A stretch of DNA of 64,000 bases from Macrostomum lignano. Lineage: Eukaryota. The notes under the pieces are model-generated. The model did no database searches. It was not told where the DNA came from and worked only from the letters and a program-made list of their open reading frames with translations. Position numbers and translations under genes: made by a program. Position 1 is the first letter of the stretch, and the number at the start of each line of letters is the position of its first letter. The stretch lies in NCBI GenBank assembly GCA_002269645.1, contig NIVC01001413.1:1-64000 (forward strand), in the 5' to 3' direction. Below, in pieces: positions 1-64,000 of this stretch.

Positions 1-86
1 AGTGCCAGTGTCAATTGTCAAAAATCGAATGTCAAATTCTGACGCTTTATAAACCTTAAATAATATTCAAAATGAAACCTGCACAG

Positions 87-452
87 GCCGGAGTCGCCAT
101 CGGCACCAAGATAGAAGCTTTGCTAGCCCAGACTCTGGCTAATTTAGTTGACGAAATGGCACGACTGCATCGACTGGAGCCGCACCTGGCCAACCTGTGC
201 AGCCTGGTCCACCGCAGCATGCGATTGCCTGTTGGCAAAGCGCCAAATTCTATGCAGCCCGCCTAGGATTCTGTCTTCTCAAGGCCACGGTCACGATCGA
301 AGCAAAGGAGCGGAGGACCGGTTAATGGCAAGCTGGCCGCTCTGCTGATTGGCGCAATTCGGCCTGGCTCGGATGCGGCTGTCAATCATATTGGCAAGCT
401 GTTGCGATTGTTGAGCCCTAATATTCCGTCTAATAGTGGTCGCTGGCTGCTG
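87..452 (+). CDS. PSME4: PSME4/PA200 proteasome activator, first exon in window (gene begins upstream); contains an in-frame TAG at 264-266
   Basis: Acceptor cacag|87 and donor |gtagg 453. Translation ...RSMRLPVG...PA*DSV...PSNSGRWLL resembles recalled human PSME4 RSLNLPVG...NAYD...HPSNNGRWL. Confidence 0.75.
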
Positions 453-494
453 GTAGGTTTTATGTTTCTATTGCAGTTTATCTGTTCCCGTAGC

Positions 495-1150
495 TCAAAT
501 TCCAATCCCCATACATAAAGTCCGAATCCCTATAGCCAAAATCCCAATTCCCATAGCCAACGTCTCAATCCATATAGCCAAAATCCCAATTCCCGTAGCA
601 AAAATCCCAATACCGTAGCAAAAATCCCAATACCCGTAGCCAAACGTCCCAATCCATATACCAAAATCCAATTCCGTAGCAAAAATCCCAATACCCGTAG
701 CAAAAATCCCAATACCCGTAGCCAAATTCTAAACCCCATAGCCAAAATCCCAATCTCGTAGCTGAAATCCCAATCCCCATAGCCAAAGATCGAATCCTCA
801 TAGCCAATATCTTTATTACCTTAGCCAGCCAAAATCCAATTCTCCTAGTTAAAGTGCAAACTTCCCCGTAACAAGAATCCTGATTCCATAGCTATTATCC
901 CGATTCCCTAGCCTAAAATCCGATTTCCCCTAGCTAAAATCCGATTCCCCAGCTATAATCACGATTCCTCTAGCTATAATCCCGATTCCCCTAGCTAAAA
1001 TCCCGATTCCCCTAGCTAAATCCCGATTCCCCCAGCTATAATCACAATTCCTCTAGCTATAGTCCGATTCCCCTAGCTATAATCCCGATTCCTCTAGCTA
1101 TAATCCTGATTCCCCTAGCTAAAATCCCGATTCCCCTAGCTATAATCCCG
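495..1150. repeat. Two related ~21-22-bp intronic minisatellites
   Basis: aaaatcccaatacccgtagc and tagctataatcccgattcccc units. Confidence 0.85.
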
Positions 1151-1203
1151 AACAGCAAGTAATAAAGTACATGCCAATTCCTATCTAAAATTTCAATTTG
1201 CAG

Positions 1204-1606
1204 TCGGTCGCTTCACTAATCCGCAAGCTGCTCACTAAGCTGGTGCACCGGCTCACAGACGAGCGTCACGGTCATTCGCCACAAAGTCTGGTGGCGCCTG
1301 CCGCCTAAGGAGGCACACATTAGCGACTCGCAAAGATTAGCCCTGTTCAACATGCTACTGGAGCCGGCTTTTATGCTAATCCACGCTCGTGGCTACACTA
1401 TCAGCATGGCTTCCTGCGCTAATCTGATCTGCCAGTTGAATCCTGGCCGTTTTTACAGCGGCTGTTTGTTGAATTGCAGCCGGCTCTGATGGATTCCAGT
1501 CAGCCTCATCGGCTCTGCGCTCTGTTGCTAATGGCCTCTAGAGTTGGATTGCTATCGTGCGCTACTCTCCCGAAGAGGTGGTGCCGCTGTTGCACAGGTC
1601 GTACAG
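1204..1606 (+). CDS. PSME4: PSME4 exon (needs about 3 frame corrections in this sequence)
   Basis: ttgcag|1204. Pieces SVASLIRKLL..HRLTDER / RHKVWWRLPPKEAHISDSQ..LLEPAF / LQRLFVELQPALMDSSQPHRL match the PSME4 order but lie in alternating frames. Donor at 1607 (or 1598). Confidence 0.65.
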
Positions 1607-1649
1607 GTGAAATAAATCTGCTAGCATGAAAGTTTCTATTCAAATAACC

Positions 1650-2330
1650 TGACCGAAGGATCCTCCTGACCTAAATAACCTCCCGACCTAAAAGACCTGA
1701 CCTAAATGACCTGACCTATATAACCTACTGACCTAAATGACCTCCTGAAGGACCTGACCTAAATGAACTCCTGACCTAAATAACCTTCTGAACTAAATGA
1801 CCTGACCTGAATAATCTACTGACTTAAATTACCTACTAAGTTAAATTACCTGACCTAAATAACCTCCTAACCTAAATAACCTTCTGACCTAAATGACCTC
1901 CTGACCTAAATGACCTGACCTAAATGACCTCCTGACCTAAATGACCTCCTGACCTAAATAACCTTCTGAACTAAATGACCTGACCTAAATGACCTCCTGA
2001 CCCAAATGACCTACTGACCTAAATGACCTCCTGACCTAAATGACCTCCTGACCTAAATAACCTTCTGACCTAAATGACCTGACCTAAATGACCTCCTGAC
2101 CTAAATGACCTCCTGACCCAAATGACCTACTGACCTAAATGACCTCCTGACCCAAATGACCTACTGACCTAAATGACCTCCTGACCCAAATGACCTACTG
2201 ACCTAAATGACCTCCTGACCTAAATGACCTCCTGATCTAAATAATCTACTGACTTAGATGACCTCCTAACCTGAATAATCTCCTCACCGAAAGAACCAGA
2301 CCTAAATGATCCTTGATCGGGATAACCTGA
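1650..2330. repeat. Intronic minisatellite (13-17 bp)
   Basis: ctgacctaaatgacctc units. Confidence 0.9.
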
Positions 2331-2606
2331 TTCAGTAAAATTTAGTTCTAAGAAGAAATGCTTCCAATTAATTTAATATATTATATTATTTAAGAAGAAG
2401 CCGTTCTTTTTATGCGGGCTTGTCACAATACGCAGAGAGTGTACACCCTGTGTGAGCGTGTGTTTGAGTACGTGCCTGCGTGCATTTTGGCGCGCTTGCT
2501 TGTGCTCAGGAACGGGCAGAATTGCCATCAGCGTGTTTGTGTGGAACGATTGATTGCGCCATAAATTTGTTTCTACCATACCAATCAATCCATTCCATCA
2601 CCGCAG

Positions 2607-2991
2607 CGTACTGCACTGCTCGAGCTGAGCAACCCGCTCCGCTTAGCGGCCGCTCTGTCACTAATTAAAGAACTCATTCACGAGATCTCTCTGGACACCT
2701 CGTTGGAAGAATTCTCCGCCTTATTCATGGACCGAGTCCTAGCCATAGCCGAGTCCCTGCTCACTGGCACCGGTTTTGGCGCCAGTTCAAAATCTGCAGC
2801 CGGCCTGTCTCCTCTGTTAGAGATATTCTACAACATGCTCATGCAAGGCAGCGACGAGATTCAATCTATTCTGATTAACAAGTTCAAGACTTGGTCAGCT
2901 GGGGCTGCTTATGAACCGGAGGGTGCAGCTAAGACCGTGCTGAGGCTGTTTGCCCTTTCTCCGGCTCTCTGCCAAGCTCTATTGTGCCCTG
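2607..2991 (+). CDS. PSME4: PSME4 exon
   Basis: ccgcag|2607 and donor |gtgagt 2992. LEEFSALFMDRVLAIAES resembles PSME4 FEDFVLQFMDRCFGLIES. One frame shift near 2960-2975 is needed to join the next exon (IVPW|CIEQ). Confidence 0.75.
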
Positions 2992-3069
2992 GTGAGTTAA
3001 CTTACCCCTCATTATTAGGTTATGTTTTAGTGGAAGTCGATTTAAAATAGGTGAGATCTAGATTGCCTT

Positions 3070-4300
3070 CTTAGGGGTGAGAAGTAGACTGGTGTATTAA
3101 AAATTGTAAGAAGTTAGTTGGAAATGGGTGAGATTGGAATGAGTGAGAACTGAGAAGTAGACTGTAATAAGTGAGAAGTAGATCGGAATGAGTGAGTGGG
3201 AAGTAGACTGGAATGAGTGAGAAATTGACTGGATTGGGTGAGAAGTAGAGATGGGAATGAGTGAGAAGTAGAGATTGGAATGAGTGAGAAGTAGAGATTG
3301 GAATGAGTGAGAAGTAGAGATTGGAATAATTGATAAGTAGAGATTGGAATGAGTGAGAAGTAGTGTTTGGAATGAGTGAGAAGTAGAGATGGGAATGAGT
3401 GAAAGTAGAGATTGGAATGAGTGAGAAGTAGAGATTGGATTGAGTGATAAGTAGAGATTGGAATGAGTGATAAGTAGAGATTGGAATGAGTGAGAAGTAG
3501 TGTTTGGAATGAGTGAGAAGTAGAGATGGGAATGAGTGAGAAGTAGAGATTGGAATGAGTGAGAAGTAGTGTTTGGAATGAGTGAGAAGTAGTGTTTGGA
3601 ATGAGTGAGAAGTAGAGATTGGAATGAGTGAGAAGTAGAGATTGGAATGAGTAAGAAGTAGAGATTGGATTGAGTGATAAGTAGAGATTGGAATGAGTGA
3701 GGAATTGACTGGATTGGGTGAGAAGTAGAGATTGGAATGTGAGAAGTAGTGTTTGGAATGAGTGAGAAGTAGAGATTGGAATGAGTGAGAAGTAGAGATT
3801 GGAATGAGTGAGAAGTAGAGATTGGAATGAGTGAGAAGTAGAGATTGGAATGAGTGAGAAGTAGTGTTTGGAATGAGTAAGAAGTAGAGATGGGAATGAG
3901 TGAGAAGTAGAGATTGGAATGAGTGAGAAGTAGTGTTTGGAATGAGTGAGAAGTAGAGATTGGAATGAGTGATAAGTAGAGATTGGAATGAGTGAGAAGT
4001 AGTGTTTGGAATGAGTGAGAAGTAGAGATTGGACTGAGTGAGAAGTAGAGATGGGAATGGGTGAGAAGTAGAGATTGGAATGAGTGAGAAGTAGAGATGG
4101 GAATGAGTGATAAGTAGAGATTGGACTGAGTGATAAGTAGAGATTGACTGAGTGAGAAGTAGAGATTGGACTGAGTGAGAAGTAGAGATGGGAATGGGTG
4201 AGAAGTAGAGATTGGACTGAGTGAGAAGTAGAGATTGGACTGAGTGAGAAGTAGAGATTGGACTGAGTGAGAAGTAGAGACTGGAATGAGTGGGAATGAA
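3070..4300. repeat. 23-bp intronic minisatellite
   Basis: ggaatgagtgagaagtagagatt units. Confidence 0.95.
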
Positions 4301-4320
4301 GTGGATGAAGATTAAGATAG

Positions 4321-6538
4321 TGATGTAACCGCCCTTGTCGCCTGTCCGCTCCGTAGAGAGACGAACGCATGGCTAGAGGGGGCAATGACCGTAGGCTGCC
4401 TATGACCGGGCAATGACCTGACGGACCTCCAGCACCAGACTGTCCCGCCCACATGATTAGTAGCTTTGGTAGCGCTTCGTGACCAGAGGGCCAAGGACCC
4501 ACATGGACCCCACCTGTAGCCAAGGTGCAATAGTTGGTCACTCGGTCATGGTATGACCGAGTGGCTGCCACCACTCTATGTGACCTGGCGCACCTGGATC
4601 TTTCTACCAGACCTCTCGAGGCTAGAGCCCCGCCTGGATTGGTTACCAGGGGATTTAGGCTAACAGGGGAGACGCATGCAGCCGAGTACAGGGACTCTGC
4701 TTGGGGCATGATCGGGAACTCTGGGCTCAATCCTGGAGGATTTCTCAGCAGGGGATCCTTTGTGGCTGTGAGCGAGGCTGACTTGCGACTTTGATTACTA
4801 AGAGTAGTATGAGGCGAACATGTACTGTCTACAGTTTAGATTGCTCAGGGCGAAGGGACGCGTTAGCATGGGGTTGCAACCTTCCTACTGCCATTCTGTG
4901 CCAAGACTCGCTAATCCCTCTACTGCACGCACACGCGGCCCCGCAGCACGCACTCACAGGCGGGCTTTGCACGGGGAGAGGCCATTAGCTTACCCAAACT
5001 TCCTTATGCTTTGCCACCCCGGGAGAAAGGCTTAGCAAGCCATGAGTGAAATGATGGTGAAAGATTGAATAATGATGAAGTTAGTTAATAGTTAATAATT
5101 AGGCCCTTAGGCAAATAAGCAGGCAATTAGGCGGCTTCACTATTGAGTAAAATACAGCAAAAGATACGGTATCACAATTGGCTCAGCTCTCTAATCAGAC
5201 AATGGAAAATAGGCAAACCCCGGATAAGCAAAGGCAATTAGAGCACAAATTAGTAGCAGGAACTTACCGGCAGCTGCACAGAGAGAGAGAGAGGCGGAGT
5301 GACCGAGGGCGGCTGTAGGCTGCAGTCAGGCAGACGGTGAAGCGGCGATGCGCTGGAGCGACGAGGCGCTGATGTAGATCAGGCGATGCTGATGATGCTG
5401 GGCGGTATCAGACCGCTGGCCGATAGGCGAGCTCACTTGGGGAGCTAAGGATAACTTGGCGGTAACAGACCGCGGACCGGCAGGGATTCGTCTTATAGAC
5501 GAATGGGTCAGAACTCAATCTGACAGCAAGTCCAAAGAAGGACGAGGAGAGGAACAGAGATAAACTCAGTTGAGTATTCTCATGCCGAAATCGCTTCCTT
5601 TTATAGACCTCACAGCCGCCTCCTCAAGGTCGTTACCATGGCTCCCTCTCTCTGATTGGCTGCCGGCAGAATGACGTCAGAATGAGTCATGATGAGAAGC
5701 ATGAGACCGGCATAGCAACATGAGAAATCGGGAAATTGCGCAATCCGGAGGTGGGGTGGGGGATAATTGGCGCAGCGGGTGGTCGCGAAAGTGTTGCGCA
5801 AGCAAACATTGAGAACAATAGGGCTGGGGTCGAGAACAAAGGAATTGGAAATCGGGGATAATTGGGGAAAACTGAGAACAATGGAAAAGTAAACATTGGA
5901 GAAAAGGTGATAATTAGGTGCGAAAACGAGAACAAAAGAAAGAGAAAATCGGAGAAAATGTGATAATTGGTGGGGGTCGAGAGAACAAAAGAAGCAAAAA
6001 CGAGAACAATAGAAGCGGAGGTGGGGTGGGTGTCACATGAGAAATTTGGGAAGGAGAACAATAGCGTGAGAAAAGGTTGCGCAAGAGAGGGGGATGAGTC
6101 ATCGATGAGTCACCGAGGGGGAGAAGGGGTCACACGACTTGCGTCACCGTTTGGGAGTTTGAGAGGGGATGGGGAGACGGTGAGCACACAAAGTACTGTA
6201 AGTAGACACAGGGAAAGAGGGGACAGCGCAGGAAAAGAGTGCAGAGGGAGACAAAAAAAAGGGAGGAGGTAGAGAAAGTACAGGAAGAATAGGGCGGGAA
6301 CAGAAGAGATAGGGTAGAGGGGGAGGTACAGAAAGGGGTAGGGGCTCCGGAAAGGCAGGTGTGGCGGCAGGAGAGACGGGACCAAGGCAGCAGGAGGGGT
6401 GCAGCAGAGCGGGAGTCTCCAGGCCCGGTCGGAGACCTGGCCGAGTCTCGACAGCTCTGTGCAGAGGGTGCACGGGATAGGAGGCACTTTCGAAAAAGTT
6501 CCCATGCCCTATCCCGCGACCAGAGCGTGGTTACATCA
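4321..6538 (-). repeat. 3' LTR (2218 bp)
   Basis: Termini TGATGTAACC...GGTTACATCA form a perfect 10-bp inverted repeat. Differs from the other LTR by about 7 substitutions and 3 one-base indels (by eye). Confidence 0.95.
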
Positions 6539-6555
6539 CACCCCCACTGCCTTTT
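6539..6555 (-). other. Polypurine tract
   Basis: - strand AAAAGGCAGTGGGGGTG directly abutting the 3' LTR start TGATG. Confidence 0.7.
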
Positions 6556-7142
6556 GTGACGGAACTGGTTCCGTCATCATCACTGCCCAACATGGAACCA
6601 CACAGACGGGAGCGGGATCTCAACCGAACGTGAAATCACAGAATTAACAAACCGCGAGCGGGAATGGAAAAAGGCGATAAAATAGAGGGGATAGCAATAA
6701 ATTCACAAACGAGATACATAGGTTGGAGTGCAATACAGAATTTCAAAAATTTCAACTGTTGCTGTGGCTAAAGTGGGAGGGGGGAAACACAGACAGCGCA
6801 ATAGTAGGGAGAAAAATAGCGAATTGTCAACAATAAATTATCATAATTGGATAGAAGCGCAGCTGGGAAAGAGAGGAAACGGGGAAGGGTGAGGGAAGTG
6901 GGGAAAAAGAAGGGGGGAAGGGTTGCTAGCACACAGCCAAGGGCAGAGCCTCGGGGAGAATGACGATTACACAGGGGAAAAATACTAATGCAGCGCAGTA
7001 AATTAATAAGCTAATTTCGCCGGGAGTTCAACCGCACGGAGGCCTAGCGTCCTTGAAGGCTCGGACCCCGCTTCAGCCAGTCAGAGGGCTTCGGGGCGAT
7101 CGGTTGTAGGCTGGGAGGCGCCGCGCCGTGCGCTGGCCACTG

Positions 7143-7255
7143 TATAAAAGGCGCCACTGATAACGGGAGCCGGCTGCCTGCAACCTACACGGAGTCGCAG
7201 TTTCCAACCAAGGCACTCAGCGCGATTTTCCAAACTATACAACTACTCGGTAAGT
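7143..7255 (+). promoter_or_regulatory. Putative antisense promoter and first exon inside the element
   Basis: TATAAAAG 7143-7150 after a GC-rich stretch; strong donor CG|GTAAGT at 7250. Confidence 0.4.
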
Positions 7256-8060
7256 CCCATCACCAACCTGATTTCCTTTCGCCTATACGTTAAACGAAAT
7301 CTACCCACTTGCCATGCCTTTCATATTAAACTGAGCCAACTTAGTAGTAAATATGTCTTTTCTTACGGTACTAAGAGTGAGAGGCCAACACAGACTTATT
7401 TTTATGAATTTGATTGACGCACAACAAAGACTCGTATATTATTAGTAAAAGGTGGCATATTAGAAAAACAAGTTTTTATTAGAAAAATAGTGAAATTAAA
7501 AATAGTGGCACACACAGAAACACACACACACAGGCCTCATTCACATCTCCGAAACCCTCAAAACTTAACAGCCGAAAGAGTTTGAAAGAGGAATTAATCA
7601 TTAATTTGACTGCCACCAGTTTGATGTACTATTATAAAAGAGAAAGGGGAACCTACCACCATCTTGGCGCATTACTAAAGAAAAGAAAAGGAGGATCGCC
7701 ACCATTTTGAGAGAGGTTGCTAGGGAAAACTGCCACCATTGTACATTAACAGGGAAGAGAAAGAGGGAACTCGTCACCAATTAGAGTGGATTGCCGGGGA
7801 AACTGCCACCATTTGCCCTTCTACCAGAGGAGAGGAAGACGAAAAACTGCCATCACTTGAGGTGTATTATTAAAAGAAGGCGGGGAATAAGGCTACCACT
7901 ACTTGATCACCTAGAGCTCAAGGAAGGAGAGGGAATGAAGAAAGAAGAAACCCCCAGAAGGCCACTACCACACGCCATAAAGTTAAAATCCCCATCTATC
8001 TACATCCTAATAATTTGCTAGTTCCTACTTCTATTTCATCCCTTAAATTCTCATTTTCAG

Positions 8061-8467
8061 GATTCCGGCCGCTAGTAGCCGAGCCCATCCTTGAAGAGGA
8101 GTCCGACTACGAAGCGCCCGAAGACAGCCATTCAGAGCCGGACGCCCCCTCTGATTCTGGGCCGGCTGCGCCATCTGGTGACATAGGCGCCGCGGCTCCC
8201 GGGCCATGCGACCGCCGGGCCGCCAGCGAACCAGCGTCCGGGGCCGGTTGGCATCCGGTACCACCGCCGTTGTCAGCCCGAGCGCACGCTCCGCCGCCGG
8301 TCGCCGCGGTGACGCCCGTGGCTGCCGCTCCACAGCCCTTGCCAACCCCTGTGGTGGAGACCGACGGCTCCTGGCATTTGGTCGTGCTGTCGACGGCCCT
8401 AATAGCCGGTCTCACAATGCACTGGCTACTGCTCTTGGAGCTATTTCTGCGGCTTCCCAACTGCTGA
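8061..8467 (+). CDS. Putative antisense exon: acidic/Pro-Ala-rich segment with a C-terminal hydrophobic helix
   Basis: Acceptor ctcattttcag|8061; GC-rich open frame inside AT-rich flanks ending WHLVVLSTALIAGLTMHWLLLLELFL; start codon unresolved. Confidence 0.3.
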
Positions 8468-9054
8468 TGCTGGTGGTTCTTAATGCTTACTTACTAATTC
8501 TGAACTATCTGTCCCCATAACTTGACTTTAATTACTTACCTGACTTTACATTGACTAAACCACTGGCCTACTCTAAACTAATTGCTGCCCCATTTGCCTG
8601 ATAAACTTAATTACATTGAATGCCCCCCCTATTGCCTCATCGAAACCAATTAAAAGTTTCCCAAAATCGGACTTTCACAAAGTGTGAACAAACACACGAA
8701 ATCAGACCTAAAGGTGCTAATTTCCTACGGTCCCAGACTTCCATTGTTCCCAGAAAATCTTAAACAGCGGGGCAGGACCTCCTGTGGAGCAGACCCATAG
8801 AAATTTTACTAGTTTCCAAGTTAATATTTACTGATAGGGAATTAACGCATACTGTACGGGCCTAATTTTCGAGCTAAAATCTTAGATATTTAAACAACAC
8901 CAACGAGCACGAGGTCACAACATAAATTCGAGTAATAGAGGGCATACGTAAATACGCGAAAAGCGGTCTCCAACGGGGCAACACGAGCAAAATTTCGACA
9001 CGCGAATCGGGGGGGGGGAATTAAGCAATCACTGGCTAGCTACCGATCTGTTAC

Positions 9055-9435
9055 TCAGCGGGGGTCGAATGGGAGACTCACACCTAGCAAGTAAACCTTT
9101 TCTGTTCGATAGTCTATGATAGCATGCGTACTGGCTAGAAAAGCACTACCCAGGAGGGAAACTGCTGCTGAATTGCCAACGACCAGAAAGAGGATTCTCA
9201 CCTCTTCTAGCCCAATAACTGCTGTGAGGGTGGCCTGGCCTAGCATCTCTAATTCATTGCCCGTGTAGGACACGGCCTTCACACATGGGGGCTCCAGGGC
9301 CTCCACACTCTGTCCGGTAATTTTAGTAAAGTCTTTGACTGTTAGCAAAGACAGCGCACTGCCCCCATCTACCAGGAGGCGGGTGGGAACATTCTCAATT
9401 GGCAACTCTACAACAATATCTCTCCCGCGTTGTCC
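9055..9435 (-). CDS. Retropepsin-type aspartic protease domain (no own ATG; stop right after the domain)
   Basis: IVVELPIENVPTRLLVDGGSALSLL...SLLGSAFL...IIDY fits the retroviral protease fold pattern; catalytic motif reads DGG. Confidence 0.8.
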   Translation of the reverse strand, partial: GQRGRDIVVELPIENVPTRLLVDGGSALSLLTVKDFTKITGQSVEALEPPCVKAVSYTGNELEMLGQATLTAVIGLEEVRILFLVVGNSAAVSLLGSAFLASTHAIIDYRTEKVYLLGVSLPFDPR

Positions 9436-9510
9436 TCAGCTGGTCTTGGCTGATAGAAATCGGGTACCTTCTCAAATCTAAACTTCTTGCTGGGCGGACG
9501 TGGCAGGTTA

Positions 9511-9578
9511 AGCTGGGCCCTAGAGAGGGAACGGGGCTGAGTTCGGGCCGGGCCATTCAGCCCTCCCACGGGTTTCCC
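9511..9578 (-). other. -1 programmed ribosomal frameshift signal (G GGA AAC plus predicted H-type pseudoknot)
   Basis: Heptamer 9578-9572 in the correct gag phase; 8-nt spacer; stem1 GGGCTGA(9563-9557)/TCAGCCC(9540-9534); stem2 loop GGCCC with GGGCC(9520-9516). Confidence 0.75.
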
Positions 9579-11002
9579 GAACCCGGGGGCTCTTCAGGCG
9601 TGGAAGGAGGAGGCATCAGAGCTTGCGCGCGCAGCTGGGCGAGCCTCTCCTGCCTCTCCCTGGTAGCCTCGTCTAACATATCTCTGCCCCACTCCTCTAA
9701 ATCTTGCCTATGGCGATCAGGTGGCGCACGAAGCTGCAATTGCTGCTGCTGCACACCCGGCGCCGGCGGCGTGGGCGCCTCCTGAATTGCAAGCGGCGGG
9801 GGCTGGGGTTGGCGCCAGTTCCTACTGCTATTAGAGCCGCCCTGCCCCTGCCTCCAGTTCCTGTTGGGAGTGGCGGGGCGAGGGGGCCTCATCTGCTGGG
9901 GCAGCTGGGCAACAGACTCTGCTGTCGCCTTCATAGTTTCATTGAGCTGCACCAGCTGGTTGCGCAGATCCTTTTGCGTTTGCTCTAGCGCGCCCAACCT
10001 CTCTTGCATCTCTGATAGGCCGTCACCGTCCTCCTCCGTCTCGTCAGCTTCCTGGTTCACCATCCTGACCCACTTGCGAGGGGGCCTGGGTGGCTGCTGA
10101 GGTTGCAGACGGACTTCGGTGCGGGACTCAGACCTGGGCGGGCCACTACTGTCCCATTTCCCGGCTAAGTCTGCGGCTTCTAACAGGGCTTGCTGCTGTT
10201 CTAACACCTGCTCAATTGTCTGCCAGCGACGGCTCAACAGATCTTGTCTGACCTGGCGGGGGAGCTTAGCGTGTTCCAAGTAGGTGTACACGATTTCTTG
10301 TTCTCTCTGCTCACCCTGAATCTGAGGAAACATGGCCGTTATCTGAGATCTTATCATAGCAGCAAAAGCACTATGTGATTGGCCGGGTTTCTGGCTCAGA
10401 TTCTTCAGCTTATTTCTCTTAGCCAGATCAGTGTTGGCCTCGCCCAACTGCTCTCCTAATCTAGATACGAACTGCTCAAAGGGCAATTGCCCGTCCAATC
10501 CTAAGGCTAAGTTCTGAAATTCACCTGGGAGGTGCGAGATGAGCACCTGCTTCCTAGCCTGATCTCCTACAGTTCTCTCCGCGTCCAGCTTGTAGATCAT
10601 TCTCTCTACCCATTGCACAAAACAGTGTTCGCCGGGAGAGAACTTTTCTACGTAGATTTTCGGCCTCTGGGCGTCTTGGCCCATGTTTAGCTGGTTAAAC
10701 GCATTGGCTATAGCGGCAACTAAGTCTCCTAGCTGCGGGACTGCCTGAGGAGGATTCTGGGCTGCGTCCGGGGGAGCAGCGGCGGCTGCTGCGCCACCCT
10801 GATTGGGAGCGGGAGCTGCTACTCCTTCATCTGGTTCCTCAACTACTACTGCTTCTGGAGGCTGAGGGACCTGGTTACCAGCGGCTGCGGCCATTGCGGC
10901 TGCGGGGGCGGCAACTGCTGGGGTGTCAGCGGCCGAGGGTGGTTGACCAGGGGCGTCTGCGCACACAGCTTCTACGACCCTATCTCCACGCGCCCGTGAC
11001 AT
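9557..11002 (-). CDS. gag: Gag (Ty3/gypsy retrotransposon capsid), 481 aa, no CCHC knuckle
   Basis: Intact ORF. FVQWVERM...RKQVLISHLPG...LKNLSQKPGQSHSAFAAMIR fits the retrotransposon capsid/MHR pattern, with a Pro/Ala-rich N-terminus and a coiled-coil/Pro-rich C-terminus. Confidence 0.85.
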   Translation of the reverse strand: MSRARGDRVVEAVCADAPGQPPSAADTPAVAAPAAAMAAAAGNQVPQPPEAVVVEEPDEGVAAPAPNQGGAAAAAAPPDAAQNPPQAVPQLGDLVAAIANAFNQLNMGQDAQRPKIYVEKFSPGEHCFVQWVERMIYKLDAERTVGDQARKQVLISHLPGEFQNLALGLDGQLPFEQFVSRLGEQLGEANTDLAKRNKLKNLSQKPGQSHSAFAAMIRSQITAMFPQIQGEQREQEIVYTYLEHAKLPRQVRQDLLSRRWQTIEQVLEQQQALLEAADLAGKWDSSGPPRSESRTEVRLQPQQPPRPPRKWVRMVNQEADETEEDGDGLSEMQERLGALEQTQKDLRNQLVQLNETMKATAESVAQLPQQMRPPRPATPNRNWRQGQGGSNSSRNWRQPQPPPLAIQEAPTPPAPGVQQQQLQLRAPPDRHRQDLEEWGRDMLDEATRERQERLAQLRAQALMPPPSTPEEPPGSGNPWEG

Positions 11003-13354
11003 GTGAATGCCGGATAGCTGGGGGAGTACCCACTACCGGGAAGGAAAAGAAAAGAAAACCGGGACAACTACAGGTAAAGACCGAAAAGTTGATCCGAAAC
11101 ACACAAACACACTCACACACACACAAACACAGACAAAACCCACACACTTGCGGCGTCGAAGAAAACAAATTGAAAAACGGGTGGCTCCACATAATTCCAT
11201 TTAGGCAGTCCTAACGGCTTCACTCGGCAAAGCACACTGACTCAAACTGCGGCTACCACTACCAGTTGTCTATGGCACATCCTGACAGGGAAAAATTGGC
11301 TATTCAGAGAGACTTGACCTTCATTTTGCGGCCATGCTAGGGAACCCAAATGCCGACCGTAAACGGACTTACGGCACCTGTACAAATTCTCCCCTAGGGT
11401 TGCGCGCCGGACCCCATTTCCTTAAGAAAGCTACTACGAAGAAGCGTTGGCGCCTGGACCCAAAAACCCAAGTGGCGGGAGCAATCCCCATGGAGGTCCT
11501 CCCACTTTACTGCCCTTGCACAGCCGGAAAACCGTCGGAGTCCAGTGGGGCTTCCACCTCAGGACTACCAATCTTGTACACGCAGCTTCACAAAAGGCGG
11601 GAATCCAGCTCCCCTACGTCTAGCAGAATCCACAAAAACCAAGACCTCCCCCTTCTGTTCAGAGCGAAGGCGCGCAGCGGGAGTCCAGACTAAACTGTCC
11701 CCGAAGTTTTCAGGTTAGGCGGATTACAAGCCTGAAACTCTCGCCCGCTTTCCTAGGATAAACAGACCTAAGTGAGTATCTTCCTGAAATGCTTGCCCCT
11801 CCGATACTCCACCTTTGCTGCAGCTCGAAATAGCATACTTGGGACCTTTATCTGATGGCGGAGAAAGTCCTACAGTTGTCAGCCTCTCCACTTTACTGTA
11901 CTTGAACGCCCGGTTCTACCAGGAGACAGCGGTACCTCCATCTAGGTTATTCCAAGTTGCCAGAGACGTCAACCCGTCTTATTGACCTTGCGGGGCACTG
12001 GGGTGGCACTCTATGTACCGGGGCTTTACATTAGGGGACTGCATGCAACCCTGCGTCTAAGCGCTTAGTGGGCTGCAGTGGCCAGAGGGGAAAAGAGTTG
12101 CGCAATAGCGCCTTCCTGGGCCAGGCTGACAAGTCGGGCAGGAGCGCCGTTCTACCGGGTCGGGCTGATTGGCACACCCACCTCCCCTATCAGACTGACA
12201 GCAGGGGGGAGGAATTACTAAAGGAGGAGAATGCAGCAGGAAACATTACGAGATCACTGGGGGCCACCAGACTTCCAGTACACCATTCCAATACTCACTG
12301 AACTCCACTATCAATAGGATACTATGGGATCTACTATTTCCAGCCACTGCACCAGCCCAAATGCAACCAAAGCAGTTACTACCGGGTCTGCAATACAGTG
12401 GGGAGAGTCAGCAGACACGTTGGGATCGAATCCCAGCCATGAAGGCACCAGGGGTTACCGCAGAATTCAGGTCCGGGCTGATCGCAGGTATTCCATAGGA
12501 GGTGACACTTTTTTTAGCCCGAGATTTTTGAGTCACACTGATACCCTACAGAGATACAATCACACCGCTATTCCCATTCCTGCGAGACTTTGGTATCCCC
12601 CAATGTTTCCAAGGCCATGACTACTGCTTCCCTTACTATGCATATATAGCGAGTTCCCCATAGCCCTTGATAGCTGTTCATTCTAATGGACAAACAAAAC
12701 ACGCTCCGGTCTCTACGCATTTCTAGGATTAACTGAGCGATCAGGGAGAGCGACTGTTACACTCCCCCGAGTAAAAGAAAGAGGTAGGACAAAGGAAAGA
12801 AATGCTTCGCTTCCAGCTTCCCTGTGCTTGCGTGATGAGGCTTCCGTACCTGGCTGGCTGTCCACCTCAACACTCACACAGTTCTGCTGTAGGCTAGGCG
12901 AGAGAAAGAAAGGGAGGGGAAATAAAGCATATTACCATGAAATAGAAAGTGAGTCCGGAAAATTCACTTTCGCAGTTCTTCACACACTCCGTTACCAGGT
13001 AGCTATTCTGATTGTAATCAAATCCGCTCGTCTACCACTTCACACTTTCTAGCGCTGAAACTGATCGGCTAAATTAATTTTAAATTGAATCAGGGGCTTT
13101 TGGCGAATGAATGAATTTGGAAATTTCGAATGAATTGAACGAATTCGCAGCCCGAAAAATTTGAAAAGTTACATTAATATTTTTGGATTTTGTTGCCTCA
13201 CGCCATGGGGGAAGAGAATGACGATTGGCGATTTTTACGATTGGTAGATTTAGACATGGCACTCTTTGCGCTTCGGCCACCATTCTGAGGGATGCCACAG
13301 GTGCGCTTGTCACATCTAAACCACCAGTCCGAAACTCAGCACTGTTTGCACCAG

Positions 13355-13372
13355 ATCCCACCGCTGCCACCA
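13355..13372 (-). other. Primer-binding site complementary to the tRNA-Leu 3' end
   Basis: - strand TGGTGGCAGCGGTGGGAT, 3 nt from the LTR. The + strand ATCCCACCGCTGCCACCA equals the recalled 3' end of metazoan tRNA-Leu(AAG) plus CCA. Confidence 0.85.
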
Positions 13373-13375
13373 TTT

Positions 13376-15590
13376 TGATGTAACCGCCCTTGTCGCCTGT
13401 CCGCTCCGTAGAGAGACGAACGCATGGCTAGAGGGGGCAATGACCGTAGGCTGCCTATGACCGGGCAATGACCTGACGGACCTCCAGCACCAGACTGTCC
13501 CGCCCACATGATTAGTAGCTTTGGTAGCGCTTCGTGACCAGAGGGCCAAGGACCCACATGGACCCCACCTGTAGCCAAGGTGCAATAGTTGGTCACTCGG
13601 TCATGGTATGACCGAGTGGCTGCCACCACTCTATGTGACCTGGCGCACCTGGATCTTTCTACCAGACCTCTCGAGGCTAGAGCCCCGCCTGGATTGGTTA
13701 CCAGGGGATTTAGGCTAACAGGGGAGACGCATGCAGCCGAGTACAGGGACTCTGCTTGGGGCATGATCGGGAACTCTGGGCTCAATCCTGGAGGATTTCT
13801 CAGCAGGGGATCCTTTGTGGCTGTGAGCGAGGCTGACTTGCGACTTTGATTACTAAGAGTAGTATGAGGCGAACATGTACTATCTACAGTTTAGATTGCT
13901 CAGGGCGAAGGGACGCGTTAGCATGGGGTTGCAACCTTCCTACTGCCATTCTGTGCCAAGACTCGCTAATCCCTCTACTGCACGCACACGCGGCCCCGCA
14001 GCACGCACTCACAGGCGGGCTGTGCACGGGGAGAGGCCATTAGCTTACCCAAACTTCCTTATGCTTTGCCACCCCGGGGGAAAGGCTTAGCAAGCCATGA
14101 GTGAAATGATGGTGAAAGATTGAAAAATGATGAAGTTAGTTAATAGTTAATAATTAGGCCCTTAGGCAAATAAGCAGGCAATTAGGCAGCTTCACTATTG
14201 AGTAAAATACAGCAAAAGATACGGTATCACAATTGGCTCAGCTCTCTAATCAGACAATGGAAAATAGGCAAACCCCGGATAAGCAAAGGCAATTAGAGCA
14301 CAAATTAGTAGCAGGAACTTACCGGCAGCTGCACAGAGAGAGAGAGAGGCGGAGTGACCGAGGGCGGCTGTAGGCTGCAGTCAGGCAGACGGTGAAGCGG
14401 CGATGCGCTGGAGCGACGAGGCGCTGATGTAGATCAGGCGATGCTGATGATGCGGGCGGTATCAGACCGCTGGCCGATAGGCGAGCTCACTTGGGGAGCT
14501 AAGGATAACTTGGCGGTAACAGACCGCGGCCGGCAGGGATTCGTCTTATAGACGAATGGGTCAGAACTCAATCTGACAGCAAGTCCAAAGAAGGACGAGG
14601 AGAGGAACAGAGATAAACTCAGTTGAGTATTCTCATGCCGAAATCGCTTCTTTTATAGACCTCACAGCCGCCTCCTCAAGGTCGTTACCATGGCTCCCTC
14701 TCTCTGATTGGCTGCCGGCAGAATGACGTCAGAATGAGTCATGATGAGAAGCATGAGACCGGCATAGCAACATGAGAAATCGGGAAATTGCGCAATCCGG
14801 AGGTGGGGTGGGGGATAATTGGCGCAGCGGGTGGTCGCGAAAGTGTTGCGCAAGCAAACATTGAGAACAATAGGGCTGGGGTCGAGAACAAAGGAATTGG
14901 AAATCGGGGATAATTGGGGAAAACTGAGAACAATGGAAAAGTAAACATTGGAGAAAAGGTGATAATTAGGTGCGAAAACGAGAACAAAAGAAAGAGAAAA
15001 TCGGAGAAAATGTGATAATTGGTGGGGGTCGAGAGAACAAAAGAAGCAAAAACGAGAACAATAGAAGCGGAGGTGGGGTGGGTGTCACATGAGAAATTTG
15101 GGAAGGAGAACAATAGCGTGAGAAAAGGTTGCGCAATAGAGGGGGATGAGTCATCGATGAGTCACCGAGGGGGAGAAGGGGTCACACGACTTGCGTCACC
15201 GTTTGGGAGTTTGAGAGGGGATGGGGAGACGGTGAGCACACAAAGTACTGTAAGTAGACACAGGGAAAGAGGGGACAGCGCAGGAAAAGAGTGCAGAGGG
15301 AGACAAAAAAAAGGGAGGAGGTAGAGAAAGTACAGGAAGAATAGGGCGGGAACAGAAGAGATAGGGTAGAGGGGGAGGTACAGAAAGGGGTAGGGGCTCC
15401 GGAAAGGCAGGTGTGGCGGCAGGAGAGACGGGACCAAGGCAGCAGGAGGGGTGCAGCAGAGCGGGAGTCTCCAGGCCCGGTCGGAGACCTGGCCGAGTCT
15501 CGACAGCTCTGTGCAGAGGGTGCACGGGATAGGAGGCACTTTCGAAAAAGTTCCCATGCCCTATCCCGCGACCAGAGCGTGGTTACATAA
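13376..15590 (-). repeat. 5' LTR (2215 bp)
   Basis: TGATGTAACC...GGTTACATAA (one terminal mismatch); adjacent to the PBS; duplicated ORF set in the supplied track. Confidence 0.95.
14620..14741 (-). promoter_or_regulatory. LTR U3 core promoter (AP-1, CRE, CCAAT, TATA)
   Basis: TGAGTCA 14735-14741, TGACGTCA 14724-14731, CCAAT 14711-14707, TATAAAAG 14657-14650, Inr-like TCA near 14625; mirrored in the 3' LTR. Confidence 0.6.
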
Positions 15591-15707
15591 ATAGCTAGAC
15601 TACTAAGAAACGAAATCGTTTAAGTGACAACACATTATTAAAAGTGCCATCGCCTTGGCGACAGAAGTTTTATTCAATTTATCAATCGCATCTCTCTCGC
15701 CACCCAG

Positions 15708-16179
15708 GTGCATCGAACAGGCGGTGGCCACATTGGAAGCCGAAGGCGGGCCCGAAGTTGCTCAGGAGGAGCGAGTCAGCTCCAAACTGCTGTGGGACAT
15801 TGCCGCCCTAGAGAATGCTGTGTCAAATACTGACACCTTTATTGACAACTGTCTGATAGCTGGCAGAGATCAGCTGGCCTACGTGTTGCGCTGCTGTCTG
15901 CGGGCTAAAGATAAGCGGCTATCGAAATTAGCCCAGCGACTGTTTGTCGAACTGTCCACGGGCGGTCTGCTAGTGGAGCTCTATCCGACCCTGGACTGCC
16001 AGGCCTATAGGAAAATTGGCTGGGGTGAGCGCTGCCGACTGAAGGAGATGACCGTGTCCTGGCATCGGCCGCGTCAGGAGGAGCTCCAGCTGGTGCAATG
16101 GATGGCGGACAAGTTTCTCTGGCCTGAGGTGCAACTGTTGACTGAGCATCTTGACGAGACTAACGTGTTGGAGAAGCAG
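15708..16179 (+). CDS. PSME4: PSME4 exon
   Basis: cacccag|15708 and cag|gttggc. EERVSSKLLWDIAAL...WHRPRQEELQLVQ; open frame. Confidence 0.85.
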
Positions 16180-16209
16180 GTTGGCATTGGTTTAATGGGT
16201 TTATTTGTA

Positions 16210-17560
16210 AACACATCTCCTCAATCAGTGTAAACACATCCCATCAATCAGGATAAACACACCTCATCAATCAGGATAAACACATCTCATCAATCACTGT
16301 AAACACACCTCATCAATCAGGATAAGCACATCTCATCAATCAGGATAAGCACATCTCATCAATCAGGATAAACACATCTCATCAATCAGAATAAACACAT
16401 CTCATCAATCAGGATAAACACATCTCATCAATCAGGATAAACACATCTCATCAGTCAGTATAAACACACCTCATCAATCAGGATAAACACATCTCATCAA
16501 TCAGTATAAACACACATCATCAATCAGGAATAAACACACCTCATCATTCAGGATAAACACATCTCATCAATCAGTGTAAACACACCTCGTCAATTAGGAA
16601 TAAACACACCTCATCATTCAGGATAAACACATCTCATCAATCAGGATAAACACATCTCATCAATCAGTGTAAACACACCTCGTCAATTAGGAATAAACAC
16701 ACCTCATCATTCAGGATAAACACATCTCATCAATCAGTGTAAACACACCTTATCAATGAGGAATAAACACACCTCATCAATCAGTGTAAACACACCTCAT
16801 CAATCTGTGTAAACACACCTCATCAATCAGTGTAAACACACCTCGTCAATCAGGAATAAACACACCTCATCAATGAGGAATAAACACACCTCATCAATCA
16901 GGATAAACACACCTCATCAATCAGTGTAAACACACCTCATCAATCAGGATAAACACATCTCATCAATCAGTGTAAACACACCTCATCAATCAGTGTAAAC
17001 ACACCTCATTAATCAGGATAAGCACATCTCTTCAATCAGTGTAAACACACCTCATCAATCAGGTTAAACACATCTCATCAATCAGGATAAACACATCTCA
17101 TCAATCAGTGTAAACACATCTCATCAATCAGGATAAGCACATCTCTTCAATCAGTGTAAACACACCTCATCAATCAGGAATAAACACACCTCATCATTCA
17201 GGATAAACACATCTCATCAATCAGTGTAAACACACCTCGTCAATTAGGAATAAACACACCTCATCATTCAGGATAAACACATCTCATCAATCAGTGTAAA
17301 CACACCTTAGCAATGAGGAATAAACACACCTCATCAATCAGTGTAAACACACCTCATCAATCTGTGTAAACACACCTCATCAATCAGTGTAAACACACCT
17401 CGTCAATCAGGATAAGCACATCTCTTCAATCAGTGTAAACACACCTCATCAATCAGGTTAAACACATCTCATCAATCAGGATAAGCACATCTCTTCAATC
17501 AGTGTAAACACACCTCATCAATCAGGTTAAACACATCTCATCAATCAGGATAATCTCATC
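16210..17560. repeat. 23-bp intronic minisatellite
   Basis: (g/a)taaacacatctcatcaatcag units. Confidence 0.95.
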
Positions 17561-17600
17561 AGCCAGTGTAAACACAAAGCTGGCCTCAATCCCCATTCAG

Positions 17601-17924
17601 GATCTGCTTCGCTGTGTCAGCTGTCTGTCAGCATTCGCTCAATCAGCTTGGCAAGTTCTGTCGCCGCCGCCAAATGAGGCGGACGATCCCACGGACTCCA
17701 ACGCTGCTCCACCGTCTGACTATCCGCTATCCGTCAGCCTGCGTCAAGGCCCCAAGCTGCCCAGTCACCTGCTGAGAAGAGGCGGCGACTCTGCAGCCCA
17801 ATTAAGAATTCAACTTGGCAACGAGGGAGAAGAGAAACGCGACGCTCGACAGATTCTGTTGGATTTGTTTGTCAGACTGGCTAAGGCTATCGCTGCCACC
17901 GATTTGAGCGAAATATTGCAACAG
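17601..17924 (+). CDS. PSME4: PSME4 exon
   Basis: ccattcag|17601, cag|gtttgc. 324 nt open, phase 0-0 (DLLRCVSCL...EILQQ). Confidence 0.8.
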
Positions 17925-18069
17925 GTTTGCTGCTATTCTTTCATTGTAACGACTGAATCTCTAAAGTATCTTAGAATAGGCCTTAAAGCGTTCCAAAAAT
18001 GTGGATGAGTCATCCCCATATAATACTTAAGGTATTCCTAAAATCGTCCGTCAGAGCAGTTCAAGAAAC

Positions 18070-18520
18070 ATCCCGAGCTCTATTCCAAGAAACACACCTA
18101 AGTCATTCCAAGAAACATACCTAACTCATTCCAAGAAACACACCTTACTTATTCCAAGAAACACCCCTAACTCATTCCAGGAAACACGCATAATTCATTC
18201 CTAGAAACAACCCTAACTCATTCCAAGAAACACCCCTAACTCATTCCAAGAAACACGCCTAACTGATTCCAAGAAACACCCCTAACTCATTCCAAGAAAC
18301 ACGCCTAACTCATTCCAAGAAACGCACCTAACTCATTCCTAGAAACAACCCTAACTCATTCCAAGAAACACTCCTAACTCATTCCAAGAAACACCCCTAA
18401 CTCATTCCAAGAAACACTCCTAACTCATTCCAGGAAACATCCCTAGCTCGTTCCAAGAAACATACCTAACTCATTCCAAGAAACATCAGCTCGTTCCAAG
18501 AATCAAGAACATTCCAAGAA
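18070..18520. repeat. 23-bp intronic minisatellite
   Basis: ttccaagaaacacccctaactca units. Confidence 0.9.
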
Positions 18521-18584
18521 TAACTTTCTCAAGGGATATCCCATAAAACAGCAGATTCGAACCCCCGTCTCTCTCAACTGTCAG

Positions 18585-18971
18585 GCAATCGCCGGCATCA
18601 CGGCTTTAATGCTGCCTGGTCCTCGAGTCTCAGTCACCAGCACGTTAGATGTACTCCGACTGCGCGACAACGCCGAGTCCGATTGGCTGCTGGAGCTTGG
18701 CCGCGGTCAGGACTCGGCAACACGACATCTACGCCGTCTGACAGGTTTCTGTCAGCTGCGCAGTCAGTTAGCCTGGCCCAGAGCTAACAGTCGCCTGCCG
18801 GATATTGTTGACCAGTTGATTGGTCTAGTTGGCAGTCCGTATAGGACCGTGTCAACTGATGCCTCCGTTGCTCTGGTGCGGCTGTGCACTGAACTGGGAC
18901 CCATTATTAGCGGATTCCGGCTGCTGGCGCCTGGACTTGAACGGTTGGCCTCGAGCGATTGCGAGCATCAG
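18585..18971 (+). CDS. PSME4: PSME4 exon
   Basis: tgtcag|18585, cag|gtaggg. Open, phase 0-0; IVDQLIGLVGSPYRTVSTDASVAL is typical of the PA200 HEAT region. Confidence 0.85.
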
Positions 18972-19029
18972 GTAGGGCTGGAGGTATTTGTTTTAGATGC
19001 ATTGAGAATAAGGTGCTTTTTAGTTGACG

Positions 19030-19330
19030 TTGCTAAGGTGTTTCTATGGCCTAGTTGCTATGGTGTTTCTATGGCCTGGTTGCTATGGTGTTTCTATAGA
19101 ATGGTTGCTATGGTGTTTCCATGGCCTGGTTGCTATGATGTTTCTATGGCCTGGTTGCTATAGTGGTTCTATGATCTGGTTGATTGGTGGTTCTATGATC
19201 TGGTTGCTATGGTGTTTCTATGGCCTGGTTGCTATGCTGTTTTTATAGAATGGTTGCTATGGTGCTTCTATGTACTGGTTACTATGGTACCATCATCATA
19301 TGCTCTGGTACGTTGCTATGGAACTATCAT
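19030..19330. repeat. 25-bp intronic minisatellite
   Basis: tggttgctatggtgtttctatggcc units. Confidence 0.85.
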
Positions 19331-19466
19331 AGCGCCTGGTTGTTATTGAATTTTTCATGGTCAGACAATTTTATGTTGTCGTCATGGCCCGGTTGCTATG
19401 TAATATGCAATTTTAACTGTATAGCAGCTATTGTTACTGTTTACCTTTTTTTTATCACTCTTGCAG

Positions 19467-19619
19467 GTTCTCGGCGCACTAACCCTAATGATTGGCGGCA
19501 CAGCTCCCGGTTACGCTGCTATCAATCACCTGTTCTACGTGCCAGATTGGCAAGCTCGTCGGATTTTGTGCCGCTGCCTGGCTACTGTACAGCTCTCTGA
19601 TCATAGTAACAAGGCCGAG
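19467..19619 (+). CDS. PSME4: PSME4 exon
   Basis: Polypyrimidine tract ttgcag|19467, gag|gtatgt. VLGALTLMIGG...PDWQ resembles FKGALYCLLG...HDWD. Confidence 0.85.
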
Positions 19620-19734
19620 GTATGTACTGTACGAGCTGTGTACGAGCTGTAGGAGGACGTATTGGCTCCTGTGTCTGACCCACATTGCCCGAATATGGGT
19701 CACGAAAAACCGGTCTTTATCTGGAGCTGAGTTC

Positions 19735-20870
19735 CTGTATGACCCCTAGTCTTACCTGATTGTGGGTCACTCTATGACCCCTAGTTACACTTGATTGTGG
19801 GTCTCTATGACCCGTAGTTACACTTGATTGTGGGTCACTCTATGACCCCTAGTCACACCTGATTGTGGGTCACTCTATGACCCCTAGTCTTACCTGATTG
19901 TGGGTCACTCTATGACCCCTAGTTACACTTGATTGTGGGTCTCTATGACCCGTAGTTACACTTGATTGTGGGTCACTCTATGACCCCTAGTCACACCTGA
20001 TTGTGGGTCACTCTATGACCCCTAGTCACACCTGATTGTGGGTCACTCTATAACCCCTAGTTACACCTGATTGTAAGTCACTATGACCCCTAGTCACACC
20101 TGATTGTGGGTCACTCTATGACCCCTAATTACACTTGATTGTGGGTCTCTATGACCCGTAGTTACACTTGATTGTGGGTCACTCTATGACCCCTAGTTAC
20201 ACCTGATTGTGGGTCACTCTATGACCCCTAGTCACCCCTGATTGTGGGTCACTATGACCCCTAGTCTCACCTGATTGTGGGTCTCTATGACCCGTAGTTA
20301 CACTTGATTGTGGGTCACTCTATGACCCCTAGTCACCCCTGATTGTGGGTCACTATGACCCCTAGTCTCACCTGATTGTGGGTCTCTATGACCCGTAGTT
20401 ACACTTGATTGTGGGTCACTCTATGACCCGTAGTTACACTTGATTGTGGGTCACTCTATGACCCCTAGTCACACCTGATTGTGGGTCACTCTATAACCCC
20501 TAGTTACACCTGATTGTGGGTCACTCTATGACCCCTAGTCACACCTGATTGTGGGTCACTCTATAACCCCTAGTCACACCTGATTATAACACTTGGTTAC
20601 ACCTGATTGAGATCGTCACTGTATGACCCCTGATTACATTGATTGTGTGTCACTCTATGACCCCTAGTCACACCTGATTGTGGGTCACTCTATAACCCCT
20701 AGTTACACCTGATTGTGGGTCACTCTATGACCCCTAGTCACACCTGATTGTGGGTCACTCTATAACCCCTAGTCACACCTGATTATAACACTTGGTTACA
20801 CCTGATTGAGATCGTCACTGTATGACCCCTGATTACATTGATTGTGTGTCACTCTTTGACCCCTATTATT
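19735..20870. repeat. ~35-bp intronic minisatellite
   Basis: tatgacccctagtcacacctgattgtgggtcactc units. Confidence 0.95.
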
Positions 20871-21014
20871 ACCCTCATCTTAGCCACTGTATGACCGATA
20901 ATTAGACTTCAATCTACAGTCTCAAATGACGTCATATAGTTACCTAATTATTAGTCCCGATCGCCTTCATGACGTCACAGTAGTGTGAGTTCAACAAAGC
21001 CATTTCCATTCCAG

Positions 21015-21533
21015 GTGGAGGCCCTCATCCGCTCCTGCGTAGTGCAGATGTCTCGCAACTATCACTCATTGGGCACGCCCGATCCAGATTTAGCTAACAA
21101 GGTTGTCGCCGAACTGACCGAACTGCAAGACCGCAGCAGCGGTTGGAAGTGCACCCATCTGACTGTGGACTCTCTGCAGTTCATTCTGCACCCGCGCCAC
21201 CTGCCCAGTCAGCAATGGGTGCAGTTCTTTCTAAAAATAACTCTAGACGTGAATGTCAGGTGCAGGGAGCGAGCCTTCGCCTGTCTGGCTGCTTACGTCT
21301 GGCGTAGGAAGCGGCGAGCTGGTCGAGTCCTGCTGCCGCCGCCTCAGCCGGCTGGCTCTGCAGTCTTCACCGATCAATCCTCTTCGATTGTGGTTCACTC
21401 TGATTGGTATCGCAACGGCTGCGATCACGTGTTTGGCTTTCCTGACAGCAAGTCTAATGCGGTGTTTCAAGTGCGCGATCCCAATGCCCCGCCAGATTAT
21501 GTTGATTGCAAATTGGACGAGAGTTTGCAATTG
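21015..21533 (+). CDS. PSME4: PSME4 exon
   Basis: ttccag|21015, ttg|gtgagt. 519 nt open, phase 0-0. Confidence 0.85.
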
Positions 21534-21619
21534 GTGAGTTGTCCTTCGAATCTTAGATTATTTTTGCAAGGATCGTTCCAACCATTCTGTCTCTTTAGAA
21601 TGCCCATGACTTTAAGAAT

Positions 21620-23430
21620 CATCCCTGTCTATTTTAAAATCGCCCCTGTCTGTTTTAGAATCGCCCCTGTCTGTTTTAGAATCGCCCCTGTCTTTTAGAA
21701 TCGCCCCTGTCTTTTAGAATCGCCCCTGTCTTTTAGAATCGCCCCTGTCTGTTTTAGAATCGCCCCTGTCTGTTTTAGAATCGCCCCTGTCTTTTAGAAT
21801 CGCCCCTGTCTTTTAGAATCGCCCCTTTCTATTTTAGAATCGCCCCTGTCTTTTTAGAATCGCCCCTGTCTTTTAGAATCGCCCCTGTCTTTTAGAATCG
21901 CCCCTTTCTATTTTAGAACCGCCCCTGTCTTTTTAGAATCGCCCCTGTCTTTTAGAATCGCCCCTGTCTGTTTTAGAATCGCCCCTGTCTGTTTTAGAAT
22001 CGCCCCTGTCTTTTAGAATCGCCCCTGTCTTTTAGAATCGCCCCTGTCTGTTTTAGAATCGCCCCTGTCTGTTTTAGAATCGCCCCTGTCTTTTAGAATC
22101 GCCCCTGTCTTTTAGAATCGCCCCTTTCTATTTTAGAATCGCCCCTGTCTTTTTAGAATCGCCCCTGTCTTTTAGAATCGCCCCTGTCTTTTAGAATCGC
22201 CCCTTTCTATTTTAGAACCGCCCCTGTCTTTTTAGAATCGCCCCTGTCTTTTAGAATCGCCCCTGTCTGTTTTAGAATCGCCCCTGTCTGTTTTAGAATC
22301 GCCCCTGTCTTTTAGAATCGCCCCTGTCTTTTAGAATCGCCCCTGTCTTTTAGAATCGCCCCCGTCTTTTTAGAATCGCCCCTGTCTTTAAGAATCGCCT
22401 CTGTCTTTTAGAATCGCCCCTGTCTATTTTAGAATCGCCCCTGTCTATTTTAGAATCGCCCTGCTTATTTTAGAATCGCTATGCTTATTTTAGAATCGCC
22501 CCTGTCTATTTTAGAATCGCCCTGCTTATTTTAGAATCGCCCCGCTTATTTTAGAATCGCCCCGCTTATTTTAGAATCGCCCCGCTTATTTTAGAATCGC
22601 CCCAGTCTATTTTAGAATCGCCCCTGTCTATTTTAGAATCGCCCCTGTCTTTAAGAATCGCCTGTCTTTTAGAATCGCCCCAGTCTATTTTAGAATCGCC
22701 CCTGTCTATTTTAGAATCGCCCCTGTCTTTAAGAATCGCCTGTCTTTTAGAATCGCCCCTGTCTATTTTAGAATCGCCCCTGTCTATTTTAGAATCGCCC
22801 CTGTCTATTTTAGAATCGCCCTGCTTATTTTAGAATCGCTATGCTTATTTTAGAATCGCCCCTGTCTATTTTTGAAACGCCCTGCTTATTTTAGAATCGC
22901 CCCGCTTTTTTTAGAATCGCCCCAGTCTATTTTAGAATCGCCCCTGTCTATTTTAGAATCGCCCCTGTCTTTAAGAATCGCCTGTCTTTTAGAATCGCCC
23001 CTGTCTATTTTAGAATCGCCCCTGTCTATTTTAGAATCGCCCTGCTTATTTTATAATCGCTATGCTTATTTTAGAATCGCCCCTGTCTATTTTTGAAACG
23101 CCCTGCTTATTTTAGAATCGCCCCGCTTTTTTTAGAATCGCCCCTGTCTATTTTAGAATCGCCCCTGTCTATTTTAGAATCGCCCCTGTCTATTTTAGAA
23201 TCGCCCCTGTCTTTTTAGAATCGCCCCTGTCTTTAAGAATCGCCTCTGTCTTTTAGAATCGCCCCTGTCTATTTTAGAATCGCCCCTGTCTATTTTAGAA
23301 TCGCTTCTGTCTTTTAGAATCGCCCCTGTCTTTTAGAATCGCCCCTGTTTTTTAGAGTAGCCCTGTCTTTTAGAATCGCCCCGCTTATTTTAGAATCGCC
23401 CTGTCTTTTAGAATCGCCCTCTGCCTTCTA
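21620..23430. repeat. ~20-23-bp intronic minisatellite
   Basis: ttttagaatcgcccctgtct units. Confidence 0.95.
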
Positions 23431-23481
23431 GAATCGCCATGCTCATGATCATTCCTAATCCGAAATCCCGACCACACGCAG

Positions 23482-23805
23482 ATCCTGGACCACCTGGCTG
23501 CACCAGCAACGTGGACCAGCCTGTTAGGCTACTGCCGCAGCCGCGGTGGCCTTAACGACAATTTCTTAGCCAGCTTCGCTCATTTCGTCACCTGCGTCAC
23601 CCGAGTCGCCGGGCCCAAAGGTGCCGCCAGTTTTCGATCGCCTCTGGCGGATCTCCTGGCCGAATCTTCCGACGCTGAAACGCATCAGGCCTGCCACAGT
23701 CTGGGGTCTACAATGTGGTTTGCCTTAGTTGCCGGGACTAAGCACTGGCTGTCAGAGGATAGGAATGAACTGTACCAGACCTGTCTGCTGCCTGCGCTGT
23801 TTAAT
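23482..23805 (+). CDS. PSME4: PSME4 exon
   Basis: cacgcag|23482, aat|gtgagc. ALVAGTKHWLSEDRNELYQ resembles GLIRGSKHWTFEKVEKLW. Confidence 0.85.
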
Positions 23806-23879
23806 GTGAGCTGTGTATCCCTGTTTTGATGCTTAATTCCCTTTAGCATCCTAAAGATTTAGTATGTTTGGATTGACCC

Positions 23880-24680
23880 AGACTCCTTTCATCATGATCT
23901 TATCGCAACCCAGGTTCTCAAATCTCTTTATCATCCCACTCGAGATTCTCAAATCCCTTTATCAAACCAACCCAGATTCTTTATTCCCTTTATCATCCCA
24001 ACCCATATTCTCAAATCCCCTCATTATCCCAACCCATATTCTCAAATCCCCTCATTATCCCAACCCATATTCTCAAATCCCCTCATTATCCCAACCCAGA
24101 TTCTCAAATCCCCTCATTATCCCAACCCATATTCTCAAATCCCTTCATCATGCCAACCCAGATTCTCAAATCCCCTTATAATCCCAACCCATATTCTCAC
24201 ATCCTCTCATAATCCCAACCCATATTCTCAAATCCCCTCATTATCCCAACCTATAGTCTCAAATCCCGTCATCATCCCAACCCATATTCTCAAATCCCCT
24301 CATTATCCCAACCAAGATTCTCAAATCCCTTCATCATGCCAACCCATATTCTCAAATCCCCTCATTATCCCAACCTATAGTCTCAAATCCCGTCATCATC
24401 CCAACCCATATTCTCAAATCCCCTCATTATCCCAACCAAGATTCTCAAATCCCTTCATCATGCCAACCCATATTCTCAAATCCCCTCATTATCCCAACCA
24501 AGATTCTCAAATCCCTTCATCATGCCAACCCATATTCTCAAATCCCCTCATTATCCCAACCTATAGTCTCAAATCCCGTCATCATCCCAACCCATATTCT
24601 CAAATCCCCTTATTATCCCAACCCAGATTCTCAAATCCCCTCATTTTCCCAACCCAGATTCCCAATGCCCCTCATCACCT
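23880..24680. repeat. 31-bp intronic minisatellite
   Basis: cccaacccatattctcaaatcccctcattat units. Confidence 0.95.
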
Positions 24681-24717
24681 CAATCCAGCTTCCTAATCCC
24701 CACTCCCAATTACCCAG

Positions 24718-25287
24718 TGCCAGCCGTCCACAGACACGTGGGACACGTGGCGCACCAGCTACGTGAACCGGTTCCTGTGCAACAATCTGGACCCGGCCAT
24801 CCTCTGGCCTCTGGCCGACCCGATCGGCACTCGCGTCGCCGGATTTGACGCTGAAAATTTCACGCCGTCGTTGGATGCTTCGACCAATAATTCGTCTGCA
24901 ACATCGGCTCGGTACTGCCTGCTGTTCACCGTGCAGCGCCTGCTGCTGCAGTTCGGCAAGTGGCGCTACCCCAGCCGCATGGAGGCTTTGCTCAACGATC
25001 TGCTTAACCAGCGCCAGCTAGCCGGCCCCTTCGCCGACTCCGAATCGATTCGGTCTTCTAGGCGAGCCTGTCTCTGTCACTGTCTCGACTGTCTGGGCGA
25101 CTCGGCTGCTAAAGCATTCTTAGCCGCTTTGAACGAATCGCCGGTTGAAAGCGCCGCGTTTAAAACTTTGATCTGGGCTCTGGCCAATCATTTGTCGGTG
25201 CTGAGGAAGCCGCTGCCCCGACTGGTTTGCGGCTCCATTGGACCGCTGTGTAGGGCCTTGCAATCTGTCAAGACTGACGACGACAAG
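24718..25287 (+). CDS. PSME4: PSME4 exon
   Basis: acccag|24718, aag|gtgagg. TWDTWRTSY...LDPAILWPL resembles TYNDWGAC...RDPRKLHWL. Confidence 0.85.
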
Positions 25288-25334
25288 GTGAGGGATTTGC
25301 TATGAATGAGATTTGTTACAGAATGGAATCTGTT

Positions 25335-25800
25335 ACCGAATCCCTAACTGGGGATTCCTAATCCCCCGAATCCCTAGACGGGTATTCCTAATCCCCCGAA
25401 TCCCTAGACGGGGATTTCTAATCCCCCGAATCCCTAACTGAGGATTCCTAATCCCCCGAATCCCTAACTCAGGATTCCTAATCCCCCGAATCCCTAACTG
25501 AGGATTCCTAATCCCCCGAATCCCTAACCCTAATCCCCCGAATCCCTAACTGAGGATTCCTAATCCCCGAATCCCTAGACGGGATTCCTAATCCCCCGAA
25601 TCCCTAGACGGGGATTTCTAATCCCCCAAATCCCTAACTGAAGATTCCTAATCCCCCGAATCCCTAACTGAGGATTCCTAATCCCCCGAATCCCTAACTG
25701 AGGATTTCTAATCCCCCGAATCCCTAACTGAGGATTCCTAATCCCCCGAATCCCTAACTGAGGATTCCTAATTCCCCGAATACCCAAATGGGATTCCTAA
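25335..25800. repeat. 30-bp intronic minisatellite
   Basis: gattcctaatcccccgaatccctaactgag units. Confidence 0.9.
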
Positions 25801-26162
25801 TCCCCCAAATCCTGAAGATTCTTTATCCCCCAGATCCCTGAATGGGGATTCCTAAATCCCTCAAATCCTTAAATGGGATTTCTAATCCCTCGAATCCCTA
25901 AAAAGGAATCGTAATCCCTGAATCCCTAAATCCCTAAATCTCTAACCCCCTCTAATCCGTACATGGGATACATAATCCACAGAATCCCTACAAGGGGGTT
26001 CCGAAACTTAATCCCTAAAATCCCCAAATCGGAATTCCTAATTCACAAAATTACCAAATGGGAAACACAATCTCCTCAAATCCATAAATACGAGTAGCTT
26101 TCTAATTTCCCTTCGATTCTCAAAAAAACACAAATTTTTAACTGGGTCATTTCAAATTCCAG

Positions 26163-26506
26163 ATAAAAAGCTGTCTCCAACACCTGCCAGCCGTACTAGT
26201 CCTAGCCAAGGATTCCGGCCTCCTAGCCGAGTCCTTGTCGGCCGCTCTGTCCGACACTACCAGATGGCAGGGCCGCAGGGCAGCACTCAACCTGCTACAA
26301 GGCCTGGCCTATCACAACGCGTTCCAATTGGACCCTGGCAAGCTGCGAGCCCTGGTGCTGGACAGACTGTCCGATCCCACTGTCGAGGTCAGAGAGTGCG
26401 CCAGCCAGGCTCTGGGCGGGCTGATGGCCTGCGGACTGTGCGAATGGACAGATGAACTGTTGCATCAGATGGGCCGGATGACTCAGTCCAAGGACCCGGT
26501 TGTCAA
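26163..26506 (+). CDS. PSME4: PSME4 exon
   Basis: ttccag|26163, aa|gtgagg. TRWQGRRAALNLLQGLAYHNAF...LSDPTVEVRECASQALGGL is a conserved PA200 motif. Confidence 0.9.
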
Positions 26507-26589
26507 GTGAGGCTTTTTTCTTTGGGTTGGTACAGTAAAGCTGGTACAGTATCTTCTCATTTGAATCCATCATTCAGACTCTCATACCC

Positions 26590-27340
26590 TACAAAATCCC
26601 ATGCCCCACAGAATCCCATATTCTACAGAATCCCATACCCCACAGACTCCCATACCCTACAGAATCACATACCCTACAGAATCCCATACCCTACAGAATC
26701 CCATACCCTACAGAATCACATACCCTACAGAATCCCATACCCTACAGAATCCCATACCCTACAGAATCACATACCCTACAGAATCCCATACCCTACAGAA
26801 TCACATATCATACAGAATCCCATACCCCACAGAATCACATATCATACAGAATCACATATCATACAGAATCACATACCCTACAGAATCCCATACCCCACAG
26901 ACTCCCATACCCTACAGAATCACATATCATACAGAATCACATACCCCACAGACTCCCATACCCTACAGAATCACATACCCTACAGAATCACTTACCCTAC
27001 AGAATCCCATACCCTACAGAATCACATATCATACAGAATCCCATACCCCACAGAATCACATATCATACAGAATCACATATCATACAGAATCACATACCCT
27101 ACAGAATCCCATACCCCACAGACTCCCATACCCTACAGAATCACATATCATACAGAATCCCATACCCTACAGAATCACATACCCTACAGATTCCCATACC
27201 CACAGACTCCCATACCCTACAGAATCACATATCATACAGAATCCCATACCCTACAGAATCACATACCCTACAGAATCCCATACCCCACAGACTCCCATAC
27301 CCTACAGAATCACATATCATACAGAATCCCATACCCTACA
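26590..27340. repeat. 17-bp-based intronic minisatellite
   Basis: acagaatcccataccct / acagaatcacatatcat units. Confidence 0.95.
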
Positions 27341-27387
27341 GAATTTAATCTTAAAAATCACCCATCCCGTCTATCTCCCCCATCCAG

Positions 27388-27646
27388 GCACGCAGGTGTT
27401 CTCGGCCTATGCGCCGCGGTCTCCGCGCACCCGTACACGGTGCCGGATCACCTGCCTGAGCTGGTGGCCCGCCTCTGCCAGCTGTCTCTGTCAGCCTCCG
27501 GTCAAGTCGGTACAGCCGCTAGAAAAGCTGTGAACGATTTCAAGCGTACACACCAGGACGGCTGGGAGCGGGACAGGGACAAGTTCACGCCAGACCAGCT
27601 TTCATTGCTGTCTGACGCTGTTGTTGGTCAGAGCTATTATGCTTGA
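27388..27646 (+). CDS. PSME4: PSME4 terminal exon (DUF3437-type C-terminus, ends in YYA)
   Basis: catccag|27388. HAGVLGLCAAVSAHPYTVP...FKRTHQDGW...QSYYA*: the PA200/Blm10 C-terminus with the HbYX-type motif. Confidence 0.95.
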
Positions 27647-27724
27647 TCACTACTGATAGTAGACTGGCTAAGTTTCTGTTATTCAATTCATATTAATTAT
27701 GCATTATGCTGTAACCAATTCATT

Positions 27725-27819
27725 GATTTTCTGAGCGCGCACGCTTTAAGTGGAGGCTGACGTGTGATATAATGATTATGTGTCTGAAGGAACTGAACAT
27801 GCGTTGGTGTTCTGGGGCG

Positions 27820-27880
<61 letters not shown>

Positions 27881-27929
27881 GTCTGACTGTCTATCTGTGT
27901 CTGTCTGTCTGTCTGTCTGTCTGTCTGAC

Positions 27930-27980
<51 letters not shown>

Positions 27981-28029
27981 GTGTCTGTCTGTCTGTCTGT
28001 CTGTCTGACTGTCTGTCTGACTGTCTGAC

Positions 28030-28098
<69 letters not shown>

Positions 28099-28101
28099 GA
28101 C

Positions 28102-28132
<31 letters not shown>

Positions 28133-28161
28133 GTGTCTGTCTGTCTGTCTGTCTGTCTGAC

Positions 28162-28198
<37 letters not shown>

Positions 28199-28306
28199 GA
28201 AGTCTCCATCGCCTGCCCAATATGTGCACTCGCATACCTGTCAGCACAAACTTCGGCCATGAGCCACCGCATGAAGCAGCGCGGTGTCCCGCTTCACTAC
28301 TGCTAG
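27725..28306 (+). mobile_element. Helitron/HINE-like non-autonomous element with a (GTCT)n core
   Basis: (GTCT)n 27821-28198, then hairpin TGAAGC...GCTTCA (28272-28296) and CTAG|T at 28303-28307; 5' end uncertain. Confidence 0.35.
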
Positions 28307-29129
28307 TAGTTCGGTCAGTACGCAGCCTTTACGCGCCTATTTTTTGTTTTATCCAGGCACTCTCCGTCTATCCAGTGTATTTTTCTGGTGCTCAACTGCT
28401 AGCAGCCAATTCTTAGTACATGTAGCCGTAATAGTAGTTGCAGTAGTAGTAGTAAGTATATATCATTTCGCTTATTAAGGGTTAACCTTTTATATCCCGA
28501 TGTTTAATCCACCTTTATACCTTAGCAACAAGTTTAAATATTTTTTAAGCAAATCTTTGGCCCCAAAACATTTCACAGATTTCTAATTTTAACTGCGTTA
28601 TATTCTACTTGTGTTTTATAGTGTGCTACTGATAGTACACAAGTAGTATGTGGCGGCTCCACGTGTTACTTCAAACTTCAAACCTGGTTGCCAACCCATA
28701 TATTCTACTTTTGTAAGCCGGCATCTTACTTTTTTAATGAATAAATCTTGTTTGCTTGTAAACTACTTGTTTCTACTTACAGTAGGCTACTAGGTAAGTT
28801 CTATTTTAAATTTCCCTTTCTCTGTGTCTTCAAATTAAACCTCGGTCGCAAATATTTTTCTTCGTTTATAAATTAAAGCTTTTTTATTATTATTCCGCAA
28901 CAATTGATCAGTCTACTAATAGTATGCTGTTGGTAGAGCACAATAATTATTTGCTTGAGTTTGTTGATTTTGTCAACAGAAATAAATAAACAATATTCTG
29001 CTTTTAGCCAGAGGAAAATATTATTTGCGCAAGTTCTGTTTGAATAGTTTCAATGCGTTGCTTGGTGCAATTTTGAAATCTTTTGTTTTTTGACTGCTGC
29101 ATTTCATCTGCTAGTTCAATCCACCTAGA

Positions 29130-29600
29130 ATTCCATAACCCTAATCCTAATTTTTATCCGGAATCCCATAATCCTAATCCCCATTCAGAGTCCCATGATC
29201 CTAATCCCCATTCAGAGTCCCATGATCCTAATCCCCAACCAGAATCCCATAATCCCAATCCTTATCCAGAATCCCATAATCATAATCCTTATCCAGAATC
29301 CCATAATCATAATCCTTATCCAGAGTCCCATAATCCTAATCCCCAACCAGAATCCCATAATCCTAATCCCCAACCAGAATCCCATAATCCTAATCCCCAA
29401 CCAGAATCCCATAATCCTAATCCTTATCCAGAATCCCATAATCATAATCCTTATCCAGAATCCCATAATCCTAATCCCCATCCAGAATCCCATAATCCTA
29501 ATCCCCATTCAGAGTCCCATAATCCCAATCCCCATCGATTATCCTAATTTCATTCAGAATCCCATAATACCAATCCCAATTCCCATTCGGAATCACATAA
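29130..29600. repeat. 27-bp minisatellite
   Basis: gaatcccataatcctaatccttatcca units. Confidence 0.9.
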
Positions 29601-30329
29601 TGCTGATCCTAATCCCCTACCCAGAGTTCCATAACCATAATTCCTATCCCAAATCCCGCTATTACAAAATCCCTCTGTTTACAGTTTATTCACTAATTAG
29701 TTGCCAACCTGACGTACTTGGCCAGCTCAGCATCTGCGAGAGCCACTTTCCTTTCGACTTCTCTTGTCTCCAAGCCAATCAGTATAGCTTTATTCCGCTG
29801 ATGGCATTGTATATATAATCAAGCTGGACACGAAAAAGTCAAGGGATATTTAGCAGTGGGAATCTGCGCAGATCGTATGAATTATCCTTCGCAGTTTAGA
29901 AGTTTGAATGAGGGCTTTGCAGACACGATGGCGGGGGGGGATCTTTTTGGCATAAATATTTGGACTAATTTCTAGTGATGGGGATATGAGTTGCGGTGGC
30001 GGTGGCGGTGTAAACAGGCCGTGCGCCTCCCCCGCACTAAGCCTCGTGTGGGGTCTCGAGTGGTGATTTTTTCCGGTGTAAACTGTGGAAATGGCTTCTC
30101 TTCTAGAAGAGAGTGTTGTTGGGTGGTTTCGGATCAACAAACTGTCAATTGCTGCTGCTGCTGCTGCTGCGAATGCGACTTCAGTCGGTCGTGACAAGGA
30201 AACCTAGGACCGGAGTCTGGAGTTGCGACTCTTCCCAAAACTCCCAAACCAATTTTTCTACTATTGACTTCATTTCAGTTTGAATTGTTCGTATTTTTGT
30301 AAATAATCTTTGGCTATACAGTTGAGATT

Positions 30330-33240
30330 GGAGAGAGTGGAGGGAGATTTGGAGAGACTGATAGAGATGGGAAAGACTAGAGATGGAGTGAGATAGGAGA
30401 GAATGAGTGAGACAGGTGAGAGACGGGGTGAGATAGGAGAGAATGAGTGAGACAGGTGAGAGACTGGGTGAGATAGGAGAGAGACGGGATGAGACAGGAG
30501 AGAGACTGAGTGAGATAGGAGAGAGACGGGGTGCGATAGGAGAGAGACGGGGTGAGATAGGAGAGAGACGGGATGAGACAGGAGAGAGACTGAGTGAGAT
30601 AGGAGAGAGACGGGTGAGATAGGAGAGAAACGGGGTGCGATAGGAGAGAGACGGGGTGAGATAGGAGAGAGACGGGATGAGACAGGAGAGAGACTGAGTG
30701 AGATAGGAGAGAGACGGGTGAGATAGGAGAGAAAAGGGGTGCGATAGGAGAGAGACGGGGTGAGATAGGAGAGAGACGGGATGAGACAGGAGAGAGACTG
30801 AGTGAGATAGGAGAGAGACGGGTGAGATAGGAGAGAAACGGGGTGCGATAGGAGAGAGACGAGGTGAGGCAGGAGAGAGACGGGGTGCGATAGGAGAGAG
30901 ACGGGGTGAGATAGGAGAGAATGAGTGAGACAGGTGAGAGACGGGGTGAGATAGGAGAGAGACGGGATGAGACAGGAAAGAGACTGAGTGAGACAGGAGA
31001 GAGACGAGGTGAGGCAGGAGAGAGATGGGGTGCGATAAGAAAGAACAAGTCAATCAGTTGAAAAACGGCACCACACACTCAGACTACAGTTGTTTGAAGA
31101 ACCCGGGGCTTCCTTGCACTCCAGGGTCCTCAGCCTTCTTGACTGCGTTTCTTATGACATTTTTTGTCAAAATTTTTTATCAACCTCTGACTACAGAGAC
31201 CCGACTGCTGTCAAAGCCCCCTCTCCAGTCTTTGTAGGTCAGGTTTTGAGTGACCTGTTCAGTACTTCCTCATTGGGTGGTGATGAAGTTTTGCGTTTTT
31301 TTCGGTTGTAAACAAAAATTTCTCCATTCCTTGTGTCTCCACATCTCTGCGTGCTGTCGGTTCAGGAATTCCACTGTGCTGAAAAAAATATACTGAAATA
31401 TCCGGTGACAGGTAGAGGGCGCATACTGCCCAGGGGATTAGCGTGTGTTCTGCAAACTCGCTATCTATTTTTACTGTTTACGAGAGGGGAGAGACTGGAT
31501 GAGATAGGAGAGAGACTGAGTGGGAAAGGAGAGAGACTGAGTGAGGTGGGAGAGAGACTGAGTGAGATTGGAGAGAGACTGAGTGAGATAGGAGAGAGAC
31601 TGAGTGGGAAAGGAGAGAGACTGAGTGAGGTGGGAGAGAGACTGAGTGAGATAGGAGAGAGACTGAGTGAGAAAGGAGAGAGACTGAGTGAGATAGGAGA
31701 GAGACTGAGTGGGAAAGGAGAGAGACTGAGTGAGGTGGGAGAGAGACTGGATAAGATAGGAGAGAGACTGAGTGGGAAAGGAGAGAGACTGAGTGAGGTG
31801 GGAGAGAGACTGAGTGAGATAGGAGAGAGACTGAGTGAGATAGGAGAGAGAATGAGTGAGATAGGAGAGAGAATGAGTGAGAAAGAAGAAAGAATGAGTG
31901 AGATAGGAGAGAGAATGAGTGAGAAAGAAGAAAGAATGAGTGAGATAGGAGAGAGACTGAGTGAGAAAGAAGAGAGAATGAGTGAGAAAGAAGAGAGAAT
32001 GAGTGAGAAAGAAGAGAGAATGAGTGAGATACGAGAGAGACTGAATGAGATAGGAGAGAGACTGGGTGAGATAGGAGAGAGTGAGATAGACTGGGAGATA
32101 GGAGAATGAGTGAGATAGGACAGAGACTGCATGAGTGAGTTCATCCCGAAGTATTTTCCTGCAGGATTTAACTGAACTCTACCATTTCACCAGTTACGGC
32201 ATTTCACATCATGATGATGTTAATGTGCAGCAACGAATAAGCTACGAGCATAATTAGGAGCAGGACGAACTTTGACTAAATAGCCATATTCGGTGGCACA
32301 TGCGTGTTTAAACTTTATAGAGTCATCATCAATAGAAGTATACAGAGTACGAGACTCCGTCTGTTCAGGAAACATTATATTTTATGTTTTTTTCATTGAT
32401 GCCTGTTCCAGTCTCGTGCAGAGGTCTGCTGCCATCAGTTGAGGGAGGAAGGAGAGTCCTTTATTGTAGCGAGTTTTTCATCGAGTCTAATGATGCTATT
32501 AGTAGTTTCTGTGACTAAATTTATATTTATGCTCCTCTTTTGGGTCAGTTAGTCTCGGATGCAGCATGGGTCGTTGCTAAGAGGTGGGGGATCGCTTCGG
32601 ATTGGTGGGGTAGCAACAGCGCCGCAGGTCAGACGAGCTTCTTATTGAGGCAATAAAGTTAGATTTCAAAATATAGATGGGATGGAATGGATGGGAAGAG
32701 AGGGCGTTTCCACCCCCAAGCCCCGAGGAGTATAAAAAATCAGAATACGGTTCTAAAATGACTTTTACTTTGTTTGTTAGTTGATTTTATTGCTTCTGTC
32801 TGAGAATGTGGTTTGGGTTTTTGTTGAGGAAATAAAACATACAGATGCTTACAGAGGGGGAGAGAGGGCAAAGTGAGATGGGAAGAGAGGGAATAGGGAG
32901 AGGGCCAGAGAGGGTACAGGGAGAGGGAAAGAGATGGTATATAGAGGGGAGAGAGGGTATAGGGAGGGGACGAGAGGGTATCCAGGGAACGAGAGGGTAT
33001 AGGGAGGGGACGAGAGGGTATAAGGAGGGGACGAGAGGGTATCCAGGGGACAAGAGGGTATAGGGAGAAGGGAAGATATGTTATATGTAGAAGAGAGAGG
33101 GTATAGGGAGGGGACGAGAGGGAATAGGGAGAGGTGAAGGTAGGTTATATGCAGGAGAAGAGAGAGGGTATAGGGAGGGGACGAGAGGGAATAGGGAGAG
33201 GTGAAGGTAGGTTATATGCAGGAGAAGAGAGAGGGTATAG
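30330..33240. repeat. Three purine-rich ~21-bp minisatellite blocks (30330-31035, 31490-32130, 32860-33240)
   Basis: gagtgagataggagagagact-type and gagagggtatagggaggggac-type units. Confidence 0.9.
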
Positions 33241-34019
33241 AGACAGAAAGAACGCATGTGAAATAGGCACACTTTTTTCCATGATAATGCAAAAAAGATT
33301 TAATAGTATCCTAAAACTATTACATGAATAAATGCATACCTCATTGCAGCTTCAGAATGCAACAATAAATTTCGATGCGGCATCCCTAAAAATTCCGTTG
33401 CAAGCATATTATGCATGCCAGCTTCACCATTGCAGCCTCTTATTGGCTCCCTGCTGTGTCTTGTCATCCACTGCATGGCAAGCTGTGCCGCTTCATCAAT
33501 TGGATGGAGAAAATGTCACGGTACCGCCGGCTGCCGAACTCGCGCACAGGTGGCAAAGTCTGCTTCTCAGGGGCGGCAGCCTTTCTTTTGTCGAAAAAAT
33601 ACCGAAAATATGCCACAAGAAAACTCGTGTTTTTAAGTGCTTCGGCGTTTTACCCGATATGGAGAATAAGTCGGGTCAGCTGGTCTTGGCAGTTGAAAAA
33701 TGCAACAGTTGCCTCGCTTGCGGTGTCTTCTGTGCGCCACTCTCTCACTGTCTGTCTGTCTCAACCACCGCTGTTTCAAGCCTCCCTGTTAGGCCTCCGG
33801 TCGCCCTCTTCGGCGAACAAGAAGCAGTTGCCTCTGGACCTGCAGGTCAGGATGTTGTAGCGCAATGGTTTGTGCTGTGTCAATTCAGCTCAGTGGCTCC
33901 AGATGTTCTTCAACGGAATTGCCATCCATTTTAGCTTATGTTCGGCAAGTCGAGATTAGACATAAGTGAGGAACGAAGAGGTTAATGAAACCCACAAGTG
34001 AAGAATGAAGAACGAAAAT

Positions 34020-35060
34020 CAATAGTAAACTTCACGAGTGAAGAATGGAGAATGAAAATCAATAATGAAATCAACAAATGAAGGATGAAAATCAATAATG
34101 AAATCAACAAATGAAGGATGAAAATCAATTATGAAATTCACGAGTGAAGAATGAAAACAATAATTAAATCCACAAAGGAAGGATGAAAATCAATACTGAA
34201 ATCCGCAAATGAAGGATGACAAGTGAAGAATGAAGAATGAAAATCAATTATGAAATCCACAAGTGATGATTGAAGAATTAAAATCGATTATGAAATCCAC
34301 AAGCGAAGAATGGAGAATGAAAATCAATAATGAAATCAACAAATGAAGGATGAAAATCAATAATGAAATCCACAAATGAAGGATAAAAATCAATAATGAA
34401 ATCCACAAATGAAGAATGAAAATCAATAATGAAATCCACAAATGAAGAATGAAAATCAATCAATGAAATCCACAAATGAGGAATGAAAATCAATAATGAA
34501 ATCCACAAATGAAGAATGAAAATCAATAATGAAATCCACAAATGAAGAATGAAAATCAATAATGAAATCCACAAATGAAGAATGAAAATCAATCAATGAA
34601 ATCCACAAATGAGGAATGAAAATCAATAATGAAATCCACAAATGAGGAATGAAAATCAATAATGAAATCCACAAATGAAGAATGAAAATCAATAATGAAA
34701 TCCACAAATGAAGAATGAAAATCAATAATGAAATCCACAAATGAAGAATGAAAATCAATAATGAAATCCACAAATGAAGAATGAAAATCAATAATGAAAT
34801 CCACAAATGAAGAATGAAAATCAATCAATGAAATCCACAAATGAGGAATGAAAATCAATAATGAAATCCACAAATGAAGAATGAAAATCAATAATGAAAT
34901 CCACAAATGAGGAATGAAAATCAATAATGAAATCCACAAATGAAGAATGAAAATCAATAATGAAATCCACAAATGAAGAATGAAAATCAATAATGAAATC
35001 CACAAATGAAGAATGAAAATCAATAATGAAATCCACAAATGAAGAATGAAAATCAATAAT
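34020..35060. repeat. 33-bp minisatellite
   Basis: aatgaaatccacaaatgaagaatgaaaatcaat units. Confidence 0.95.
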
Positions 35061-35741
35061 GAAATCGGCCAGTGAAGAAAAAAGAAACCAAATAGAACCA
35101 AAAATAATGAAGTTAACGTTGAGGGAAAGTCCGGGTATTTGTTTAAGCGTTTAAGCGTCAATCTAGAATATGTTATACCCAAACTAATTAAGTTGGCAAC
35201 CATCGCAAAGTTGTGATTATATTCGCATTGTATATTTATTAATAAAATAGAAGGCTAGCTACAACACTTCAGAATCGAAAAAAAACCAGCATAGCGGCGG
35301 GACCGAAAGAAGAAAAACTGGGGTGGAACAGCAGCCAATAGCAAGCAGACCGCTGCAACCTCCCAACCCCAACCTCCCTTCGCCCCGAACGCGAGGCAGC
35401 GGGCTTTGGACATAAACATCCCCAGAAAAATCTCTCCCCAGAAAAATCTCTAAACTAAAACGGCATCCATCGAGCGGATTTAAGTTTCTCACTTACAATT
35501 GTTTATCTTGGTTTACCTGGCGCGTGCGTAAACTCTCCAAAAACTCTCTTTGGACTCTGGACTATCGCCTAAACACAGCGACCACACTGTAGTGCATTGA
35601 ATAGATAGACATTCTGCTTACATTTTAACATATATACACACACACACGCACACACAAACAAATTGAACTATAAGGCCGGAATAAACTTTCACTCAGTGGT
35701 CTAGTGTATATATATACCCTTATAATCTGAATAGAATAATT

Positions 35742-35853
35742 ATGCAAGGGGCTCAGCTGACTGCAGTCTCGGCAACAACTAGCGATGGTTCCGCGGTGTC
35801 CATCGAGACAGCGTCTAGCAAGTGCTACTATCTGCAGACTCGGCAGCAGCATG
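35742..35853 (+). CDS. FoxF: FoxF exon 1
   Basis: ATG 35742, open to g|gtgagc; phase 1 matches the next exon. Confidence 0.55.
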
Positions 35854-35939
35854 GTGAGCGACTCTTTATAAGTGCTTTCATCTGTTTAAGACTCGCAGTC
35901 TGCACAAATTCTTAATGGATTTAAATAGATTTTGAGTAT

Positions 35940-36360
35940 CTATGAGAATCTCCAACCCGTTGAGACTCTTACCTGTGAGAATCGGCGATCGGAGTTAGAA
36001 TCTCACACCCATTGAGACTCTTACCTGTGAGAATCTCACACCAATTAAGACTCTTACCTGTTAGAATCTCAACCCATTGCGACTCTTACCTGTGAGAATC
36101 TCACACCGACTGAGACTCTTGGCTATGAGAATCTCACATCCATAGAGACTCTTACCAGTGAGAATCTCACACCAATTGAGACTCTTACCCTATAAGAATC
36201 TCACACCCATAGGGACTCTTACCCCATGAGAATCTCACAGCCATTGAGACTCTCTCATATGAGAATCTCACATCTATTGAGACTCTCCTATGAGAATCTC
36301 ACAGTTGAGACTCTTACCAATGAGAATCTCACACCCATTGAGACTCTTACCGATGATAAC
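35940..36360. repeat. ~33-bp minisatellite, FoxF intron 1
   Basis: tgagaatctcacacccattgagactcttacc units. Confidence 0.9.
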
Positions 36361-36431
36361 CTTGCCTACAAGAATCTTAAATAGCACATAAACTAAAGCA
36401 TCACTTAAAATTGATTTCTAACCACCTTCAG

Positions 36432-36905
36432 GCTACGTGCAATCACCTGCAGCTGCAGAAGACGCTGGGCACCACATCTACTGGAACGACACACCGCCAC
36501 CGCCGCCGCCTTTGCTACAGCATCATCAGCAGCATCATCAGCAGCAGCACCAGCTTCAAGCTCGATCGTTGCAGCTGCCGCTGCCTCCTGTCACACCGTC
36601 AGCCTCAACAGGTTCGGCGGTTGCTGCTCACCTGGACAGCAGCGGAGTCGGCGGGGGCAGCAGCTGCGGCCGAAGCTCAGACAGCAGTTTTGGTAGTCAG
36701 CATTTTTGCGACCAGCAGATCCTGGTTCCGCTGCCGCCGGTGCCGCAGCAGCAACAACATCTGGCAGAGCACAAAAACTCAAAGCAGGGTTTCGAACTCG
36801 TGGACTCGATGCACACTGCCGCTGCAGCTCTGCACGATGACGAGCTGATGGATGAGGCTGAGGATGGGGGCGCACTGCTGTTGGATGAGAAAGACAAAAA
36901 ATCTG
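36432..36905 (+). CDS. FoxF: FoxF exon 2 (Pro/Gln/His-rich)
   Basis: ccttcag|36432, g|gtgagt; open; ends DEKDKKS-G, in phase with the forkhead exon. Confidence 0.75.
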
Positions 36906-36944
36906 GTGAGTTGTTGAGACGGTTTAATAGGCTTTGATAGATTG

Positions 36945-37915
36945 GTATCTGTAGATGTGGATTGATGTCTGTAGATGTGGATTGATGTCTGTAGATGTGG
37001 ATTGATGTCTGTAGATGTGGATATATGTCTGTAGATGTGAATTGATGCCTGTAGATGTGGATTGATGCCTGTAGATGTGGATTGATGTCTGTAGATGTGG
37101 ATTGATGCCTGTAGATGTGGATTGATGCCTGTAGATGTGGATTGACGTCTGTAGATGTGGATTGATGTCTGTAGATGTGGATTGATGTCTGTAGATGTGG
37201 ATTTTTGATGTCTGTAGATGTGGATTGATGTCTGCAGATGTGGATTGATGCCTGTAGATGTGGATTGATGCCTGTAGATGTGGATTGACGTCTGTAGATG
37301 TGGATATATGTCTGTAGATGTGGATTGATGCCTGTAGATGTGGATTGATGCCTGTAGATGTGGATTGATGCCTGTAGATGTGGATTGATGTCTGTAGATG
37401 TGGATTGATGCCTGTAGATGTGAATTGATGTCTGTAGATGTGGATTGATGTCTGTAGATGTAGATTGATGTCTTTAGATGTGGATTGATGTCTGTAGATG
37501 TGGATTTTTTATGTCTGTAGATGTGGATTGATGTCTTTAGATGTGGATTGATGTCTGTAGATGTGAATTGATGCCTGTAGATGTGGATTTTTGATGTCTG
37601 TAGATGTAGATTGATGTCTGTAGATGTGGATTGATGTCTGTAGATGTGGATTGATGTCTGTAGATGTGGATTGATGTCTGTAGATGTGGATATATGTCTG
37701 TAGATGTGAATTGATGCCTGTAGATGTGGATTGATGCCTGTAGATGTGGATTGATGTCTGTAGATGTGGATTGATGCCTGTAGATGTGGATTGATGCCTG
37801 TAGATGTGGATTGACGTCTGTAGATGTGGATTGATGTCTGTAGATGTGGATTGATGTCTGTAGATTTGGATTGATGTCTGTAGATGTGGATTGATGTCTG
37901 TAGATGTGAATTGAT
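36945..37915. repeat. 20-bp minisatellite, FoxF intron 2
   Basis: tgtagatgtggattgatgtc units. Confidence 0.95.
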
Positions 37916-38469
37916 TAACTGATTCTTAATTGATATCCATAGAGCAGTTTAAGCAGCTGTGGAAATAATTTCTAACTTCTTATCTCGGCAATAGAAATAT
38001 TTGTTAAACATTATTCTCATTGGCTAGCCTATAGAGTGCGGAGGACGCTGAGGAGCAGAATTGGCGTCAGCTGTAGTTGTGTTAAGCTAACATCCCATAC
38101 GGCATCCATTCAATGAAACTGCGTGTCGTGAAAATCATGTCGAGAATCGATTTGTATACGCTATGCACGATTCCAACGGCATCTCATTCAGATATATTGA
38201 CAAGGCAAGGCCAAGGTTCAGTCGACCACTTCCTGCTGAATGAACTCTCATGAATAATTTATTTATAGGGTTGGGAGGCCAACTCGGGGCACTATCGAGG
38301 GCCCCATGCGGCCCAACAGGTCAGGCTGGTCCAGTGCAATGCAATGAAACTTGAGACTCTTGGGAACCTCGGCTTGTGGCTTGCGACTATGCTTTGGCCC
38401 GGTGCGCTTTGTAGCCTGCGGCTGGTTGAGCAATGATATATTTCTGACGGGGATCCGGCCTCCGTTGAG

Positions 38470-39075
38470 GTCATTTTAGATCTGGCGCCTTTCTGTGGCT
38501 GCCATTTTAGATCTGGCGCCTTTCTGTGGTTGCCATTTTAGATCTGGCGCCTCTCTGTGGCTGCCATTTTAGATCTGGCGCCTCTCTGTGGGTGCCATTT
38601 TAGATCTGGCGCCTCTCTGTGGGTGCCATTTTAAATCTGGCGCCTCTCTGTGGCTGCCATTTTAGATCTGGCGCCTTTCTGTGGCTGCCATTTTAGATCT
38701 GGCGCCTTTCTGTGGCTGCCATTTTAGATCTGGCGCCTCTCTGTGGGTGCCATTTTAGATCTGGCGCCTCTCTGTGGCTGCCATTTTAGATCTGGCGCCT
38801 TTCTGTGGCTGCCATTTTAGATCTGGCGCCTCTCTGTGGGTGCCATTTTAGATCTGGCACCTCTCTGTGGGTGCCATTTTAGATCTGGCGCCTCCCTGTG
38901 GTTGCCATTTTCGATCTGGCGCCTCTCTGTGGGTGCCATTTTAGATCTGGCGCCTTTCTGTGGGTGCCATTTTAGATCTGGCGCCTCTCTGTGGGTGCCA
39001 TTTTAGATCTGGCGCCTTTCTGTGGGTGCCATTTTAGATCTGGCGCCTCTCTGTGGTTGCCATTTTAGATCTGGC
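38470..39075. repeat. 31-bp minisatellite, FoxF intron 2
   Basis: gccattttagatctggcgcctctctgtgggt units. Confidence 0.95.
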
Positions 39076-40159
39076 AAAAATTTTTCATCGAGTTTTTTCT
39101 GCGCATTTTTTTGCAGGGATTTCACATTTTTCTTGCGTTCAGAAAGTCAGGATCATCACCGGATCAGGGGTCCCCGGTAGGCAATTTCGGGGGATTTTTA
39201 GGATTCTACCTGTCGGATGATCCGTATATTCTGCATGGAATGGGACTGCTATTAGATAAAGTCGCCAGCTGCCCCTCCCCTTTCTGGAGGAGCATTGCGT
39301 TGCGCTGCATCATTTAGCTCGCATGCACAAAGCTCTGATGGAGGGATTATTTTATCTGGTCCCGTCTGTTTATACCTCGGTCCTATACCTGCCCGCGTGC
39401 CCTGTCTTCCCGCGTTTTACCTCGACCGCTCCGTGTGTGGGGGGAACGTGGTGGGTCCTGCAACTCTATACAGAGGCCGCCCTGGCTCCTCCATTGAAGT
39501 CATCCACCTGTGCCGGGGTTCGATTCCAACATTTTTTCCCGACAGTACTGGCGACCGCCGTACCCCCCCCCCCCGCCCGCAAAACAAAACGGACGGGAAG
39601 CCATTTATGCAAAAGATAAAAAAGAGGAAAATTTCAAGCATTTCACCGTCAAACTGAACTGGGGGGGTTCTAAAATATGTAGATAATTGCAGCCAGATAA
39701 GAACTGGGGGGAACTCTGAAGCTGGGGACGTCTGGAAAATGGATCTTGGACTGGAGGCAATTTCGTTTCGATTTCTACGAAAATATAAGCTCCTGTAATC
39801 TAAAAGCTACTCATTTTTCAGTAGCATTATAGCGGGGCAGATGACCCCCTTTTTTATTAGTTTTTAATAGTTGCTTGTAGGAGTAATGATTTTTCGAGTG
39901 GGTTTCCAATCCAAGTTACTCATTATACAGAATATCCCGCAGTGGTCCATGGAGCTTAGTTAGAAATGCTGATAGTGGCAAAAGACATCTGCCGCTTTGA
40001 CTCCCATCTAATAGGGGGGGGGGGAGGGGCGGCGTGTGGCGGGAAGAGAGACAACCGAAATTTGATGGTTAAAATCTGGAAGAAATAGATATAAAAATAC
40101 GCTGGTATTTTGTAGTTTCTTATGTAAAGCTTGTGTGATTTCGAGTTTGAGATATTAGA

Positions 40160-40750
40160 TTTTGTGAATATTGGAGTTTGTGAAAATTAGAGTTTGTGAA
40201 AATTAGAGTTTGTGAAAATTAGAGTTTGTGAAAATTAGAGTTTGTGAAAATTCGAGTTTGTGAAGATTAGAGTTTGTGAAGATTAGAGTTTGTGAAGATT
40301 AGAGTTTGTGAAAATTCGAGTTTGTGAAGATTAGAGTTTGTGAAGATTAGAGTTTGTGAATATTAGAGTTTGTGAATTAGAGTTTGTGAAAATTAGAGTT
40401 TGTGAAGATTCGAGTTTGTGAAGATTAGAGTTTGTGAAGATTCGAGTTTGTGAAGATTCGAGTTTGTGAAGATTCGAGTTTGTGAAAATTCGAGTTTGTG
40501 AAGATTCGAGTTTGTGAAAATTCGAGTTTGTGAAGATTCGAGTTTGTGAATATTCGAGTTTGTGAAAATTCGAGTTTAAAGATTCGAGTTTCTGAAGATT
40601 CGAGTTTTTAAAGATTCGAGTTTGTGAAGATTCGAGTTTTTAAAGATTCGAGTTTGTGAAGATTCGAGTTTGTGAAGATTCGAGTTTGTAAAGATTCGAG
40701 TTTTTAAAGATTCGAGTTTTTAAAGATTCGAGTTTGTGAAGATTAGAGTT
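40160..40750. repeat. 16-bp minisatellite, FoxF intron 2
   Basis: agtttgtgaagattcg units. Confidence 0.95.
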
Positions 40751-41094
40751 CGTCAATTTTCAAGGTTGAGATTCGCCGGTTTTATGTCTGTATTTAACAA
40801 TGTATTTTTTATGTTTAGCTGTGAAACTTAATGCCTACAGTAAGTCAGTGGCTTTGTATTGCTAGATGGTTTTAAGGTGATAAAGAATAGCTTTGGTAAT
40901 ACATTTATGTATATTAGCCTTGGCATCGTGTGAGTGAGGGTTTCCGTAGCAACAAATCGAAGCGACTTTGAGGCTTTGGTCTAAGATTACATGCGGCTGA
41001 TTAATGAATTGGCGATTAAAAATATCAGATTAGAAGATTAGCAAGATGGAAGGATTAGGGAGTTAAGGGAGTCGAAGAGCAAATAGAGGGAGAT

Positions 41095-41960
41095 GAAGGG
41101 GTGAAACAGAGACAGATGAAGGGGTGAGACAGAGACAGATGAAGGGTGAGACAGAGACAGATGAAGGGTGAGACAGAGACAGATGAAGGGGTGAGACAGA
41201 GACAGGTGAAGGGGTGAGACAGAGACAGATGAAGGGGTGAGACAGAGACAGATGAAGGGGTGAGACAGAGACAGATGAAGGGTGAGACAGAGACAGATGA
41301 AGGGTGAGACAGAGACAGATGAAGGGGTGAGACAGAGACAGATGAAGGGTGAGACAGAGACAGATGAAGGGTGAGACAGAGACAGATGAAGGGGTGAGAC
41401 AGAGACAGATGAAGGGTGAGACAGAGACAGATGAAGGGTGAGACAGAGACAGATGAAGGGTGAGACAGAGACAGATGAAGGGGCGAGACAGAGACAGATG
41501 AAGGGTGAGACAGAGACAGATGAAGGGGTGAGACAGAGACAGATGAAGGGTGAGACAGAGACAGATGAAGGGGTGAGACAGAGACAGATGAAGGGGTGAG
41601 ACAGAGACAGATGAAGGGTGAGACAGAGACAGATGAAGGGTGAGACAGAGACAGATGAAGGGGTGAGACAGAGACAGATGAAGGGTGAGACAGAGACAGA
41701 TGAAGGGTGAGACAGAGACAGATGAAGGGTGAGACAGAGACAGATGAAGGGGCGAGACAGAGACAGATGAAGGGTGAGACAGAGACAGATGAAGGGTGAG
41801 ACAGAGACAGATGAAGGGTGAGACAGAGACAGATGAAGGGTGAGACAGAGACAGATGAAGGGTGAGACAGAGACAGATGAAGGGTGAGACAGAGACAGAT
41901 GAAGGGGTGAGACAGAGACAGATGAAGGGGTGAGACAGAGACAGATGAAGGGGAGAGACA
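41095..41960. repeat. 22-23-bp minisatellite, FoxF intron 2
   Basis: gagacagagacagatgaagggt units. Confidence 0.95.
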
Positions 41961-42048
41961 GAGGACTTCTCTAAGGAAAATAAATAGGAGATCTATATAA
42001 AAAATTCCTTCAATTGGTTTCCACTCCAACAAAAAACTCCAGTCGCAG

Positions 42049-42258
42049 GCATTCGCCGATCGGAGAAGCCGCCGTACTCCTACATCGCGTTGATCGTGAT
42101 GGCTATTCAAGCTTCGCCAATGAAACGGTGCACCCTAGCCGAGATCTATCAGTACCTGCAGGATAATTTCGTTTTCTTTCGCGGCCAATACCAGGGTTGG
42201 AAGAACTCTGTCAGACACAATCTGTCCTTGAATGAGTGCTTCATCAAACTGCCTAAAG
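42049..42258 (+). CDS. FoxF: FoxF exon 3 (forkhead domain, N-terminal part)
   Basis: [70 protein letters not shown]; FoxF-diagnostic residues (GIRR, FFRG.YQGWKNS). Confidence 0.95.
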
Positions 42259-42319
42259 GTGAGTAGCACACATTTTTTATGGGATTTTATGAACTTATTG
42301 ATATTGATGATGTAGATCA

Positions 42320-44190
42320 CTGAGACTGATCCGGGAGTGACTCTCAGGGGCTGATCATGGAGTGACTCTCAGGGGCTGATCATGGAGTGACTCTCAGTGG
42401 TTGACCCCGGAGTGACTCTCAGTGGTTGACCCCGGAGTGACTCTCAGGGGCTGATCATGGATCATGGAGTGACTCTCAGTGGTTGATCCCGGAGTGACTC
42501 TCAGTGGTTGATCCCGGAGTGACTCTCAGTGGTTGATCCCGGAGTGACTCTTAGTGGTTGACCCCGGAGTGACTCTCAGGGGCTGATCATGGATCATGGA
42601 GTGACTCTCAGTGGTTGATCCCGGAGTGACTCTCAGGGGCTGATCATGGATCATGGAGTGACTCTCAGTGGTTGATCCCGGAGTGACTCTCAGTGGTTGA
42701 TCCCGGAGTGACTCTCAGTGGTTGACCCCGGAGTGACTCTCAGGGGCTGATCATGGATCATGGAGTGACTCTCAGTGGTTGATCCCGGAGTGACTCTCAG
42801 TGGTTGATCCCGGAGTGACTCTTAGTGGTTGACCCCGGAGTGACTCTCAGGGGCTGATCATGGAGTGACTCTCAGGGACTGATCATGAAGTTCTCAGAGG
42901 CCGAGCATGGAGTGACTCTCAGGATGAGCCGAGCTTGAGTGACTCTCAGGATGAGCCGAGCTGGAGTGACTCTCAGGATGGGGAGCTTGAGTGACTCTCA
43001 GGATGGGGAGCTTGAGTGACTCTCAGGATGGGGAGCTTGAGTGACTCTCAGGATGGGGAGCTTGAGTGACTCTCAGGATGGGGAGCTTGAGTGACTCTCA
43101 GGATGGGGAGCTTGAGTGACTCTCAGGATGGGGAGCTTGAGTGACTCTCAGGATGGGGAGCTTGAGTGACTCTCAGGATGGGGAGCTTGAGTGACTCTCA
43201 GGATGGGGAGCTTGAGTGACTCTCAGGATGGGGAGCTTGAGTGACTCTCAGGATGGGGAGCTTGAGTGACTCTCAGGATGGGGAGCTGGAGTGACTCTCA
43301 GGATGAGGAGCTTGAGTGACTCTCAGGATGGGGAGCTGGAGTGACTCTCAGGATGAGCCGAGCTGGAGTGACTCTCAGGATGAGCCGAGCTTGAGTGACT
43401 CTCAGGATGGGGAGCTTGAGTGACTCTCAGGATGGGGAGCTTGAGTGACTCTCAGGATGGGGAGCTTGAGTGACTCTCAGGATGGGGAGCTTGAGTGACT
43501 CTCAGGATGGGGAGCTTGAGTGACTCTCAGGATGGGGAGCTTGAGTGACTCTCAGGATGGGGAGCTTGAGTGACTCTCAGGATGGGGAGCTTGAGTGACT
43601 CTCAGGATGGGGAGCTTGAGTGACTCTCAGGATGGGGAGCTTGAGTGACTCTCAGGATGGGGAGCTTGAGTGACTCTCAGGATGGGGAGCTTGAGTGACT
43701 CTCAGGATGGGGAGCTGGAGTGATTCTCAGGATGGGGAGCTGGAGTGACTCTCAGGATGGGGAGCTGGAGTGACTCTCAGGATGGGGAGCTTGAGTGACT
43801 CTCAGGATGGGGAGCTTGAGTGACTCTCAGGATGGGCCGAGCTGGAGTGATTCTCAGGATGAGGAACTGGAGTGACTCTCAGGATGGGCCGAGCTGGAGT
43901 GACTCTCAGGATGGGGAGCTTGAGTGACTCTCAGGATGGGGAGCTTGAGTGACTATCAGGATGGGGAGCTTGAGTGACTCTCAGGATGAGGAGCTTGAGT
44001 GACTCTCAGGATGGGGAGCTTGAGTGACTCTCAGGATGGGGAGCTTGAGTGACTCTCAGGATGAGGAGCTGGAGTGACTCTCAGGATGGGGAGCTGGAGT
44101 GATTCTCAGGATGAGGAACTGGAGTGACTCTCAGGATGGGCCGAGCTGGAGTGACTCTCAGGATGAGGAACTGGAGTGACTCTCATAGTG
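42320..44190. repeat. 24-25-bp minisatellite with two sub-arrays, FoxF intron 3
   Basis: Shared core gagtgactctcag; flanks switch from tggttgatcccg to gatggggagctt near 42900. Confidence 0.95.
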
Positions 44191-44932
44191 AAGATCAGAT
44201 CTCGAGTGATAAATCAAGAATTCGATGAAGTTTCCAGCTTCAAAACTCAGACAGAATACCTTCACCGCTAATTATAGCTTTCAAACTCATGGATGAACAT
44301 TTCAAACACTGTAAGAAATTTCTGGGGTACCAATTAGCTTAGGGTGACTCTGTACAAAGTTTTAGCCTAAGAGTGAGGATGCCAGAGACAGGGCGGGAAG
44401 ACACCCGAGGTTGGATACGGGACATCTGGTCCTTAGTAACGCCCCCCCCCCAGCCCCGAAGCCACAGCCACAACCACAGCTGTTTATTATCCTGGTTCCG
44501 ACCAAAGAAAAGACTGCTGGAAGTTCTGCTTCCCAAGAACAGATTTGTATTGGCCTTATTACATTGATTAGCTGTTAAAATAAACAGATTCTGGCGGGAG
44601 GGACTTCGGTGTCTAAACGCGTTTTTCCTCAAACCGCAACTTCTACCCAGAATCTCTTCCGATGGTTTTGAAGTGGGCTACCTGATTTACTTAAAATGCC
44701 AAAAACAAAAATCTCCCGCCGAAAGGGTGGTAGGTTTCGTTTAGAATCGGGATGGATGGTTCGATACAACTTGAAGAGGTTTTTCAATTCCTCCATTCTA
44801 TACAGACTGTAGCGGTTCAGTGCTTGCTTTAGATTGTAAACAGTTTCCTCTTGTCTAGGAGAATAAGGCCTATAGTGGAGTCTGAACTGTATTGAAATCT
44901 GAGTGAATGAATGCTTTCGCCGCCTCCTCCAG

Positions 44933-45061
44933 GCATCGGTCGTCCTGGAAAAGGTCACTACTGGACAGTCGACCAGCAGGCGGAGTTCATGTTCGAGGAC
45001 GGCAGCTACCGACGCAGGCCGCGTGGATTTCGACGTAATAAGCCTGGAGCTGCACCTCAAG

Positions 45062-45109
<48 letters not shown>

Positions 45110-45651
45110 TGTTGCAAACTCAATACCAACCTCAGCAGCAGCACCATCAGCAATACCTGACTTACCCGCCCGTACTGGGACCCTCTGGCGAGTTCAACAC
45201 TACGGAGCTTCATCATCAAGCTCATCAGCATCACCAGGCAGCTCTGACACCAACAGAACCTGGCATGAGTCATCAGCTGGACTGTCACGGCTGCGGCTTG
45301 GCCGTAGTGCAACAGTCTTCGTCCTCAGCCAGCTGGTGCAGTCAGTACCCGGAGCAGCCAGCTGGTGCCGCGGCTGCCGCCGCTGCTGCCGCCGCTGCCA
45401 GCAGCTGCTACTTCGGCGTGCACCACCACCATCACTACGGATCGGCTGCCGCAGCCGCTGCCGCCGCAGCTGCCGCCGCTGCCAGCACCGGAGCTGCGAG
45501 CTACCCCTGGCCTGGAGGCTTCCACCATCACCAACAGCAACATCAGCTGCAGCATCAGCAGCAACAGCATCACAATTTCCAGGCCTATCATCATCACTCA
45601 GAGGCTCTCGTGCCGCCACCGCCACAGCCGCATCAAGGCGGCTGCTATTGA
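44933..45651 (+). CDS. FoxF: FoxF exon 4 (forkhead C-terminal part plus polyQ/polyA/polyH tail)
   Basis: ctccag|44933; [35 protein letters not shown]; TGA at 45649-45651. Confidence 0.95.
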
Positions 45652-46325
45652 CAACAGAGTGGATAATAAAACCTTGAATTCTGGAGCAATCAGTGCTCGT
45701 GTGTCTGGTTTTGTTCGTTAAATTTTATCTTGAATTCAAATTGGCGCCAAATGGGATACAGTTAAACAATCGTTAAACATCCAAAAAACTTCATTGGGAG
45801 TTTCACTTCTTAATAATTAATTTTGGAGTGTTTAAACGATTATTTATCAGTCTCCCTTTGAAGTGAATTGAAATTGGATTTAAACAAACAATTTCACCAG
45901 ACAATATGAAAAACATTCGTTCAGTTTGTTATTGCAATCATTTTTGTTTTGAAATTAATTGTTTTGTAAATATAATGCCTTATATTTATGCACTTATTTG
46001 TACATTATCTATGCCGCTTTGTCATAGTATAGAAACGCAAAAAATCATGAAATAAAAACAATCGAACCGTCTTTGCCTTAATAAATTCATGTAATATTAA
46101 CTATACTCTGTTTTGCAACCTCTCTTATTGATATAATACGTTTTGCATCTCAGACAGCGGTACACAGAAGCTTAAATATTCAGTGCGATATGATGTGGCA
46201 TAATTTACGAGTAAGTAGTAAATCTTGATTGGATTTGAGCTCTTTATTAAAACTGCTGGTTGTTGGTTGTGCTGCGGAGGGCCACGAAACAGCATTCGAA
46301 AATGCTCGTCGGTCAGGTTGAATTT

Positions 46326-46561
46326 AGCCTCTGGAGCTGGCGCCTCTGGTGCTGGCGCCTCTGGTGCTGGCGCCTCTGGTGCTGGCGCCTCTGGTGCTGG
46401 CGCCTCTGGTGCTGGCGCCTCTGGTGCTGGCGCCTCTGGTGCTGGCGCCTCTGGTGCTGGCGCCTCTGGTGCTGGCGCCTCTGGTGCTGGCGCCTCTGGT
46501 GCTGGCGCCTCTGGTGCTAAAGCCTCTGGTGCTAAAGCCTCTGGTGCTAAAGCCTCTGGTG
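46326..46561. repeat. 15-bp minisatellite
   Basis: gctggcgcctctggt units. Confidence 0.95.
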
Positions 46562-48470
46562 ATGAAAGCAAATAATACAATATAAAAACATAAAAATTCC
46601 AAATGATTATCCCAAATAGATTTTTAACACATGTATTTTCCTTTCACCTCTTGATTGAAGCTTCCACACAATGCCATTTCAAGGCAACTTCATTCTACTC
46701 CAATTTCAGGACAAATAAAATGGCCATAACACCAATTTGAAGCGGTAAGCAGTTTTAAGAACCCAAATCCAGTTTAACAGACAGGCCCACCCATACTGTA
46801 ATTTCGGCATTTAAGCGGTTTTGGTTATAAAGGGTTTAAGGATTACGGCGTTCTGTGCGCGATTAAACTTCTGTTGGTGTTTATGTCACAGCACTGAAGC
46901 GTAATTCTTTAAGTGTATATAGGCTGCGGCTTTGCTGACTGTGCAGCCTACCTTGGCATCTTATATTGTATTTAACTAGTCCGACCAGAGACAAGCTCAA
47001 GGTAAATTGCGCGCGTCCTTTATATCATATAACTGGTTGGGGTGAAGCTGTTGAAGTTTTCTAACGGCCCAAGACCCAGATATTTGACGCTAATTTCTGC
47101 TTGCTTTCTTTTATAGATAGTCCTCCTTTTGGGTCGTTGAAGCGCTTTGAAAGCGGAGCGCGCTGTTGCTATTAAATAAACTGGTACGCAGGTAAACGGC
47201 TGCAGCGTGTTGTTGTGAAACAATTTGAAAATTTTCTCCACTTGACGCATGCACAGGTCCCACCTCTCTATATTAGCTGTGAAATTTGGCAACTAATATT
47301 CCCTCTTTAATGGTTAAAAACCCTCATTTTGCTACTATTAGTAGGACAGTAGGATAGTAGGAGATTAGAAGACAATGGAAAGTTAGGCATGGAGATTCTG
47401 GATTAAAAAGGAAGTGACAAGAATCTGCGGAATGGAGAATCTCCCCTATAGTGTTGGATGTCAAATCTGAAAGTTAAAAAGGTTCGAACGGAAAATAACT
47501 ACCATTTTGCAAACAGAACAGAAGACTGTTTGAGTCAGATGAAGTGAATAAAGAATTCGAAGGAGCTTGCGGTGAATGGGACAATGGGAGAGTGCATGTG
47601 ACGGTAAAATGATTGCCTGTGGAGCTAAAACAAGTGCCTGCGGCGCTATAACGAGTGCCTGCAGCGCTAAAATGAGTCCCTGCGGCGCCAAAATGAGCAC
47701 TGACCACACCGATTCTCAAAAAATAATGAACATGTAGGAATTTAGTCATGTACGATGTAGATGCAGAATTCTTGGCTTTGTCCCCTCCACCATAAAATCC
47801 ATGGCGACGCCCCTGTCCATAGACCTTGGCCTTACGCTCTTCTTTCTGTGGCCTGAATGCCCTCAAAATCCCTAGAACATATAGGCAACTATCCCCATCA
47901 AATCGAGGTAAAGTCAATCTAAATGAGTCAGAATTCATGGATTAGCTGATCCATTCCTTTTTTCCTTCTCAACTTCTTTTTTATTTCAAGCAGATTTTGA
48001 TAACATGGTTGTTCCAATTGGTCATCACTACTTTATACATAAAAGTCATCACTACGAGTACATTGTAATAATATAGACGAAATCATCTTGTCTAGAGTAG
48101 AGCTACCATATATTTTACGCAAACTTGATCTGTCACATTCGTTCATGTTTGGTGAATCGAACTAAAATGATCCAGAGCTTAAAAATCAGGTGGCATTACT
48201 AATGTTTTGCTTACATAGCTTACAGTAAATAGCTTACAGTAAAATACTTTGTTAAAACAGGAAAACGTAAAACACGCAATTCACTGCAGGAAGGCTTCAG
48301 AAACCACTTACGACTAAAATTAGCACCATTAATTGATAGCAAATATACATGTAGACACCTGTAGATTGCTTGAATTGAAGATTAAAAACGCATAATGATA
48401 TTTGTACAACTATTCAATAAAAACAAATATTTGGCATATTGTAGATTTAGAGTTGAACATTTAGTAAACA

Positions 48471-48694
48471 CAAGCAATCAGCGACCACCATTGGGGAGCC
48501 AACAAAGAATGAAATAAATTTTTAATAAACTACGTACATGTAGCTTCTGACCTTAGCCTCAACATCTCAGCAATTCCCCCCGTGAGCCTTGGTTACAGCC
48601 AACCTACAATTAATTTAATCTGCATTTTTCTTAAGAAAATTAAATTTGAGTTGCTACTTTTTAAGGGCCCCCCGAAGGGGGCGTAAACTACTAG
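48471..48694. mobile_element. Short Helitron-related fragment
   Basis: 48471-48650 is similar to the 53453 module; hairpin GCCCCC-CGAA-GGGGGC (48667-48682) plus CTAG|T (48691-48695). Confidence 0.45.
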
Positions 48695-48994
48695 TCTAAT
48701 ATACTAACAATAGCTGCACGCATGAGCTACATGTACTACACGTGAAAATTGTATGTTCAGTGTAACAAACACCGAGCCGCCTACTAAAAGTAGCAAACAG
48801 TGAATTTCGTCGAACATAAAATAAATGAGCTTTCATTAGAAAATCATTAAATAAAACACGAATGCATTCCGTGTGAGTTGAAGCAAAATTAGAATCGACC
48901 AATTCAAAATTAACAATTCCTTAAAAAACGCATTCAAAAACAAATCAGAAACTAACAAAAGTCCTCATCAGAAAATATTGAGTTTTTCGTTAAC

Positions 48995-49701
48995 TTAAAA
49001 AATCAGCGAGAAATCCGACAAATCTTCCACCATCTCTTTTCGCAATTTCTCAAAGCTGTGCCTCTTTGCGGTTATCTTGTACCAGGTGTCTCGATTCAGA
49101 TACTCATCGCTGTTGTCTCCCACGGCGTACAGCTCAGATTCCAGCAGCTTCTTACTGAAGTTAAAATGCTTTTGATCAAAATTGGCCGAGGTTATAACCG
49201 CTTGAACTGGCTCGCTCACGTCGTCTGGAGGGCAGTAGGCCAGAATCTTCGAGTGGCAGTAGTATAGCCTCTGCTTGAGAGACCCTTGACTCATCTCCTG
49301 CCAGTGAACCTCCACCGACTTGAGCTCGGATGCTAATTTGATGAAGAGTTCCGGTTTATCGCGGGTGCACAGAGTCAGCTTGACTTTGGAGCCTTCAGCG
49401 TCGCGTTGTTTCAAGATGTTTGCCAGGTAAACAGCGTTGAGATTCCGCTTGGGATTAAAGAAATTCTTTTGCGAATTAAAGAATGGCGACAAGATGAAAA
49501 CTTCGCCTCCGAGAGGCTGGCTGAACCACTCGAGTAGAGTAGCGTCCAGCAGGTGGATGAGCTGGTCGGATGTGAATTGTAAATCATCCAGCTCGATTAT
49601 AATTAATGAGCTGTCAGGCTTTCCCGACGATTTGTTCTCCTTCACTATTGGACTGCAAGTACATGGTGCACTTGCAAAGTGGCCGGTCGATGGTTGAACG
49701 T
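48995..49701 (-). CDS. PLD-superfamily nuclease-like domain, terminal exon
   Basis: Acceptor ttgtctcag|49701; VFILSPFF...YYCHSKILAY...VITSANF (single HxK...SAN motif, canonical Asp absent). Confidence 0.75.
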
Positions 49702-49860
49702 CTGAGACAATGGACCAATGTATATATGGTATGCGCGAGTGAACAAACAATAAGTACACGAGCTCATACGGTAATAACGGTCTGTGCTCGTTTGCTTAGA
49801 CAGGGTCCCCTGGACGAGAACTTGAGATACTACATGAGAATCTCTAGATGGGTGTGTCTA

Positions 49861-50198
49861 CCCGTACAACAATCCGACGTCGCACCGACCTCTGAACCGA
49901 CGTCGTACGACGTCTATGTAACATTACGTGTTTCCTATTGGTCGGACGTCGGGCCGACGTCGAAGTCGTAGTCCAAAAATTTATTTCGCGCTTCTTTAAC
50001 ATTTATTTTCGCGGGATGAACTGGCAAGCAATACTGTTATGCTTAATTTAATTATTTAAGGCGAATAACGTGAATTAAGGCGAATTTAATTTTTCGACTA
50101 CGACTTCGACGTCAGCCCGACGTCCGACCAATAGGAAACACGTAATGTTACATAGACGTCGTACGACGTCGGTCAGATACGTCGGATTGTTGTACGGG
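49861..50198. mobile_element. 338-bp MITE with ~115-130-bp imperfect TIRs and a 3-bp TSD (CTA)
   Basis: CCCGTACAACAATCCGACGT...ACGTCGGATTGTTGTACGGG; CTA at 49858-49860 and 50199-50201; splits a 23-bp satellite unit. Confidence 0.9.
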
Positions 50199-50790
50199 CT
50201 AGGACCTATAGATGGGTGTGTCTAGAATCTCTAGATGGGTGTGTCTAGGATCTATAGATGGGTGTGTCTAGAATCTCTAGATTGGTGTGTCTAGGATCTA
50301 TAGATGGGTGTGTCTAGGATCTCTAGATGGGTGTGTCTATGATATATAGATGGGTGTGTCTAGGATCTCTAGATAGGTGTGTCCTATGATCTCTATATAG
50401 GTGTGTCTAGGATCTATAGATGGGTGTGCAGGATCTCTAGATGGGTATGCAGGATCTCTAGATGGGTGTGTCTAGGATCTATAGATGGGTGTGCAGGATC
50501 TCTAGATGGGTATGCAGGATCTCTAGATGGGTGTGTCTATGATCTCTAGATGGGTGTGTCTAGGATCTCTAGATGTGTGTGTCTAGGATCTCTAGATGGG
50601 TGTGTCTATGATCTCTAGATAGGTGTGTCCTATGATCTCTATATAGGTGTGTCTAGGATCTATAGATGGGTGTGCAGGATCTCTAGATGGGTATGCAGGA
50701 TCTCTAGATGGGTGTGCAGGATCTCTAGATGGGTGTGCAGGATCTATAAATGGGTAGGCAGCATCTATAGATAAATGCCAGGTTCTGTAG
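50199..50790. repeat. ~23-bp intronic minisatellite (first unit at ~49838, split by the MITE)
   Basis: tctagatgggtgtgtctaggatc units. Confidence 0.9.
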
Positions 50791-50973
50791 ATATGTGGTT
50801 TCCAGGGGCCTCTGGTTCTCTAAAAGTCTGGGATGAGATCCATGAAATTCTGGCGGGATTTACTCTGCCCGAGCGGTAATTCCAATAAAACTATAAACTT
50901 AGATAAATGTGAACATTATTTAACTATTTATTAATCTGCCCAACAAGGCCAGAACAGATATCTCATAACTTAC

Positions 50974-51159
50974 CAGTTCGCATCAATTTAGTTGGAGTGG
51001 CGTATTCTTCGAGTATGTTCCATTCAATATCGTCATAGCTACTCATGGTTGCTGCGCGTTTACGAGCAGAGACAGTGGCATTGTCATTCGACTCAGGTGA
51101 CCAGGTTGTTCCGGTGAGCTCGGTCCTCTGCACCAGCTGATTGACTAAGCTGTTCGAAT
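50974..51159 (-). CDS. PLD-like gene, middle exon
   Basis: caatttag|51159, g|gtaagt 50973; 186 nt, phase 1-1, open and in frame with the terminal exon. Confidence 0.6.
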
Positions 51160-51289
51160 CTAAATTGTAATAATTCATTTATTCATGTAAGGATTGTTTG
51201 ATTTATTGAATAATCTTTCAGTTTACTAGTACTAATTCCTTTATTGATTGTTTATCCCTTCATTGATTACTTCATATACCAATTGATCG

Positions 51290-52060
51290 ATCGATTGATT
51301 AATTGCTAGACTGATTGATTGATTGATTGATTGATTGCTGGGTTAGATCGATCGATTGACTGATTGGTTGATTGATTGATTGATAGATTGATTGCTGGGT
51401 TTCATTAATTGATTGACTGATTGATTGATTGATTGATTGATTGACTGATTGATTGATTGACTGATTGATTGCTGGGTTGATTGATTGATTGCTGGGTTTC
51501 ATTGATTAATTGCTGGGTTTCATTGATTGATTGACTGATTGATTGATTGACTGATTGATTGATTGACTGATTGATTGACTGACTGATTGATTGACTGATT
51601 GATTGATTGACTGATTGATTGCTGGGTTGATTGATTGATTGCTGGGTTTCATTGATTAATTGCTGGGTTTCATTGATTGATTGACTGATTGATTGATTGA
51701 TTGATTGACTGATTGATTGATTGACTGATTGATTGCTGGGTTGATTGATTGATTGATTGATTGATTGACTGATTGATTGATTGCTGGGTTTCATTGATTG
51801 ATTGCTGGGTTTCATTGATTGATTGACTGATTGATTGATTGACTGATTGATTGATTGACTGATTGATTGACTGACTGACTGATTGATTGACTGATTGATT
51901 GATTGACTGATTGATTGCTGGGTTGATTGATTGATTGATTGATTGATTGACTGATTGATTGATTGCTGGGTTTCATTGATTGATTGACTGATTGATTGAC
52001 TGACTGATTGATTGATTGCTTGATTGCTGGTCTGATTGATTGCTTGATTCATTTACTCGT
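51290..52060. repeat. (GATT)n compound microsatellite
   Basis: gatt/gact runs punctuated by gctgggtt. Confidence 0.95.
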
Positions 52061-52878
52061 TAATTCATTCATTGCTTGCCTGAAAGGAACCGATATCATT
52101 TCAAAGAGCTAACGTTTGGAACAAAATTTCGAGAGGCATCGAGAATCCCTAATTAAACATTGGAACCGAGAAAAATATTTTTTTGTACACGACGGCAAAA
52201 ATTTCGAGTGACCTTATAGCCTGGTAAAGTACCGGTCATTTATAAAATGCTACTTAGAAGTAGAGTAATACAAACACTCGCTGTATAACAAAATAATAAA
52301 TCGTTATGAAAAAACAATCAAACAATTAATAAACAACGAATTACCGAAAGTAGAGTTACAGCTAGGCTAGGCTGCTTATTAAAAAACCAATTTCCGTTGA
52401 ATTTTTAGTTCCGATACCCCTAAGAGGTTCATTGATTTGATTATTGATTGAACCTAATCACGATACCCTAGACGCCTAGAGTAACAGGATTTAGTTACTC
52501 AGTTATTCAGATTCAGTTATTCAGAGAAAGATGCCCTTTCTGGAGGACCTAATTGGTATTATGGTAAATTGATAACATTATTAGACCGCATCCTAGTTGT
52601 GTTTTCGAACTTTCGAGCTCGGGTAATAGTAAAAGCTCCCACGAATTGAATTGTTTTGTATAAACTACAGTTGCTCTTGTAAGTACGGAGTCTGTAACCA
52701 TAAGTGATCACTAAAATTTGTTCTCAGACTTGCGGTCTAAAGTCTCTCCTCTCTCACTCTCTCTGTCTCTCTCCTCTCTCTTTCTCTCTCCCCTCTCTCT
52801 CTCTCTGTCTCCCTCTCTAATGTAATAATTCACATCAAAATTGACAAATAAAAAAGCAAGCAATCAACAACACTTTAC

Positions 52879-52918
52879 CTGTCGAATTGTCCAGATTTTC
52901 CCGTCGAGTTTGAGACAT
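52879..52918 (-). CDS. PLD-like gene, putative first coding exon (MSQTRRENLDNST)
   Basis: ATG at 52918 after a long pyrimidine tract plus AAAG; donor ag|gtaaag, phase 1. Confidence 0.4.
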
Positions 52919-53684
52919 GCTTCTTTTAAAACAGAGGAACAAGAAAAGTAGAAGATTAACGGAGAACAAGCGAAGAGCCGGCTTGCAAGAAGTTTCTTGA
53001 ACAGAGAGGAGCGTCTGGCTTATCCTTATATACCTGGAATTAAGGCATTCCTTCACTGGGGGGGGGGGCGGGTGGATCCAGAGAGGGAGAGAGAAAATGG
53101 GATTGACAATGTACATATCAATAGAACTTGCTGGCTCCTGCATGTGCTGCTTCAGGACTGTATCCGCAAACTGTCAAGGTAGGCCCCCACACCCTCCTGA
53201 GATAGACACGGAGTCACCCTCCACCCATGCGATGACTCATAATTTTTTCGAATATAAATCTGTGCACACACGGTGGATCTGCTCGCTATAACGCTGGGCC
53301 CGCATCACCATTTGTTAGAACTGTCTGAGTCATAACCCCAACCTTCCAACACTTCCAATGGTAGATTAGATAACACTGCCCCGGAGTCGTGAAATGGCTG
53401 AATATGAATAAGGGATGAGGCCCATATTAGTTTAGCTAATTTTAGACATCTACTAGCAATCAGCGCCCCCCGTTGGGGAGCCAAAAAATACAGCACAAGT
53501 TTTTTAATAAACTACATATAAGCGTCTCTTTGCATTATACCTCAGCAAACCCTTGTAAGCCTTGACATGCCAGCAATTCCTCCCCCCCCCACAAGCCTTA
53601 GCATATCAACTCCCCCTTGACATCTTAGCAATTCCCCCCATAAGCCTTGAAATCTTAAAAAATCTGTTAACCTTCTAAACCTAA

Positions 53685-53720
53685 CCCTAACCCTAACCCT
53701 AACCCTAACCCTAACCCTAA
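53685..53720. repeat. Interstitial (CCCTAA)6 telomere-type repeat
   Basis: Six perfect CCCTAA units. Confidence 0.85.
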
Positions 53721-54539
53721 AGCATTGACATTTCAGTAATTCTCTCCGAGAGTCATTATAGCACTACAGCATTATAGCGATTCCCTGCAAGCCTCGACAT
53801 CGTAGGGATTCCCAAATGAATCTCTTAACTTCGACATGAAGCTTCTTTTATTTTTTACATTACACTTTATCTATCAGCGATCCTTCCCGTGAAGAGCCAA
53901 TAAATAATGAAAACATTTTTCAATAAACTACATCATCTACATGTAGCTTGTGAATTTAGCCTTGACATCTCGGTTATTCCCCCGTGAGCCTTGACATCTC
54001 AGCTATTCCCCCCGTAAGCCTTGTCATGTTAGCGATGCCCCCCATAAACCTTGATATCTGAAAAATCCCCTGTTAATCTTGAAACCCGCTAAAATCTAAC
54101 CATCAACCCAAACCTGACCTAAACCTAACTTTAACCCAACCTAAAGCCTTAAATCTCAGCAATTCTTCTCCCCTAAGCCTTGACATTTTAGTGATTCCTT
54201 ATTTAAGAATCACAGCACCATAGCGATTCCCTCCAAGCCTTGGCATCGTAGCAATTCCCAAATGAATCTTTTAACTTTGACATAATGACTCTTCTTTTAT
54301 GTATACATAGTGCTTCTTTTCTTTTTACATGACTCTTCTTCTATCAGCGCCCCCTCCCCCGTAGCGAGCCAACAAAGAATGTAATAAAAAATTAAGTAAA
54401 CTACATGTACTTTGAAGTAGCTTCTGACGTTTGCTACTTTGCTTCTCTGGCATCTCAGAAACCGCCTCCCCAAAATCTCAGTTATTCTCCGTGAGCCTTG
54501 ACATCTTAGTAATTCTCCCCAGCACAGCACAATAGCTTC

Positions 54540-57500
54540 TTTTAATTTTTACATGACACTTCTTTCATGTCTGACATGACGCTTCTTTTATTCTTCCATG
54601 ACGCTTCTATGATTTCTCAAATGACACTTCCATTAGTTTTTATATGAGGCTTCTATGATCTTTTGATGACGCTTCTATGATTGTTTACATGACGCTTCTA
54701 TGATTGTTTGCATGACGCTTTTATGATTTTTACATGACGCTTCTATAATTGTTTGCATGACGCTTCTATGATTTTTACATGACGATTCTATGATTGTTTA
54801 CATGACGCTTCTATGATTGTTTACATGACGCTTCTATGATTTTTACATGACACTTCTATGATTGTTTACATGACGCTTCTATGATTGTTTGCATGACGCT
54901 TCTATGATTTTTTCATGACGCTTTTATGATTGTTTACATGACGCTTCTATGATTTTTACATGACGCTTCTATGATTGCTACAAGACGCTTCTATGATTTT
55001 TTGCATGACGCTTCTATGATTTTTTCATGTCGCTTCTATGATTTTTACATGACGCTTCTATGATTGTTTACAAGACGCTTCTATAATTTTTTACATGACG
55101 CTTCTATGATTTTTATATGACGCTTCTACGATTTTTTACATGACGCTTCTATGATTGTTTACATGACGCTTCTATGATTTTTTACATGACGCTTCTATGA
55201 TTGTTTACATGACGCTTCTATGATTTTTTACATGACGCTTCTATGATTGTTTACATGACGCTTCTATGATTGTTTACATGACGCTTCTATGATTTTTACA
55301 TGACGCTTCTATGATTTTTTTCATGACGCTTCTATGATTTTTACATGACGCTTCTACGATTGTTTGCCTGACGCTTCTATGATTGTTTGCATGACGCTTC
55401 TATGATTGTTTGCATGACGCTTTTATGATTTTTACATGACGCTTCTATAATTGTTTGCATGACGCTTCTATGATTGTTTCATGACGCTTCTATGATTGTT
55501 TACATGACGCTTCTATGATTGTTTACATGACGCTTCTATGATTTTTACATGACACTTCTATGATTGTTTACATGACGCTTCTAAGATTGTTTGCATGACG
55601 CTTCTATGATTTTTTCATGACGCTTTTATGATTGTTTACATGACGCTTCTATGATTTTTACATGACGCTTCTATGATTGCTACAAGACGCTTCTATGATT
55701 TTTTGCATGACGCTTCTATGATTTTTTCATGTCGCTTCTATGATTTTTACATGACGCTTCTATGATTGTTTACAAGACGCTTCTATAATTTTTTACATGA
55801 CGCTTCTATGATTTTTATATGACGCTTCTACGATTTTTTACATGACGCTTCTATGATTGTTTACATGACGCTTCTATGATTTTTTACATGACGCTTCTAT
55901 GATTGTTTACATGACGCTTCTATGATTTTTTACATGACGCTTCTATGATTGTTTACATGACGCTTCTATGATTGTTTACATGACGCTTCTATGATTTTTA
56001 CATGACGCTTCTATGATTTTTTTCATGACGCTTCTATGATTTTTACATGACGCTTCTACGATTGTTTGCCTGACGCTTCTATGATTGTTTGCATGACGCT
56101 TCTATGATTGTTTACATGACGCTTCTATGATTTTTACATGACGCTTCTATGATTGTTTACATGACGCTTCTATGATTGTTTATATGACGCTTCTTTGATT
56201 TTTACATGACGCTTCTATGATTGTTTACATGACGCTTCTATGATTTTTTACATGACGCTTCTATGATTGTTTACATGACGCTTCTATGATTGTTTACATG
56301 ACGCTTCTATGATTTTTTTAAAAGACGCTTCTATGATTTTTACATGACGCTTCTATGATTTTTACATGACGCTTCTATGATTGTTTATATGACGCTTCTT
56401 TGATTTTTACATGACGCTTCTATGATTGTTTACATGACGCTTCTATGATTTTTTACATGACGCTTCTATGATTGTTTACATGACGCTTCTATGATTGTTT
56501 ACATGACGCTTCTATGATTTTTTTAAAAGACGCTTCTATGATTTTTACATGACGCTTCTATGATTTTTACATGACGCTTCTATGATTTTTTACATGACGC
56601 TTTTATTATTTTTACATGACGCTTCTATGATTTTTTCATGACGCTTTTATGATTGTTTACATGACGCTTCTATGATTGTTTACATGACGCTTCTATGATT
56701 GTTTACATGACGCTTCAGTGATTGTTTACATGACGCTTCTATGATTTTTTACATGACGCTTCTATGATTGTTTACATGACGCTTCTATGATTGTTTACAT
56801 GACGCTTCAGTGATTGTTTACATGACGCTTCTATGATTTTTTACATGACGCTTCTATGATTGTTTACATGACGCTTCTATGATTTTTTACATGACGCTTC
56901 TATGATTGTTTACATGACGCTTCTATGATTGTTTATATGACGCTTCTATGATTTTTTTAAAAGACGCTTCTATGATTGTTTATATGACGCTTCTATGATT
57001 TTTTTAAATGACGCTTCAATGATTGTTAACATGACGCTTCTATGATTGTTTACATGACGCTTCTATGATTTTTACATGACGCTTCTATGATTGTTTACAT
57101 GACGCTTCTATGATTGTTTATATGACGCTTCTTTGATTTTTACATGACGCTTCTATGATTGTTTACATGACGCTTCTATGATTTTTTACATGACGCTTCT
57201 ATGATTGTTTACATGACGCTTCTATGATTGTTTACATGACGCTTCTATGATTTTTTTAAAAGACGCTTCTATGATTTTTACATGACGCTTCTATGATTTT
57301 TACATGACGCTTCTATGATTGTTTATATGACGCTTCTTTGATTTTTACATGACGCTTCTATGATTGTTTACATGACGCTTCTATGATTTTTTACATGACG
57401 CTTCTATGATTGTTTACATGACGCTTCTATGATTGTTTACATGACGCTTCTATGATTTTTTTAAAAGACGCTTCTATGATTTTTACATGACGCTTCTATG

Positions 57501-58340
57501 ATTTTTACATGACGCTTCTATGATTTTTTACATGACGCTTTTATTATTTTTACATGACGCTTCTATGATTTTTTCATGACGCTTTTATGATTGTTTACAT
57601 GACGCTTCTATGATTGTTTACATGACGCTTCTATGATTGTTTACATGACGCTTCAGTGATTGTTTACATGACGCTTCTATGATTTTTTACATGACGCTTC
57701 TATGATTGTTTACATGACGCTTCTATGATTGTTTACATGACGCTTCAGTGATTGTTTACATGACGCTTCTATGATTTTTTACATGACGCTTCTATGATTG
57801 TTTACATGACGCTTCTATGATTTTTTACATGACGCTTCTATGATTGTTTACATGACGCTTCTATGATTGTTTATATGACGCTTCTATGATTTTTTTAAAA
57901 GACGCTTCTATGATTGTTTATATGACGCTTCTATGATTTTTTTAAATGACGCTTCAATGATTGTTTACATGACGCTTCTATGATTGTTTACATGACGCTT
58001 CTATGATTGTTTACATGACGCTTCAGTGATTGTTTACATGACGCTTGTATGATTTTTTACATGACGCTTCTATGATTGTTTACATGACGCTTCTATGATT
58101 TTTTACATGACGCTTCTATGATTGTTTACATGACGCTTCTATGATTGTTTATATGACGCTTCTATGATTTTTTTAAAAGACGCTTCTATGATTGTTTATA
58201 TGACGCTTCTATGATTTTTTTAAATGACGCTTCTATGATTTTTTACATGACGCTTCTATGATTTTTTACATGACGCTTTTATGATTGTTTACATGACGCT
58301 TCAGTGATTGTTTATATGACGCTTCGATGATTTTTTACAT
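54540..58340. repeat. 3.8-kb ~23-24-bp satellite
   Basis: ttctatgattgtttacatgacgc units with higher-order block duplications. Confidence 0.95.
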
Positions 58341-58988
58341 GACGCTTCTTCTCTGCATTTTCAATTCAAGTCGGAGTTACAATTCAGTTATGATGCAATC
58401 TATTTCAGAATCAGAATTCAACCAGTCAGTTTTTTCTCTAGCATTCTTACAATGCATTTCAAGTCGAAAAGTTTGCTTGACCTTTGCAAAAAAGCATGTT
58501 TTTCGAATATTTAATGCCTTTAGCATCGAGAAATTTCTTAGCCACGATGCATGTACCGTCACGGGAAAATTTCTGATCGAACAGTGCAAGTCTCATAAAA
58601 ATCGGTTAAGCCATTTTTTCTCTAATCGATTACAAGCAAGCAAGATTTTCATTTTTAGTATATTGGATAATGAAATAACCATGGCTTAGAAACTTTCCAG
58701 AGACTCCAGGAGCGATCAGCGATTTCAGGCATCTTGGTCTCCTCCCTTCGGTGCCTCCGATTTTAGCTTTCAAAATAGTATTCTGTTTTGTCCCAAACTT
58801 TTCATGATCAAAAGTTTCATTCAAATTCAAAATTCAAACGGAGCACCCATTGAGAAAATAAGAAAATACTTGACCCACTTCCAATTAGAATTTTTCGATC
58901 AGCAAAAGTAAGAATGGCCGCCAAAAATTAATTTTTTTAAACAGCTCATCTGAAAAATAACGGCCAGACGGTTCTCTAAAAATCATTT

Positions 58989-59965
<977 letters not shown>

Positions 59966-60295
59966 GAACGCAAAATTAGTATATAGAAGATTTAGTATAT
60001 TTAGAGGTGTGTTATATCAATAATTATAGTTGTATAGTTAGTCATTTGGTTTTAAGTTTTTTGTCTAATGAATTGCATGTAAATGAAATTTTATTAAGTA
60101 ATCCACATATACTAAATATCTAAAGTCTGTTAAGTAATATTAGCTAAACTTCAAATATTTAACGACAACTAAGATATGAAAAAATATTTGAATAATAACA
60201 GTCGTTACGATTTTGGTACAACAAGCATTCATCTACGCGTACCAGTTTATTAACAAAGCAAAACATTTCTTCCTACTAAGACTAACCCTAACTCA

Positions 60296-60450
60296 GGGGC
60301 GTCGCCACCAGGAAGGACAGGGCGGACATGCCCCCCCCCCAGTAAAGCTATGGGGGGGGCATGTCAATGCTTTGTCCCCCCGCGCCCCACCTTGCGACCC
60401 GTTATGGAAATCAAAAAGTTTGCCTCATGGCGCAAAATGAGTGCCTGTGG
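60296..60450 (+). mobile_element. hAT-like MITE end fragment (related copy on - strand at ~47600-47816)
   Basis: Both start CAGGGGCGTCGCCA and share aaaatgagtgcctg-like motifs; 14-bp internal inverted repeat 60325-60365. Confidence 0.35.
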
Positions 60451-60607
60451 GGCTGGATGTGGGATAATATCGCCGAAGGCGGCGTTGCGCCAGGATGCCG
60501 GCAGAACTGCAACTATTTTCATTAATATTATTGTTATAGTTATAGCCTCAGTTCGTGGCCTCAGTGCTTTTACCCCTGAGCTACTCTGCTTCCACATAAT
60601 GTGTAAA

Positions 60608-60816
60608 TTAGTCTAATCCAGCATTTAACGGTTCGCATTCGTCATCGCGACCTTCATCGTCGTTTTCGCGGTCGCAGTCAGCTGAGGTCAACAGTTCGAC
60701 AGATCGCAGCTGACGAATCTTCAGGATACCGCAGAACAGCAGGAGCTGGGTGAGGTACAGAGCTCCGGACACTAGCCAGACATCCGCGAAGTTTTTTCTG
60801 GTATCGTAGATTAGGC
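60608..60816 (-). CDS. MFS transporter terminal exon
   Basis: ccttcag|60816; GLIYDTRKNFADVWLVSGALY resembles MCT-family G.LYD..GSY..AF..AG; TAG at 60608. Confidence 0.75.
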
Positions 60817-60939
60817 CTGAAGGGTTGGTGCAGTTTCTATTGTCCATTTGGTTTGTTATAATGCTTCTGTATACGGGCTTGCGAAGCTTGCTTGTCAAAG
60901 TTTTGCGAGGAAATTTTCTGTGAGTTCTGTAAAGTATTC

Positions 60940-61480
60940 GAGTCTGTGGAGTCTGTGGAGTCTGTGCAGTCTGTGCAGTCTGTGGAGTTTGTGAAGTCTG
61001 TTGAGTTTGTGGAATTTGTGGAGTCTGTTGAGTCTGGGGAGTCTGTGGAGTTTGTGGAGTTTGTGGAGTCTGTGGAGTCTGTGGAGTCTGTGGAGTCTGT
61101 GGAGTCTGTTGAGTCTGTTGAGTCTGGGGAGTCTGTGGAGTTTGTGGAGTTTGTGGAGTCTGTGGAGTCTGTGGAGTCTGTTGAGTTTGTGGAGTCTGTG
61201 GAGTCTGTTGAGTCTGGGGAGTCTGTGGAGTTTGTGGAGTTTGTGGAGTCTGTGGAGTCTGTGGAGTTTGTTGAGTCTGGGGAGTCTGTGGAGTCTGGGG
61301 AGTCTGTGGAGTCTGTGGAGTCTGTGGAGTCTGTGGAGTCTGGGGAGTCTGTGGAGTCTGGGGAGTCTGTGGAGTCTGTGGAGTCTGTGGAGTCTGTGGA
61401 GTTTGTGGAGTCTGTGGAGTCTGTAGAGTCTGTGGAGTCTGTGGAGTCTATGGAGTCTGTGGAGTCTGTGAAGTCTGTGG
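60940..61480. repeat. 9-bp intronic minisatellite
   Basis: gagtctgtg units. Confidence 0.95.
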
Positions 61481-61604
61481 CTATGTATGGAATTCATTTA
61501 CTTAAAACCGGAATAAAAAATCCTCACCTCTCAGAAAATCGATAAGCAGCATTATTAATTGCAGTAAAACCTTAGTAAGCTCAACTTCAGCTTTTACAAC
61601 TCAC

Positions 61605-61745
61605 CAGAGAACAGCGGGCCAACAAGAATGCCAAAACCGGACCACATGTTGGTTGCTGACCAGGCAACGTCTATTGGTAATTTTGTCACTTCGCCTGAGG
61701 CTGCGTACTGGTAAACAATTGAGAGGCCTAGTAGAGCGCCTAGGG
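61605..61745 (-). CDS. MFS transporter exon
   Basis: caaaag|61745, g|gtgagt; 141 nt, phase 1-1; GFGILVGPLFSG. Confidence 0.75.
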
Positions 61746-61779
61746 CTTTTGGTGAAAAAATATGCGATTTGAGATCGAT

Positions 61780-63035
61780 TTGAACTGTCACTCGCTACCT
61801 CAACTGTCACTCGCTACCTCAAGTGTCACTCGCTACCTCAAGTTTCACTGGCTACCTCAACTGTCACTCGCTACCTCAACTGTCACTCGCTACCTCAATT
61901 GTCACTCGCTACCTCAACTGTCTCTCGCTACCTCAATTGTCACTCGCTACCTCAACTGTCACTCGCTACCTCAACTGTCACTCGCTACCTCAACTGTCAC
62001 TCGCTACCCCCACTCGCTACCTCAACTGTCACTCGCTACCTCAACTGTCACTCGCTACCTCAAGTGTCACTCGCTACCCCAACTGTCACTCGCTACCTCA
62101 AGTGTCACTCGCTACCTCAAGTGTCACTCGCTACCTCAAGTGTCACTCGCTGCCTCAATTGTCACTCGCTACCTCAACTGTCTCTCGCTACCTCAATTGT
62201 CACTCGCTACCTCAACTGTCACTCGCTACCTCAACTGTCACTCGCTACCTCAACTGTCACTCGCTACCCCCACTCGCTACCTCAACTGTCACTCGCTACC
62301 TCAAGTGTCACTCGCTACCTCAAGTGTCACTCGATCGCTACCTCAACTGTCACTCGCTACCTCAATTATCACTCGCTGCCTCAAGTGTCACTCGCTACCT
62401 CAACTGTCACTCGCTACCTCAATTATCACTCGCTGCCTCAAGTTTCACTCGCTACCTCAACTGTCACTCGCTACCTCAAGTGTCACTCGCTACCTCAATT
62501 GTCACTGGCTACCTCAACTGTCACTCGCTACCTCAACTGTCACTCGCTACCTCAATTGTCACTCGCTACCTCAACTGTCTCTCGCTACCTCAACTGTCAC
62601 TCGCTACCTCAACTGTCACTCGCTACCTCAACTGTCACTCGCTACCTCAATTGTCACTCGCTACCTCAACTGTCTCTCGCTACCTCAACTGTCACTCGCT
62701 ACCTCAACTGTCACTCGCTACCTCAACTGTCACTCGCTACCTCAATTATCACTCGCTGCCTCAACTGTCACTCGCCACCTCAACTGTCACTCGCTACCTC
62801 AACTGTCACTCGCTACCTCAACTGTCACTCGCTACCTCAAGTGTCACTCGCTACCCCAACTGTCACTCGCTACCTCAAGTGTCACTCGCTACCTCAAGTG
62901 TCACTCGATCGCTACCTCAACTGTCACTCGCTACCTCAATTGTCACTCACTACCTCAACTGTCACTCGCTACCTCAACTGTCACTCGCTACCTCAAGTGT
63001 CACTCGCTACCCCAACTGTCATTCGCTACCTCAAG
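61780..63035. repeat. 19-bp intronic minisatellite
   Basis: tgtcactcgctacctcaac units. Confidence 0.95.
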
Positions 63036-63140
63036 GGTCGTGACCAAGGTTCGTAGCGCGAGATTCAGACGCGTCTACCGCTGTCCCACTGCCTTAAAAC
63101 GTTTTCCCATGTTTAAAAAATCTGTCCAATAAGAACCAAC

Positions 63141-63369
63141 CCATGGAGCAAGCCAGTATTTCTGCGAATCCATCGTCAATAAACGGCCACGCAAAGCTCA
63201 GCACGCACAGACCAGCTGAGGAGATGACATTGACAACCACCAGGTGACCCTTCAGTCGATCGCCTAGCACGGAACCGGAAATGTAGGTGACGCATTCCGC
63301 CAGGGATAACGCTGCCACTACCCATTTCGAGTCGGCGAGACCGATGCCCTTCTGCTGCATATAGTAGGC
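63141..63369 (-). CDS. MFS transporter (SLC16/MCT-like) exon
   Basis: ttctaag|63369, g|gttggt. KWVVAALSLAECVTYISGSVLGDRLKGH...: transmembrane helices with the MFS G-x-L-x-D-R loop motif. Confidence 0.75.
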
Positions 63370-63579
63370 CTTAGAAAATATCGTTAGTGGTTTTATGGTT
63401 TCTGTGCGAATCTCAGCGCCATAGAGTGCAAAGTCAATTTCATAAATGCCCAATATTTTGCAAATATTTATTGTAGTCTTTTAAACTTGAATATTCCTGT
63501 GTCTTTAAGATCTTCAATTCTTGAAAGAGACATCCCAGTGGTCCTTGAAGTGAACATCCTTGTATCTTTGAATTATTGG

Positions 63580-64000
63580 ACAAAATGAGTGACAAAAAGT
63601 TGACATCCCAGTGACAAAAAGTTGACATCCCAGTGACATGAAGTTGACATCCCAGTGACATGAAGTTGACATCCCAGTGACATGAAGTTGACATCCCAGT
63701 GACATGAAATTGACACCCCAGTGACATGAAGTTGACATCCCAGTGACAAAAAGTTGACATCCCAGTGACATGAAGTTGACATCCCAGTGACATGAAGTTG
63801 ACATCCCAGTGACATGAAATTGACACCCCAGTGACATGAAGTTGACATCCCAGTGACATGAAGTTGACATCCCAGTGACATGAAGTTGACATCCCAGTGA
63901 CATGAAATTGACATCCCAGTGACATGAAGTTGACACCCCAGTGACATGAAGTTGACATCCCAGTGACATGAAATTGACATCCCAGTGACATGAAGTTGAC
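63580..64000. repeat. 22-bp intronic minisatellite (runs off the window)
   Basis: gacatcccagtgacatgaagtt units. Confidence 0.95.

What the first reader, a model, noticed from the sequence alone, without database searches (positions are those of the whole stretch)
9511..9578. Canonical -1 ribosomal frameshift cassette (G GGA AAC plus pseudoknot) at the end of gag
Seen on the - strand: TC-G GGA AAC in the correct X XXY YYZ phase, 4 codons before the gag stop; 8-nt spacer; stem1 GGGCTGA/TCAGCCC (containing the gag UGA); loop GGCCC able to pair with downstream GGGCC; 13-nt loop 3. The -1 frame is open from 9593 past the stop. Established: GGGAAAC plus a pseudoknot drives gag-pro frameshifting in PEG10 and SRV-1. 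Inference: functional recoding, implying selection on a Gag:Gag-PR ratio even without pol.
Basis: partly seen in the sequence, partly recalled or inferred. Interest (0 to 1): 0.75.

Follow-up and report, generated by a model that had tools for sequence, protein, structure and literature searches.

The report
Frameshift switch in pol-less LTR retrotransposon
A recently inserted jumping gene that carries only a capsid gene and a protease gene has a textbook slippery sequence at the end of the capsid gene, which likely makes some ribosomes slip back one base to produce a capsid-protease fusion; the mechanism is well known, and finding it in an element that lacks its own copying enzymes is the unusual part.

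Summary
It is the only in-phase canonical heptamer among 478 gag sites; its stems beat 398 of 400 shuffles. It lies in an 11.3-kb LTR element (LTRs 99.6% identical, 4-bp target duplication) encoding Gag and a retropepsin but no detectable RT or integrase. Two corrections. (1) In this window the -1 frame stops at 9410, before the protease, which sits in another frame; the matching contig in 4 of 4 public runs does not share this break, and related proteins join linker and protease in one ORF, so the break is an assembly error or private lesion. (2) The pseudoknot is not canonical: 4 or 9 nt lie between the stems, and a nested hairpin competes. Distant relatives point to the same heptamer at their gag end. 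Covariation and activity are untested; a splice-acceptor-like site inside the cassette is a rival. Verdict: likely real gag-pro -1 frameshift, a known mechanism, in a less usual pol-less element.

The parts
13376..15590 (-). 5' LTR (2.2 kb); TATA-like box at 14657, donor-like site at 14322
   Evidence: 99.6% identical to the 3' LTR (6 mismatches, 3 gaps in 2216 columns)
15591..15594 (.). left copy of the 4-bp target site duplication
   Evidence: same four letters at 4317-4320
13355..13372 (-). 18-nt primer binding site, 3 nt after the LTR; complementary to a CCA-ended tRNA 3' end (tRNA-Leu by recall, not tested)
11003..13354 (-). 2.35-kb leader with 28 ATGs; acceptor-like site at 11033 just before the gag ATG (spliced gag mRNA inferred)
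9557..11002 (-). gag, 481 aa from ATG; capsid-like domain, no CCHC zinc knuckle
   Evidence: Retrotrans_gag clusters, 0.95; PNMA E 0.0048, below cut-off; no knuckle motif; model pLDDT 79.9; top folds PNMA2 and Arc capsids, E 0.007-0.03
9572..9578 (-). slippery heptamer G GGA AAC in gag phase
9564..9571 (-). 8-nt spacer
9516..9563 (-). predicted stimulator: stem 1 9563-9557/9540-9534; stem 2 9554-9550 or 9549-9545 with 9520-9516; inter-stem loop 9 or 4 nt; loop 3 13 nt
   Evidence: competing nested fold
9520..9536 (-). pyrimidine tract plus AG ending at 9520 (splice-acceptor-like, 13 of 14 pyrimidines), overlapping loop 3
9408..9593 (-). -1 frame ORF (linker peptide), closed by TAG 9410-9408 in this window
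9408..9440 (-). region of the frame break between linker and protease in this window's spelling
9055..9435 (-). retropepsin-like protease ORF, 126 aa, active-site motif DGG, no in-frame ATG, ends in its own stop
   Evidence: PF13975 E 0.0079, below cut-off; ASPRV1 chains E 1e-7; P0001 63% identical
6539..9054 (-). 2.5-kb 3' internal region with no RT, RNase H or integrase ORF or motif; purine-rich tract at 6560-6539
4321..6538 (-). 3' LTR, with 10-bp inverted termini
4317..4320 (.). right copy of the target site duplication

Best explanation
This is an in-phase G GGA AAC heptamer with a GC-rich downstream structure at the end of gag in a young LTR retrotransposon that has no detectable RT or integrase, and it likely makes a minority of ribosomes slip -1 to produce a Gag-linker-protease fusion. 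Shown: the heptamer, phase, spacer, pairable stems, element anatomy, and that linker and protease are one frame in relatives. Inferred: most ribosomes stop at the UGA in stem 1 and make 481-aa Gag; those paused by the structure shift after codon 477, skip the stop and read into the protease; the protease would process this element's own Gag, and RT and integrase would be borrowed from an autonomous partner. The window's own spelling is broken between linker and protease (assembly error or private lesion), so as written this copy would give only Gag plus a 54-residue tail. The stimulator is more likely the pseudoknot with an inter-stem loop than the nested hairpin, but that choice is open.
For: Only in-phase canonical heptamer of 478 gag sites, and it sits in the 37-nt gag/-1 overlap. 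Stems beat 398 of 400 shuffles, 195 of 195 gag positions and the other 23 of 24 heptamers. The protease ORF has no in-frame ATG, so it needs fusion. Main contig of 4 of 4 runs (4 studies; one may be the source sample) keeps the cassette unchanged and differs in length from the window in the break region. P0001 carries a match to the -1-frame peptide (7 of 12 identical) directly before a 63% identical protease. The 30 loose letters of a divergent subfamily in 2 of 4 runs, read by eye, run in frame into the protease and match the -1-frame peptide at 6 of 8 residues (table 7). Distant relatives: P0006's last 17 residues and a stretch of P0002 fit frames 0 and -1 of one sequence (20 shuffles: at most 11), which forces G GGA AAC; 4 of 4 stand-alone Gag relatives have a tripeptide allowing an XXX AAA C heptamer within 20 residues of the end (no null computed). 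9 of 13 listed protease differences to the divergent subfamily are synonymous against 26% expected (p 0.0014). G GGA AAC is among the most shift-prone heptamers for mammalian ribosomes (PMC5009743 passage).
Against: No frameshift was measured. No divergent copy aligned over the cassette at 80% or more, although divergent contigs run 160-169 letters toward it (tables 2, 7), so covariation is untested and sequence conservation between subfamilies is not shown. In a pseudoknot-free ensemble stem 1 has pairing probability 0.02 and a nested fold wins; the region is no more stable than shuffles. The inter-stem loop of 4 or 9 nt is atypical. A strong acceptor-like site at 9520 with in-phase donor candidates offers another route. 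The protease has DGG rather than D(S/T)G (usual motif recalled) and Gag lacks the zinc knuckle found in 4 of 4 stand-alone relatives. The 13 substitutions are a part of a table cut by 30 rows, and the divergent contigs in 3 of 4 runs carry a 143-nt deletion in the protease. The relatives are only 22-29% identical in capsid, so their signal may be convergent.
Confidence: 0.7

Rival explanations
1. The frameshift is real but the stimulator is not the proposed pseudoknot: it is a nested extended hairpin that also starts 8 nt after the heptamer, or a weaker compact knot with no inter-stem loop. (Conditional on frameshifting; overlaps the best explanation.)
For: Minimum-energy folds use the first GGCCC with 9520-9516 nested inside another helix (pair probability 0.94). 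A compact alternative with loop 2 of 0 nt scores -24.9 against -29.4. Simple stem-loops do stimulate -1 shifts elsewhere (PMC5009743 passage).
Against: ViennaRNA cannot form pseudoknots, so its ranking is biased. Stem 1 is the first helix to form in short folds, is a perfect 7-bp helix at the usual distance, and a 7-nt inter-stem loop is essential in the Visna-Maedi knot (PMC5009743 passage).
Confidence: 0.3
2. The cassette is an inherited relic: it served the gag-pol junction of an autonomous ancestor and is now unselected in a recent deletion derivative that only needs to be packaged.
For: No RT or integrase. The window's copy is broken, divergent contigs in 3 of 4 runs have a 143-nt protease deletion, the protease motif is DGG, and the synonymous excess could date from an autonomous past.
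Against: The 481-codon gag is open, and the protease ORF is open in the main contigs. P0001 and P0007, on two contigs of different length, end within one residue of this protease, and divergent contigs align across the protease end into the 3' non-coding region (table 8), so a protease-terminal stop looks old.
Confidence: 0.15
3. The Gag-protease fusion is made by splicing: an intron from a donor in gag to the AG at 9520 removes the gag stop and joins gag to the -1 frame; the pyrimidine-rich 'loop 3' is the acceptor tract.
For: 13 of 14 pyrimidines before the AG at 9520, 1 of 9 such sites in the internal region; 8 donor-like GTs in the joining phase, best 7 of 9 consensus letters at 10073, and 5 of 9 at 9569. 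The element probably already splices its leader.
Against: In-phase donors are mediocre by my crude score; splicing does not explain why the one in-phase heptamer and the strongest stems sit exactly here; the inferred relatives' signal is a heptamer.
Confidence: 0.1
4. Heptamer and stems are a chance product of a GC-rich gag end.
For: Overall folding energy is ordinary; about 0.46 in-phase heptamers are expected somewhere in gag.
Against: About 1% for the overlap alone, times 2 of 400 for the stems, next to a protease that needs a fusion.
Confidence: 0.03

Closest known systems
PEG10 (domesticated Ty3/Gypsy gene) -1 frameshift signal
   Same: GGGAAAC plus downstream pseudoknot; Gag and Gag-protease from one mRNA; gag stop inside the structure (PMC13622457 passages; PMC11299033 passages).
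   Different: PEG10 is an immobile host gene; this element has two 99.6% identical LTRs, a primer site and a target duplication. No sequence kinship to PEG10 was shown; the capsid model is nearest PNMA2 and Arc and the protease nearest ASPRV1.
Betaretroviral gag-pro signals (SRV-1, MPMV, JSRV, HERV-K10)
   Same: GGGAAAC at a gag-pro junction, 7-nt spacer, stems of 6 bp, long loop 9-12 nt (PMC3835772 table); protease ORF ends in its own stop.
   Different: Those knots have a 1-nt first loop and no inter-stem loop, and a second frameshift leads on to pol; here the inter-stem loop is 4 or 9 nt and no pol follows.
Visna-Maedi virus pseudoknot with interstem element
   Same: Several unpaired bases between the stems (7 nt there) and a long loop 1 (PMC5009743 passage).
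   Different: Tested in a lentivirus gag-pol junction; here only predicted. A computational survey models the related SA-OMVV signal with no inter-stem loop.
Animal Ty3/Gypsy elements with pol in the -1 frame
   Same: 28 of 51 surveyed animal retroelements have pol in the -1 frame, many with classical heptamers (PMC5009743 passage).
   Different: They encode RT and integrase; this one stops after the protease.
Gag-only non-autonomous LTR elements (plant TR-GAG; zebrafish BHIKHARI)
   Same: LTRs around a gag with no pol; recent activity (PMC4350172 passages; PMC9784723 passages; PMC12067270 passages).
   Different: TR-GAGs were defined as under 4 kb, with 5-bp target duplications and no protease domain, and PMC4350172 holds no mention of frameshifting; Bik-2 encodes gag only. 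This element is 11.3 kb, has a 4-bp duplication and keeps a protease behind a frameshift signal.

Membership tests
Classical eukaryotic -1 frameshift signal | X XXY YYZ heptamer in phase with the upstream ORF | tested here: met
Classical eukaryotic -1 frameshift signal | 5-9 nt spacer to a 3' structure | tested here: met
   8 nt; range from PMC5009743 passage
Classical eukaryotic -1 frameshift signal | -1 frame open across the site and past the upstream stop | tested here: met
   open 9593-9411
Classical eukaryotic -1 frameshift signal | -1 frame leads into the enzyme ORF, in the window's own spelling | tested here: not met
   TAG at 9410-9408; protease in the +1 frame
Classical eukaryotic -1 frameshift signal | -1 frame leads into the enzyme ORF, in the family | tested here: met
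   4 of 4 runs do not share the break; divergent subfamily and P0001 join linker and protease
Classical eukaryotic -1 frameshift signal | stimulator supported by covariation | tested here: inconclusive
   near-identical contigs only; no divergent cassette DNA found
Classical eukaryotic -1 frameshift signal | heptamer-dependent -1 product measured | not testable with these tools
   needs a reporter or ribosome profiling
SRV-1-type compact H-pseudoknot | 0-1 nt between the two stems, 1-2 nt first loop | tested here: not met
   best models have loop 2 of 9 or 4 nt; the loop-2 = 0 model is weaker, with loops of 4 and 24 nt; reference geometry
Ty3/Gypsy LTR retrotransposon | LTRs, primer site, purine tract, target duplication | tested here: met
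Ty3/Gypsy LTR retrotransposon | Gag capsid and retropepsin of Ty3/Gypsy type | tested here: met
   Pfam and Foldseek matches are weak individually but agree
Ty3/Gypsy LTR retrotransposon | RT phylogeny and RT-RNase H-integrase order | not testable with these tools
   the element has no RT or integrase; superfamily rests on Gag and protease only, clade unresolved
TR-GAG | under 4 kb, Gag without protease domain, 5-bp duplication | tested here: not met
   11.3 kb, protease present, 4-bp duplication (definition)
Domesticated PEG10-like gene | immobile, LTRs lost | tested here: not met
   99.6% identical LTRs and target duplication

The most novel reading that the evidence does not exclude
An old lineage of mobile, pol-less LTR elements that keep their own protease under -1 frameshift control: a still-jumping counterpart of the PEG10 layout. 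Its knuckle-less Gag would be matured by its own DGG-type protease at a set ratio while RT and integrase come from a helper, and the ratio would be set by a pseudoknot with an inter-stem loop. The shared protease end point in a family 63% identical in protein and the synonymous excess fit this.
Probability: 0.35. Interest if true: 0.6.

Novelty: new variant of a known kind. Interest (0 to 1): 0.38.

Why it matters
The recoding signal itself is ordinary. What would matter is the setting: non-autonomous LTR elements described in the papers I saw keep gag alone or lose it, whereas this one keeps Gag plus a frameshift-gated protease and is young. If the protease and signal are under selection after loss of pol, it shows that Gag:protease balance is worth maintaining for a parasite of another element's enzymes, and gives a living model of the intermediate from which PEG10-type host genes could arise. 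It would also add a natural test case for pseudoknots with an inter-stem loop.

Tried and rejected
No whole genome is held, so copies could not be counted or aligned. Gag homologue searches by shared words found nothing; the HMMER scan gave 5 distant hits. Viral contigs: no relative of the protease (0 of 23 pattern hits) or of P0006 (0 of 15); alignment A1 was too diverse to search with; the primer-site motif gave 2 loci, a phage-like chance match (L002) and an unrelated single-ORF LTR element (L003), neither similar to this element. Metagenome contigs gave 1 locus of 226 pattern hits, a 21-residue chance match with no similarity to the element (L001). Rfam: 1 match at E 7, rejected. No RNA holder listed; contigs show no splice joint in gag or the cassette, but contigs drop rare forms and the 'RNA' run is a guess, so this says nothing on expression or splicing. 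Contig depths are not copy numbers. The protease model was too poor to use (pLDDT 49.5). A second programmed -1 shift between linker and protease was considered and rejected: no canonical heptamer lies there and other assemblies lack the break. Reinitiation rejected: no ATG in the protease frame between 9600 and 9360. Earlier-findings look-ups by place were empty. Paper searches listed no animal element with Gag plus protease only and a frameshift; I saw listings only for most hits and the library lacks most subscription journals and repeat databases, so this is weak evidence of novelty. One search gave nothing usable on DGG proteases. No supplements were read.

Full report
Setting. The window is rich in micro- and minisatellites, which suggests a large eukaryotic, probably animal, genome (inference; the host was not identified). 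The finding lies on the minus strand of an LTR element spanning 15590-4321. Its LTRs (15590-13376, 6538-4321) are 99.6% identical, with 6 mismatches and 3 gaps in 2216 columns; the ends are 10-bp inverted repeats, the flanks carry a 4-bp duplication, an 18-nt primer site follows the 5' LTR after 3 nt and a purine-rich tract precedes the 3' LTR. The primer tRNA is Leu by recall only. The insertion is therefore recent. The 6.8-kb interior holds gag (11002-9557, 481 aa) and a 126-codon protease ORF (9435-9055); no ORF, Pfam match or motif for RT, RNase H or integrase was found. Gag is supported by Atlas clusters, five distant relatives of 22-29% identity and a model whose nearest folds are PNMA2 and Arc capsids (no match reached E 0.001). 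It lacks the CCHC knuckle that 4 of 4 stand-alone relatives have. The protease matches ASPRV1 chains at E 1e-7 and has the motif DGG, shared with P0001.

The observation. All stated features are present: G GGA AAC at 9578-9572 in gag phase, four codons before the UGA, an 8-nt spacer, a 7-bp stem 1 holding the stop, GGCCC able to pair with 9520-9516, and a 13-nt loop 3. It is the only in-phase canonical heptamer among 478 gag sites; about 0.46 are expected in the whole gene but about 1% in the 37-nt overlap with the -1 frame. By my own stacking-only score the two stems give -29.4 kcal/mol, reached by 2 of 400 shuffles and 0 of 195 gag positions, and no other of 24 canonical heptamers in the 5' LTR and interior comes near (next -13.8).

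First correction: the frame. In the window the -1 frame closes at TAG 9410-9408, 54 codons after the slip, and the protease is in the +1 frame with no ATG of its own. Three results place this break outside the family norm. The near-identical contig in each of 4 of 4 runs laid (of 20 holders listed, 4 studies, one possibly the source) has no substitution in the cassette yet differs in length from the window in the break region. P0001, a natural 146-aa protein, has a match to the -1-frame peptide directly before a 63% identical protease. Loose letters of a divergent subfamily in 2 of 4 runs, read by eye, run in frame into the protease and match the -1 peptide at 6 of 8 residues (table 7). No slippery site lies in that region, so a second programmed shift is unlikely. 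Contigs merge copies, so assembly error and private lesion cannot be told apart; the 3 one-base gaps between the LTRs are compatible with either.

Second correction: the structure. The proposed knot leaves 9 nt (first GGCCC) or 4 nt (second) between the stems. SRV-1, MPMV, JSRV and HERV-K10 knots have none (PMC3835772 table and passages). The nearest precedent is the 7-nt interstem element of Visna-Maedi virus (PMC5009743 passage). A compact model with no inter-stem loop is weaker (-24.9). Without pseudoknots, ViennaRNA prefers a nested fold that starts at the same distance, gives stem 1 a probability of 0.02 and finds the region no more stable than shuffles; stem 1 wins only in short folds ending before the 3' arm. 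Some structure at the right distance is likely; which one is open.

Relatives. No divergent DNA of the cassette was obtained, and divergent contigs that run 160-169 letters toward it did not align there at 80%, which leaves conservation between subfamilies unshown. At protein level, the last 17 residues of Gag P0006 and residues 1259-1275 of P0002 (a flatworm gene model with an integrase remnant) are compatible as frames 0 and -1 of one sequence, against at most 11 in 20 shuffles; all 8 compatible strings begin G GGA AAC and allow an H-type fold, though the best geometry differs among them. All 4 stand-alone Gag relatives have a tripeptide allowing an XXX AAA C heptamer within 20 residues of the C-terminus (no null). 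This is indirect, and the relatives are distant, but it points to -1 shifting at the gag end in this group, as known for 28 of 51 surveyed animal retroelements (PMC5009743 passage).

Selection without pol. Of 13 listed differences between this protease and the divergent subfamily, 9 are synonymous against 26% expected (p 0.0014); the table was cut by 30 rows, and those contigs carry a 143-nt protease deletion in 3 of 4 runs. P0001 and P0007, on contigs of 1426 and 957 nt, end within one residue of this protease, and divergent contigs align past the protease end into non-coding DNA. So a stop after the protease looks old. Whether it reflects a long pol-less history or an autonomous ancestor with a separate RT ORF is unresolved; selection on a Gag:Gag-protease ratio remains inference.

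Rivals. Splicing: an AG at 9520 with 13 of 14 upstream pyrimidines overlaps loop 3, and 8 gag GTs lie in the joining phase, best 7 of 9 consensus letters; no RNA data bear on it. Relic: possible, but long open frames and the shared protease end argue against. Chance: unlikely.

Comparison and verdict. It works like the PEG10 and betaretroviral gag-pro signals (passages) and meets the sequence criteria of a classical -1 signal at family level; it is not an SRV-1-type compact knot, not a TR-GAG as defined and not a domesticated gene. Gag-only elements are known in plants and zebrafish (passages); searches listed no animal Gag-plus-protease element with a frameshift, in a limited library. An earlier unchecked note describes a pol-less Gag-protease gene in a fungus, so the layout may recur. 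The mechanism is known; the setting is a modest variant. Probability of a functional -1 shift 0.7; interest 0.38.

Noticed in passing
window 7907-8467 (+): Antisense 186-codon ORF inside the element with an acidic stretch, a Pro/Ala-rich linker and a hydrophobic C-terminal segment; an acceptor-like AG ends at 8060, so it may be an exon of a spliced antisense gene. No Pfam match.
   Followed up: partly
window 14322 and 11033 (-): Donor-like site in the LTR 335 nt after a TATA-like box, and acceptor-like site 31 nt before the gag ATG; splicing would remove a leader with 28 ATGs and also the primer site.
   Followed up: partly
window 8539 (-): Perfect donor consensus (9 of 9) in the 3' internal region, with acceptor-like sites at 7821, 7675 and 6863.
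   Followed up: no
window 9125-9269: A divergent subfamily (mostly under 90% alike) in 3 of 4 runs lacks 143 nt of the protease, so a protease-dead derivative also spread (table 5).
   Followed up: partly
window 9709 and 10870: Contigs share the middle of gag but continue into unlike sequence on the 3' side (at 9709 in X16, at 10870 in X6 and X16): sister subfamilies or recombinants with a different gag end (tables 7, 8).
   Followed up: no
window 15588-15590: The 5' LTR starts with one letter different from the 3' LTR within the terminal inverted repeat.
   Followed up: no
window 9360-9390 (-): Protease active-site motif is DGG and the second motif lacks the usual acidic or amide residue after Gly (usual motifs recalled); both features are shared with P0001 and P0007.
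   Followed up: partly
L003 1-5276: A record in the viral collection is a single-ORF (1571 aa) LTR retroelement circle with the same 18-nt primer site but no similarity to this element.
   Followed up: partly
window 16000-64000: Dense arrays of micro- and minisatellites with periods of 4 to 33 nt; most long ORFs there are repeat artefacts.
   Followed up: no
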